Shown: positions 1-64,000 of the stretch, one piece after another | Layout of the letters: every line of letters starts with the position of its first letter | Numbering within the stretch: position 1 is the stretch's first letter | From: Cyanophora paradoxa CCMP329 | Taxonomy: Eukaryota > Plantae > Glaucophyta | Assembly (NCBI GenBank): GCA_004431415.1 | Contig: QPMI01000190.1 | Location: 62,001-126,000 of the forward strand | Direction of reading: 5' to 3' | Length of the DNA stretch: 64,000 nucleotides | Notes under the pieces: generated by a model | Told to the model about the DNA's origin: nothing | Databases searched by the model: none | The model's input: the letters and a program-made list of their open reading frames with translations, nothing else | Made by a program: the position numbers and the translations under genes

Positions 1-150
1 GAGCCCGACGGCACGGTCAAGGTCTACCACATCACCGAGGGCCCCGAGGAGGCCGACCCCGCCGCCCCCGACGACCCCTTCCTCTTCCCCGACTGCGCCG
101 ACTCGCCCCGGCCCCCGCCCCACGACCCCTTCCTCCCCCTCCCCTCTTGA
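1..150 (+). CDS. 3' end of a gene entering from outside the window (hypothetical protein)
   Basis: Frame 1 reads EPDGTVKVYHITEGPEEADP...PLPS to TGA at 148-150 with GC3-rich codons, followed by a pyrimidine-rich 3' region. Confidence 0.55.
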   Translation, partial: EPDGTVKVYHITEGPEEADPAAPDDPFLFPDCADSPRPPPHDPFLPLPS

Positions 151-744
151 CACCCTCCTCAGCCTGCCCTCTTCGGACCCCGCTCTCTTTGAGCCTGCCC
201 TCTTCGGACCCCGCTCTGCCAGCCCTCTTTGAACTTGCGCCCTCTCTTTTAGCCTGACCTTCTCTTTGCTCGTTCGCTCTCCAAAGTCCCTTTCCCTTCT
301 CCTCACAGCACAGGCCCCGGGGTCTCCAGTTTTGTATGCAGCGCAGCATATTTACGTTTGGGTTTAGGAACAGACATGCAGCGGTCAGGGTTCATACCGG
401 ACCTATAGATAATGCTTCTCATATTTGCTTTCTGTACCATATGCGTCGTGGGCCTCCGTTGTCGCGGGCGCCTTGCAATTGATGTCGATTTCGGATTCAC
501 ATGAACTGCCGGAGGACCGCATTGTGCTTCGTGGCACTCCTCCTCAGGGGCTCAAGGGCCTAGGCCCGAGGCACTGCAACGGCGTGGGGCCCCGGGGCGC
601 CGGCGTGCACGTGGACGTTGCGAGTTGGGGCGAGGTCCAACTACAGGCGAGCTCGAGAGTGATCAGAAAGGCTCGCCCCCGTGGGGTCCTACCGGGCTAT
701 GGGGAATTAAATAATGTGTGAATTAGCGGCTACGCCGTGACGGG

Positions 745-2060
745 CTACCAGCGCATCCAGAGGCGGACGGAGGTGTCCTCGCTGGCGGACACGAGGAAGG
801 CGCCGGAGACCGCCACGGCGTACACCGGGCCCCCGTGGCCCGCGTACCGCGACTCGTCGTGCCCCGCACCCGCCCACCGCCGCATCCGCGCCCCGGTCCG
901 CAGGTCCCACTGCGCGCGGCCCGCGTCAACGAACCGAAGCTCGAGATTCGGAGGCCTGGGGGCGAGCGCGCGCCTCGAGGATCTCGTTGCCGCCGGCGGA
1001 GTACAGGCTCTCGCCAACCGCGGCGAGGCCCCGGCAGTAGTAGTCGTGCCCTGGACCGGACCCCCCCGCGTCGGCCACGCGACGGCCGGGAGAACGGCGA
1101 GCGGGGGAAACACTCTCACAAATACGGCGTACCCTCGAAGGTGCGGGCGACGTCGCCCCTGGCGAGGTCCCATTCCTGGACGAGGGGCCCCGAGGTGGAG
1201 TAGAGGCGCCCGCCGTGCACCAGCAGGCCCGCCACGCTCGCCCCGCGCCGCGGCAGCGCCCGCACCTTCTGCCCCGTCTCCAGATCCCACTCCTGAGAGC
1301 CAGTCGGGTCGGCGGAAGCGAAGCTGCGGCCCGGGCACGCACGATGATCGTCTTGTCGAGGGAGCCGCTGAAGAGGCGCGCGGCGCCGTCCCAGGCGAGG
1401 GCGCGTACGTACGCGTAGTGCGCCTTGAGCGCGTGCAGCTGCTCTCCGCTCCGGCGGTCCCACACGCGGACGGCGTTGTCGTCCCCTGCGGAGACGAGCC
1501 GCCCGCCGGCCACCAGCAGCGCCCCCACCGCCTTGGTGTGGCCGGCGAGGACGCGCAGGGGCCCCGCGGCGCCCTCGGCCTCCAAATCGTACTCCTGCGA
1601 ACGGGCGCGGCGCGCGTCAGGGGGCGGCCGGCGGCGGCGATCGGCGCTGCGTGCCTGAATTTCGCCGCTGCCGAGCCCGATGTACAGGCGCGTCTCGACG
1701 GAGGCCGCGCTCTTGCAGCCGACCTCGGGGCTGGCCGCCGTCCAAGTGCGGAGCCGCCGGCTGCGCGTCGTACCGACCTCCCACTCCACAGCGGTCCCGT
1801 CGTCCGAAGCCGTGTATGCGCGATCGAGCGCCTCGTTCACGCACACGGTCCAGACGCGAGCCCCGTGCCGGCCGAGGACGCGACCTGCCCTTGGTCAGCA
1901 TCGAGGATCGCGAGCATAGCACAGCGGACTCACAGATCATGCTGGCGACCGCGGACAGTTCGCGGCAAACGAGTCGCACGGGGCAAAGCTCATGGGGCCG
2001 CAGGAAGCGGAGAACGTGCTGCTGCACATCCAGCGGCAGATCGAGGATCGTCGGCGCCAT
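745..2060 (-). CDS. F-box/WD40-repeat protein (multi-exon)
   Basis: N-terminal F-box ILDLPLDVQQHVLRFLRPHELCPVRLVCREL; WD40 repeats GHTKAVGAL...SAGDDNAVRVWD, AHYAYVRALAWD...SGSLDKTIIV, GHGGPVYAVAV...SASEDTSVRLW. Confidence 0.9.
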
Positions 2061-2073
2061 CTCGGAAAGATGT

Positions 2074-2216
2074 CGAGCAGTGAGCAGCCTCAACTTTCGG
2101 CTGGGGCTTCGTCCAACTTTCGGCCTGCACTGCAGCCGAGCGGCCCGAGCAGTGAGCAGGGGTACGTGAGTAATTGAGACTTCAGCTAGCGGCACCGAGC
2201 GCAGATTGAGACTTCA
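2074..2216. promoter_or_regulatory. Divergent intergenic region with three pairs of short direct repeats
   Basis: CGAGCAGTGAGCAG at 2074 and 2146; CAACTTTCGG at 2091 and 2114; ATTGAGACTTCA at 2173 and 2205. Regulatory role is inferred. Confidence 0.4.
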
Positions 2217-2269
2217 ACAGGCCGTGCAGAGTGCGCGCTTCAGGCTTTGACGTGGGAGCGCCTGCCGCG

Positions 2270-4370
2270 ATGTTTCGACCAATCGCACGGGACGCACCCG
2301 GGCCAGGACCGCCGCAGCATGCGCAGCTCGTCGCCCGATCCGATCAAGCGAGAGTGTCTCACGGGCAATCGCCCAGCCTGCGCGGGCGCATCGCTTCGCC
2401 CGGCGCGCTTGGGCGACGAACGCCGAGCTCGGCGCGCAGCACGCCCGTAATTGATCGCAGGACCGACCGCATCGCTTCTCCGTTTGTGGTCCGCGCTGTG
2501 CAGTCGCCGGTGCCGAAAGAGGACGCGTCGAAGTTCCGCATTTCCTGGTCTGCGCGCATGCTCGCCCGCTTTTGCTGCGCTCTAAAGCCCTCTTCTATAA
2601 CTTTAATCTCATTCCCTTCACGTCTATCTGCGATTACAGGGACAAGCCGTACGCGCAGTGTCCTTTTTCCATTTGTTGCTTCAACAGCCTTCCTGTTCCC
2701 CTAACGCGGTTCGCTTCCTCAGGAAAGACGTAGTGCTTCACGAGGAGGTCCGTGCTTGCCTGCATCTTTCCTGGTTCCCCCTCTTGACATCCACCCGCAG
2801 CTCCTGCCTCTGCCCGTCCGCCCGCGGATGTGCGGGTCGCGCCGCCCCTCATCGGCCCGGCAGGTCGGGGAATTCCGTCTCGGCTTCTGCAGTTTTAACC
2901 TCGACGCCTCGGAGGAGAAGCGGGCGTTCTGCGAGTACTGGTGCACCCTTCGCCACCCCGCGCACAGAGCGGATGCCGACGCCGGCGCCGGGGGCGGCAG
3001 CGCGAGCGGGAGCGAGGACGAGGCGCGGGGGATGGTGCCGAGCAGCGGAGTGGACGGGGAGCTGGAGAAGCTGGTGGCGCGGGCCGGGGAGCTGGCCGGG
3101 GACGACGAGGCCCTCGAGGACCTCCGCTCCCGCACGGCCATCGCCGTCCAGGCGCCTCCCGCGTCTCTCGCCCGCCGCGTCCCTCTGACGCCGCGCCCGC
3201 CATCTCTCCGGCGCCCGCCCCCACAGGAGCCGCTCGAGAAGGGCGTCCTCACGCCTGCGATCGAGGCGGCGCGGCGCCTGCGCGGCAAGTGGGCCATGGC
3301 CTGCCTCTTCGGGCGCGTAACGTGCAGCCCCCAGCAGGCCGCGCGCCTCCGGCGCCGAAGCTCACGCGGCCGCGCAGCGGCCCGCTGGACTCTATGGAGG
3401 AGGAGAGGGGCGGGGGCGTGACAGAGCCCGCCCCGAGCCCCGCCTCCCTTGCCCCGCCCGCCGAGCGCGAGGCCGGTTCCGCCCGCCCCCCTGCGCCCGA
3501 CCGCGACGCGCGCGCCATCGGGCAGCGCCGCCCGACGGTGGAGGGCGCGGCCCCCGCGGCGGCGGCCGCCGGCGCCGCTGCGGCCGCTGCGGCGCGGGGC
3601 CTGCGCGTCAAGCGGGCGCTTCCGCTCTGCCCCCACGGCCACGTCTTCCACACCGGTGGGTCCACCCGCCCCTCGCGCCTCCGACGACCGCAGCTGAAGC
3701 CGCCGTTGGGCCGGCGCGCAGAGTGCGTGGTGCAGCAGATCGCGTTCTACGCGCGGGAGCTCGCCGCCGGGCGCCCCATCAACATCGAGTGGCGCGCCCT
3801 TCGATGCGCCTTGCCCCTCCCTACTGAGCTTCGCGCTGACTTGCTGGCTGGCAGCCCGTACCACTGCCGGACGCTGTGCGTGCGGCCGCGGGCGGCCTCG
3901 CCGCGCTCGGAGCTGCGGCATCTCATCGCCGCTGCCTCCGCAATGAGCGCTCCGCCGCCCGTCTCCGCGGAGGGGCCGATGCGCGGGGGCCGGGGCCCGC
4001 TCCTGCCGCCCCCGCGGGGCTCGCGCGAGGAGCGCGCCGGCGCCGAGGCGCTCGCCCACTTCGCCTCCGCATCCGCCGCCTCCGACGCCGAGCTCGAGGC
4101 GAGCCCGCGCCCCGCCCCGTCGTCCGGCGGCGACGCCTCGACTGAACGCCCCGCGGCCGGCAGGACGTGCGGCGGGCGGAGCGGCGGGCCGCCTGCATTG
4201 CAATCGCCGTGCGGGTCGCGTGCAACGTGCGCTGTGTACCCCACCCCTGTCCCCGCGCCCGCCGATAGCCGTACCCCCGCAGCTGGGCTTCCTCCTGCTC
4301 CTCCTCGCCTTCCTCCTCTGGCCCATCCTCCTCTAGGCCCCGGCCCGCGGTGCACCCCGGCCCGCCCCTA
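2270..4370 (+). CDS. Hypothetical multi-exon protein with RING-like Zn-finger motif
   Basis: Joinable exons KDVVLHEE|VGEFRLGFCSFNLD...FCEYW, ...LPLCPHGHVFHT|ECVVQQI...IEW|PYHCRTLC give a C-x-H-x2-H-x2-C...C pattern. Start uncertain. Confidence 0.55.
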
Positions 4371-5038
4371 GCGCCCCGCCCCGCCCCGCCCCGCACCGCC
4401 ACCGGCGCTCGCGTACCACCCGGCGCTCGCCCGACTATCCCCCGCCCCGCACGCGCGCAGATCTCCAGCTTGGCGACAGTCGTGCGCCCGCCCTCCTCGC
4501 CCTAGACCTTTGCTTCCCTTACAAAAGAGGCCGAGCCGTCCCGCCTGATCAGTGCCGCCCCTTGCCTTCAGGCCCTCCTCGTTCTTGCCGTGGTCATCTC
4601 CGAACGCGGCCGCTGAGCTCGAGCCACACGGGGCCCGGCGCGCGCGCCGAGCCTCCGAGGCCCCTTCCCCTCTCCCCTAGATTACTTACTGCTTCGCGCA
4701 CCACACCGCGTTTCGAGTAGCCTTAGAAGCCTGCCGCGATGGTCGCCAGCCTCAGCGCTAGCCCGCAATAAAGGCACAGCGCACGGCGGCTGCCAGGCTG
4801 CGGCTTCGGGCCCTGTAACGTAGTAAAGATCGAATCTGTCATGATCAGGCTGTAACATTGAACTGCCGCAGTGCGGAATTCGATTAATAGTATTTGTGAC
4901 AGCAAAACCTCGACCATCGTCCGCCTCTTATACGTATACATATAGTACGTGCGCGTGCCGCATATGCGCATGCGCAGTGCTTTTGCGGGCTCCTCCGGAA
5001 CTGTGTATCCCTCAGCGTGTGGTGCTGCTACTTGTCCG

Positions 5039-8000
5039 ATGGCGGAAGAGGAGGGAGCGCGGAGGGGCCTCTTCGGGCGCATCAAGACGCTTGGGACCCA
5101 GATCAAGCAGGCGCTCCGGCGGGAGCCAGGCAGCCAGGCAGTTTTCCTCACGGACTCGCTGGCGTTCGCAAGAGCGGATGCGGACGACGCAGCATCGCTC
5201 GTAGACTATGTGCAGCAGTCGTCCAACCGCCCCCGCGGCTCCCCCGCCGTCTCGCCGTGCTTCTTCGTGGTGGGCGCCCCGCTGTCAGGCCATCCGACTC
5301 GCGGGTCGGTCGTACACGTCCGTGAAGATTTCGTTGAAGCACAAGACAACGCGTCGTCGTTTCTCAACAGCGCGCTCTCTTTTGTTCGCTCCGTTCTGAA
5401 GTGCGCTCCGTTTGTTCGCCTTCTGTTCTGCACACGCTAAGGTCCCGCTGCTGACCTCCCCGTCCAGCTGGTCAAAAGCCGACAGTGCGAACGTTGCCTG
5501 CATTACGTATGTCGCCGGCGAGACCGAGCACGAAGCGTCTGCCCCGCTGCCCCAGTTTCAGACGTCCCGTCGTCCTTACCAGATCCCGCAGGCTTGTCGG
5601 ACTGCCTTATGCGTTGCTCGCGATGTGCCTCGTCTTCCTAGACGCAAATACGACAGGCCGGCGCGCCCTTGAGACAGTCCTGGCAAGGGTTGCAACGATG
5701 CCGGCGGATAGGGGTCCGCGCTCGCCCCGGCACACGTGCAGTTCCGCTCGAAACGTCGTCTTACACGGCTTCGCAGCGGCAGGGCCGGGCCGCGCGGCGC
5801 TGTCGCCCGCTCCGCCGGACGCTTCGCCTTCAGCCGTGAACCGCGCGGTTCCGCCTGTCTCGGCGAGCCTGCGTCGCTACCTGGACTTCTTCACCGAGGT
5901 TGTCCCCGCGGAGCCACCACTGTGGCCGCTCGCTGACTTGGGCGGACGCCTGTCAGGTTTTCCGGAGCGAGCTGCAGCCGGTGGTGGAGGGCTCCGAGAA
6001 CGGGCCGCTCCTCACCGGGCCGCAGGCGTTCCTCGCGTCGATCGCCAGTCGCCGCCTGCGGCTCGAGCGCATCGAGCTGCGCTTCTCGTCGCCCCCCTAC
6101 CTTGTGCGCTCCCTCCCGCGGTCCTCGGATTCCTTTTCGGGGCTGACCGGGCGACAGGACGCCATTCTTCGCCACCGCATCGAGGGCCAGAGGGCACAAA
6201 AGTTCTTCTGCGTGCACGTGCACGCGAACCGGCGCCTCCAGCCCAGGTCGGAACCTGCCGCCACCTCGCAGGGCCTGCGGGCAGCTGACGCGCGCGCGCA
6301 GTTTCACCTCGGCGCCGTGGGACGAGCTGAGGAGCTGCCACTGCACTTCGGCGGCGTGGCCGGCGCCGGTACAGGAGGCGCGCGGGGCGGGGGACCCGAG
6401 CTCGGGGACTGTCCTGCGGCTTGGTGAGGACGGGGACGGCGTGGAGCTCGAGGGAGATTGCGTGATCGACCTGTGCCACGCCTGCACGGCGACCGAGGCC
6501 GGCCCGGGGTACTGCCACCGCCTCTTCCGGGTCGCCCTGCACCCCGCCTTTGTCCTCCCCTGCGGCGCCGCCCGCCTGCGCCGCAGCCATGTCGACGTAC
6601 CCCCCGGGCTCCAGTCTGTGCCCCTCCTCCATAGCGCCCTCTCTCCGGCCTCCTCGGGCGCCCACGCGGCCGAGGCTCTCGCCCCGCCGCGGAGCGCGAG
6701 CGGCGGGGCCGGCGGGGCGGGGGCGGGGGCGGGGCCGTCCTCGCCGGCCCCCGGCTGCCCCTTCTGCGCCCAGTTCAAGGCGAGCTCCTTCTTTGTCGAC
6801 CTCGTCTTCGGGCCCTCGCCCGCCCCGCCCCCTCCTCCGCCCCCGCCCCGTCCCCGCCCCCGTCCCGGACGCCGGCATCGGCGTCGCTTCCCTCGCCGTC
6901 GAGCCGCGCTCCCCGGTGCGCACCGCCCGCCGCCCGCCCCGCCGCGCCCCGCCCCGCCCCGCCACTCCCCGCCCTTGCTGAGCGTGGCGGGCGGCGGCAG
7001 GCGGCGGCGCTGTTCGCCTCGCGCCTGGACGAGGCGGCGCGGGGCTTCTGCGACGTGCGCTGGCTCGACGGCGGCCCCGCCGACGGGCCGGCCCCCGACG
7101 ACGCGCCCCCGGCGCCCCTCTCCCCCGTCGTCCCCTCGCCGTCGCCCACACCGCCCTCGGTGGGGGCGAGCCCCGCCGGCGTCAGCCGGCGCCTCCCCTT
7201 CTCGCTCCCCTTCTTCAACCGGGACCGCGACGCCGGCCCCTCCGAGTCGGCGTCGGCTCGGACGGCTCGAGCCCGCGGCGCGAGGGCCGCCACCGGCACG
7301 GGAGCGGGCGCCACCGGCACCGCTCGCGGGCGGCGGCGGCGGCGGCGGCGGCAGAGGCGGAGGGGGCGGACCAGATGGCGGCGGACGAGGCGTTCGCGCG
7401 GCAGCTGCAGGAGGAGGAGGACCGGGAGGCGCGCCGCGCGCTCCGCCGCCGCGTCGCCCAGGTCCGCGCCGCCGCCGAGGCCGCCGCCGCGGGGCAGCCC
7501 AACGCCGACGCGAGCCTCGCCAACGCCGCATCCGCGCTCCTCGCCCCCCGTGGCGGCCTCGCCGGCGTCTCCGCGAACCTCGCCGCGCGCCTCGCTGCGA
7601 TCACGGGGCGGCCGCGGCGGCGGTGGATCCCGGCGCCGATGGAGGGCGGGGAGGGCGGCGCGGGGGAGGGGGCCCCCGCGGGGGACGACGAGGACTACCC
7701 GACGTTCACGCAGGAGCGGCTGCGGGACCTGGCGCTGAACGCGCGGCAGCTCGAGCAGCTGCTCGCCCACGTCGGCTACGACCTGGAGCGCCTCAACGAC
7801 CGCCAGCTCGCCGACATCACCCGCCGCATCGACCGCCTCGCCCACGGCCAGGCCGGCGGCTACGAGGACCAGATCATCCGCAGCCTCCCCACCTACGTCT
7901 ACCAGCCCCCGGCCCGCCCCTCCCTTCCCCTTCCCTTCTCTCCTCGAGCTGACGTCGCGGGGCAGGCGTCGTCGCAGGCGCAGGCGGTCCCCGAGGGGGC

Positions 8001-8140
8001 CACCGAGGAGGAGGCCGCCGTCGCCGCCGAGGCGCCCCCTCCTCTCTCCTCCCCCGCCCCGCTCCTGCTTTGGCTTACACGGCGCAGGTCGCGGCGGCGG
8101 CGGCGGCGGCGGACGCGGCGGAGCAGGAGGCGGCCGGCGG

Positions 8141-8176
<36 letters not shown>

Positions 8177-8488
8177 TGCGGGCGGGGAGGAGGCGTCGGC
8201 GCGGGAGTGCAGCGTGTGCCTGAGCGAGTGGCGGGCCGGGGAGCGCCTGAAGATCCTGCCCTGCATCCACACCTTCCACGTCAAGTGCATCGAGCGCTGG
8301 CTCCAGGTCCGTCGGCGTCGGCTAGGCCACCCTGGGCCCGGCTAGGCGTCCCTCCAAGACGGGAGGCCGCGAGCCGCCTGGGGTGCCTGAGCCGTCTAAC
8401 GGGGCGGGGCGGGCAGATCAACCTGACGTGCCCCTCGTGCAACCGCCGCGTCGACGAGCTCCCCGAGCTCCCCGACGTCCTCCCGTAG
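5039..8488 (+). CDS. PTEN/tensin-like pseudophosphatase + C2 domain + ubiquitin-binding helix + C-terminal RING-H2 (putative E3 ligase)
   Basis: NVACITYVAG...ALLAMCLVF (P-loop position), SLRRYLDFF, LEGDCVIDL...RLFRVALHPAFV...LRRSHVD (PTEN-C2-like), DEAFARQLQEEE, CSVCLSEWRAGERLKILPCIHTFHVKCIERWLQ|INLTCPSC. Confidence 0.75.
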
Positions 8489-8628
8489 CCGCGCCCCCGC
8501 CCGCGCCTCGCCAGCCCCCGCCCCCGCCCCCCGCGGGCCATCGCACCCCGCTGGTCCCCTTGCCTAGCAGCTACAAAGCTTCGATCCCTCGCCCCGCGCC
8601 CCATATTCCATCCGCAGTCAGTATTGTC

Positions 8629-11524
8629 CTATTCGAATCCGAACCCTGTTGGAGAGCAGCTAGTCGTTGACGACGCCGCCCGGCAAGCTAGCTCGGGCTC
8701 GCGATGGACGCCGCCTTCACGCACTGCGCCCGAGTGCGAGGGCCGCGTGAGCACGAGCGAGCCAAGGGGGAGGGCGCTGGGCCGGGGCGGGCCCCGGGGG
8801 GCGCGCGCGCCTTACGCCAGAAGAACGTGGCCCCCTCGGCGGCGGTCTCGCTGGTGAGGCGGGGCGGGGAGAGGGCGGCGGCGAGGGCGGCGAGCGTGAG
8901 GGAGAAGAGCAGCAGGCTCTTGAGGCTGCCGCGCAGCACCGGCGGCCTGCACTGCCGCGTCAGGCGGTACCTGCGCCGCCGGCCCCCGTCAGCACGGGAG
9001 GCGAGGGGGTACAGGGGACGGGCGGGGCTACCGATCGATGAAGTACTCGAGGGCGTTCGTGATGAGGCCGACGGCGGGGAGGAGAGGGAAGACGCCGGAG
9101 CCAACGCTGCCGGGCGGGGCCGGGCCGGGGCGTCAGGATGGAGTGGAAGCTGGGGGCGGGCGAAGTGCCGGGGTTACGTGTGCGCACTAGATAAGGTACT
9201 GTCTGTAGATCAGCTCCAGGTAGTCCTCCGCCACGTCGAAGTCCGGCTACCTCCCAGGATTCAGGGGGGAAAGAGGGTGCAGGGGCGGGGTTGGGGCGGG
9301 GCGCGCCTTATCGGCGTCCCCGTCGGAGGAGGGCGTGAGGGGCTCCTCGTCGCCGTAGGGGCCCAGGGCGACGCGCCGCGGGCCGCCCCCCATCGAGTAC
9401 GTCCTCCCCGGCCCCTGCGAGGGCGGAGAGTTAGCGCGGAGGGGGCACCGGGGGATCCAGCGGGGGCGAGCAAGCGGGCGGGCCTTGGGGTGCGAGGAGG
9501 GGCGGAGGCAGGGGAGGCAGGCGGAGAGGGCGCGGAGAATGGCCGGGGTCAGGAGTTCGAGGAGGTTGAAGACGGTGAGCTCGAGGAGGATGAGGGCGAA
9601 GAACTGGCGCCCCAGCACCTCCGTCACGCACTGCCCTGCGCCCTGGTTGAGCGAAGATAGGCAGAGAGGTGCAAACCGTCTTGCTGGGGCGCGCCTGCGG
9701 CGTCGGCGGCGCCCGTCTGGGCCCGCGTGAGCACCAGCAGCGCCAGGATCTTGAACAGGATCAGCTTCTGCGCCCCCGCGCCGGCGTCGCCCGGGTGAGG
9801 CGCGATGCAATTGAGGATGGAGTTTGGACACGCACGAGGCAGTTGTGCCTCCGCACGGCCGAGATCGTCGAGAGGCCTGCCGGGCGGTGCCGGGAGTCGT
9901 CTTCAGAGGGGCCCGCGGCCCAGCCGACGGACACCTCTCGCCCGCGCGCCCCGGGCGCGCACGCTCGAAGTCGGTGAGGAGGTAGCACTGCGGCAGACGG
10001 CGCGGGGCGCGTCAGGCCCCTCCCCGTGCCACGAGTCGCCAGAAGAGACACAGCGCACCAGCTTCCTCCAGACCATGTTCAGCACGATGAGGAAGCAGGC
10101 GATCTGCAGCGCGATGAGGAGCGCTCGCGGCGGCACGGCGCGGCGGGGCGCACCAGGATGGCGAAGCCGTAGGTGCGGGAGAGGCGGCTCGGCGCCCCGC
10201 TCTCGAACTCGATCTGGCGGAAGTTAGCGGAGAGCTGAGAGCAGGGAGCGCGGGGCCGACCTGGCGCCGCGTGAAGAAGTCCGTCGCGAAGTACACGGAC
10301 ACGAGCATCCCTGGGGTGCGCGGGCGAGGGATGGGGCGTGGGCGGGAACGGGGGCAGGAGGGGCCGGGGCGGGGGCAGGGGCGGGTACCGGCGAAGACGG
10401 TGTAGGAGAGGAGGAGGCGGGCGACGCGGGAGGGGAGGGATACCCCCGCGTTCTCGGGGATGGCGTCGCGCCGCGCGAACACGTCCACCTGGCGGGCACC
10501 GGATTCAGCGGGGACGGGGTCGGGTCGGGTCGGAGGGGGGTACGGGACCTCGGGGACGTCGCGGTGGCGGGAGAACCAGCGGGCCTGCCAGACGTAGTAG
10601 AGGGGCCCGAAGCAGAAGGTGACGGGCAGGAGCAGGCCCCAGCTGCGTCGGGAGCAGACTCTGAGGCAGAGGCAGAGTCGAATCAGAATCAGGCGAACCT
10701 GATCTTCCACGCGGTCCACTCGAAGGGCTGCGCGTAGCTGCACGTCCACAGGTCCTCCAGCGCGAATTGGTACCCCTCCGTCCTCGTCAGCGCGAAGAAG
10801 TGCGGGATCACGTTGAGCGCGCCTTCAGAGCGGAGTAAGCAGCGGTGCATTTAAACCCGGAGGCGAGCCGGGGGGACGGGGGGCGACACGCAACTGAGAA
10901 CGACCAGGAGTGCGTTCGAGTCTGCCGTGCACGGCGTGAGGACGCCTTCAAAAAGCTCAGGCTCTAACTTGGCGCTCACAAATGACGAAGAGAATAAAGT
11001 CGAAGTAGAAGCGGATGCCGAGGCCGTAGCGGGCCTGCATCTCCGCGTGCGAGAGCATCACGGAGGGCTTCCCCGGCGGCGGCGGCGGCGGCCGCGGCGT
11101 TGCGTCCGTGTCTACAGCGAGGAGCTCCACGCGCCCCGCCCTGCGAAATCGATCCCGTCGACCCCGTACGCTGGGGGAGCGGGGGGAGGCGTACGCTGGG
11201 GGAGCGGGGGGAGGCTCCACGGGAGAGTAGCCCGTCCCCGACGTGGTGACAAAGCTGAGCCCAACGCTCGTCGCCAGGTGCCCGAAGAAGGTCTGTGGAG
11301 GACGCGGGCCGTAGCCGTACGCGGCAGTAGCCGGGTGTGCGGGCTCTGGCGCCCCCCACGCGCCGTGAGGAATGTATGATTGCTGCTGCGCCGGGTCGCC
11401 CCACGTCCCGCCGTGCGAGCCGTGGCCGGGGCCGCCGGGCTGCAAAACGTCGTCAGACGAAGCCAAACTTTGGTTTGACGGGCCGAACCAGGGCGGGCTC
11501 GGGGGCTCCCGACTCTTGCATCAT
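8629..11524 (-). CDS. TMC (transmembrane channel-like) family protein
   Basis: YGLGIRFYFDFILF, several hydrophobic TM exons, LLTDFE, PDFDVAEDYLELIYRQYL, FPLLPAVGLITNALEYFIDR|YRL resemble TMC/TMEM16/OSCA superfamily motifs. Confidence 0.75.
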
Positions 11525-11835
11525 CTCTGCCGCTCAGTGCACGTACGCGCGATGGAATATCGCCGCCTCTGTGCCGCGAGCAGCCCCGGCTCGTTCTGCC
11601 AAGCTGGCGCTCCTCCCGTATTTGAGCGCAGTGGTTGAGCTTCGCTAAACGCTCTCAGGGCTCGCGGGGGGCTGGTTTTGTTCAGTTGGGCGGAAGTTGG
11701 CCACAGTATTGGGGGTACCAAGTTGTCGCCAACGAAGCTGGGCGCCGCACGGCGCACATTCGACGAGATCTTTTGAATTAGCTAAACGCTCTTATCGTCG
11801 TGTTCACCTGAGAGCCGCGCCCAGTGGTCGAAGCT

Positions 11836-13893
11836 ATGGCGCCCGACGTCGACGCTCCCTCCTGGGACGAGGACGTCGAGGACGTTCTGGTCAGTCCGTC
11901 CTGGGACAAGCTCGACATGAGAGTGAGTGGAAGGCCGCGTACCGCTTCACGGCTTTCGTGCGCTCACAACGAGCCCGAGCGCAGAAGTTTTTGACGATCG
12001 GCGCTCCGATCTACTTCACCGAGAGCGTGTTAATGTGCGCTCTCATGCGCGGGTGGCGGCGCGGATGGCCGCGGCGCGGCGCGTAGCCACACAGCCGCGG
12101 CGCGGCGCGTAACCACACGGCGCTGACGCGCTCTCCAGGTACCCGTTCAGCCTCATTCAGACGCGCCAGCAAGTTGACACGACGGTGCGTCGCTGCGGCA
12201 CCGCGACGGTCACGGGCCGGGCCCGCTCATGGGAGCTCGCGCCCGTCGCTGCGCGCGTGCAGGACAAGGGGTACGGGCGCCTGAGCGACCTGTTCCCCGT
12301 GAGGACGGCGCGGGAGATCGCGCAGCGGGACGGGATTCGGGCGCTGTACCGCGGGTTCACGCTCTCGACGGTGGGGAACATGCCGTCCCAGGTGGGGTAC
12401 CTGGCGAGCTACAGCTACTTCAAGGAGGCGGCCCTCGAGCTCAACGAGCGCCTCTCCTCCAACCCCGACGACACCCGTGCCCCCGCCCGCCCCCCGCCCG
12501 CCCCCCCGCCTCCCGCCGAGCGCCGAGCGCCGCGGGGGGGCGGGGCGGCGGGGCGCAGTGTGGGCGGCGCACATGGGGGCCGGCCTGGGGGCGGACGTCC
12601 TCTCCAACTTCCTCTACGTCCCCATCGACGTCGTCAGCACCCGCCTCCAGAGCGGCCTCGAGCCCGGCTCCGCCCGCCGTGCGCCCTCCCGTCCGAGCCG
12701 CTTGAGCCGTCTGAGCGTCTGAGCCGACGCGGCAGAGATCGCGGCGAACGTGTACCGGACGGAAGGGGTACGAAATTATCTCAGCTGTCCCCCCGCGGTG
12801 ACTAAATGACTCGGTTCTATGGTGACTCTGACTCTTAAGTCAGATCCGCGGCTTCTTCCGCGGCTTCGGCGTGTCCATCGCCTGCTACGGGCCCGGCAGC
12901 GCCTTCTGGTGGGCTGGTGCGTACCCCCCCCCCCCCCCCCCGGCCCTCCGCCGCCCCTCCGTTGCCCCTCACAAGAAGCCGATTGCCCCCCACTGGCAGC
13001 GTACGAGAGCGCGAAGCCCTTCCTGCACTCGCTGCTGGCGCCGCCGCCGCCGCCGCCCAAGCCGGCGCCGGCCGCGAGCGCCTCGGAGACGCCCAACCTG
13101 CGGACGATGGTGACGCGGCTGCGGGGCGGGCAGCAGCAGGCGGCGGGGAAGGGGCGGGAGCAGCAGCTGCACCACCCGGAGGCGCAGCAGGCGGCGTGGG
13201 CGCTCTCGCCCTGGGCGGCGGCCCGGCTTGCCGAGGTCGGCGCCGGCGTCCCCGCCGGCATCGTCTACGCCCTCGTCACCAACCGTGCCCCCGCGTCCCC
13301 GCGCCCCCGTGTCCCCCCCGAGGCTGAGGCCGGCGCCGCAGCGTTCGAGGTGGTGAAGACGCGGCTGCAGGTCGGTATGGGCACGCGCACCAACGTCCTT
13401 CCCTCCCTCGTGCGCCCCCGCTCGGCGTCCCCCGACGCTCCGGCGCGGACGCGGTGCGGGAGGCGGGGAGGGAGCTCACGCCGGAGCTTCGCAGGCGCGC
13501 TTCGCGGGGCAGCACGCGCACCAGCCGGCCGTGAAGATCACGGGGCGGAAGCTGCGCGACGCCGCGGCGCCCCGGGTCGGCAGCATCCCGTGGTTCCAGC
13601 GGCGGGCGCAGCGGCCGGCGACGGGGCTCGAGCTGGCCGGCGAGTGGTTCTGGGGCCGCGCCGTGCCCCGCGTCGTCCGCGCCATCCTCCGCGACGAGGG
13701 CTGGCTGGGCTTCTACAAGGCGCGCACCCCGCCCCGCCCCGCCCCCGCCGCCGCCCGCCGCCGCCCCTTGAGCCGGGCGGTGCAGGGGGTGCTGCCGCGG
13801 CTCGGATGGGGCGTCCTCACCTCCGTCCTCACCACGCCCTGCTACGAGTTTATCCTCCGCCACTCCGTCAAGGACCGCGAGCCGCACCCCTAG
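11836..13893 (+). CDS. Mitochondrial carrier (SLC25) protein, SLC25A44-like
   Basis: WDKLDMR|KFL N-terminus; three carrier signatures YPFSLIQTRQQ, VPIDVVSTRLQ, FEVVKTRLQ; DGIRALYRGF, RGFFRGFG, EGWLGFYK|GV. Confidence 0.92.
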
Positions 13894-13989
13894 AGCCCCC
13901 TCCCCTCCTCTACCCCCCTCGCCCTCCTCCCGTACCCCCTGTCTCCTCAATCGCCCACTTCCCTGCTTTCTCTCCTTCGAATTCGTCGT

Positions 13990-15244
13990 TCAGGGGCGGG
14001 GGGCGGCGGCGGCGAGGCCCTCGAGGGACTGCATGAGGCGGGGGGACCAGTGGAGGGTCGCCCGCACCCACTCCGGCCGCGCGAAGCTGCCCCGCGCCTC
14101 CAGCACCTCCCCCCAGAGCCGCTCCGCCCCCTCCTGCCCGCGCCCCAGAGTTGAGACAGGGCCCAGCGCGCGGGGGCGGGAGGGGGGGGGGCCGCACGCG
14201 GTCGCTCTGCCCCCAGAGGACGGTGGCGAGCATGGCGCGGACGGCGACGAGCTTGGGGTTCCGCTGCAGCTGCCCCTCCAGCAGCCTCCGCGCCTCCTCC
14301 CTGCGGCGCCCCCGCGCGAGTCTGGAGTCGAGGCTGGAGCCTCGGAGTGTGGCGCGGAGGGCGCGGCGCACGGCTGGCCGTCCTCGAAGAGGGCCATGGC
14401 GAGGGTGACCTGCACGTTGGCGTCCTCCCGCCGCACCCGCTGCGCCCGCCGCAGGTCCGCCACCGCGTCGCCCCAGCGGCCCATCCCCCCGGCCGCCTCC
14501 GCCCGGTTCGCCAGCGCCGGCACGTCGTACGGGTCGAGCGCCACCAGCGCGTCGAAGTCGCGGAAGGCCTCCGGGAAGCGCTCGAGGCGGAGGAGCGCGA
14601 GGCCCCGGTCCCGCAGGCAGTTCTCCTTAATGATCGCCCCCGCCCGCGACTCCGACGCGAGCTCCTCGGCGCGGCTGTACGCCTCCACGGCGCGCTCCAG
14701 CTTCTCGGGCGCCGCCTGCTGGGCGAGGGCCATGCCGAGGTTCAGGTGCGCCGCCGCGTTCTCGGGGACCTGCTCGACGACGCGGCCCCAGAGCTTCTCC
14801 GCCAGGCGGAAGTCGCCCTCGTTGTAGCTCTGCTCTGCCGACGACGCGAGCCGCCGGACCTCCGCAGAGAGCGCGGGCGGCTCCCTGCGCTTGCACGGGA
14901 GCGTACGCTTGCACGTGCTCGGTTCGGAGCGTACGCGGGGTCCCGCACCTCGCCGCTAGCGCCGTGCTGTGCGCATCGAAAGTGGACACCGCAGCGAGAA
15001 GCGCGGCCAACACAGCGCGGCGTACGCCGGCGTTCGAACTACTGCCGGGCGCGGCGCCCACAAATTGTACTGAAGTCGAGGCTGGTTCCTCAGGAGGCTG
15101 TTCGGCGCTCGCGACGACTTCTCGACGAGCGTTGTGCGCGGAGGGCGGCAGCGCCCGCAGCGCACGTGCGACTTGCGACTGGACTGGCCAACACGTGCGG
15201 CTCGGCCCCAGTGCTGGCAAAGCGGCGAAGGCTGGGGCCGTCAT
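13990..15244 (-). CDS. Plastid (thylakoid lumen)-targeted TPR protein of cyanobacterial type
   Basis: Transit-like MTAPAFAALP..., twin-Arg hydrophobic segment RRAVLAALLAA...ALA, TPRs (AHLNLGMALAQ, RDRGLALLRLERFPEAFRDF, ALANRAEAAGGMGRWGDAVADL), C-terminal EWVRATLHWSPRLMQSL. Confidence 0.8.
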
Positions 15245-15334
15245 CCTCGAGCTTGTGCCGCAATTTGTGCCGCGAATTTTGTGCGCGGTTCCGGGGTAGA
15301 GCTGCGAACAAGTGGGCGAAGGTACCCCAGAAAG

Positions 15335-16922
15335 ATGTCGTCGGGAGCCTTTGCCTCGGGCGCTGTAGGCGCTGGCGTCAGCGCCTCGCCGCGAGCTGTG
15401 GCTGCAGCACAGGCAGCCGGGTGCTGCCCTCACCTGGCAGCGATCGCCAGGCCCGAAGAATCTTTGGCAACACCACGCAGCGAGGCGCTAGCGGCCGCGC
15501 GGCGGCGGTTCCTTGGCCAGTCGGTGTTTTCGTATCGTGTCAGCCGTAGGACGCAGCCCTCGTCGGCAAGCTTTCCCGAGGGGCGATCAGACGGGACAGC
15601 GCGAGCTGTGTCGGCCGTAGCGTCAGCTGCCCGCGCTTCGGAATCCGGAACCGGTTCGTGATGCTCGCTAGCCCGTCGTAATTGCGCTTGTTTCCCGCTG
15701 CGTCTGGCTCACGATCCTTCAGATCAAAAGGTCTTCCTGAAGCTTGCCGAGGAGGGCTATGCGGTGCTGCCTGTGTGGGAGACGATCCCCTTCGAGCTCA
15801 CGTCCTATGGCGCCTTCGAGGCCCTCGCCCCGCACTTCCACCCCGACACCGGGCCGTTCTTCCTCGACACCCTCATGGCTAGCAAGAACCCGAAGCGCTA
15901 CAGCGCGTCGTTCATGGGTGCGCGCCTCTTTCCCTTTCTTGTTTTGCGCACCCCCGTTGACGGACGCCCTGCGCCCGCCAGGCTTCGATCCGGCGGTCGA
16001 GGTCCTTGTTAGTGAGACCGACGGCGCGGTCTCGGTGCTAAGGCACCGCATCGACGGCAAGAAACAGGTCACTACCAGCATCCGCGATGGCGCACAGATC
16101 ACGGCCTCGCAGTCCGAGGATCCCGTGGTGGTGCGCCCGCCCCCCGCCTGCACTGGCCGTCGTCGCCCCCAGCGCTGAGGGCGCTCCCAGGTTGCGATGA
16201 AGCTAGAGGACGAGTTCAGTCGGCCAGACAATGAGCGCGTTGGACTGCCCGAAGGCGCGATTGTCGGCGGCTGGATGGGCTACAAGGACGTCGAGACCGT
16301 CAAACGCCAGGAGGCGACGCCCTCGGGGATCCTGCCGCGGTCGCGCTTCGCGCTCTACCGGAAGACCGTCGTCTTCGACAACGTGAGGCGGGAGGCGTAC
16401 GCGATCAGCTGGGTCTTCGTCGACGAGCACGCGTCGGCCAAGGCGGCCTACTCGCACGCGGTCGCCGAGCTCGAGACGATGACCTCGTGGCTCCAGGGCG
16501 CCTCCTCCTCCTCGGCGGCCTCCTCCTCGAAGGCGGTCCTCGCGCGGCTCCCCCAGTCGATCAAGGACGGCATGGCGGGCATCCGCCTCCCCGACGGCGT
16601 CTCCGAGGCGCAGTTCCTGCAGGTCATCAAGGGCTTCCGGGAGGACTTCCGCTTCGGGCACACCTTCCAGTTCGTGTTGCGCTCCGACAAGTTCCACCCC
16701 GAGAAGCGACACCAGTTCTTCGAGCTGTGGAAGACGCTGCGGTCGGACGACCGGGCGCCCTACATGTTCTACATCCCCTACCGCGAGTCGCTGCTTGTCG
16801 GCACGTCGTACATGATCTTCCGGAAGCCGCAGCGGGAGGAGAAGTGGGCGGCGACGCGCGTCGGCACCCAGCTCATGTTCCTGCCCCCCTTCCTCAAGAA
16901 CCCTTTCATCACCCTCGTGTAG
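15335..16922 (+). CDS. Plastid-targeted anthranilate synthase component I (TrpE)-like protein, C-terminally truncated
   Basis: Transit-like MSSGAFASG...; LPVWETIPFEL, FFLDT, RYSASFM|GFDP, GGWMGY, VVFDN, GHTFQFVL, LWKTLR...APYMFY, LVGTS; stop at 16922 before the catalytic C-terminal motifs. Confidence 0.8.
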
Positions 16923-17345
16923 CGTTCCCGGTCGGGGCCTATTTTTTCAATGCCACCCTTGATCTCGCTCTTGCCCGGGTGCCCGGCCCCCGGCCTCGCG
17001 CCCGCCACTGCACTCGCCACGAACTCGGGCTCTTGTTGAAAGCGAGTGGATTATGAGAGAGGGAAAAGCATGGTGATCTCGCATCTGTCGGGCCTACAAC
17101 TACTTGTTCTCACCAGTACAAACTGATCGTGAAATGTCTACTAGGCTAATTCAACTGGCAATCTTTACAGTCTAGTCTGCCAAGAAGATCTGCACCGCGG
17201 CACGTACGTAAACCACTGGGCCACATCGATAGCTATCTCAAATCAAGAGCCTACCCCGCTCTAACGTACATATCCTGGACAAGGGCCTACCAGGCCAAAA
17301 CGCAAATTTAAATGGAAATAAGCTTAATTTATAAGATACATATTT

Positions 17346-18166
17346 CTAGCCGAAGCTCACGAGCGACAAAGCAGAGAAAATCGACCCGACGGCCGCGCCC
17401 GTGGCGACGCCGGAGGCGATGTTCCCCGCGGAAGATAGCACGGAACTGTTGGGCTCTCGAGAATGGGGGCCCGGGGCTGGCGAGCCCGGCCGAGGCAGGT
17501 TTAGCGCCGGCGGTACCGATGGGGACGCCCGGGGCGCCTCCTGCCAAGCCACGATGGACGGTCTCCTCCGCACACGCCCCCCGACATCGTCCTCGCCGGC
17601 CGCATTCAGGAGGCACAGGGCACGCGAGGCGGACTCCTTTGTTGCGTGGCCTCTCCTGACCAGGTCAGCGTTGTGCGCCTGGCCTCGAGAGGCTTCTTCG
17701 TACAGCAGGTCTCGCACCCAGGCAAAGCGCTGCGCTGCAGCTATGAGCGATCGCCAGGTCTCCGGCCTGCGCCAAGGGATCGAACGCAAGCGCAAGCGCT
17801 GCAAGACGGAGGGAGCAGCGGCAAGAACCTGACTGGGGGTCCTCGAATTGTATCCAGGATTTCTTGTTGCGATATGCAGTCCTCCAGCTCGGGCGGCGCG
17901 GATGACGGCTTGTTCGGAGAGGACGGGGTTGCCGCACTCCCCTCGGATGATCCTGTATACAGAGCCACGGGATCGTCCAACAGCGCTAATCCACGTCCGC
18001 GCGGTTGTACAGAGCTGCGCGCCACGTCCGCGCGCTCCCCTCCAACCGACCGACCCTCAGCGGGCTTAGCCGCATCTTCTTCCCGCATCGTCTCCTTCAG
18101 ATCAAACGTACGTCTCGACGCGTAGTCCCCGGCTCGGGGACGTCTGCAGCTGCACGTGCTTCCCAT
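17346..18166 (-). CDS. Hypothetical protein with N-terminal MGSTCSC acylation motif
   Basis: ORFs 17741-18166 and 17346-17804 are joinable by short introns; no recognisable domain. Confidence 0.45.
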
Positions 18167-18333
18167 AGCTAGACAGCGATCGGAAGAGATAGCTGGTCTA
18201 GAACGATGCTTACATGCTCACGATGTCCCGAGCGCGCTGAAGTTGATCACGGCTGGACTGAGAGAGATCACGGTAATCTTTGCGCAATGGGAAAGGGCCG
18301 CTTCGGAGTAGAACCTGCGCAAGCGATGACCCG

Positions 18334-21300
18334 ATGAAGCGCGACCGCGACGCGTACGAGGACTCGGACGACATGAGCGAGCAACCTCCGAAGCGGGGAG
18401 GCCCGGTGCGCCGCTGGCTCGACGCGGAGTGCGCACCCCTCGAACTCGCCCGCTCACGCCCCGCGGCGCTCCCCGTTGCGCCGACAGCCTCCTCAAGCGC
18501 CGGCGATGCCAAATATGTGTTCGTGAGGCGCGCGCGTCCCTCGCTCGTCGCGTAGCTAACGCGGCAATCGCCAGGGCCGCCGGCGCCCTACGCGTACGGG
18601 GCGCCCTATGGGCCCTTTCCGCCTCCTCCATACGCTCCGGTGCCACCGCAGCCGCCGCAGGCGTGGATGGGAGGGCCGACGGAGCCGCAGCCGCCGGGCT
18701 TGATAAGCTTCCACCAGGTGCAGGCCGCGGCTGCAGCCGCAGCCGCAGCGGCCGCACAGGCGCAGTACCAGCAGCAGCAGCAGATCCTTCATTCCCTTCT
18801 CCCTCAGCAGCCGCGAGGCAGCGGGCGGCAGCCGCAGCAGCTGTACGTGCCGCGCGGCCGGGGGGAGGCTCCGCCGCCCCGGCAGCCGCCGCAGCCGGCT
18901 CCGCAGCAGCAGCGCCCGCCGAAGCCGGCCTTCCAGGACACGGCGCTCGCGGTGCGCGCACCCTGCGGCGCCGGCGCGTGCGCGCGTCGACGCGGGGCCG
19001 GCGCAGCCGTCCGCTGTGCTCGCGCACGTGCAAAAGTTCCTTCACGCCGACAGCCTGGACGGGAGTGGCGCTAGCGAGCCGCTTTGTGAGGGCTCCTCCT
19101 CCGCGGGACCCCCGCGGGAAGAGCGGAAGCGGGAGCGCGAGGAGAAGAAGGACGAGAAGCGGGATCGGGAGCGAGAGCGGGAGCAGGAGCGGGCGCGGGA
19201 GCGGACGCGGGACCGCGAACGGCTGGCCCGCAGCCGGGACGGGGACCGGTACCCCCGGAGCGACAGCGGGGGCGGCCTCCTCCGGGACCCGGCGCGGGAC
19301 GGCGGCGGCGGCGGCGGCGGCGGCGGATCCGGGGGAGGCGGCGGCGGGGGCTACGGGAGCTACCGGCCGCCGTACCGGCCGCGGGGCGGCTTCCAGGGGC
19401 TCGTCTCCTCGCCCTTCGTCGAGGCGCAGTGGGTCAACGTCCGCGACGGCGTCGTGCGCCTGTACCCCCTGCCCGGCCCGTGCCCCCCTCACCGCCCCGG
19501 ACGCAGGCGAGCAAGGGGTACGACATCGGGCGCATGGAGGACGGTGCGCGGGTGCAGGGGCGGAAGCGGGCCCCGTCGTTTGGCACTCACCGCTAGCCCC
19601 GCCCCCCGCCGGGCCGCGCCGGGCCGCGCAGGGGTCTTCGACACGCGGGAGCCAAACGTGTACCGCGTCCACTCCCACTCCATCGAGTACCGCACCGTGC
19701 GCTCCCCGCCGCGCGTACATCGTGAGCTGCCTGTTCCCGGCGCCCCTCCGAGGCCCGCCGCGCTCAGGTGAACATGAACCTGGTGCGGTGCGACTGCCCG
19801 AACAGGTGCCGGCCGCCCCGCGCAGCGCGCCGCCGCTCTGCATGGAACCTCACAGGGCCCTCCCCGCCGGCAGCGCGCCGCCCTTCTGCTCGCACCTCTA
19901 CGCGGTGTGCGTGGCGCGGCCCCAGCACCGCCTCAAGGCAGCCCTCCTCGCCTACGCCGAGCAGGTGCCAGCGGGCGGCCCGGGGCAGCCGGCCTAGCGC
20001 TCGTGACCGCTGCCCTGCCGCCCGCGCGCGCGCTCACGCCGGGGGGAGCAGCAGCAGCACCGGCGGGCGCTGCCGGAGCAGCAGGCGGTGGGGGACCTGC
20101 GGCGCAAGTTCTTCCCCCGGGAGGGCGAGGAGGCGGCGGGCAAGGGCGTCCCCGTGCTGGAGCCCGAGGCGGCGCTGGAGGCCGCCCTCGCCGCCCTCGC
20201 CGCCCTCGTCGGCCGCGAGACCCAGGACGCCATCGACGGGTGCCCCGTTCTTCCCTCCTCGCCCTTCCTGCCCCCTCCCTCCCTGACGCCACCTCTCCGC
20301 CCAGCGTCCACGCCAGCCGCGGCGGCGGCCGGGAGAGGTGCGCGGGCCCGCCCTCCTGGCGTCGGACTCGCCGCTGAGCGCTCCGCTCTCGCGGCAGGCG
20401 CCGCGGCTCCTCCTCCTCGTCGTCTTCCTCCTCGTCCTCGAGCGAGGCGGAGGGCGGGTCGGACCCCGAGGCCCCGAAGAAGGAGAAGGGCGGCGGGGCG
20501 GGGGAGGCGGGCAAGCGGTACGACTCGGCGGTGTACCGCAAGGGCCAGAAGGCGAGCAAGAAGCGCGCCGTCATCGACGCCGCCCGCGAGCTCCTCAAGC
20601 GCGGGTGCCCCCTCCCCGCATCCCCTGCGCCTTCTCCGCCCCCGCTCAGGGGCGGGCGGGCAGGCCGGAGGACGGGGCGCGGGCGCTGGAGTGGCTGGCC
20701 GGCCTCGAGGGGAAGCTCGCGGAGAAGTTCGGCGCCCGCTCCTTCAAGAAGCTCAAGTGCCCCCCGCAGCCCGCCCGAGGCGCGCCTCGCGCTCACGCCG
20801 GGGGCGCGCTGCAGGGCGGGCCCCTTGCTCTCGCTGCTCTCGCGGGACCCGCGGCTGCGGCGCGAGGCGATGCGGCAGCTCGCGATCGCCGCGCTCGAGG
20901 CCCCGCCGGGCCCCACGTCGGCCCCGGACGCGGAGCTCGCCGAGGCCGCCGCCGAGTGCCTGGCGGCCGCCCTCGAGGCCGACGAGGCGCTGGGGGAGGA
21001 GCTCCCCGAGGGCACCCGCCGCCGCCTCGCCCGCGCCTTCCCCGCCGAGGCCCCGCGGGCGGCGCCCGCCCCGCGCCCCCCCGGCGGCGCTGGCGGAGGC
21101 GCTGCGGGAGGCGGCGGGGCGGGCGGCCGGGCGGGCGGCGTCGGCGTCGGAGGCGGCGGCCCGCCTCGCCGCCCTCGAGGCGGCCTGGCTCGGCCCCGCC
21201 GCCGCCGCCGGCCCGGGCGGCAGCCTCCTGGCCGCGGCGGCGGCGGCCGGCGAGGGCGGCGCGGCCGTGCGGGAGGCGCTGGACGCGTGGTGGGAGGCCG

Positions 21301-24300
21301 CGGGGCCCCCGGGCCGCTCCGCCCGGCCCCCGGCGGCGGCCTGGTGCCCCCGGGCGAGCTGTGGGCCTTCCTGCGGCAGTGCGGGCTGGGCGAGGCGGGC
21401 GGGGAGGGGGCGGGGCCCGAGGCGGCGGCGCGGGCGGCGTGCCGGCAGTTCGGGGCGGGCGGCGTGGCGGCCCTCGGCTTCCCCGACGCCGCCGCCCTCG
21501 CCGCCTTCGCCGCCGCCGAGGGGCCCCTCGAGGCCCCCGCCGGCCCCGCCCACGCCGAGGCGCTCCTCGCGGGGCGCGAGGAGGCCGCAGGCGGGGCCGG
21601 CCTCGGCTGGGCCGCGGGGCGCGAGCGGGCGCTGGCGGCCCTCGCGGCGGTGGGGCCCCTGCAGGAGGCCGCCGCCGCCGCCTGCTGGGCCGAGGCCTAC
21701 GAGGCCTCCCTCGGGCCCCTCCCCGCCTTCCTGCGCCGCGAGGCGCCCCGGCCCTCGCCCGCTGCTTCGTCGCCCTCCCGGGGGGGCGCTCCTCCGCCTC
21801 CTGCCCCCGAGGCGGCCGCCCCCGAGGCCTTCGGCGCCGCCCTGGGCGACGGGGCCGGCCGCCGCGCCGCCGCCGTCGCCGCCTCGCTCGTGCTCCACGC
21901 CGGCTCGCTGGCCGCCGCCCCGCTCGCCCTCGCCCGGCGCCTCGCCGAGGCCCCCGTGCGCCGCCTCGCCGCCACTGCCTCCGCCCTGGCCCCCGTCGCC
22001 GCCGACTTCCTCTCCGCCCTGCAAGGCACACCCTTCGGCGCCTGCCCCGAGCTCCTCCGCTGCCTCCTCGAGCCGGCCCTCGCCGCCCGCCCCGCCCTCC
22101 CCGCCGAGCTCCTCGGGCTCGCCGCGGGGCGCCCCGGGCTGCGGCCCGCTCTCCACGCCGCCGGCATCCGCCTCGCCGTCCCCGAGTGGCTCGCCGACTT
22201 CGAGGCCGGGCCCGCCCCGGCCCCCGCACCCGCCCCCGTCGCCGCTGCCCCGCCGCGTGCCCCTCTTACCACAGCCGCCTCTGCCCCTGCCCCGCCCCCG
22301 CCGCCATTTCTTCGTCTGAGAAGGAGAGCGCCGCCTCCGCCTCAGCCTCCGCCGCCCCGCCGCCCCGGCCCCGCACCGCCGCCGGAGCCGGCGCCGGCGC
22401 CGGCCGACGAGGCGGGGCGGCGGGCGCTGGTGGAGGCGGTGCGGCGGGAGGAGTTCGGCGTGGGCCTCGCGGCGGACCCGGGGGCGGCGGCGGTGCTGGG
22501 GCGGCAGCAGGCGCGCCTCACGCGGGCCCTGCAGCGCCTCTCCGAGGACCTCTACGCCAAGGCCCGCGCCCCCCGCTCTCCATCCCCGCTGCTGAGCCCT
22601 GACGCGCCCTCTCGCGCCGCGCAGGACATCCACCTGGCGCTCGAGCTCGTGCAGAACGCGGACGACAACCGGTACCCGGCGGGGGCCCTCCCCACCCTCA
22701 CCTTCGCCCTCGACGCCGACGCCCTCTCCGTCTTCAACAACGAGGCGCGGGCCCCCCCCCCTTCCCCCTCCCCCCTCGGGCCCTGAGCTCCCCCAGGTGG
22801 GCTTCCGGGAGGCGGACCTGCGGGCGATCTGCGACGTGGGGGCCTCGACGAAGGTGGACCGCGCGGCGGGGCTCATCGGGTGCAAGGGCATCGGCTTCAA
22901 GTCCGTCTTCCACGTCACGGACCGCCCGCACCTCTTCTCCGCCGGCTTCCGCGTCCGCTTCGACGCCGGCGACGCCTCCGGCCTCGGCTACGTCCTCCCC
23001 CACTGGGTGCGCGGCCGAGGCGCTTCGTCGGGCCGCCGCGCCGCTCACCGGCTGCGCCCAGGTGGACGGGCCCGTCCCGCCCGAGGCCGCGGGCGAGCCC
23101 GACTGGCGGCAGGGCGCCGGCGACGGCGGCTCGCCCTGGGGCACCCGCTTCTGGCTCCCCGTGCGGGGGCCCCTGCTGGAGAGCGGGAAGTGGGCGGGGG
23201 CGCTCGCCGCCAAGTTCACGGAGGTGCCGGCGGCGCTGCTGCTCTTCCTGCGCCGCCTGCGCCGCATCGCCGTCGACAACCGCCTCGCCGGCCTGCGCCG
23301 GACGATGACCCGCCGGGACGCCCCCCTCGAGGGCCTCCCCCCGGGCGCCTCCATCGTCGAGATCGCGGTGGAGGAGCGGCGCGCGGCGGCGCCCGACCCG
23401 GCGACGGGCGAGGTCTTCGTGACGGCGGCGCCTCCCTCGGCGACGCGGTACCTCCTCGTGCGGCGCGAGGTCGAGTGCGGGGCGCTCCTGCAGGCCGCCC
23501 GCCCCGCCGGGGGCCAGGCGAGCACCACCCTCGTCCTCGCCTTCCCCCTCCCCGAGGGCGCGGGCCCCGCGCCGGCGCCGCCCCGCCAGAAGGTCTTCGC
23601 GTACCTCCCCGTGCGCCCCGCCCCGCCCGCCAAAAACTTCCGCTGCGCTGCCGAACGCTTGCGGGGGGGCAGCTGCGCAGCTACGGCCTGCGGTTCGTGG
23701 TGCAGGCGGACTGGGAGGTGCCCTCCTCGCGGGAGGACCTCATGAAGGGCAGCGCCTGGAACGAGCACCTGCGCGCCCACGTCGCCCCCGCCTTCCTCGA
23801 CGCGCGCCCGCCCCCCGCCCCGCCCCCCGCCCCCCCCTGAGGCCCCCGCAGGCCCTGCGCCTCTTCCAGGAGCACCCGGCGCTCGGAGGCCGCTTCTACG
23901 GCTACATCCCCGCCGAGGGCGAGGTCACGGGCTTCTTCCGCCCCGTCGCCCGCGCCCTCCTCGACGCCCTCCGCTCCCACCCCTGCGTCCGCGTCGCCAG
24001 CCCCGACGGCGCCGGCTGGGCCCGCCCCGCCCTCGCCCTCCGCGCCCCGCCCGAGGCGCTGCGCGTGCTGCCCCGGCGGCGCTGCACGCCGCGCTGGGGC
24101 TCTCGTACGCGGCCGGCGAGGAGGAGGGCGGGGCCCGGAGGCGCTGCTGGCGGCCCTGGGGGTGCGCCAGCTCTCCGCCCGCGACCTCGCGGAGGCCCTT
24201 GCCTCGGGCCCCCGCCGGGCGCCGGCGGCGGGGCCGAGTGGGCGGGGCGCGCCCTCGCCCTCGCCGGCCGCCTCCTCGAGGCCGAGGCGCGCGCCGGGGC

Positions 24301-27300
24301 CCTCGAGCCGGCCCTCGCCGCCCTCCGCCGCGCCCGCATCCTCCCCTCTGCGGGGCCCCGCGGGGGCGGCCGCCGAGGGCCCCTTCTACCTCCCCGGCGA
24401 GGCGGCCGCCGCTTACGGCTTCGAGGCGGAGCTCCGCGTGCTGGACCCCGCCGCGCTCGCCGCGCTGCCGCCGGCCGACGAGGCGGCGGCGCGGGGCGCG
24501 CTGGAGCGCCTCGGGGCGCGCCCAATGGACCCGCGCAGCGTCATCGCCGCGCACGTCGCCCGCGCATGGCCGCCTGCCCCGACCCCGCGCCGTCCGCCCT
24601 CTCCTGCATCCGCGCCCCCCGCTCATCGCCTCCCCTGACCCCCGCCCCCGCGTGCAGCTGGTGGGGTACCTGGCGTTCGTGCGGGACCACTTCGAGTCGG
24701 CGGTGCTGCGGGGGATGGAGGCGGCGGAGCAGGCCGCCCTCCGCGCCTCGGCCCGCCTGCTGGCGGTCCGCGGGGGCGACGAGCTCGCCGTGGCTCCCGG
24801 CGCCGCCCGCCTGCCGCCCCTCTACGGCGCCCCCGTCGACCTCGCCGCCCTCCCCGGCTGCCCCGCCGCCTTCCCCCTCCTCTCCCCCGCCTACGCCGCC
24901 GCCCTCCCGCCGGGCGCCCCGCCCCCCGCCGCCGCCTGGGGCCCCCTCTTCCGCTGGCTCGGCGTGCCCCCGCTGCTCGCCGCCGCCCCGCTCGCCCCGC
25001 TCCGCCTCACCGCCGCCGAGCGCGCCACCGACGCCCGCTGGGGCGCCGCCCCCGTCCTCTCCGACCCGCCGCCCTCCCCGCGAGGGCGAGGGCGAGGGCG
25101 AGGCCGGCCCGGCCGCGTGGCCCCCGCGGAGGCCTACGAGGTGCTCGACCACGAGTGCCCCGAGCTCCCCGAGCTGCTCGCGCGCCTCGCCGCCGCCGCC
25201 GCCTCGCCCGCCGCCGCCGCCGCCGCCCTCGCGCCCCTCGCCGCCGCCCTCGCCGCCGCCTGGGCCGAGCACTACGCCGCGCGCGCCCTCGCCGCCGTCA
25301 CGCCCTCGACGGCGCCGGGCGCCCCGCCGGGGCCCCTTCTCCGTCCCTCCGCCTTCCTCCTGCAGCTCCGCTCCCTCCCCTGGCTGCCCCTCCGCGCGGG
25401 CCCGCCGGCGAGGCGCGCCTTGGGCCGCCCTCCGGCGCCCTCCTCCCCGCCCCGAGCTGGTGCTCGTCTTCGGGGAGTGCGCGCTGTACGCGGCGGGGCC
25501 CGTCGAGCCGCCCGCCCTCGCCGCCGCCCTCGGCCTCGCCGCCCGCCCGACCCCGCCGCCCTCCTCGCCGCCCTCCGCCGCTGGGCCCGCCGCCCGCCGC
25601 CCCCTCCGACCCCGGGTCGGACTCGGGGGCCCCCGCAGCGCCGGCGCCGGACGGGGCCTGCCTGGGGCGCGTCTACGGGTGCCTCGCGGAGGCGCTCGCG
25701 GCGGGGCGGGCGGAGGGCGCCTCCCTCCGCGCCGCCTTCGAGCGGGGCGCGCTCCTCGGCGTGCCCCGCGCGGGCGCCGCGCCCCTCTTCATCGCCCCCG
25801 GGGCGGCCTGCTGGGAGGACGGGACGGGGGTGGTGGAGGAGGAGGGCGCCGTGCACGCCCTCGCCGAGCGCTACCCCGAGGCCCTCTGGCCCTTCTTCGA
25901 GGCCCTCGGCGTCCCCGCGCCCCGCCCCCCGCCGCCTGCCTCGCCGCCCTCCGCCGCCTCGCCGCCTCGGCCCCCGGCGCCTCCGCCGCCCGCGCCGCCG
26001 ACGCCGCCGCCCTCCTCGCGCACCTCGCCCGCTCCCTGCCGCCCCCGCCGCCCCGGGCCTCCCGACCCCTCCCCGCCGCCTTCGCCGGCTCCGCGCGCAC
26101 CGCCCGCCTCCTCCCGCCGCCGGGGGGCCTGGGCCTCGCTCGCCGAGGGCCCCCTCACGGACGAGTCCCCCGAGGGGCCCTCGCGCCCCTCTTCGAGCCC
26201 TGCCCCGCCCTGTCCTGTGCTTCGCGGGGGCGCGGCGGGGCCCCCCGTGCCCCGCGACGTGCGCGAAGCGGCGCTGGCGGCCGTTCGCCGCCTCGGCGTC
26301 CCCGACCTCGCCGAGGCCGCCGACCGCCGCGTCCTGCCCGGCGGCCCGCCCCGCCCGAGCCGCCCCTCACCTCCGCCCTCCGCCGTCTCCTCCCCTTCGC
26401 CCAGCGCTACCTGCGGGCCCGCCACCCGGGCCCTACGCCGCCGCCTGCGCCGCCGGCCTCCCCGCCGCCCTCGCCGCCCTCCGCGTCGCCAGCGCCCCGC
26501 GCCTCGCGGTCGCCTACGCGCTGGAGGGCCGCGAGTCGGCCCGCGCCCGGCCCCCTGCGCCCTCGACCCCTCCGACCCCGCCGCCCCGCGCCTCCTCTGC
26601 CGGGAGCGGGGGGCGGCCGCCGGGGCGGCGCTGCCGTCGCTGCTGGGGGAGCTGACGCGGCTCTTCTTCGGGGGGCGGCGGGAGTCGCCGCTGGCCAACT
26701 TCCTGGCCGTCCTCGCGGGGCTCCTGGGCGAGGGGGACGACCCGGCCGCCGGCGAGCGCGCCGAGGAGTACGCGCGCGGCTCCGAGCAGCTCCCGCCCCT
26801 CCCGGAGGGCGAGGCCGCCTGGGAGGCCCCCGACGAGCCCGAGGGGCCCGAGGGGCCCGAGGAGGCCGGCGCCTCCGGCCCGCACCCCGCCTCCTCCGCC
26901 CCGGAGGCCGAGGGGGAGGAGGAGGAGGACGTGACGGCGGAGGCGCTGGCAGCGACGGGGCGGGGGCGGGGCGGGCAGGAGGCCCCCGCCGGGGCCGGCC
27001 GCCCGGACCTCGAGGCGTACCTGGAGGCCAAGCGGGCGGAGGAGGCGGCGGCGCTGGCGGCGGGCCGGCAGGCCGGGGCCGATGTCGGTGCCCCGGGCGG
27101 CCCGTCTGCGGCCGGCGGCGCGGCGGGGTTCGTGATGGAGGAGGTAGACGCGGGGACGGCGGAGCGGGAGGCGCAGCGGATGCCGGTGCTGTACCGCAAC
27201 GCCGCCAGCAGGGGCGACCGCTCGGCCGTGGGCCGCTGGGGCGAGGAGTTCGTCTGGCGCTTTCTCGTGGCGACCCGCCCCGGGGCGGACGTGCGCTGGC

Positions 27301-27740
27301 TCAACAAGGAGGCCGAGACGGGGGCGGAGTACGACATCCGGGTGACGGAGGGGGACGGGAGGGTGGAGCTGGTGGAGGTGAAGGCGACGGCGACGGCGGA
27401 GAAGCACCTCTTCGAGGTCTCCTACCGCGAGTGGCACACCGCACAGATGGAGGGCGACGGTGCGCCCCCCCACCCGCCCCTGCATTTGCCCACCCTTCCA
27501 TCCCCCCGCCCACTCGTCCCGCCCGTACTGTGCGGACCTGCAGCCTTCACCATCTACCGTGTCTACAACGCGGGTGAGCGTCACTGAGTCACTGTCCAAC
27601 TTAATCTCTCTGCCAATTCTAGGTCCTTACGCATATGTGCATGGACCGCGGCAGGCACACCGGCAGTGAAGCTGACGCGAGTGCGGAACCCCTACCGCCA
27701 GTGGCGCGACCGCCGCATCGGCATCTGCTTCGCCCTCTAG
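18334..27740 (+). CDS. NOV: NO VEIN/sacsin-like GHKL ATPase with C-terminal DUF3883 (PD-(D/E)xK-type) domain, N-terminal P/Q- and RE-rich regions and a SWIM Zn finger
   Basis: LSEDLYAK|DIHLALELVQNADDNRY, FNNE|VGF, ICDVGASTK, IGCKGIGFKSVFHVTD, FAYLP|LRSYGLRFVVQADW; GRWGEEFV...WLN...YDI...VEVKAT...FEVSYREW; CDCPN...FCSHLYAV. Several apparent frameshifts in GC runs. Confidence 0.85.
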
Positions 27741-28029
27741 ACTCGAGTCTAGAGCCAAGCCTCTCCGAGTCAGCTCCGCCCCTCGCGATCGAGCTCGGCA
27801 TGAAGCTAATTGTTCGGACTCGAAATTCAACAACGTACGTATACTGTCATTCGCACACAGACGGAATGGAGGGAGGTTGGGAGGTTTTGGGAGGTGAGCA
27901 TCCGGACACCCCAAAGTGGGAGAGGGGGAAGGAGGTCCTTAAGCTTCCCCAATATATGTGCACGTGGGAGCATGCGCAGAGGCCAAGGGCCTAACGATGG
28001 GCTAGAAGACTAGCCGATGAGCCTCATGA

Positions 28030-31000
28030 TCACTGCCGGGAGGGGACGAAGGGACTCTTGGAGAGGGCCTGGCGAAAACCCCTGGAGCCTTCCGAGACCA
28101 CGGGCCACCGGTCGACCCCGAGCCTGCTGCAGGCCTTCTTGAGCGTCTTGGGATCGAGTTCGAGGTGCAGAGCCGCATCTTTCTGCTTCCAGCCTGCCTC
28201 GAAGAACCACCGGATGCAGTCGAGCGTGACCTTCTTGCTCCCCTTGCAAGGCTGCGGGGCCGTTCCAGACGGCGGGGCAGGCGGGACCTGCACGGACGGC
28301 AGGGCCGGCGGGGCCGGCGGGACCGGCGGGACCGGGGAGTAGGGCTGGTACTGCTCGAGGGGGGGCGGGGGGTAGGGCTGCTGCTGCCAGAGGGGGGGCG
28401 GGGGGTACAGCTGATCATGATGCTGCTCGAGAGGAGGGGGGTAGGGCGGCTGCTGCCCGAAGGGAAGCGGGGGAAAGAGCTGCAGGCGATGCTGAGCGTG
28501 TGGCTGCCCGAGCGGGGGGCTGGAGGGCGGCCACTCGGGGAGCGGCGGCACCCAGGGAGGCTCGAAGCGCAGCAGCCCGGGAGCACTGGAAGCGCACTCC
28601 CAAGTCTCTCCCGGGGACGCCTGGGCGGGAGATGGCGCGGCCACGGTCGCCCGCTTCACGGCCTTCCGCCCCGGGGCCTCCTCCGCCCCCGCCGTGTCGG
28701 CCGCCTGCAACCGCTTACCCTCCCCTGCCCGCCTGTCTGCGCCGGCCAAGGTCGGCCGGGGCAGCTTCGCCTTCGCCGCGCGCTCCTCCGCCGCCTCTTC
28801 CTCCGTAGCGCGCTCCTCGGCCGCCGCCTCCGCCTCCACCGCCGCCCCGGGCGCGTGCCGGGTCACCCCAGGCCCCGCGTCGCCGTCGCCTCGCGTCGCC
28901 ATCGCCCGGCACCGGGGCTCCGGCCGCCGCGGGCGAGCTAGCGGGCGCACGCTGGGCATTCCGACGAGGTCGGTGGCGGCGATCTTGAGGAGGCGCGCCT
29001 CGCCGTAGTGCTCCGGCAGCGACATCTGCTCGAACTGGGCCGGCGCCCCCCGCGCTCGCACCCCGGCGCCTCTGTCTGGGGTGGGGCCTCGCGGGGGGCG
29101 CGGCGCACGGAGAGGCACGGGAAGTCGCTCGGCTCGGGCCCCTCCTGCGAGGCCGGCGCCCCCTCGACGTAGATCTGGCCCCCCCGCTCAGGCGCCTCGG
29201 AGTGGATCGGAGCGCAGGCGGGCCCCGCGCACCGCCTTGATGGTGCCGACGAGGATGGAGGCGGCCCCTGAAACCTTCTCCCGCTCGTACCGCACCTTCA
29301 CCTGCCCCCCGCGAGCAGTCGCCCGGCTGAAGGGAGGCGAGGGGGAGGCGCGGGGCGCGCCCTGTGCCCCGGCTTGTACGTCGTCTTGCCGAGCTTGACG
29401 AAGTCGAGGGTGCGCCCGATCACCTGCCCCCGCCCGCCCCGCCGGCGCTCAGCTGCAGCCGGGGCCGGCCGGCGCCGGCGCCGCGCCCGCCTTCTTCGTG
29501 CGCGGCTCCTTGAAGTCGCCCGAGAAGCGCTCCGGGCAGGAGACCTGCCCCCGCGCTCAGCTTGTGATTCAGCCGCCCTTCTCTCCTCCGACATCGAGTA
29601 TAAAAAGGGGCGCGCCTCGTCGTCGAACTTGTGCCACTCCTTAACCCTGGCGCGGAACTCCCTGCGCAGCTCCTCGTACTCGTCCGCGATGAGCGCCTTG
29701 AAGGCCGCCGGGTTCACCGCCATCTGCGTCTGCGCCCCCGCGTCACCGCCCCGAGGGCGAGGCGAGGAGCGCCGCCGGCCCCGCCGCCCGGGAGGGGGGG
29801 GGGGGGGGGGGGGGGGGGGGAGGGAGGGAGGGAGGGAGGGAGAGGGGTGTGTGGGCGGGCCTTGTGGCTCTGCGGCTCGAACTCGCTGCTGAGGAAGAGG
29901 AAGCCGCGGACGCGGGGCCAGCACTCGAAGGGGAGCTCCCTGCTGCGCCGCCCCGGCTTGTCCATCCACGCCAGCCACTTCTTGTTGTTCGTCAGCGTCG
30001 CCTGCGCCATGCTCCTGCCGGGCGGCGCGTCGGCGGGGCCGGGGGACCTTGGGCCCCTCGCGGTCCCCCAGGCCCGTCTCCCGCACCGTCGACGTCTCCC
30101 GGTTCTTCAGCACGGGGAAGTACTTCAGGACGATCTGCCCGCCCCCAGCGGAGGCCGGCTTGAGCTCGAGGCTCGCGCGCTGGGCCCCGCGCGATCGATC
30201 GCGGACCGTGACTTCGACGGAGCGGCGCGAGCTCGTCTTCTCGTCCACGTACTGCACCGTGTACGTCTTCTCCCACCGCAGCCTGCGCGCCGGCCGGGCG
30301 TGGGTCGGCGTCGCGGGCTGGGCTGCGTCCGGCCTGACCTGGGGTCGCCCTGGCGGGGCCAGTCGTCGCCGGCGGCCGTCGCGGCGCCGGGCGGCGGGTG
30401 CAAGCACCGGTGGAGCGCCCGGACCTGATCGCGATCGCGGGAGCGAGCGCAGGCTTCAGAATAAGAAAGGCCAAGCGTGCAGGGCGCCACCGACCTCGTT
30501 CTCGATGGAGGCCTTCACTTCCGACGAGATGGCGGGCGGCGGATGCTCGAGCTGCGAGAGCGCGTACGGCAGCACGCTGCGGCCGCCGGCCGGCGTCAAA
30601 TCTAGGATCGCGCGGCAGGGAGAGAGAGAGAGAGTGGCGCACAGGCGCGTGAGCTCTTGTTTGCCCTGCTAGATCGCGATCAATCACTGACATGGGGCGA
30701 GAGAGCAGAGGGCAGCACGGGCGGCAGGCGAGGCGCACATCGTACTCCACGACGATGAGCTTGACAGGGCACAGAGCCTCGGGGAGCTGCATGGGCTGCT
30801 GGAGAGGCTGCTCGGGGTCGGGCAGGGGGAGGTGCTGGAGCCGCTCGGGGTCCTCCTTAAAGCCGCCGTGGAGGTAGAAGTGGTACGTCTCTGCGCGCCC
30901 CCCGCTCACCCAGAACTCTATCCCAACCGCAAGCGCAGCGTGATCGATATCATGAAGAATCAGGCGACCGGCAAGGAAGCGGATGATGGCCGTCTTGTGC

Positions 31001-32815
31001 GCCCTCCAGTAGTCCGGCACGCCGGCGTTCACCTCGCTGATCTCGATGCTGCGCGAGTGCGCGCGTGAGGCAACGCGGGGCGGTGCGCGAGAGGCTCGAG
31101 CTCGGGGCGCGGGCGCAGGGGCCGAACTGGGTGAAGGAGCCGACCTCGAGCTCGTCCGCGTTGGCGAGCGCCTGCTCGAACCTCGCCACGTGCTGCCGCC
31201 TCTGCTGGATCTCCCGCTGCACGCCCCCACCGCGCGTCAGTACTGGCGCGCGCCCAGGCGCCCCTCGCCCTCCTCTCTTTCTGTCGCTTCCGTCTTCACG
31301 TCATCTTTATCTTCATTCGTTCTATGCTGGCGCGTGAATTCAAAGCCGACGCACGAGGTCCATGTTGAGCCTGTAGACCGTCAGAGAGTCCTCGACCTTG
31401 GAGGTCAGCTTCAGGAGCGGGCCAAAGAAGAAGATCGCTGACTTGGCGCCGATCCCGAACCTGGCGCGGAGTTAGAAAGCTGCAGGGCGGGCGGGGCGCG
31501 CTCCAGGCACCGCGAGAACTCGCTGGTCATGTGGAAGCGGGAGCCCTCGACGGGGTCGACGAGGCTCGGGCGAACGTCCCTCTGGCCCTCGCGCACGTTC
31601 CCGCTGCTCGCCAGCCGCCCGAACTCCTTCATCTGCTCGTTGCTCATGCCGTAGCCTGCGGCGCCGGCACGTCCGTCAGGTCGCGGCAGATCTAGAGTCG
31701 GAGAGGGGTGCTGGAGGGGGTGCGAGGGGCTGGCGGGTGGGGGAGGCTAGGGGAAAGCACGACGGGGAATGCGACGGGAGAGGAGGATGGATGCTGGGAA
31801 GGGGTCGCCGGGGAGGTGGGAGCCTCGCGAGCGCTGTCGCGCCCTCCGGATCCCCCCTCGGCCCTCTCACCTCGCCCCTCCCCCCTCGGCCCTCTCCATA
31901 TCATTATGCTTCGAGAAGAAGCGTGCATGGCGGGGGGAGGGGGGGGGGGGTGGGGCCGGGGGAGGGGGGGAGATGAAGGGGGGGGGAATGCGCGGAGTGG
32001 GGGGGGGGGGGGTCCGGGATAGATACCGTCGTCGCTGATCTCGATGGTGCGGGCAGCCTCATCGATTCGGACCTCGATGGTCCTCTGCGACTTTGCCTTC
32101 GTTGCCTCCAGGCTGTTGTCCTGCGCGCGGCCCAGCCGCGCACCGGGCCGGCTTTAATGCCAGCGGGGCGGGCCAGAAATGCGATGCGGTCTCGCAAGGC
32201 GCACGATTAGCTCAGAGAGGGCGACCTCGACATTGATGTCCGTCGCCACCACGTCGTAGATCTGCCGGCGTCCATGAGCGGGGCTCGGAGCGCGCGAAAG
32301 TGGAGGGGCTCCACTCGGGAGACGTCGGGGTCCGCGTGAATTTCCTCCGCGTCGAGCGCGGGGGCGGTCTCGTTGGAGCTGGGTGTAGCCCCATAGTGAA
32401 CGAGGATCCTCTTGATGCCGAGCACGGCCGGAGGGCGGAGGTCGTCCGGCTCCAGCCGTCGGCCCGTCTGCACTCGACAGAACCGATCAACAACCGCGTG
32501 CGCGAGGCGTGAGCGGCGCTGTCGACGCGCTCGCTCAAGACTACGGACCTCTTTTAGCAGCTGAATGCACTGCGCATGCGCGGGAATTCGAAGCGGGGCG
32601 AGTAAGGTTACCGGTACGCCGCGCGCTCGCGTGTGCATGTGCGGCCTAGCCTCGAAGCGCTAGCTCCAGGCCTCGGGATGAACCGATCACAGGCCGAGCC
32701 GCTCACAAGGATCGTGAGGGCGCACCTGCGAGTCCACCCCAGCGAGTGCCGCGGCGTGGGTGAGGAGCTGGATGTTCGCCCTCTCCGGCGACTCGAGCTC
32801 GTTGAGCTCATACTG
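28030..32815 (-). CDS. SMCHD1-like GHKL ATPase/transducer/BAH-like module fused to a C-terminal RWP-RK-like domain
   Basis: ALSELI|DNSLEA, ISDDG|YGMS, SEFSR|FGIGAKSAIFFFG, SFT, ETYHFYLHG, ECWPRVRGFLF, KTTYKPG|VKV...LVGTIK; final exon KVTLDCIRWFF...KDAALHLELDPKTLKKACSRLGVDRWP. 5' end uncertain. Confidence 0.8.
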
Positions 32816-32923
32816 ACTAGCACGCGGCGGCCTCTTCTCGGGCTCTGAGCCGCTGAGCCTCTAGATCTGACTGGGCCGGCCGCCGGTTGGAAACGGGGTA
32901 GGCCTAGGTCGAGCTAGCTGGGT

Positions 32924-33010
32924 GCTCGCCGAGTCGACTCGGCGAGCGCTAGCTCGCCATCGGCATGCGCAGCTGCACTGCGGCAGCTGCCGCAGTGCAG
33001 CTGCGCATGC
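32924..33010. repeat. Two perfect palindromes (24 bp and 48 bp)
   Basis: GCTCGCCGAGTCGACTCGGCGAGC at 32924-32947; GCATGCGCAGCTGCACTGCGGCAG|CTGCCGCAGTGCAGCTGCGCATGC at 32963-33010. Confidence 0.95.
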
Positions 33011-33277
33011 GCGCGCGCATCATGGCATCAGCTCGAGCTCGCCATATGCATCGGCATGCGCAGCTGCCGCAGTGCGGATCCGGAGCTGAGGCGGCCAGCG
33101 CCGCGGCCGGCAACCGTACAGCCTGCAGGCTGCAGCTGGCCCGGGGCGGCGCCAGCGCCGGGCGGCCGCGGCGCCGGCGCGCGCCGAAGTCCTGCAAGCC
33201 GCTAGCCGGCGCCGGAGCTCACCTAGCTACGCTGGCCAGCTCGCGAGCCTGTCGGCTAGCTCGCCGGCTTAATGCAC

Positions 33278-34960
33278 GGGTACTGCAACTCGATAGGCCG
33301 AAACTCGCAGGAGCTCTTTTTTTCCGCGTTCGGTACAGCAGGTACTTGATGCGGCCTAGCGCGCCACGCGCTGCTTCCCGAGCACTGGCATGTATGACAA
33401 GCTCTGCCGAGCATTGCAAGAGCTTTCTTATGCACTTGGTCCGGCCCCTATGCGACCACAGGATCAGGCGCTGCAAGGGATAGTTTAGGAAAGGGTCCGG
33501 TCCTTTTTTCCGCGCAGCATTCCGCTCTTTCCGGGTTCTGACAACGAATTCGGGGCTCTGATGCATGCACTAACACTGGGTTAAGAGCTCGGAGCTGGAT
33601 CGGGAGATGAGCAGACTCGTCATTTTGTGAGTTACCGAAAACGGGGGCCCTACTAGCAGACCGCGCCCGGCCCTGTGCAAGATCGGCAAGTGCGGGCCGC
33701 GCGCGGAGGTGCAAGGGGGGGTACTGGTACACATTGCAGGGTACTTAGGGTGTGTGTGGGGGGGGGGGGAGGGGGGGCGGAGGGGGGGGGGGGCAGAGAG
33801 GCAAGGCGGCGGCCGGCGAGGCGGGCGGGGTCGCGAGGCGGGCAGGTGGGGTGGCGTCGCGGGCGGCGGCACCAGGCAGGCAGGCAGGCGAAGGCGGCGG
33901 CGGGCGGGGAAGCGGGCGGAGGGGGAGGGGCAGGTGGCGCCGGGCCCTGCGCAAATCCTGCACATACGCATGCGCAGAGCTGAGGCGTCAGCTCGCCCCG
34001 GACAGGGGCCGTGCGGGGGCGGGGCCCAGCGGGGGCGGCCGGGCCAGGTGTGCAGCAGCAGCGGCGGAGCGAACCTGGAGTCGACGACGCTGAGGCAGCC
34101 GGCAGGCGGCGGGCGGGGAAGCGGGCGGAGGGGCAGGTGTCGCCGGGCCCTTCGCATAGCCTGCGCAGGGCCGAGGCGTCAGCTCGCCCCGCGGCCGGAC
34201 AGCCGCGGCGCAGGGGCGGGGCCGAGCCCGGCGCGACGTACTAGGAGCAGCTGCGAATGCTGCGACGCCGCGGCCGCCACACTCTGATACGGAACGCCGG
34301 CCGCGGTTCAAGCCACGCATACGTGGGGCCGCGGCCGAGGCGTGCAGGTGGCGACCCGCCCCGTGCTTAAACTGCGCTTGAAGGGCTTGACAACATCGAG
34401 CTGGAGTCTGCTTGATCACGAATCGGAGTCCGTCAGAAACCGAGAGCGTTGGCAAAACGCCGCGGCCGCGGGCGCGCACACAGCCGGCGTCGCGGCGTCT
34501 CGGGCGCCTTCTTCCTGCACTCTCTCGGCGCTCTCCGCCACCAGGAGCGGCTGTGCCCGCATTCGCCACCAGGAGCGCATCCGCGGCTGTGCCCGCACGG
34601 TGCTGCTGTCGCCGCCGAGGCCGCAGCCGGAAGCGCACCGGAACGCGACGTTGCGGGCGCGCCGCTCCGCCGCTCCGCCGCCGCTCCGCCTCGAGCTCGG
34701 CACGCCGCTCCGCCTACGCAGAACGAAGTCCGGGATCCGGGTACTGTAACGCGATTGGCCGAAACTCTCAGGAGCACTTTTTTCCGGCGCCCGGTACAAC
34801 AGGTACTTGAGGCGGCCTAGCGCGCCACGCGCCGCGTCTCGAGCCCAGGCATGTATGACTGAGTTTGTAGAGCGCATTGAGAGCATTCAGGAGCACGCGG
34901 TCCGGCGCATATAGCGATAGCGGGTGAGGAGCGGCTTCGACATGTTTGCGCAGCCCCGCC
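33278..34960 (+). repeat. Diverged direct repeat of about 200 bp (copies start at 33278 and 34740)
   Basis: Both copies read GGGTACTGyAAC.CGAT.GGCCGAAACTC.CAGGAGC.CTTTTTT...CAGGTACTTGA.GCGGCCTAGCGCGCCACGCGC...GGCATGTATGAC. Confidence 0.9.
33885..34230 (+). repeat. Second diverged direct repeat of about 130 bp (about 33885-34030 and 34100-34230)
   Basis: GGCGGCGGGCGGGGAAGCGGGCGGAGGGG...GCAGGTG.CGCCGGGCCCT.CGCA...GAGGCGTCAGCTCGCCCCG occurs twice. Confidence 0.85.
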
Positions 34961-35846
34961 CTTGCATTTTTTTCCGCCGCTCGCAGCGGCGACGATGCGA
35001 TCACACCTATACGAGAGCGCATGCAAAGAATCTCATCTTACAAAAATTGCTAACACAGAAAGTACGCCGCACCAATTCACCAGGGGAGCAAGGGAGGGGG
35101 TACCCCCCCTTGCAACGTATACCCCGTTTCCAAAACGGGGGCCCTACCCCGTTTCCAATCAAGCTGACGAGCCAGCTCTCCCACACGCTGGTACACGATA
35201 AGGAACGCCGGCGAAGGCGAGGGATCTGCGCGCCGGTCACCTAGGACGCTCCAAGCGAACACTCGCACGCAGCGATGCAGCACTGGCGCGCTGTGTTATC
35301 AATGCGCACTGGCGCGCTCAAATGCTTGCTTGAGCTCGAGAATGCGCTCTGGTCGCGGCAGAAGTCGACGGTCGACGTCGCGCGCGTACTCACACGTTGC
35401 GGATGAGAAGGCCGGCACCTCTACCCCGCCCGCCCTTGCTCCCCTCGCCGCTTCCTTCTTTGGCCGCTGCCGGCCCCGCAGACTGCCGCCCTGCCGCCGC
35501 TGAGAGTCCCCCGTTCCAAGAATCAGTTTTCCGCAGGCGCTGGCTAGTTAGCTTCCGCAGTCACCGCAGCGTGACGACGCACCGCGCACGCGCAACGCTC
35601 GGCAACATCTCTCCGGTCAATCCTGTTGCAGGCGAGCCGCGCCCGCTGCCGCGCTGCGCCCGAGCGCCGACCCCCGCCGCAGTTTGATGGTCGCTCGGCC
35701 GCGACAGAGAGCGAAGCTTTTCCAGTGACCGCAGCCGCCGACGAGCCGCACGGGCGGCGCCGGCCCCGTCAAACTGATCGCTCCCGCCGGCGGTACCGGC
35801 CCGAGGCTTCAGCTTAGCCAAGCACCCGCGCTTGCACTCGAAGGAA

Positions 35847-38800
35847 ATGGGCGGCTCCTGCGGCAGGAGTGGAGCGATTGAGGCCGGTGCGCATGCGCAG
35901 TCATGATAATACACCAAATGCATGCGTGGGGCCCCGCCCCGCCCGGCCGAGCCGCCGCCGACGCTGCCGCAGAGGACGTGCTCGTCGGCTCAGCGAAGAA
36001 GTACTCGTCACGGCGGCGGCGGTCGAGCCTGGCGCACCTGGCGGCGGCGCACGGGGACGGGTCGACCTTCGCGGCGGAGGCGAGGAAGGCGGTTGAGATC
36101 CTGGAGAAGGACCCGACGGGGGAGCACGGGCTGGCGGCCGACCTCGTCCTCGACGGCATCCACGAGTACATCGCCCTCAGCCTCCTCGCCCTCCGCGACA
36201 AGGCCCGCCTCGGACCTGCCCGCGCGCCCCCGGGGCCCGCCCCTCCCCTCACGCCCGCCCCGCAGGTCGATCCGAAGGCGGCGGCGGACGGCCTGAGGGC
36301 GCTGCACCTGATCTGGACAGCCGGCGCTGCGCGGGAGGCCCCGCCGCAGTCCAAGCCCTTGAAGGGGGGCGGCGGCGCGGGGGCGGAGGAGGGGCAGGCG
36401 ACCTCGCGGCCGGTGACGGCGCGGGGCCCCGCCCCGGTCTCGCGGCCCGTCACCTCGCGCTTGCTGTCGGCGGGGGCGGCGGGGGCGGCGGGGGAGGCGG
36501 GCGGGGCGGGCGGGGCGGTGCGGGACCTCTTCGAGCGGCGGCCGGAGCTGCTGCCGTGCGTCTGCGCCCTGCTGCCGCGGGGCCCGCCGCCCTCCCGCCG
36601 CCGCCCTCCTCCTCGACGCCGCCTCCGTCTCCAAGCGCGGTGCGCCCTCAGCTCCTCGCTTGGAGCTTTAGCCAGGCCGCGCCGCGCCGCGCCTCGCCGC
36701 GCGCCGCGTGACGCCGGGGGGCAGCGTGCGAGGGATCTACGGGGCGCTGGGCGGCGCGGGGGCGCGCCTCCTCTTCGCCATGGGCCGCGAGATCGTCACC
36801 TCCAGGGCCCGCCCGCCCCCGCCCCCGCTCGCCCGGCCCGCCCGCCCTGCCTGCCGGGGTGACGGGGCGCGCAGATCGAGGACACGGAGCGCGCGTACGC
36901 GCTGCTCGCGAGCCTCACCCGCTCCGGCACCGTCCGCCCCGCCCCGCCTTGCCCCGCCCCGCGCCGCCGGGTGAGCCTGGCCTGGGGCAGGTGCGGGGGG
37001 CGATGGTGGAGGACGGCCTCCACGTGCTCGTCCTCGAGGACCTCAACAACCCCATGCGCCAGAACCGCTACGTCCGCCCGCCCCGCCCCCGCCCCCACGC
37101 CCCGCCCCCACGCCCCGCCACGGCTGCGCTGCCGGCTGGGCCGCCGCTGACGCGTGGGCCTCTGGCGGGCAGCGGCTCTCGCCGGCGCGGCTGCTGCTGC
37201 GGCTGGCGCTGCACGCGCCGAACCACGGGGCGCTGGAGGCGGCCGGGGGCGTGCGGGCGGCGGCGCTGCTCGCGCGGCACCCCGAGGCCGAGCTCGCCGC
37301 CATCGGCCTCCGCGCCTGCGCCGCCTTCATGCAGACCCGTGCGGCACCCCGCTCCCCGCCCCGCCCGCCGCGCCGGGGCGCTGAGGGCGGGCAGAGCGGT
37401 ACCGGCGGCTGCTGGCGCCGGAGATGGCGGCGGTGGCGCGGGGGGCGCTGGTGGAGGGGCGGGCCCCGCCGCCCTCGTCCCGCCGCCTCCGCTGCCTCCG
37501 CCTCGTCGCCATGGACACCGCCTCGCCCGACCCCGCCCCGCCCTCCCGTGCGCCCCCGCCCCGCCCCGAGCGAGCCGCACGCGGGGCTGAAGGCGCGCGC
37601 GGCAGGGCGGGGCGGGGGCGGAGGGAAGGGCGGGGAACGGGGAGGAGGCGGCGGCGCGGCTGGCGGCGGAGCCGGTGCGCCTAATGCAGCTCACGCAGGC
37701 CGCGGGGGGCGCCCTGCCCGGCCCCGCCCCGAGCGCCGCCAACGAGGACGACGAGGCGCTCTTCGCCGGCGGCTCCTACCGCTGGTCCTCCCCGGTGCGC
37801 TTGCAGCTGGGGCGCGCGGGGCCGGGGGCCGGTAGGCGGGCGGGGCGCTGAGGGGGCGCTCCCTGGGCTCGCAGGACGACGCCGCCTACCTCCTCGCCAC
37901 CCTCACCTCCTTCGGTCCGCGCCTCGCGGGAGCGCCGCCTCTCTTCCCGAGCGCCCGCCGGCTGACGCCCCGCGCCGGCTCGCTCGGCAGAGGCCGGCCT
38001 GCGGCTGCTGCTGAAGAACGTCGCCGCGTGCGCCGTCGTCGCCGCGGCCGCCCGCTCCGAGCTCGCCCCGCTGCGCGCCCGCGCCGCCGCCGCCCTCAAC
38101 TGCCTCCACTCCGACCGCCCCGCCCGCTTCCACGAGACCGGGATCGACCCCGAGACGGCGCGCCGCTCTCGTCGGTGCGCCCCGCGCAGCTCCGATCTGC
38201 TCTGACGCCCTCTGCAGGGGGCCCCGGCGGGGGACAGCGTGCAGGAAATTGCGGGGGCCACGGAGGCGGCGAGCGGGAGCGAGGGGGAGACCGACGGGCC
38301 GCGGCACTCGCTGCAGGGGGCGAGCCCCGGGCGCCGCCCCAGCGTCCTCGCTCCCTTCGAGCCCCTCGTACGCCGCCCCGCCCCGCCCCGCCCCGTCCCG
38401 CCACGCCCCGGTCCCCCGGATGCCCCGGTGACGTGAGCGCTTTTGCAGAGCGGCTCCGCGCGGCGGCTGAGCGCGGCGCTGGGCGCGGAGGCGGCGGGGG
38501 GGCGGCGGCTGAGCGCGGCGCTGAGCGAGGCCGTCGGGGCGCGGGCGCGGGAGCTCTCCCTCGCCCTCGAAGCCGTCGGCCGCGAGGCGGCCCCCGGCGA
38601 TGCGGCCGACGGGGCGGGCGGCATGGGCGGCCTCTCGCGGCGGGCCGGGGCCTCGCCGTCGTTCCGGGAGCGGGCGGGAGCGTGGCGCGGTCGGCCTCGG
38701 GCGGCTCGGGCGGGCGCCGCGGCTCCTCCCGCTTCGCCCTCGCCGACGCCGTCGCCCTCGCCGGCCTCGCTGCCGCCGCCCCCGACGCCGTCCGCCCCAT

Positions 38801-40614
38801 CCCCTCTCGCCCCTTCCCCCGCCTCGCTCGTCTCTGAGCTGCGGGGGCAGGGGGCGTACACGACGGAGGGGGAGGGGGCGACGGAGGGGGAGGGGCCGCC
38901 GGGGACGGCGCGCTCGCAGGCCTCGGGCTCGATGCGGGCCGGCGCCCTCCCCAAGCGCGCCTCGGCCCGCTTCACCTCCACCTCCTTCCGCCGCATCCCT
39001 CCCGCCCCCGCCCCCGGCGTGCGCCCTCGCGCACCCACCCCCAGCGGAGCGCTCGGAGGCTGAGTGGGGGCCCCCGCGCGCAGCTGAGCGACTACTACAC
39101 GACGGAGGGCGAGAGCGACGCGGGGGAGCTCGGGGGCCCGCCCCGCCCGCGCACCCCGCAGCGCCGCGTCCCCCTGGGCGAGCGCCAGGCCTCCTCCCTG
39201 GGCCGCACCAGCTCGGCGAGCCGCGCCTCCGCCCGCCACCTCACCCCGCCCTCCGCCGCCTCCCGCCCCGGCAACGCCTCCTTCAGGCGCCGCGTCGCCA
39301 GCCCCCTCGACCCCGTGCGCACCCCGCCGCGCGCTCCGCCGCAGAGCCTTGCGGAGGCGGGGCTGAGCGGGCGGGGCGCAGGGGCGGGGCCGGCGCCGTT
39401 CGGCGTGCAGGTGGAGGCGCCCTCGGCGAGCGAGGCGGAGGGCGAGGGCGCGCCCCGGGCCGGGGCCTGGCGCGGCTGCGGGGCGACTCGTTCGCGCAGG
39501 GCGGGGCCCCCGCCGCCTCCCCGGGCCCCGCCTCTCCTTCTCCCTCCGCCGCCCCTCGGGGGCCTCCTCCGCGGGGCCTCCCTCCGACGTCGTCCGCCCG
39601 CCCCGCCCCGCCCTCCTTCACCGGCCCCGCCTCCCTCACCTTCGGCCTCGCGCAGGAGGTCCCGCCGGGGGCGTGGGGCGCCCGCCGCAGCCCCGCCCTG
39701 CCCGGGGCGGCGGCGAGCGGGACGGAGGACGAGGGGGCGGAGACGGAAATGGAGGGGCCGGGGGGCGTCCCCCGCGTCCCCCGCTCCAAGTCCGAGCGGC
39801 GGGCGGCGGGGACGCACCCCCGCGTGGGGGCCCTCGGGGGCGCCCCCCGCTCCAACTCGGAGCGCCGCCCCTCCGGCGGCGTCTCCTTCCTCGACCCCCG
39901 CCCCGGCCTCCTTCCCGGCGGCCCCGTGCGCCCCCTCGCCCCGCCCCCCTCTCCAGGCCGGCCCCGCTCGCTCACCTGAGCTCCGCGGGGCGGGGGCAGG
40001 GGCGGACGGAGTCGCGGCGCGGGAGCGGGCAGAGCGTGCGGGATCGCCCCGGCAGCGCGCTGGCGCCCCACGAGGTCTCCCCGAGCCGCCCCGGGCCCCT
40101 CCTCGCCGTGCGCCCCCTCTTCACCCCTCCCCGCACGCCCCCTCCCCTCCTCCGTCCGACGCCGGCCGCGCAGGGCCCTCGGATGCGTCCCCGCAGGGGG
40201 CCGGGGCGGCGGGCGCTGCGGAGCGCATCGCGGCGCGCCGAGGCTCACGGGCGGGGCTCGCCTCAGCGGCGGGGCCGGGGCCGGCGGCGGATCTCCCGTC
40301 CCTGCACCGCAACCTCTCGGGGCGTGGGGCGCCCTCCCGCCCCCGCCGCCCCTGCCCCAGACCCTGCCCCTCTCCCCCCTCCGCCACCGCCGCCGCCCCT
40401 GCCGGCTCTGCCCTCGCTGCCGGGCCTGCTGGCCGCCGCGCATGCGGGGGCGGGCCCGCGGCTCTTCGGCCTCCCCCACAGCGTCTCCCTCCCCGCCGCC
40501 CCCACCCACGCCCCCACCATGCACCCGCTGCCCTTTGCGCCCGCCATCCCCCACATACCCCCGCACATAGCGCCCCCCCTCCTCCCTGCGCCCTTCGGCC
40601 TCCGCCCCGCATAG
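35847..40614 (+). CDS. ARM/HEAT-like helical-repeat protein with N-terminal MGGSC motif and long S/P/R-rich tail
   Basis: MGGSCGRSGAIEA|EDVLVG joined by a phase-1 GT-AG intron; helical exons GAMVEDGLHVLVLEDL, LLRLALHAPNHGALEAAGGVRAAA, GALVEGRA; low-complexity C-terminus. Confidence 0.6.
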
Positions 40615-40795
40615 TCGCCGAGTCAGAAAGATGCACGTTCCCTCGCCTGGCCCAGTGGCCCCCCCGCGCGCGCGCTCGCCTCATGATCATGTCCAGGGTA
40701 CATTATTACGGTATATAAGGGTACATGGTACAAGGGAAAGGGGGTACAAGGCACCGTCGAGCGTTCGAATTCCAGCGCAGCCGCGATCGATATCG

Positions 40796-43700
40796 ATGCA
40801 GTCAGTGGACGGCGCGGTCAAGCGCTGGGGCTTAGAGATCGGAAATCCGCGCGTCTGGTTCAAGGATGGCATAATCTCTTCCGACACACATGATGTGGTA
40901 ATCGCGTACAATGAGCACCTCAAGAATTTCAGTACGGCGAACATTACCGTGCGCACGACGACTCGTTAACGCTTTCGAGAGGCTCTTCGGCGATGCGCTG
41001 ACTGAGCGCGGCCCTCACGCGTGCAGAAAACCATGGTCGAACTCTCGAGCTCGAACCACCCCGGGGCCCGAGCGCCTCGCTGAGGTGTCCCGCCTGATCC
41101 GGCAGGGCCTCGAAATGCGTGCGCCTCTCGATTTATCTTGCTGCTGCGCCCGCGCTGATCATGATTCTTCCTGCCCAGAACTCGCGGCGCTTAAGCTTAA
41201 GGACGTCGACGCCGATGTCCGCGGGCGCTTCTTGTCATGCATATGCCCGGAGGGATCGCGGCTCGTTGTATCCACCTCAGGACTCTGGGTGGCTCCAAAG
41301 CTCGATCCGGAGAGCATGCGCTGCGACGCGTGCGGCGAAGACATGCCACACAGCTTTCCGAACGCGGCGGTCTTTCAGCAGTGCATGACCACCGCGGCGG
41401 TCTTTCAGCAGTGCTATGAGCGATCGCCATCCGCTCTTTCGGCCGTACACGAGCAACAGCGCGCGGCCGCTTCGTAGCCTCGAGCCCGTGCACGAGGCTC
41501 TCGGGGCAGACAAACTGCTGGCGCCGCCGCCGGCCGCCGGCCCCGCGGGGACGCTTGCGCCCGCCGCCGCCGCCGCGCTTTCGCACTCGGGTCGCGTCGC
41601 GGCGCCACCCTCCGAGACCTCCGGCCAGCCCCCTGGCCAGCTGGCCGCAGTGGCCCCGCCCAACCCCCCGCCCTCCGACGCGCCCCGTCCCACCACGATG
41701 GAAGCGCCTCGTGCCGCCCCCAGGGGCGCGCCCCGTGCCGCCCCCATGGCCAGGGGCGTCGTTGCCGGCGCGCCGACCGCAGGCTCGAGCGCTTCGTCCT
41801 CTAGACCGGCCCCTGGCGCTGTTTCACAGCGATCGACTCCGAGTTTGACTCTCGCCGAGACAGAGCCCGCCCGTCCCGCGACCCGCCGCGAGGACCGGTT
41901 CGAAGAGCTGGCTTCTCACGCGGAGGAGCGGGCTTCTCACTCGGCTAGGCCAGCGGCTTCCCAGAAGCTAAAGGTCGGGGAGAAGCGGCCCGCCCCGTGC
42001 GTTTCTCGTAGTTTACTGCGCATTCTAGAACATTCAATCCCTCCAATGCAGGAAGAAGGCGATCATGACTGCGTTCGAAAGCGGGACGAGGCTTCGGGAG
42101 TGTCTCAACCAGATCGGCGAGCCGCACACGGACAAGGACACGAAAGAAGACCTCCGGCAGAGGCTCTACCATGCGTACTTGGAGCGCGGCGTCGACACGA
42201 GCGCGTGGTGCGGCACCGTCCAAGCTTTCCCGGAGCCTCGCAGCCTGCAGCGAGCGCTGGTAGCGCTGCTGAACCTGCCTCGCAGCCGCCCAGACCCTGC
42301 AAAGTGGTTTGGCGATCACGAGAACCGCTCAGCGGTGACGTCTACTGGACAGGAAGCAGAGAAGGGCTGGTCGGGCGCAGACAAGCTTATTTAAAAGGGC
42401 CCCGCCCCCGCCGCAAAATCCGCTGCAGCTGCTTCTCAAAAGGACGTGGCAAAGTGGCCCGCGCCGAAAGCACCGTGCGTTGTGGATTGTTTTTCTGCTG
42501 GTTCTCGGTCACTGATTTCGTCAGATGCAGAGAAAAAGCGACAAGGACCGCGTTTGAAAGCGTAACGAGGCTTCGGGAGTGTCTCAACCAGATCGGCGAG
42601 CCGCACACGGACAAGGACACCATACATGACCTCCGGCAGAGGCTCTACCACGCGTACTTGGAGCGCGGCGTCGGCATGAGCGCGTGGTGCGGCACCGTCC
42701 AAGCTTTCCCGGAGCCTCGCAGCCTACTGCTCAACTTGCCTCGCAGCCGCCCGGAGCCTGCAAAGTGGTTCGGCGAGATTGGCGAGAAGGACGCTGGGGG
42801 GGAATTCGAAACGGAGAAGGAATCCGAGGGCCACACGGAGGTCGCGCTTCCGTGCGCGTTTAATTTGCTTCATCAGCAGTCTGACGCCTCCCTCGAGCTC
42901 GAAGCTCACGCCCGCCAAACCAAACGCAGTAACAAGGCAAAGACGACCGACTTTCGAGACATGGACAAGCTGCGGGCCGCCCTGAATCGGAATAAAATCG
43001 CCTTCGGGCCCAGCCAGCCCAGGGACGAGCTCCGGAGGCTGCTTTACGACTTCTACGCGAAGCGTGGCATCGACATGAGCGAATGGTACGCCCGACCCTC
43101 TCTCCCTCCGCTAACGCACTTGCAACGCCGCTCATCCAGCACGCTTCGCAGCGATCCGGACCCCTCCAGGTGGTTCGGTTCGGAGGCGGGACGGGGTACG
43201 GAGGAGGATGAGGGGGATGGGCTAGGGGCGCCGGAGCAGGAGGCCGACGAGGGGTCGGCGGACGGTGGCTCGCCGAGCAGGTCGGCGCTCGCTTTCGGGC
43301 GCTCCCGCCCTCGGAGGGCGTCCGCCATCCGCAGCGATAGCTTTCTTACATACTGCATAATCCGCGCGCAGAGGCGCCGGCGCCAGCGAGGCGGGGTCGC
43401 CAGGGCGGGACGCGGCCCCGCCGCGCTGCCGAGAATCGCTGGCCGAGCCAGGCATTCAACTCGACCGAGCCGACGTCGTAGACATCAAAGACGCGTGAGC
43501 GCGCTTCGATCCCTTCCCGGGCCTTTCACAAGCGGCCTGGCTTAATCGAAGGTCACGCTGACGCTCTTGCAATTGGGATTGCGCAGGGAAACGACGTGGA
43601 ACTGCAAGTCAACCGTGAAGTCCCTTTCCGCCCCGAACCTGCAGCGGTACTTCAGGAAGCACTTCCCCACCGTCGTCCAGCAGTTCCCGAGGATCTGCGA

Positions 43701-44650
43701 GATGGGCGGCGCGCGCCGCTCGGGCCTGCCCGCCCTCCTCATTCTCATCGCCCACCACCTCGGCTGGCGCCCCATGACCGAGTGCCTCTGCCCAGGCCTC
43801 TCCTACTGTACCCCCTAACACCCTGACGCGCGCACCCGCCAGGCGATCGCACAGCGGCCCCGGGTACTTTTTGCGGCTCCAGGAGACAGGGTGCCTCGTC
43901 GCCGAATTGTACGTCTCACGATTACCGGCGCGGTTCTTTTTCGCGCCGTCGATCGCTTACGTTGCCGTCCTCATGATCACAGCAAGAGGCACTACCCGGT
44001 GGGCCCAAGCGTGGATGGCAGCGACGCGCACGTGCAGGAGGGCGAGCAGCTGCACGGCGATCTGAAGTCCAGGCACGCCCCTGGCTCGAGGGTCGCCGAG
44101 GAGGGAGGGGAAGACTCCCGTGACACGCCCGGGAACGATTGTAGACCCCGTTGCCCTTGCACCGCCCCGACGCCGCCAGCAGGACCGTGCCGCCGCCCCA
44201 TCCACTCGGCCGGCCCGCTGGCGCCCTCAGCCCCGCCCGGCCCGCGGCTGCCGACACTCTCAACGCGGCCCCGCCAGCCGCCGGCCCCGGCCCGGCCCGG
44301 TCCGCCGCGGCGCTTATGATCGATATGGGCGCATCGCCACAAGCGGTTAACGTTGTGCATCTGCAGGCGCGAGCGCGAGGAGGAAGAGCGCGAGGCGCCC
44401 GGCCCGAGCCGGAAAAGAAGAGTAATCGACATGGACGAGGAGCTCGAGGCATCGTGCGTGGCACCCGACGCGGCCCGCCCTCGCCGCACCGCCGGCTGAT
44501 CGGGATACAACTATGGCATTGCCGGCGTTGGTGCAGGTCCTAAGGAAGGCGCCGAAACCGGCCGCGGCCGTCGCCGGCGGTCGCCGGCGGTCCCCCGATC
44601 GCGGCCGTCGCGACAGCAGCAGGTGAGAGGTCGCGCGATCGGCCCTTGAA
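40796..44650 (+). CDS. Orphan multi-exon protein with Cys-rich segment and three ~50-aa helical repeats
   Basis: CICPEG...RCDACG; repeats TAFES.TRLRECLNQIGEPHTDKDT..DLRQRLYHAYLERG (x2) and TDFRDMDKLRAALNRNKIAFGPSQPRDELRRLLYDFYAKRG; lower GC than neighbours. Exon structure uncertain. Confidence 0.5.
42070..42775 (+). repeat. Recent intragenic duplication (about 42070-42315 and 42550-42775)
   Basis: Long near-identical runs, e.g. GAGGCTTCGGGAGTGTCTCAACCAGATCGGCGAGCCGCACACGGACAAGGACAC in both copies. Confidence 0.95.
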
Positions 44651-44943
44651 TTGCGAGAATCGTTGAATTTGATGGCCATTGCTCGAAAGCAATTTGAAGA
44701 CGAGAATCCGCGCGTCTTCTAGATTTAATTGGTCCAGTGGCAACAAACTTGAAAGGGCCTCAGGGCCTCGCACGCGCACGGCTTGTCTCCACGATACGGA
44801 GGGTCCGGCCTCCTTTGGGGGCTAGCGCGGGGTACAGGGCCGCATCTGGCCGCTTCCCGGGTCCATCGAGTGCTTCGTTGATCTCATGCCTCGATGAACT
44901 GTAATGGAGTGTTTTTTGTAAACACGTTCAACATAATGGACTG

Positions 44944-47432
44944 TTATACTGTAAAAATAAACGAGGGCAGGACGGCGCGCTCTGATATCAAACTGCTGTG
45001 ATGCGATCTGGCGCCGGCCTGATCTGCATGCCTGCCTGCGGAGTTCACGGTCCTGCGATCACCAGCGCGGGCGCTCGATGGTGGAGCCTGCGCGGGGGAG
45101 CTCAGGCGCGGGCGGGAGGGGGCGGGGCGGGCGGGGTCACCGTCGCCGACGTAGCGGAGGGCGGCGGCGGCGCGCTCGCCGACGGGCCCGCCGGCCTCGC
45201 GCAGCCGCAGGAGGTGCGCCCGCCCGCCCGCCCCCGCCACCGCCTGCCCGAACTCCGCCCCGGCGTCCCCTGCGGCGGCCCCTCAGGGACCTCAAAGAAA
45301 CAAGAGGGGCGGATGGGGCGTACCTGGAAGAAGTTCAGAAGGGCGAGGGCGGCCTCGCGGGGAGGCGGGGGTCGGCGCCGGGCCCCTCCAGCAGGGGCGG
45401 GCTCCCGAGGGCCTCGCAGAGGGCCGCGATGGCGCCGGCCTCGGCGAGGGCGGTGAGCTGGGGCCGCGAGGCGGCGTGGGAGGCGTTGGCGAGGGCCCAG
45501 AGGGCCTCGCGCCGCGTGTCGGGCGCCTCGGCGGGGTCCCGCGCCAGCTCCGCCAGCCGCGGCACCGCCCCGCCCCAGCAGCGCCCCCAGCTGCCCCGCC
45601 GTCCCCGCCGCCACGTTCGACAGGCCCCAGCACGCTGCGCCCCGGGCCACTCAGAAAGGGAGGAGCGCGGGGGGCGAGCGGGGCGGGCCCTCGCGGCGGA
45701 GCGGGGCGGCGGGGCTGTGGAGGAGGCGCGCGATGGCGGCGAGGCCCCCGGGCACTCCACCACCGCCTGCGCCACGCTCAGAAGGGCCGCCGGCGGCGCC
45801 GCGGGGCCGGGCGGCGCGCCTGCGTCTGGGCCTCGCTGCCGGAGAGGAGGTGCCCGATGGCCCGCAGCGCCGGCGTCTGCACCCGGGCCGACGCGTGCCT
45901 GCCGTGCGCGGCCGTGGGCCTCGGCTTCACCGGGCGACCCGCTGCATCGGCGAGGGGCGGGGGCGCACGAGAGGAGGCCGACGAGGGCGGCGAGGAGGCC
46001 GGCGCCCAGCAGCGCCTCCGCCCCCTCGTGGTGGCCCCCGCCCCCGCCCTCCCCCTTCGTGTCGCTGCGCCCGACGTCGCCTGGCTTCGGCCCGCCTGGG
46101 ACGTCCGAGGCGCGGGGGCGGACCTTATGTAGCAGACGGCCCAGGCGGCGTCCGTGGAGGCCTCCTCGTCCCCCGCCGCGAGGACGCGCGCCAGGGCCGG
46201 CAGGGCCCCCCGGACGGCGCCGAGGGGCGGCTTGGGGCGGTTGCGGGCGAGGTTGGAGAGGCTCCAGACGGCCTGGCGGAGGCTCGGGAGGGCGGGGGGC
46301 CCCCGCGCCAGCAGCGCCTCGACGTGGGCGACGAGCGGCGGCAGGCCCCCGGCGCCCAGCACCGCGTCCCGCAGCTCCGCCCCGTCCCCCGCAATGTTCC
46401 CCAGCGCCCAAGCCTGCCGCCAGGAGGTCAGGGAAAGGGATGGGGGGCTGGGACGAGGGAAAGCACGGCCTGGTCGCGGCAGGAGGGGTCCGGGTCGGAG
46501 CGGAGGGTCTCGACGAGGGGCGGCACGGCATCGCAGTCGGCGACGTGCCGCGTGTGCTCGCTCGCCCCCGAGGCCACGTTCGTCAGCGCCCACGCCGCCT
46601 CAAACTGACCCCCCGCCTCAGCCACTCAATGCGTGAGAGAGTCGGGGCGCGGGAGGGGCGCGCGCGCCCGCAGCTCGGGGGATGCGGCGTCGCGGAGGAG
46701 CTGGACGAGGCGCGGGCAGACGCCGGCGGAGACCACGGGGCCGATCGCCTCGCCCGTCGTCCGCTCGGGCGCGTCCGGCGCGGCGGCCGAGAGGAGCTTG
46801 CGCACGCGGCGGGCGCCGAGCAGCTGCCGCTCGACGTCCTCGCTGCTCAGGAGCGCGATCATCTCGGGGAGGCGCTCGAGGGAGACGGCCCCGGGCGGGT
46901 CGTGCAGCGGGCTCGCCGCCGAGAAGGTCGGCTTCGAGGAGACGGGCGCCGAAGGCGGCTTGCTGCCCCCCTCCGAGGCCCGCGGCGTCGCCCCCGGCGG
47001 CGTCGCCCATGGCTTGCCCGCCGCCGACGACGGCGCCAGCAGCGGGCGGTCCGGCGCCGCCGGGGGGAGCAGTGGGCGATCCGGGGGCGCGGGGGTGGCC
47101 GGCGGGCGCAGCGGCTCTGCGCGACGACCGCGTTGGCGAGCGGGCTCTAGCGCGCTCCCTAAGATAGCGTTCACCGTGCGGACCATTGTACGCGGACGCA
47201 GTGGCGCCGTTCGGCAGCGGCCCAGGAGCTGCGCGGGAATCGGCCCGGCAATCGAGCTGGCAGGCACGGGCGCGAACGAACCGCTCCATTGCTGCGGCTG
47301 CTGCGGCGCGCTCGAGAGAGGCCGAGGGCCCGGAGGGGGCGCGTTCCCGTTCGTTCGCTCGTCCTGGACGACCACCTCGAAAACCTGATCCACCGCGCTC
47401 CGGTGCTTCGGCTTCGAACTGCAGCAGCCCAT
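44944..47432 (-). CDS. Importin-alpha-like ARM protein lacking the IBB domain, with N-terminal MGCCSS acylation motif
   Basis: [33 protein letters not shown]|[65 protein letters not shown]. 3' end approximate. Confidence 0.85.
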
Positions 47433-47803
47433 CTCGGATCTAGCAGTGGTGCTGCATGTCGATGGACACCAGCGGTCGCTACCCGAGCGGAGCCGACGCG
47501 CTCGATCGTCGGCTGGCCGCGGTCAAAACGCGCTACGGCGCTCTAGCTGATGCTGGCGATCACAAACGTGCTTGTGCGGGTTGGGCTCGTGGCCTGCGGC
47601 CTGCCGAAGTGCGGGGTACGGCACGCTCGACGAACACACTATACCCTCCACTTCGTTCGCCATCGACCATCGAGCTGCCAGGCTGCCGGCGCTTGCCCCG
47701 CTGAGCCCATGGCCATGTACTTGCAAATTGATGTTGCAATTGCATAAGAATTGCAGTTGCAAGATTAATTGCGAGACGAGCAAATTTAACTGAAAGCCTG
47801 GCG

Positions 47804-50590
47804 CTAGTGTTTCGGGGAGGGGCTGGAGCGGGCGGGGGTGAAGCGGGTCTTGACGACGGGGCGGACATGGGCGAGGGAGCGGCCGGGGGAGGGCCGGCGC
47901 GCGCCGGGTCCGGAGGCGTGGGGGCCGCCGGAGCCGGCCTCGAGGACGTGGAGCCTCTCCCAGACCTCGAGGAAGCCGGAGGAGCGGCCGGCGAAGACGA
48001 CGCCGGCGGCGACGCAGGCGGCCGTGCACTCGCCGGCCTCGGAGCCGGCGAGGACGGCCGCCACGTCGCCCGTCTCCGGGTCCCACGCCCGCACGTCCCC
48101 GCGCGGCGACGCCGAGACGAGCAGCTCGCCGGCGCCCTCGGCCGCCTCGCCGTCGGCCCCGGGGAGCGTCGGGGCGAACGCGAGGGAGTGGACGGGCCCG
48201 TCGCTGGAGGCGACGGTGAGGCAGGGCGGGGCGCGCAGGCCGCCCGAGGCGCCGCCCCGCTCGGCGATGGCGCGGTTCACGTCCCGGAGGCCCCAGATCT
48301 TGATCGCCCCGTCGCCGCCCCCGGTGGCCAGCAGCGAGCGCCCCAGGGCCACCGCCGTCACCGCCTCCGCGTGCGCCCGGAAGAGGGCCGGCCCCGCGTC
48401 CCCGGAGCCGCCTTGTGCCTCCCACAGCTTGGCCGTGCCATCCCCGAAGCCGGCGGCGAGGAGGCGCGGGGTGGCGGCGAGGGAGGCGACGGGGGCGGCG
48501 CGGCTGCGGGCGACGAGGGTGCGGAGGAGCTGGACGGCGAGGTCGCGGCCCCAGGAGCGCGTGGCGGGGTCGAGGCCGAGGAGGGCGTACATGCGGACGC
48601 GGCCGTCCTCGGTGCCGACGAAGAGGCGGGAGCCGGTGGCGGCGAGGGCGGTGACGGCCTCGCCGCGGTCGGGGAGCTCGGCGAGCGGCTGCTCGGGGGA
48701 CTCGAAGTCCCACACTTTGACCGTCCCCTCGTCGCCCCCCGTCACCACCAGGTTCCCCGTCATCGCGCACGCCCGCACCCCCGCCGCCCCCCCCGAGAGC
48801 GCCCCGTCGTGCGCCCGCACCAGCCGCCCCGGCTCCAGCCCCGCGCCCCCGTCCAGCACCGCGTACACCTGCAGCCCCGCCCGGCTCGAGGCTGCGGGGG
48901 CGGGGGAGGAGTGCGGGGGCGCACGCGGAGGCAGCCGTCGTCGCCGGCGCAGGCGACGCGGAGGGGCAGGCCCGCGGCGGGGGCTGCGCCGCGAGCGCCC
49001 GCACGGGGCTAGCCAGGGCCGGGTGCGACCCCGCGACGCGCGCCGCCAGCGGGAGACGCGGCCCGTCGTGCGAGGCCCGCGCCGCCGGGGAGCCGTGGCG
49101 GCGGCCGGAGCCGGGGCCGGGGGAGGGCGGGCGGCTGCCCCGAAAGGACTGGAAGGCCGCTGCCTCGGCCCCGGGCTGCGGGCGCCTCGGGCGCGTGAGG
49201 GCCCGGGGCGGGGCGGGGACGGGGGGCGGACCTGCCTGGAAGAGGCCGGGCGCTCCTGGCTGCGGTGCACGGGCGTCGCCGCGAAGGAGGACGGGGGCGG
49301 GCGCGAGGCCTCGCCGGGGGCCGCCGTCGAGGCGTAGAGCTGGGGGCCGGCTCAGCGTCACTCGAGCGTTGGTGGGGGTGCAGCAGCGGGGAGGGACCTG
49401 GGGCAGGGGCCGGGGCTTGGGGAGGCGGAGGCCGACGCGGCCCCAGCGCTTGCCGGCCTCCTCGAGGGGCGCCTCCCCCGCCGCCTCGAACGTCGCGTCG
49501 ATCGTGTTCGGCTCCCCCGCCGAGCTCACCACCGAGCCGGCGTCCACCCGCAGGCACCCCTCCAGCCGCTCCGTCAGCGTCAGCGCCTCGATGTAGTCCC
49601 CGTCTGCCGGGGCGCCGGGGCGCTCGGGGGACGGCTCTCGCGGGGTGCGGGAGAGGGTGCGCACCGTCGAGGACGTTCTGGGAGAGCTCGAGCGCGGCGT
49701 CGAGGCGCTCGACCTGGCCCTCCATCCGCGCCTTCTGCTCCTCCAGCTTCTTGAACTTCGCGTCCTTGATCCCGTCCACCTGCGAGAGCAGCTCCTCTTT
49801 CCTCCTCGTCAGGATCTTCAGCAGCTGTGTGCGCAGCGCGCGTGAGCTCGCCGCGGCGGCGCTGGAGAAAGGAAGGCGGGCGCGCTCACATTTGCAAAGC
49901 GTTCCTCGATCCGGAGCTTCGTCGCCTAAAAAAAAGCACCCACGAAAGGCATCAAAGGCTCTCATTAAACTCTCACGAAAACAAACAAGCGCGCCTCTGC
50001 CGTCTCGTTGACCGTAAGTTTCGCGCCGCTGATTTCCGCTAAGGCCGTCCTCATCTCCCCGCGGACCGCGGTCGTCTGCCGGATCGCCCGTTCTAGAATC
50101 AGCTTTGACTGCGCGATGCGGCGCTTGAGCTTGTCCTCGAACTCGTCGTCCTCCAGAGCGACGTGAGCATGCCGGTCGTGGGGCGCCGCCGAAATGCAAG
50201 CCGTGCACAGCAGCTCGCTGGTCACCTCGCAGTAGAACGCGACCAGCTGGTCCTTGTGTTTTTGGCACTGCGGCTGCTTGCCAACGGATCGCACGCTGTC
50301 CGCCGTGGTCAGGGCGCCGCGTCGGTGCCAGAGCGCGGGGCGGCACCTGTCGATCGGCACGCCCTGGGCGCCCTCCGCAGAAGCACATGATGCACACAGG
50401 CAGTTCCGGGAGCGGGGGGCCGACACGAAGAAGAGCGTCGCGGGCCGCTGCCTGCATGCCTCTGCGGGAAACGCGTTTGGAAAGTCGTAGCTAAGCTGTA
50501 CAAGCTGATAGCTAGATACAACTGCGCACCGCAATCCCGTGGCTCGCGCCCGTAGCGAACGGGCAGCTCGGGAGCCTCATCGTCTGCCAT
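47804..50590 (-). CDS. B-box / coiled-coil / WD40 protein
   Basis: CQKHKDQLVAFYCEVTSELLCTACISAAPHDRH (B-box 2), BBC-type coil LTRRKEELLSQVD...KKLEEQ, WD40 TGGDEGTVKVWD, AGFGDGTAKLWE, TGGGDGAIKIWG. Confidence 0.85.
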
Positions 50591-50804
50591 CCCACTTCTG
50601 CTGACTTCTGCTGCGCTCTTCTGCCTGGCTGGTGTTCAGGACGAAGGCGGCGGCGAAGTTGTCAGAACGGCGCGATTTGGGGGTACGCAGTGAACAAGGA
50701 ACGGTTGGTCAGGCCGGCCGACCCAGGCAGCCAGCAAGTAGCGACCTAGCGAATTCGCAGCTAGCGCTTAGCGCGAGCCGTCCGCAGGCGTAGGGACGTG
50801 CTAG

Positions 50805-53800
50805 ATGGCCTCGCTTGGCAACCTGTTCAAGCGGGCCCGCACGCCCACCGAAGGCGGCGGCGGCGGCGAACCATCAAAGTCGCCTGGAGCGCCGCCCAAG
50901 CAGAGCTTCAGTCTAGGCTTCGAGACGAGCAGCCCGCTCACGCCTCCTCCCGTAGCGCCACGTAAGTTCAAAACCACATGGCTCCTGCGGGGCGCTATGC
51001 TGCCTTCTTGGCTCAACATCGATCATTCCTACCGTCTTTAAAGGGATACGGCCGCCGGCACGGGCTGCTAGTGCCGCTCCGATGGGGGCGTATCAGACTC
51101 GTGGCCCGCACAACATCGAGCGCAGCGCCCCTTCCTCTCTGTGGTCGAGGCAACTAACGTTCTCTTCCTCGCCTCTTTCCAGATTCCCACGTGCCGACCA
51201 CCGAGAAGGATGCAGAGATCATGCGCGAGAAGCTGGCCGAGATGTCGGCCAAGCTTATCGAGGCACAGGAGGAGCTTAAGAAGAAGGATGACCAGCTGAA
51301 GAAGGTGCCCGCTAGCTACCATCGCCGGCGCCGCCCTGCCGTTTGTTCTTCAGCTGACAGCGACCCGCGTCCGCATCTCAGGTTGAGAAGTACACGCACG
51401 GCGACATAACGAAGCTCGATCCGAAGAACATCAAGGCATTGAAGGGCTCCCAGGCAGATTCTGCGAAGGTCGCGCCCAGTCCTGCCTCCACTTCTTCCGG
51501 ATTCGTTGTTGTCGAGTCCTTTCTTCTCCTTTTCGCAGCTGCACCTGGAGTTCATCAACCTGCAGACGAAGTTGACGGCTGCAGAAAAGGAGCTGGAAGA
51601 GACCAAGCATGCAAAGGACGCCGAGATCGCCAAGCTGAAGTCCGAAGTCGAGCGCCTGACCACCAAGATCCGCAACCAGGCCGACGAGCTCTCCGCTCGC
51701 GACGAGCAGGTCCTCTCCGCATGCTTGACCGCGCTGCGGCGCGCCCTGAGCTGGCGGCGCCCCGCAGTTCACGATGATGAAGACGAAGCTCGAGGAGCTC
51801 GAGTCTGCCAACGAAGAGGCGACGAAGAACCTGCAGAAGATGCGGGCGGACGTGGAGAAGATGAAGGCGGAGGCGCAGACGCGCGAGCGGGAGCTGAAGA
51901 GCGTGAAGGGGGAGAACAGCCAGCTCAAGGAGGACATAAAGGCCCTGATGGACGAGTCCGAGGAGACCTCGAAGGAGGCCCGGCCGCCCGCTGTCCCCGC
52001 TGCGCCACCAGCGCCTCACTTGCCTCGCAGATCAAGGAGCTGCAGGAGCTCCTGAAGCTCTCCGACAGCGCCAAGAACGCGGACATGATCGCCGAGGCGA
52101 CGGGCATGCTCAAGCGTGAGCTCGCCGAAGTCAAAGAGAAGCTCAAGGAGAAGACCGTGCGCCACCCGGCCCCAATGGGTTCCCCGAGGGCCGCCGCTGA
52201 CGACCGGGCGTAGGCGGAGTGCGACGGGATGTCGTCGCTGGTGGCCGCGAGCCAGCGCGAGATCGCGGAGCGCGACAAGAAGCTGAAGCAGGCCAAGTTC
52301 CCCGAGTTCGAGCTCCGGAAGGCACGCCCCGCGCCGCCGCGGCCCTGGGGCCCTTCCGAGCGCCGCGGCAGGCGCACGAGGACCGGGAGGCGGCGATGGC
52401 GGAGATGAAGGCAGCGGTGGACGAGCGGGACGCGATCCAGCGCCAGAACGAGGTCCTCAACCTCCAGCTCCGGTGCGCCGGCCCGCCCTCCCGGGGGCGC
52501 CCGCCCGCCGACTGGCCCGGCGGGCGGCAGGTCGCTGGACGAGCAGTTCTCCGAGGCGAAGAAGGAGCAGGACCGGCTCCAGAAGAAGGTCCGCGAGTAC
52601 ATGGACGAAGTCGCCGAGCGCCAGGAGCAGGTGCCCCCACCCCCCCGGCCCCCGGCCCCGCCCCGCCCGCCGCGAAGCGAGCGGCGGCATTGCGCGCGCA
52701 GATCCACACGCTGACGGAGAAGCTGCGGGTGTACACGGACACGAACCTGGAGGGCCGGCGCAGGCTGCTGCAGCGGCTTCTCGAGGAGGTCGGCGACCGC
52801 CTGGATCTCGGCGTGCGCTGCGCCGCGCTCCCCTGTGCTCGTTCCGTTTTCGGCCCTGTCCGATGGGGCGCGGGGGCGGCAGGCGATGCTCGTCGAGGCG
52901 GACCTGGTGGCGCCGGGGACGCAGATCCAGTTCAACAAGCCGTCCCCCGCCAAGCAGCGGCGCCCGGCGACGCGCGACCACTCGGAGGACGAGGCCGACG
53001 AGTCGATGCGCACGAGCGACGAGGAGGAGGGCTCGCAGCCGGGCACGGAGGAGGCGACGCCGCGGCGGGGCGGGAAGCGGAGCCAGCCGGCCTCGGCGAA
53101 GAAGACGCCGCAGCGGGCGCTGGACGAGAGCGGGGAGGAGAGCGAGCTGGGGAGCTCGGTGTCGATCGGGGGCATGATCGAGGCGCTGAAGGAGAAGCTG
53201 GCCGGCACGGAGCACGACAAGGCGGAGCTCGAGGTCGAGGTCGACTTCCTCCGCGAGCGCGTCCGCGAGCTCGAGCGCGAGGTCAACGCCCCCGGCAAGA
53301 GCCCCGCCGCCGCCGCCAAGGGCTCCCCGGGCACCGCGCCGGCGGCCAAGAAGGCCCCGTCCGAGTCCGGCGAGGAGAGCGACCTGGGGAGCGGCGTCTC
53401 CCTCAGCGGCATGATCGGCGAGCTGAAGGAGAAGGTCGCCAGCGGCGAGCGGGAGCGCGCTGAGCTGGAGGAGGAGCTGCAGGCCGTCTCGGAGAAGCTC
53501 GAGGTGGCCGAGCGCGCCCTGGAGGCGATGCGGAAGCAGCAGGGCAGCGCGGCGCAGGCGAAGGGCGCCGCGGCCGGCGGCCCCGCCAAGCGCTCGGGCC
53601 CCTCGGAGTCGGGCGACGAGGACGAGCTGGCGAGCCACATCTCCCTGGGCGGCATGATCAACGAGCTCAAGGAGAAGGTCGCGAGCAGCGAGCGGGAGCG
53701 TCTGGAGCTCGAGGAGGAGCTGGAGCGCGTCTCCGAGAAGCTGCGCCTGTCGGAGCGGGCGTTGGAGGCGATGAAGAAGCAGCAGGGCGGGGCAGCGGGG

Positions 53801-56800
53801 CGTGGCGCCCCGCCCCCGCCGCCAGAGTCGGGCGAGGAGAGCGACATCGGCAGCGCGATCTCCCTCAGCGGCATGATCAACGAGCTGAAGGAGAAGGTCG
53901 CCAGCGGCGAGCGGGAGCGGGCGGAGCTGGAGGAGGAACTCCACGAGATCACCGAGAAGCTCCGCCAGGCCGAGCGCGCCGTCGAGCAGGCCAAGAGGCA
54001 GCAGCCGCAGCAGCAGGCCGCCGCCGCCCAGAAGCGCGGCCCGGCGCCCCCCGAATCTGGCGACGAGGACGAGCTGGCGAGCCACATCTCGCTGGGCGGC
54101 ATGATCAACGAGCTCAAGGAGAAGGTGGCGAGCAGCGAGCGGGAGCGGGCGGAGCTGGAGGAGGAGCTGGAGGTGGTGCAGGGGGAGCTGGAGGCGGCGG
54201 CGACGGCGCGGGACGACGCGGAGCGGCAGGTCGCGCACCTGCGGCGGGAGGTGGCGGCCCTGGAGCGGCGCCTCGCGGACCGCGAGCGCGAGCGGCGGGC
54301 GCTGGAGGCGGCGGACGAGGCGGCCGGCGACGAGACGGACCGCGGGAGCACGCTCTCCATCGGCGGCATGATCGAGGCGCTGCGGGAGAAGCTCGCCGCC
54401 GCCGAGAAGGACAAGGCCGAGCTGGAGGCGGAGCTCGACCTCGTGGCCCGCGAGCTCGCCGAGGCGAAGCGCGAGCGCGAGGAGGCCGAGCGGACCGTCG
54501 CGCGCATGAAGCGCGAGAAGGAGAGCGCGAGCGTGGGGCTCTCGGCGGTCACGGCGGCCTCGGGGGCGGCGGCGGCCGGCCTGGCGAAGCAGCTGGACGA
54601 GGTGCAGCGGGAGCGGGAGCGGGTGCAGCGGCAGCTGCTGGAGAAGGCGACGGCGCTGGACCGGGCGCTGCGGGAGCTGGAGGAGCTCCACACGCACCAG
54701 ATGGAGACGGAGGCGGAGCTCTCCGGCCTGCGCGCCCTCATGAAGAGCGCCACCTACTCCGCCGTCGCCGCCGTCAAGCGCGCCGCCGGCTCCCGCGACC
54801 TCCTCGCCGCCGCCGCCGCCGTCCGCAGCGGCCCGCCGCCCTCCGAGGCCGCCCTCCTTGCCCGCATCATCGCCCTCCACGACGGCTCCGACTTCGGCGT
54901 CGCCGCCCCGCCCGAGCCGGCCCCGGCGCCGGCCCAGAAGCTGCCCCCGCCCCCGCCCCGCTCCGCCTCGTTCACGCAGTCGGGCGGGGCCGAGGCGGGC
55001 GGCTCGGCGCCGGCGTCGGCGGCGAAGGCGTGGGGCGAGCTGACGGCGCGCGTGAAGGAAGTGCAGGAGGCGTCGGACGAGGCGTCGCGGCTCCTCCTGG
55101 AGGCGCAGGAGCGCATCGCGGAGGACGCCAATTCGAGCATGGAGGAGGAGTCGGAGGCCTCGGCGCGCGGCGGGGGCGCCCTCGCGGCGCAGCTCCTGCG
55201 CGCCGCGCGGCTGCTGGCGGAGCAGACCAAGAGCCTGCAGAGCGCGCTGAGCGCCTCGGCGCGGGAGAACGCCCTCGCCATCTCCAACCTCCAGATGCAG
55301 CTCCGCGCCGCCGCCTCGGCCGCGCCAGCCCCGCGCAGCCGGCCTCGGCGGCGGCGGCGGCGCAGGGACGCCGGAGCGGGGGCGCGGGGCGCCCGAGTCG
55401 GACGTGGAGGAGACGCCGCGGAGCGCGGTCTCGGAGGACGACCGCGGCAGCGTCTCGAACATCGGCGAGGAGATCGAGAAGCTGGCGGCGCGGCGCCGCA
55501 AGGAGGCCGAGACCCTGCGCGTCGAGCTCGAGCGCGTCAAGCAGCAGGGCGAGGCGCAGGCGCGGGCCGCCGAGTGGGCCCAGCAGGGCCTCCGCGCCGA
55601 GCTCAAGGCCGCCCAGGCCGAGATCGAGCGCCTCGCGCGCGCCGCCGCCGGCGCCGGCAGCAGCAGCGCCGGCGCCAACGCGGAGCTCGAGCGCGTCAAG
55701 CAGGAGCTGGCGAAGCTCGTCGCGGAGCGGGCCGAGCTGGCGCGGATGGCGGAGCGGCAGTCGCAGCAGCTGACGGAGGGCCAGGCGGCGGCGGTGGCGC
55801 GGCTGCAGGCGGAGCTGCGGGAGACGCGGGAGCTGATGGTGGCGAAGGACGACGAGGCGCAGACGGTGATCCGGCACCTGCAGGAGAAGCTGCGGGAGCT
55901 CCAAGAGGGCCTCCAGGCCGTCCTCCCCGGCGCCGGCGGCGTGCTCCCCGAGGACGTCGCCAGCGTGCGCCCCCCGCCGAGCCTGCGGGCTTTCTGTGCG
56001 CTCCAACCTGACCCGGCGCGCGCAGCTCGTGCTCGCCTCCTTCGCCGACATCACCCGCGACCTGAGCGCCGTCCGGCACGCCGCCGGCGCCATGGCCGAG
56101 GAGCGCGCCCGCCCGGCGGCCCCCGCCGGCTCCAGCAGCGACGACGAGGCGCACGAGAGCGAGGGGAGCTCCGGTCGGGAGGCGCCGCGGAGCAGGGCGG
56201 CCGCCGCGCCGGGCCCCGAGGGCGGGCGGACGACGGAGGACCTCGTGGCGGAGCTGCGGGCGGCGCGCGCCGAGCTGCAGCTGCTGCGCGTCGCGGCGGC
56301 GCAGCCGGCGCCGGCCCCCGTGCGCTCGGCCTCGCCGGGGCCGGCCGGCTCGGAAGAGCGGGAGCGGGAGCGGGAGCGGGAGGTGGCGATGCGGGAGCTC
56401 CGCGCCAAGTACGAGGGGGCGGTGCACGAGAAGGACACGGCGATCCGGAGCCTGGCGAAGGTCGAGGCGACCAAGGCCGAGCAGGAGCGCGCCATCCGCG
56501 AGCTGCGCCTCCGCGTGGAGGCGATGAAGGAGGAGCACCAGGGGGCGCTCGCCGAGGCGCGGCGGCGGCACGAGGCGGAGCTGGCGGAGCGGGAGGAGCA
56601 GGCCCGGGCGCTGGAGCACGAGCTCGCCGTCGCCCGCGAGGAGGTCGCCGCCCGCGAGCACGACCTCGCCGCCCTCCACGCCCTCCTCGCCCAGAAGGCC
56701 CGCCTTCTTGTACTCTCCCCTGCTTCCCGTTGCTGAGGCTGCGCGTGCGCAGGACGAGGCGGCGCGGGCGCTGCGGGAGAAGCTGGCGAACGTGGAGACG

Positions 56801-59800
56801 GCGAACGTGGAGAGCGCGCTCCTGGACTCGATCGGGCGGGACCTGCAGGGGATGGAGAGCCTCGGCTCCGACGGCGACGGGGGCGCCGAGGCAGCCGCCG
56901 CCGGCCTCGCCCTCATCTCCCCCGGCCGCTACTCGCCACACTCCTCCCCGGCGCGCCCGGCGGCGCCGGCGTCGGCCTCGGCCGGCTCGTCCCCGGCGCG
57001 GGGGAAGAGCCCGTCGGGGTCGGGGAGGGCGGAGGGGGGGGCGCCGCTGCCGCTGCCGAGCGGGGTGCTGACGGAGGCGGAGGCGGCGCTGGAGCGGGAG
57101 CGCTTCGAGCACGAGAACTCGCGGCGCGACCTCGCGCGCACCCGCGAGCTCGCCGCCTCGCTCGAGCAGAACGTGCGGCGGCTCGAGGAGGAGCTGCGGG
57201 CGCTCATGGCGCGCAAGCAGTTCGACGACGAGCAGGCGGCGGCCAACGCCGAGCAGGCGCGGCGCTCGGTGCACGAGGCGAGCGCCGAGCGGGAGCGGGC
57301 GGCGCAGCGGCAGCAGAGCGCGGAGAAGGAGCGGGCGCTGGTGCAGAAGGAGCTGGAGGATGTTAAGGGCCTGCTGCGGGGCTGGCAGGAGCGCGCGCAG
57401 GCCCTCCAGGAGTCGGTCGCCGCCCTGCAGGGCGCCTCCCTCAAGAGCGAGGCCGGCCTGGCGGCCGCCAAGGGCGAGCTCGTCTCCGTCTCGGCGGAGC
57501 TGCAGCACACGCGGCGCCAGCTCGAGGAGGCGACGGCCCGCGCCGAGGCCGCCGAGCGCCGCGCCGACGAGCACCACGCCGCCATCGCCGGCGCCGGCGC
57601 CCCGCGCGCCCCGGCCCCGGCTCCGGAGGAGGCCGGGAGCCGGCAGGGCTCGCCGGCGAAGGGCAAGAAGAAGGCGGGGAAGGGGGAGCAGCTGAAGGGC
57701 GCCGGGGGCTCCTCGAAGGACCTGGTGGGGGAGCTGCAGGAGGAGCTGCAGATCCTCCGCGACGAGATGGACCACGACGGCCTCGTCGTCGTGAGCCCTC
57801 TTCCCCCCGCCCATCCTCGCGCTGCCTCGCTCACCCATGCGCGCGCGCAGAGCGCGCTGAAGCGGGAGGTCGCCGCCAAGTCCGACGAGATCGCGCTCCT
57901 GAAGCAGAGCGTCGCGCTCGCCGAGCAGGCGACGCGGGCGGAAGAGGCGCGGGCGGCCAAGGTGCAGGAGCGGCTGCAGGGGCAGCTGCAGGAGGCGCAG
58001 CGGGACGCCTCGCAGGCCGCGCTGCGCGTCGCCGACCTCGAGGCCGACCTCGCCCGCCTCAAGGCCCGCCCCTCCTCCTCCCTCCCCTCCTCGCTCCCCG
58101 CTGACGCGGCTCGCAGCTGGTGCTCACCGAGGCGGAGGCGGAGGCGGCGCGGCAGCGGCTGGCGGCGCGGGACCGGGAGGCGGAGGCCGGCTCCTCGCGG
58201 GGCCGCCTGGAGGCGCTGGAGGGCCAGGTCCGCGCCCTCGAGCAGCGCCTCGCCGAGGTCAGCGCGGAGAAGGCCCGCCTGGGCGCGCGCCTGGAGGAGG
58301 AGGTGGACGAGTCGCGGCGGCTGCGGGAGGAGGTGGGGCGGCGCAAGGAGGCCCTGCGGGCGCTGGAGGCGGAGGTGCTGCAGCTGCGGCAGACGGTGGG
58401 CGAGCAGGAGGAGCGCGCCCGCGACGCCGCCCGCGACTTCGAGCGCCTCGAGGCCCACATCCTCCACGGCCACACCCCCAGCGCGCCCCGCCCCGCCCGC
58501 CCCTCCCCCGCCTCCTCCACCCCGGCCCCCACGCCGGCGCCGGCACCCGCGGCCGGCCCCTCGTCGGAGCGGCCGCGGAGCGCGCTGCGGCAGCGGCCGC
58601 CGGCGCCGCCCTCGGAGGACGAGGAGGAGGAGGAGGCGGCGCGCGCGTACGGGGCCCCGAGGGGAGCGGGAGCAGCCCGCCGCGGGAGCGCTCGGCGGCG
58701 CGGCTGCCGGCGGAGCACCCGGAGGGCGGCTCGCGAGGGCGGGGGGCGAGGGGCGGGGCCGGGGGACGCGGGAGAGCTTCCGGCACGTGCAGGAGGAGCT
58801 GGAGCGGCTGAAGCGCGTCATCGAGCAGCGCCAGAGCCTCGGGCGCTCCAAGTCCCCCGCCCCCGTGCGCCCTCCCCCCGCCCCGCCCCGCTCCCTCCTC
58901 GCCGACGCCCCCGCCCCGCCCCAGACGCGGGCCTCGGCGCCGGTGACCCCGCTCTACGGCCCGAGCGCGCCGGCGGGCGACTCGCGGGGGCGCTCCAAGT
59001 CGCCCATGCCGCGCGCCTTCGAGGAGGACGCGCACGGCTCGCGGCCCTCGTCCACCACCCGCCCGAGAGCCGCCCGCGCGCCCCGCACAGCCCCGACCTC
59101 GACGCCGCCCGCAGCCGGAGCCCGTACCTCATCCGCGCCTCGGCCGAGTTCGGGCGGGGCGGCGGCCTGGGCGGCTCGTCGCCCCCGCGGGGGCGGCGAC
59201 GCCGTCGGCGGCGCTGGCGGCGGCGGCGGCGGGGGGCGGCGGCGTGGCGCTCTCGCTGCAGCAGACGCGGGACCTGATCGAGGCGGTGTACACGTCGAAG
59301 GCCAAGTTCGACCGCATCTGCGCCCGCGCGGGGCTCCCCCGCGAGACCCTCGCCCAGCACCTCCAGACCTTCCTCAACCAGCGCTACGGGCTCAAGTCGG
59401 TGTGCCAGGACTACACGGCGGCTGTGGAGCGGGCGGTGGCGGACTACAGCGAGGTGGACAACGACGTGGCGGTCTTCGGGCGCGTGCTCCGGAACGAGCT
59501 CGACGAGGAGTTCCGCTTCGTGCAGCGGCAGCTCAAGGCGACGGCCGGGGAGCAGCTGAAGGAGTTCCTGCGGGGCCGCTTCCCCCGCAAGTCCGACCTC
59601 CAGGTCCAGGCCCTCCTCAAGGACCGCATGGCCGCCCACGTCACCGAGGAGGAGGTGCCTCCTGCGCCCCGCCGGAGGGGTGCGCAGCAGCGCGGGGTGT
59701 GACGCCCCGCGCCCCCCCCCCCCCCCCGCGCAGGTGATGTACGTGGTGCGGAACATGTACGGGGAGGAGGACGCGCGCTCCGTCCTCGCCCGCGTCCGCT

Positions 59801-60270
59801 CCTTCCTCGACGTCCAGGCCCGCCAGCGCCGCGCCTCCTCCCACGAGCCCTGGGCCGACGTCCGTCCCACCCTCTCCAGCCCCTTCTCCTCCTCCCCCTT
59901 CTTGTCACCTTTGACGCCCCCTCAGACGCTGCGGCCGGGGCAGCAGTCTGGCAAGGGCGGGCGGGTGCCGGAGGCGGAGGGGCGGCTGCTCTTCTCGGAC
60001 TTCGTGCAGATCCTGCTCAACTTCCAGCTGCAGGGCCACGAGCGCTACCTGCAGTCCTTCCTCGTCCTCTTCCGGCAGTACGACAAGGACCGGGACGGGG
60101 TGGTGCAGCCGGACGAGCTGCACCGGCTGCTGGAGGTCATCCACCCGCACAAGAGCGACCGGGAGCTGCGGCAGCTCCTCGCCGGCGTCGACGCCGCCTG
60201 GTCCTCCCCCGCCACCTTCTCCCAATGCGTCGCCCTCCTCGGGCCCGACGCCGCCTACCGCTGCCTCTGA
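50805..60270 (+). CDS. Giant coiled-coil protein with tandem repeats and a C-terminal TSNAXIP1-like/EF-hand region
   Basis: Many E/K/R/A-rich heptad exons; IEAVYTSKAKFD...FLNQRYGL...DNDVAVFGRVLRNELDEEF; EF-hand FRQYDKDRDGVVQPDEL. Confidence 0.75.
53120..54480 (+). repeat. Six coding repeats of about 75-90 aa period inside one long exon
   Basis: ESG(E/D)E(S/D)..GS..S(L/I)(G/S)GMI.(E/A)LKEK.A..E.E(R/K)AELE.EL near 53125, 53363, 53605, 53825, 54053, 54330. Confidence 0.9.
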
Positions 60271-60539
60271 GACCCCCCCGCCCCGCCCTCCCCATCCCCC
60301 CTTTTCTCCTCCGCCCCCTTTCCTCTCTCCCTCGCCCCCCTCTTCTTTGAATCTCGAACCGTAACCGTATATGTGTATCGTAGCGCAGCGTGCCGTGCGT
60401 GATATGTGCTCTCAACCGTTCCGACGATGGCAGCAGCGGCAGCCTGCAAAGCGGGCGCGCGAGAATAACGGTTTCTCTTCATTTCTGCGACTGCGGATGC
60501 AGTTACACTTGGCATGCCGGAGCACGGGGCTAGGACTAA

Positions 60540-63157
60540 GCTACGAATAAGTACCGAGGCATCCATATGGGGCCTGGCGCTGTGCGGCCAGACTGCAGGC
60601 GGGAAAGGGGGCCCCGGGGTGGGGCGGGCAGAAAAAGCAATTGCAAAGGGGATCGGAGGGGACGCCAGGGCCGGCGCGCGGGTCAGCTGTCCATGCGGAC
60701 GTAAGCGGAGGGGAAGCGCCCGGGGCTCGCGGGCGCTAGCGTAAACGTCCGAAGCGCCTGCAGGTCCTTGGCAGCCACCGGCTGCCCCTGTCGCTTCACT
60801 GCGAGCCGGGCGTGAGCACAAAACAGGGGCGAGAGGCGCGGCGGGCGTGAGCGGAAAGGTATGCGAGGGAGGCGGGCGCACTGAAGATGACGGACTGGGA
60901 GCGCTCGAGGAGCCAGTCGTGGGAGTGCTTCTGGCGCTGCTCGTGGTCGACGATGGAGGGCCCCATGAAGGAGGCGAAGAGGGTGCGGAAGCGCTCGTTG
61001 GCGCGCAGGTCGATCCAGCGGCAGACGCGCGAGACGAGGAGCGCCCGGTCCGTCCGCAGCCGCATCACCTGCTGGCTGTAGAACGCGATCCGCGTGAGCA
61101 CCCGCCACGACCGGTACACCGCCTTGCACTCGTCCGTGATCCTGCCCGCGCCGCGCGCCAGGTCAGGCCGGCGGGGCGGAGAAGGCCGCGGGGGGATACC
61201 GGACGGTGGCGTAGGTGAGGACGGGGAGGGCAGCGAAGACGACGGCGCCCCACCAGAGCGGCCGTATGAAGAGGAAGACCAGCGTGACGTACGTCAGGTG
61301 CAGCACGGGGCCCAGCACGCACTGCCCGCGCAGCGAACTCGGACCGGATCTAATTCGAACAGACTCGAAAACTCAAAAACGAACGCCGGAGAGGATCTTG
61401 TAGGTGGCGACGACGTCGACGCCCTCGGCCTTGCCGAACCAGTTGCCGAAGAAGCGGGCCCCGAGGGCCGCCGGCGCGTTGAGGACGATCCCGGGGAGGG
61501 CGAACGGGAGGAGCAGGAGGAGGTACGCCGTGCGCCGGCAGAAGACCCACAGGCCCCGCCAGAAGCCCAGCCGCTTCCACTTCACGTGGTGGTCCCGGAT
61601 CGCCATCGAGTCCTGACCCGCCCCAAGCCAAGTCAGAGGCGAGGGGCGGGCGGGGCGGGGCGGGGCGGGGCGGGCGCACCAGCTTCCCTTGGTACTCCTC
61701 GACGTCTTTCCTCAAATGTATCGTCTCTGCCGCGGGGCAGGCTGTGAGCCGCGGGCGGGCGGGCGGGCGGGCGGCAAGCCGAGGGTCGCACCGGGCTCCT
61801 TCTCAGCGGCCGCATACATCGAGAGGAGGGAGCGGGTCAGAGCCACGTACTCCTCCAGCGTCAAGAAGCAGCCTGCGCCCGTGCGCGCCCCGCCCCGCCC
61901 CGTCGCACCCCGTGCACTGCGGGGCGAAGGGCGCGGGGCGGGGACCCTCGGGCTGGAACAAGCGGCGGACGGTGTGAACGAAGTTGAGGGTCGGCCAGTC
62001 GGGCGCGTTGATGGTCAGCGCCCGCACGCGCCGCTCCAGCTCCGTGGTCAGCTCCGCCACGACCTGCAGTCGGGCGCGGTCAGCGCGAGCGCGCGAGCTT
62101 GCGCGTGCGGGCGGGCGGCCTGCGAGCTTAGCGGCTCGGCGGACCTTGCGAGGCTCGCGCTCGTAGGCGTCGACGAGGGTCGGCGGCAGGTCGACCGGCT
62201 TCCCGATGAGGAGCACGCCCTGGGCCCGGAACCGGTGGCCTCGGATGTACGTGAGCCCGCACGGCACGATCTTGAGCCCCAGCGCCGTCGGGCTCGGCGG
62301 GTTCGAGGGCGATTTGCGCTCGTCCACCATAGTCCCGAGCGCGATCCGCGCGCAGCCTGCGTCCGCTCAGCCGCGCATCCTCCGAAAGATGTGCGATGCC
62401 GCGACGCGCGCGCACCGGTCTTGAAGGGCTGCAGCTCGCTCTTGTCGTGCGAGATGCTGCGGGCTCTTCAGCGGAACTCCGTGCGGGAGGACGGGGAGCG
62501 CGCGCACCCTTCCGGGAAGATAGCTATGCACTTCCCTTGCCGGAGGCTCTTGTAGATCTCGCTGAAGGACCAGTCTGGAAAGGTGACGGAAAGGTCACTA
62601 CCGGACGGACCAAGAGGCGAGAAGGCTCGACGCGGGAGAGCCGGCGGCTCACCGTTGTTTTGTTCCTTTCCTTCGTAATCAAGTCTCCGCTTGATCGGGA
62701 TGGCGCCGCATCCTTCCACGAACCAGCCGAGGATGGGGACCCGAAAGAGCGTGTCCTTCGCAATGAAGTGCACATGGCGGTTGACAGCGCTGTACAAAAA
62801 GAGAGCATCGACGAGCCCATTGATCTAAAACTCAGCGTTAGCGGCCCGCGCGAGGGCGAGCTAGCAAGGAGCCCGAAAGCGCGGGGGCAACGAACATGGT
62901 TAACTGCTAGGATGACAGGGTTCCCGTCCTTTGGTATATTCTCGAGGCCGACCTGAGCGCGGGGCGGTCGGCAACGCTTGCGGCAGGGCTCGAATTCGCC
63001 GAGCGCACCACCTCAGTGTCGCGGAAGAACAGGCGCACGATTAACCTGCGCGGCCCGTGAGGAGAAGACTCTGGATTCGATAGCGCGATAGCCCGCACCG
63101 AAAGACGAAGTCAACTATCGGAGCGATGACCTTCAGGCCCCATGCGCAGCATGCCAT
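60540..63157 (-). CDS. Glycerol-3-phosphate acyltransferase (PlsC fold, SCT1/GPT2-like with C-terminal TM region)
   Basis: GLENIPKDGNPVILAVNH|INGLVD (HX4D), FIAKDTLF, GAIPIKRR, IAIFPEG|ISHD...PFKT|G, IVPCGLTY, LPGIVLNAP, DVVATYK. 3' end approximate. Confidence 0.88.
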
Positions 63158-63334
63158 CGCGCCGCAGGTCTAAAAGCCCCGCAGGGCGAAAGCAATCGTT
63201 TAGGTTGATCCAGTCATGTGCTGTGGCGCTATCCCCCGTGCCTGCCCCGCGCTCTCCGACAGAGTGTACCCCCGTCTCCAAAATTCAGAATCCACATTCC
63301 AATTTCGCCCTTTCTTTCGAACGGGACGCGTACG

Positions 63335-64000
63335 ATGCAGACGATCGGCGAGCGGTGCGCTGGCGCGCTCCGCCTCGCCGCATCCCCGCGCTGAGTTCGC
63401 CTCCTGTCGTCAGGTTGCTTCCTCCAGACACTCCTGCGCTTGACGTGAACAAGCGCGCGCACGCGGAGCGCGACAGGGAGCGCGAGTCTCCGCGTGAAGA
63501 GCTCGATGCGAACAAGCCAGCGTCGTATCCCTTCTTCTCAGGCCAGCGCCGCCCCGCGCCCGCAGGCCGCAGGCGCAGCGAGCCTGAGCAAAGAAGCTCT
63601 CATCGCATCGCAGAAGCGCGCGCCGCGACGCCGGAGCGCGAATCGCCCTTGAGCTTTGCGCCAGTGCCCGTCGACGTCGCGCGGGAGCCCGAGGCCCGCG
63701 CGACTGAGCAGAAGAGGGAGCCGGACTCGCAGATCAAAGAGGCAGGCGAAGAATCGGCGGCCGTGAAGGTTGACGAGACTGCATCCCGGCGGCCACCCCC
63801 AGCGGCGGCGCGCGAAGCGCCGAACGCTGAGATGCAGCACCCGCACCGCCACGGCGAGCTCGTCACGCGCGTCGTCGAGCAGCAGGTCCGACAGCCGCGC
63901 GGCTCGCGCAGCACAGCACCTCACCGCCGCGCCAGAAAGTCGCCGAGGACACCTTTCTGCTGTCCACCTGCATCCTCGCGGTGCGAATGCCTCTCCGCCG
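63335..64000 (+). CDS. 5' part of a hypothetical protein running out of the window
   Basis: MQTIGER|LLPPDTPALDVNKRAHAERDRERESP...VTRVVEQQ|KVAEDTFLLSTCILA joined by GT-AG introns. Confidence 0.5.

Follow-up and report, generated by a model that had tools for sequence, protein, structure and literature searches.

A chimeric locus of Cyanophora paradoxa in which part of an SMCHD1-type gene appears to be read through into an RWP-RK-like frame

The question raised by this locus is whether an ATPase of the SMCHD1 type has exchanged its SMC hinge for the DNA-binding domain of a transcription factor, as was proposed in a preliminary description of the window, i.e. the whole 64-kb stretch of the C. 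paradoxa genome that was analysed here. The fusion is already annotated as the 809-aa C. paradoxa model tig00000821_g4493.t1 (EukProt), which is 100% identical to the window. The architecture, thought at first to be undescribed, is thus catalogued as a predicted protein, although sequence and literature searches for an SMCHD1/RWP-RK architecture found no paper or other protein, and literature searches on RWP-RK with GHKL or SMCHD1, and on SMCHD1 with Cyanophora, returned nothing relevant.

Gene structure and transcripts

The window gene lies on the minus strand and comprises roughly 20 exons, from about 32881 to 27654, with the following features (positions in the window).

32726..32881, minus strand: most upstream transcribed exon seen (RNA contigs, 2 runs), with donor GT at 32725; 5′ end not defined
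32549..32569, minus strand: probable 21-nt micro-exon (CIQLLKE)
32315..32467, minus strand: exon upstream of the GHKL N-box (..LEPDDLRPPAVLGIKRILVHYG..), from contig pieces, followed by a predicted GT..AG intron (32262-32314)
32205..32261, minus strand: exon ending ..ALSELI, first half of GHKL motif I (RNA contigs)
32027..32120, minus strand: exon DNSLEA...EISDDG, rest of motif I (N-box) and start of motif II
31511..31655, minus strand: exon (G)YGMSNEQ..., whose Met is the start of tig00000821_g4493.t1
31355..31460, minus strand: exon with FGIGAK (GHKL motif III), aligning to SMCHD1 FGVGGK (HATPase_c_3, E 7.7e-5)
31128..31216, minus strand: exon A, with an annotated frame-keeping donor at 31128 and an RNA contig donor at 31145
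30739..31048, minus strand: exon B (IEISEVN...YHFYLHGG...VVEYD), from contiguous RNA pieces
30087..30665, minus strand: five small exons, first half of the S5-like region (..WEKTYTVQYVDEK.., IVLKYFPVLKNRETST), at 30665-30643, 30576-30495, 30424-30339, 30282-30207 and 30134-30087 (RNA joints)
30015..30047, minus strand: damaged S5 core (RNA contigs, comparison with the paralogue)
29861..30014, minus strand: exon with ECWPRVRGFLF, second half of SMCHD1_S5 (E 1.6e-4), aligning to SMCHD1 IECYNRISGALF
29109..29729, minus strand: five phase-0 exons common to the paralogue, the block previously called BAH-like, at 29729-29616, 29544-29491, 29423-29361, 29301-29233 and 29174-29109 (RNA joints)
28954..29034, minus strand: beginning of the last exon (FEQMSLPEHYGEA...DLVGMPS), up to which homology with the paralogue extends
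28948..28953, minus strand: orphaned donor GTGCGC, at which the gene and its paralogue part; RNA reads through it
28282..28953, minus strand: linker, acidic and Ala-rich, then Pro/Gln-rich
28102..28227, minus strand: RWP-RK-like domain (..LDPKTLKKACSRLGVDRWPVV) that has VV in place of RK (PF02042 profile, Atlas neighbours)
27654..28032, minus strand: stop codon (28032-28030) and 3′ UTR (RNA contigs, 3 runs)

The motifs ELIDNS, DDGYGM, FGIGAK, YHFYLHG and ECWPRVRGFLF were all recovered where the preliminary description had placed them on the minus strand. RNA-supported GT/GC..AG joints link SELI to DNSLEA (32205|32120), ISDDG to YGMSNEQ (32027|31655) and EFSR to FGIGAK (31511|31460), and GHKL motifs I (ExxxN), II (DxGxG) and III (GxxGxG-like) are all present in RNA-supported exons. 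The exon at 32027..32120, which shows a weak HATPase_c match, is also covered by an RNA contig with a joint at 31654/32026. Further upstream, 21 unplaced letters of one RNA contig fall between 32467 and 32726, and the micro-exon at 32549..32569 is the sole AG-N21-GT candidate there with an open frame and canonical flanks. Upon translation of the most upstream exon, the frame that continues into the GHKL motifs carries a stop at 32863-32861, with no ATG thereafter; no in-frame ATG occurs upstream of MSNEQ, and none ahead of motifs I and II. For neither paralogue was the actual 5′ end or the start codon found. The RNA pieces of exon B (30738-31048) show 0 mismatches in 4 runs, and the translation of the five S5 exons matches tig00000821_g4493.t1.

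In the 3′ half, an ATG at 30010-30008 opens a long ORF in the observed RNA, and the seven exons from 30014 to the stop stay in one frame. GC donors are found in four consecutive introns of the phase-0 block, and GTGCGC is the commonest donor of the window gene. The last exon begins at 29034 and, as previously described, stays open to the stop at 28032-28030, running into an RWP-RK-like end with RWPVV. Spliced RNA contigs from three studies cross the SMCHD1/RWP-RK junction, including window-specific ones that join 29301-29233, 29174-29109 and 29034-28400, and overlapping contigs (28719-28181 and 28328-27654) continue to the 3′ end. Of the 16 junctions of the annotated fusion model, 13 are confirmed by or consistent with RNA. 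Exons were searched singly, phases were checked per exon with split-codon carry-over only, and database models served as proxies for the full-length protein.

An SMCHD1-type module truncated at an orphaned donor

A paralogue is found on another contig, represented by the 2060-aa Cyanophora model tig00020554_g10937.t1 (EukProt). The two models share 87% identity across residues 1-506, and their divergence sets in exactly after DLVGMPS, at the orphaned GTGCGC donor. The paralogue contains HATPase_c_3, SMCHD1_S5 and SMC_hinge, the latter at 27.3 bits against a cut-off of 22.5, and both Cyanophora proteins align to the mouse SMCHD1 structure 6MW7, in agreement with the SMCHD1-type identity suggested before. 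A phmmer search of exon B against 1.84 billion representatives matched these two models only. On the window gene itself, HATPase_c_3 reaches E 7.7e-5 on a single exon, under the family cut-off, while SMCHD1_S5 (PF22899) scores 30.1 bits on the annotated model (cut-off 27) and covers profile positions 87-166 only, compared to 26-166 in the paralogue. Replacement of the hinge was also upheld: a Pfam profile search detected no SMC_hinge in tig00000821_g4493.t1, a tblastn search with residues 507-2060 of the paralogue gave no match in the 64-kb window, and everything beyond DLVGMPS, including about 1550 residues and the hinge, is exchanged for the linker and the RWP-RK-like domain. The BAH label for 29729-28954 was abandoned, as this block yielded no Pfam match to E 10, no Atlas feature match and an unusable AlphaFold model (pLDDT 31).

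Like SMCHD1 of animals, GMI1 of Arabidopsis and the paralogue, the window gene features GHKL motifs I-III, the SFT..YHxYxHG arrangement and, over part of the profile, SMCHD1_S5 with ..ECW/Y.R..G.LF. Unlike them, it lacks the SMC hinge and the middle region of roughly 1500 residues, its S5 core (VWQGR / FWNGR) has been lost through a frameshifting replacement, and its dominant RNA does not keep frame.

The homology ends at this breakpoint, the hinge half is absent from the window, and spliced RNA passes over the breakpoint. Because sequence identity is high and divergence sets in exactly at the orphaned donor, the window gene may be regarded as a young partial duplicate with read-through, and the locus is probably a young chimeric gene, formed by partial duplication and read-through into an RWP-RK-like frame, whose SMCHD1 half is decaying. 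A partial duplication at the DNA level would have copied an internal part of a canonical SMCHD1/GMI1-type gene, and the parent would survive as tig00020554_g10937 with its GHKL, S5, long middle and SMC hinge regions. The copy would end within the intron following exon ..DLVGMPS, and since the donor of this intron would be left without a partner, transcripts would read on past it, through 17 codons of non-coding appearance, into the open frame next to it, which extends over 290 codons from its ATG (28902) and would end in a divergent RWP-RK-like helix-turn-helix domain.

The RWP-RK-like C-terminus

The C-terminus matches PF02042 with E 3.4e-6 over profile positions 3-42 of 49, and to this extent its assignment to RWP-RK stands; however, the score of 27.3 bits lies below the cut-off of 29.3, and the RWPxRK signature reads ..GVDRWPVVSEG, with RWP kept and RK replaced by VV. 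An ESM-Atlas feature search returned three RWP-RK clusters scoring 0.88-0.90, and all of the 10 best matches belonged to the same family. The AlphaFold model features three helices at a mean pLDDT of only 59.6, and in the Atlas shape search an NLP9/RWP-RK cluster (TM 0.55) accounted for 1 of 10 matches, most of the others being HTH regulators. Nothing useful came from PDB sequence searches with either the RWP-RK end or the N-terminal exons. When the 290-aa ORF, the RWP-RK region and the first 505 residues of the N-terminus were used in word-based searches, only the window gene itself was recovered, a blank that counts for little since these searches were limited by length windows and 5-residue words. 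Like RKD-type RWP-RK proteins (Chlamydomonas MID, plant RKDs), the window protein carries its domain C-terminally, with a putative HTH core ..TLKK.CR.LG..RWP, and RWP-RK clusters are its nearest Atlas neighbours. Unlike them, it has VV for RK, a score under the Pfam gathering threshold and no detectable close relative, and SMCHD1-derived exons lie in frame ahead of its ORF.

These properties bear on the possibility that two genes are present, an independent RKD-like gene (ATG 28902, 290 aa, own promoter) and an upstream SMCHD1 pseudogene fragment. Transcripts of the pseudogene would then merely run into the RKD-like gene, and the fusion would consist of nothing but read-through RNA and an annotation artefact. 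Such an arrangement appears unlikely, but several features speak for it. An ORF of 290 codons runs from the ATG at 28902-28900 to the stop, codon-position GC is coding-like from this ATG on and not in 28953-28903, so that coding periodicity begins at about 28902 rather than at 28953, and an open in-frame bridge of 17 codons would arise by chance with a probability of about 0.28. A short protein with a C-terminal RWP-RK domain is also the usual RKD layout, and RKD was reported in all species analysed in TAPscan v4 (PMC11712027). Contig depth in one run was 11-18 in the 3′ part, none in 28764-29345 and 4-9 upstream, although the depth of contigs is an unreliable measure and 3′ bias would produce just such a pattern. 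On the other hand, neither a transcript start nor a homologue of the 290-aa ORF was found, and the window-specific spliced contigs extend from 29109 through 28953 to 28400.

Damage to the SMCHD1-derived half

The interpretation as a decaying chimeric duplicate draws on several lesions in the copy. A 25-nt C/G-rich segment replaces the YTVWQ codons of the paralogue (15 nt), resulting in a +10 nt frameshift and in replacement of VWQGR, the S5 core motif of the paralogue that aligns to SMCHD1 FWNGR. In RNA, 30086-30015 (72 nt) is removed and the frame is not restored: window-specific contigs from 4 runs splice 30087|30014, leaving a premature stop, whereas the annotation removes 30047-30002 (46 nt) at the S5 core, which is not seen in RNA contigs. 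Exon A is 72 nt long in the RNA contig path (31145|31048), which breaks the frame, while 89 nt would keep it; the annotated end ..VGSFT/H at 31128 aligns to SMCHD1 DSFTA. The model also has a 78-nt in-frame intron (30891-30968), which every RNA contig retains (4 runs), and the corresponding 26 residues are absent from the model and from the SMCHD1 alignment. The continuous frame previously proposed for the spliced exons is therefore not found across the RNA contig junctions, with breaks at 31145|31048 and 30087|30014, although RNA contigs retain the dominant path only and in-frame splice alternatives exist at both breaks. Some RNA contigs contain letters of the paralogue (29911, 31551, 31578), and because contigs mix letters of both paralogues, the 31145 donor might be that of the paralogue.

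With the copy damaged and most of its RNA out of frame, a working domain-targeted ATPase is unlikely, and the chromatin ATPase aimed by a transcription-factor domain that had been envisaged runs counter to the frameshifted S5 core, the frame-breaking RNA, the lack of a start codon ahead of the ATP-binding motifs and the lack of RK. The SMCHD1-derived half appears to be decaying, and in the main RNA form it would not share one polypeptide with the RWP-RK end. If there is a protein product, a C-terminal one seems more likely than a targeted ATPase, candidates being the 290-residue RKD-like ORF and an ORF of roughly 500 residues that begins with the ATG at 30010. Overall, the chimeric locus is probably non-functional or only C-terminally coding.

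It is nevertheless tempting to ask whether a minor or condition-specific in-frame isoform yields one protein, with the SMCHD1 GHKL-S5 module and the RWP-RK-like domain at its C-terminus, acting as a sequence-targeted silencing ATPase or, via GHKL dimerisation, partnering or antagonising the canonical paralogue. The existence of the 809-aa model, the junction-crossing RNA of three studies, the open frame of phase-0 exons from 30014 to the stop, the coding-like periodicity of the linker and the in-frame alternatives at both breaks are in line with such a protein. It is quite improbable all the same, in view of dominant RNA that breaks the frame at 30087|30014 in 4 runs and apparently also at 31145|31048, of an S5 motif VWQGR missing even from the in-frame model, of an annotated start that leaves out both GHKL motif I and the motif II Asp, with no ATG ahead of these motifs, of an RWP-RK domain under the Pfam cut-off and devoid of RK, and of the failure to find an orthologue of this architecture. 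The more specific idea that the minor isoform, composed of a GHKL dimerisation module, a crippled S5 and the RWP-RK-like domain, recruits or poisons the canonical paralogue at specific DNA sites is slightly more doubtful still. Finally, a contig assembly error that joined the 5′ half of an SMCHD1 gene with an RWP-RK gene unrelated to it is hardly credible: the breakpoint lies near low-complexity, GC-rich sequence and some RNA contigs are chimeric (e.g. a 28328 to 33090 joint), but RNA contigs obtained independently in three studies pass through 28953 with 0 mismatches, runs of unrecorded type contain as much as 79% of the words of the stretch, and copy and paralogue differ at 13% of residues, which indicates a separate locus.

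Implications for gene birth and annotation

If the fusion were functional, it would exemplify the conversion of a hinge-dependent chromatin compactor to a factor targeted by sequence, and would add to the already varied RWP-RK fusions noted in Cyanophora paradoxa; an in-frame isoform, if real, would represent a natural case in which a silencing ATPase was redirected when it captured the domain of a transcription factor. The locus also calls for caution in annotation, as the catalogued 809-aa frame is continuous only by virtue of three splice choices absent from the RNA contigs.

Chimeric genes that arise by partial duplication and exon read-through are known as jingwei-type young genes. The preferred explanation, a chimeric partial duplicate, resembles these in combining an internal parent fragment with introns, an orphaned donor, neighbouring sequence reached by read-through and an intact parent elsewhere. 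It differs in that the fragment recruited here is already frameshifted and aberrantly spliced, which makes a function of the chimera doubtful. As it stands, the locus offers a well-documented snapshot of gene birth or decay, a partial duplication with the parent retained, in which the copy breaks off at a splice donor left without a partner and is read through into the frame next to it.

Gene structure and transcription

The multi-exon gene on the minus strand at 32.9-27.65 kb of the window is most likely a chimeric duplicate, young and in part degenerated; a working silencing ATPase targeted to DNA is the less likely reading. The preliminary description had proposed such an ATPase, with an SMCHD1-type module fused to an RWP-RK domain; its sequence observations largely hold, and the fused architecture can be seen in the locus, in its transcripts and in the annotation, but the functioning enzyme was not borne out. 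The G+C content of the window is about 70-80%; domain searches were made with exons one at a time, and reading frames were traced from exon to exon. The motifs described earlier are visible on translation of the three minus frames, and single ORF pieces match HATPase_c_3 (E 7.7e-5), SMCHD1_S5 (E 1.6e-4) and RWP-RK (E 3.5e-5).

Parts of the window are present in 17 public runs, four of which, from three studies, were placed on 27600-33400. In each of the four, joints are bounded by CT..AC, i.e. GT..AG on the minus strand, so that spliced RNA is present.

Features of the gene
32843 to 28400, RNA contig of 2546 nt (run X1, record 2)
31128..31216 (-), exon A
30739..31048 (-), exon B, encoding the YHFYLHGG segment
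29302-29860 (-), four consecutive introns with GC donors (GCGCGC, GCGGGC, GCGCGC, GCCCGC), three with direct RNA joints
28948..28953 (-), orphaned donor at the breakpoint
28719-28181, 28337-28086 and 28328-27654, further RNA contigs, 3' part
28102..28227 (-), RWP-RK-like domain

With ambiguous cuts adjusted, all 18 introns (50-371 nt) are GT-AG or GC-AG, and the local density of GC-AG introns at 29302-29860 is unusual. RNA joins ..SELI/DNSLEA, ..DDG/YGMSNEQ and ..EFSR/FGIGAK, confirming that the GHKL motifs are spliced together as proposed. When the longest exon (103 aa) was compared by phmmer with a set of 1.84 billion representative proteins, only two matched, both EukProt models of Cyanophora paradoxa:

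P0001, tig00000821_g4493.t1, 809 aa, 100% identical to the window, first residues MSNEQ, end ..RWPVV..SRQ
P0002, tig00020554_g10937.t1, 2060 aa, SMCHD1-type paralogue on a separate contig

P0001 is the window gene's own model, so the fusion is already catalogued as a predicted protein, although literature searches found no paper on an SMCHD1/RWP-RK fusion. Thirteen of the 16 junctions in this model are RNA-confirmed or RNA-consistent.

Probable partial duplication of the canonical gene

P0001 and P0002 share 87% identity over 506 residues and diverge exactly after ..AATDLVGMPS. Beyond this breakpoint a further stretch of about 1550 residues leads P0002 to an SMC hinge (PF06470, 27.3 bits, cut-off 22.5), which together with its SMCHD1_S5 domain (37.1 bits) identifies it as the alga's canonical SMCHD1/GMI1-type protein. 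The part of P0002 after residue 506 has no match anywhere in the 64-kb window, in agreement with the proposed replacement of the SMC hinge. The sequence at the divergence point is GTGCGC, which serves as donor more often than any other in this gene. The simplest reading of these sequences is a partial duplication, at the DNA level since introns are retained, which would have ended inside the intron following the ..DLVGMPS exon; the orphaned donor is read through into the downstream frame. Window-specific spliced contigs (29301-29233, 29174-29109, 29034-28400) cross this donor with 0 mismatches, and the 3' contigs extend the transcript towards the RWP-RK-like end, as had been anticipated. The "BAH-like" label found no support, the block being simply the post-S5 region common to the canonical paralogue.

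The C-terminal linker and RWP-RK-like domain

No stop interrupts the 307 codons that follow the breakpoint in this frame, the final part of which is the domain matching PF02042. The RWP-RK assignment stands as a match (domain scored alone, 27.3 bits, E 3.4e-6, profile positions 3-42 of 49) but falls just short of the 29.3-bit cut-off, and the signature is RWPVV, without the RK pair. By ESM-Atlas features its neighbours belong to RWP-RK clusters (0.88-0.90; 10/10 best in the same family). The AlphaFold model has three helices at low confidence (pLDDT 59.6); among the ten shape matches listed, one is an NLP9/RWP-RK cluster and most others are bacterial LuxR/GerE-type HTH regulators.

Codon-position GC is flat over the 17 codons from the breakpoint to ATG 28902 and coding-like from there on (GC3 0.87-0.89, GC2 0.55-0.67). 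Under local composition, the probability of an open frame is about 0.09 for 224 codons and about 0.83 for the 17-codon bridge; the chance of the 290-codon RKD-like frame being in phase is about 0.28. On these values, a pre-existing RKD-like ORF that by chance lay in phase with the SMCHD1-derived frame is a reasonable origin for the C-terminal part; word-based sequence searches found no relatives of this ORF. That it is instead an independent RKD-like gene behind a pseudogene, as the composition from ATG 28902 might suggest, seems unlikely, though less so than a functional fusion, spliced contigs running into it from the SMCHD1-derived exons.

At 28694-28822 of the linker, three runs contain a second RNA form with 10 letters in place of 127 nt (net -117 nt, in frame), which in two of these runs is about as deep as the colinear form; an allele, a variant of the strain or another genomic copy of the 3' region could account for it.

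Signs of decay in the SMCHD1-derived half

The paralogue segment ..GPKVYTVWQGRSMAQ.. aligns to mouse SMCHD1 ..FWNGR..; its 15 nt for YTVWQ are exchanged in the window for 25 nt of C/G-rich sequence, which shifts the frame by +10 nt and removes the S5 motif. The annotated 46-nt intron 30047-30002 restores the frame and is seen in no RNA contig; window-specific contigs of all four runs splice 30087 to 30014, after which a stop is reached in the next exon. The exon A donor 31128 (..VGSFT/H), which matches SMCHD1 ..DSFTA.., keeps the frame. The contig path includes only 72 nt of exon A, versus the 89 nt needed (record coordinates; bin depth 3.46/9.31), which implies that the donor is 31145 and that exon B contains a stop; the conclusion is weaker, the two paralogues having the same exon A sequence and contigs being able to combine both. 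The 78-nt intron 30968-30891, whose sequence neither model contains and the SMCHD1 alignment lacks as well (RFLA/ETYHFYLHG versus RQLAHIYHYYIHG), is retained in 4/4 runs. Downstream of the in-frame stop 32863-32861, no ATG precedes MSNEQ in the ELIDNS/DDG frame, and the product of the first ATG is without the Mg-ATP-binding N-box. Loss of the S5 motif, the short exon A, the retained intron and the missing start codon are all signs of decay.

A chimeric transcript with a broken full-length frame is thus the reading we lean towards. A functional SMCHD1/RWP-RK fusion, as modelled in P0001, appears improbable, since the three failing junctions are exactly those that this model needs for a continuous frame. 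Logan contigs represent the dominant path only and may be chimeras between paralogues (paralogue letters at 29911, 31551 and 31578 give V>I, V>L and D>N), and rare in-frame isoforms are possible. An assembly artefact is hardly credible given the mismatch-free contigs across the breakpoint.

Other features of the locus

One RNA contig (run X2, record 8; 32204-32467) is colinear with the genome through introns 32262-32314 and 32121-32204, indicating that unspliced forms of the 5' part coexist with spliced ones. Long C-rich tracts at 29780-29855 and 31940-32010 (-), inside introns of 131 and 371 nt, would read as poly-Pro in any open frame and break RNA contigs; they are a probable reason for the late start, at MSNEQ, of the models annotated for the two paralogues. 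Short palindromic GC-rich repeats of the GCTGCAGC and GCGCATGC types occupy 33032-33225, where contig depth exceeds that of the gene; odd joints from this stretch to 28328 and 32574 probably reflect contig chimeras caused by the repeats, or else an alternative 5' exon. A convergent neighbour gene, 25155-27587 (+), ends about 60 nt from the 3' UTR; its ORF, of low complexity and very rich in GC, includes a NO VEIN C-terminal domain (PF13020, 49.7 bits, E 4e-13).
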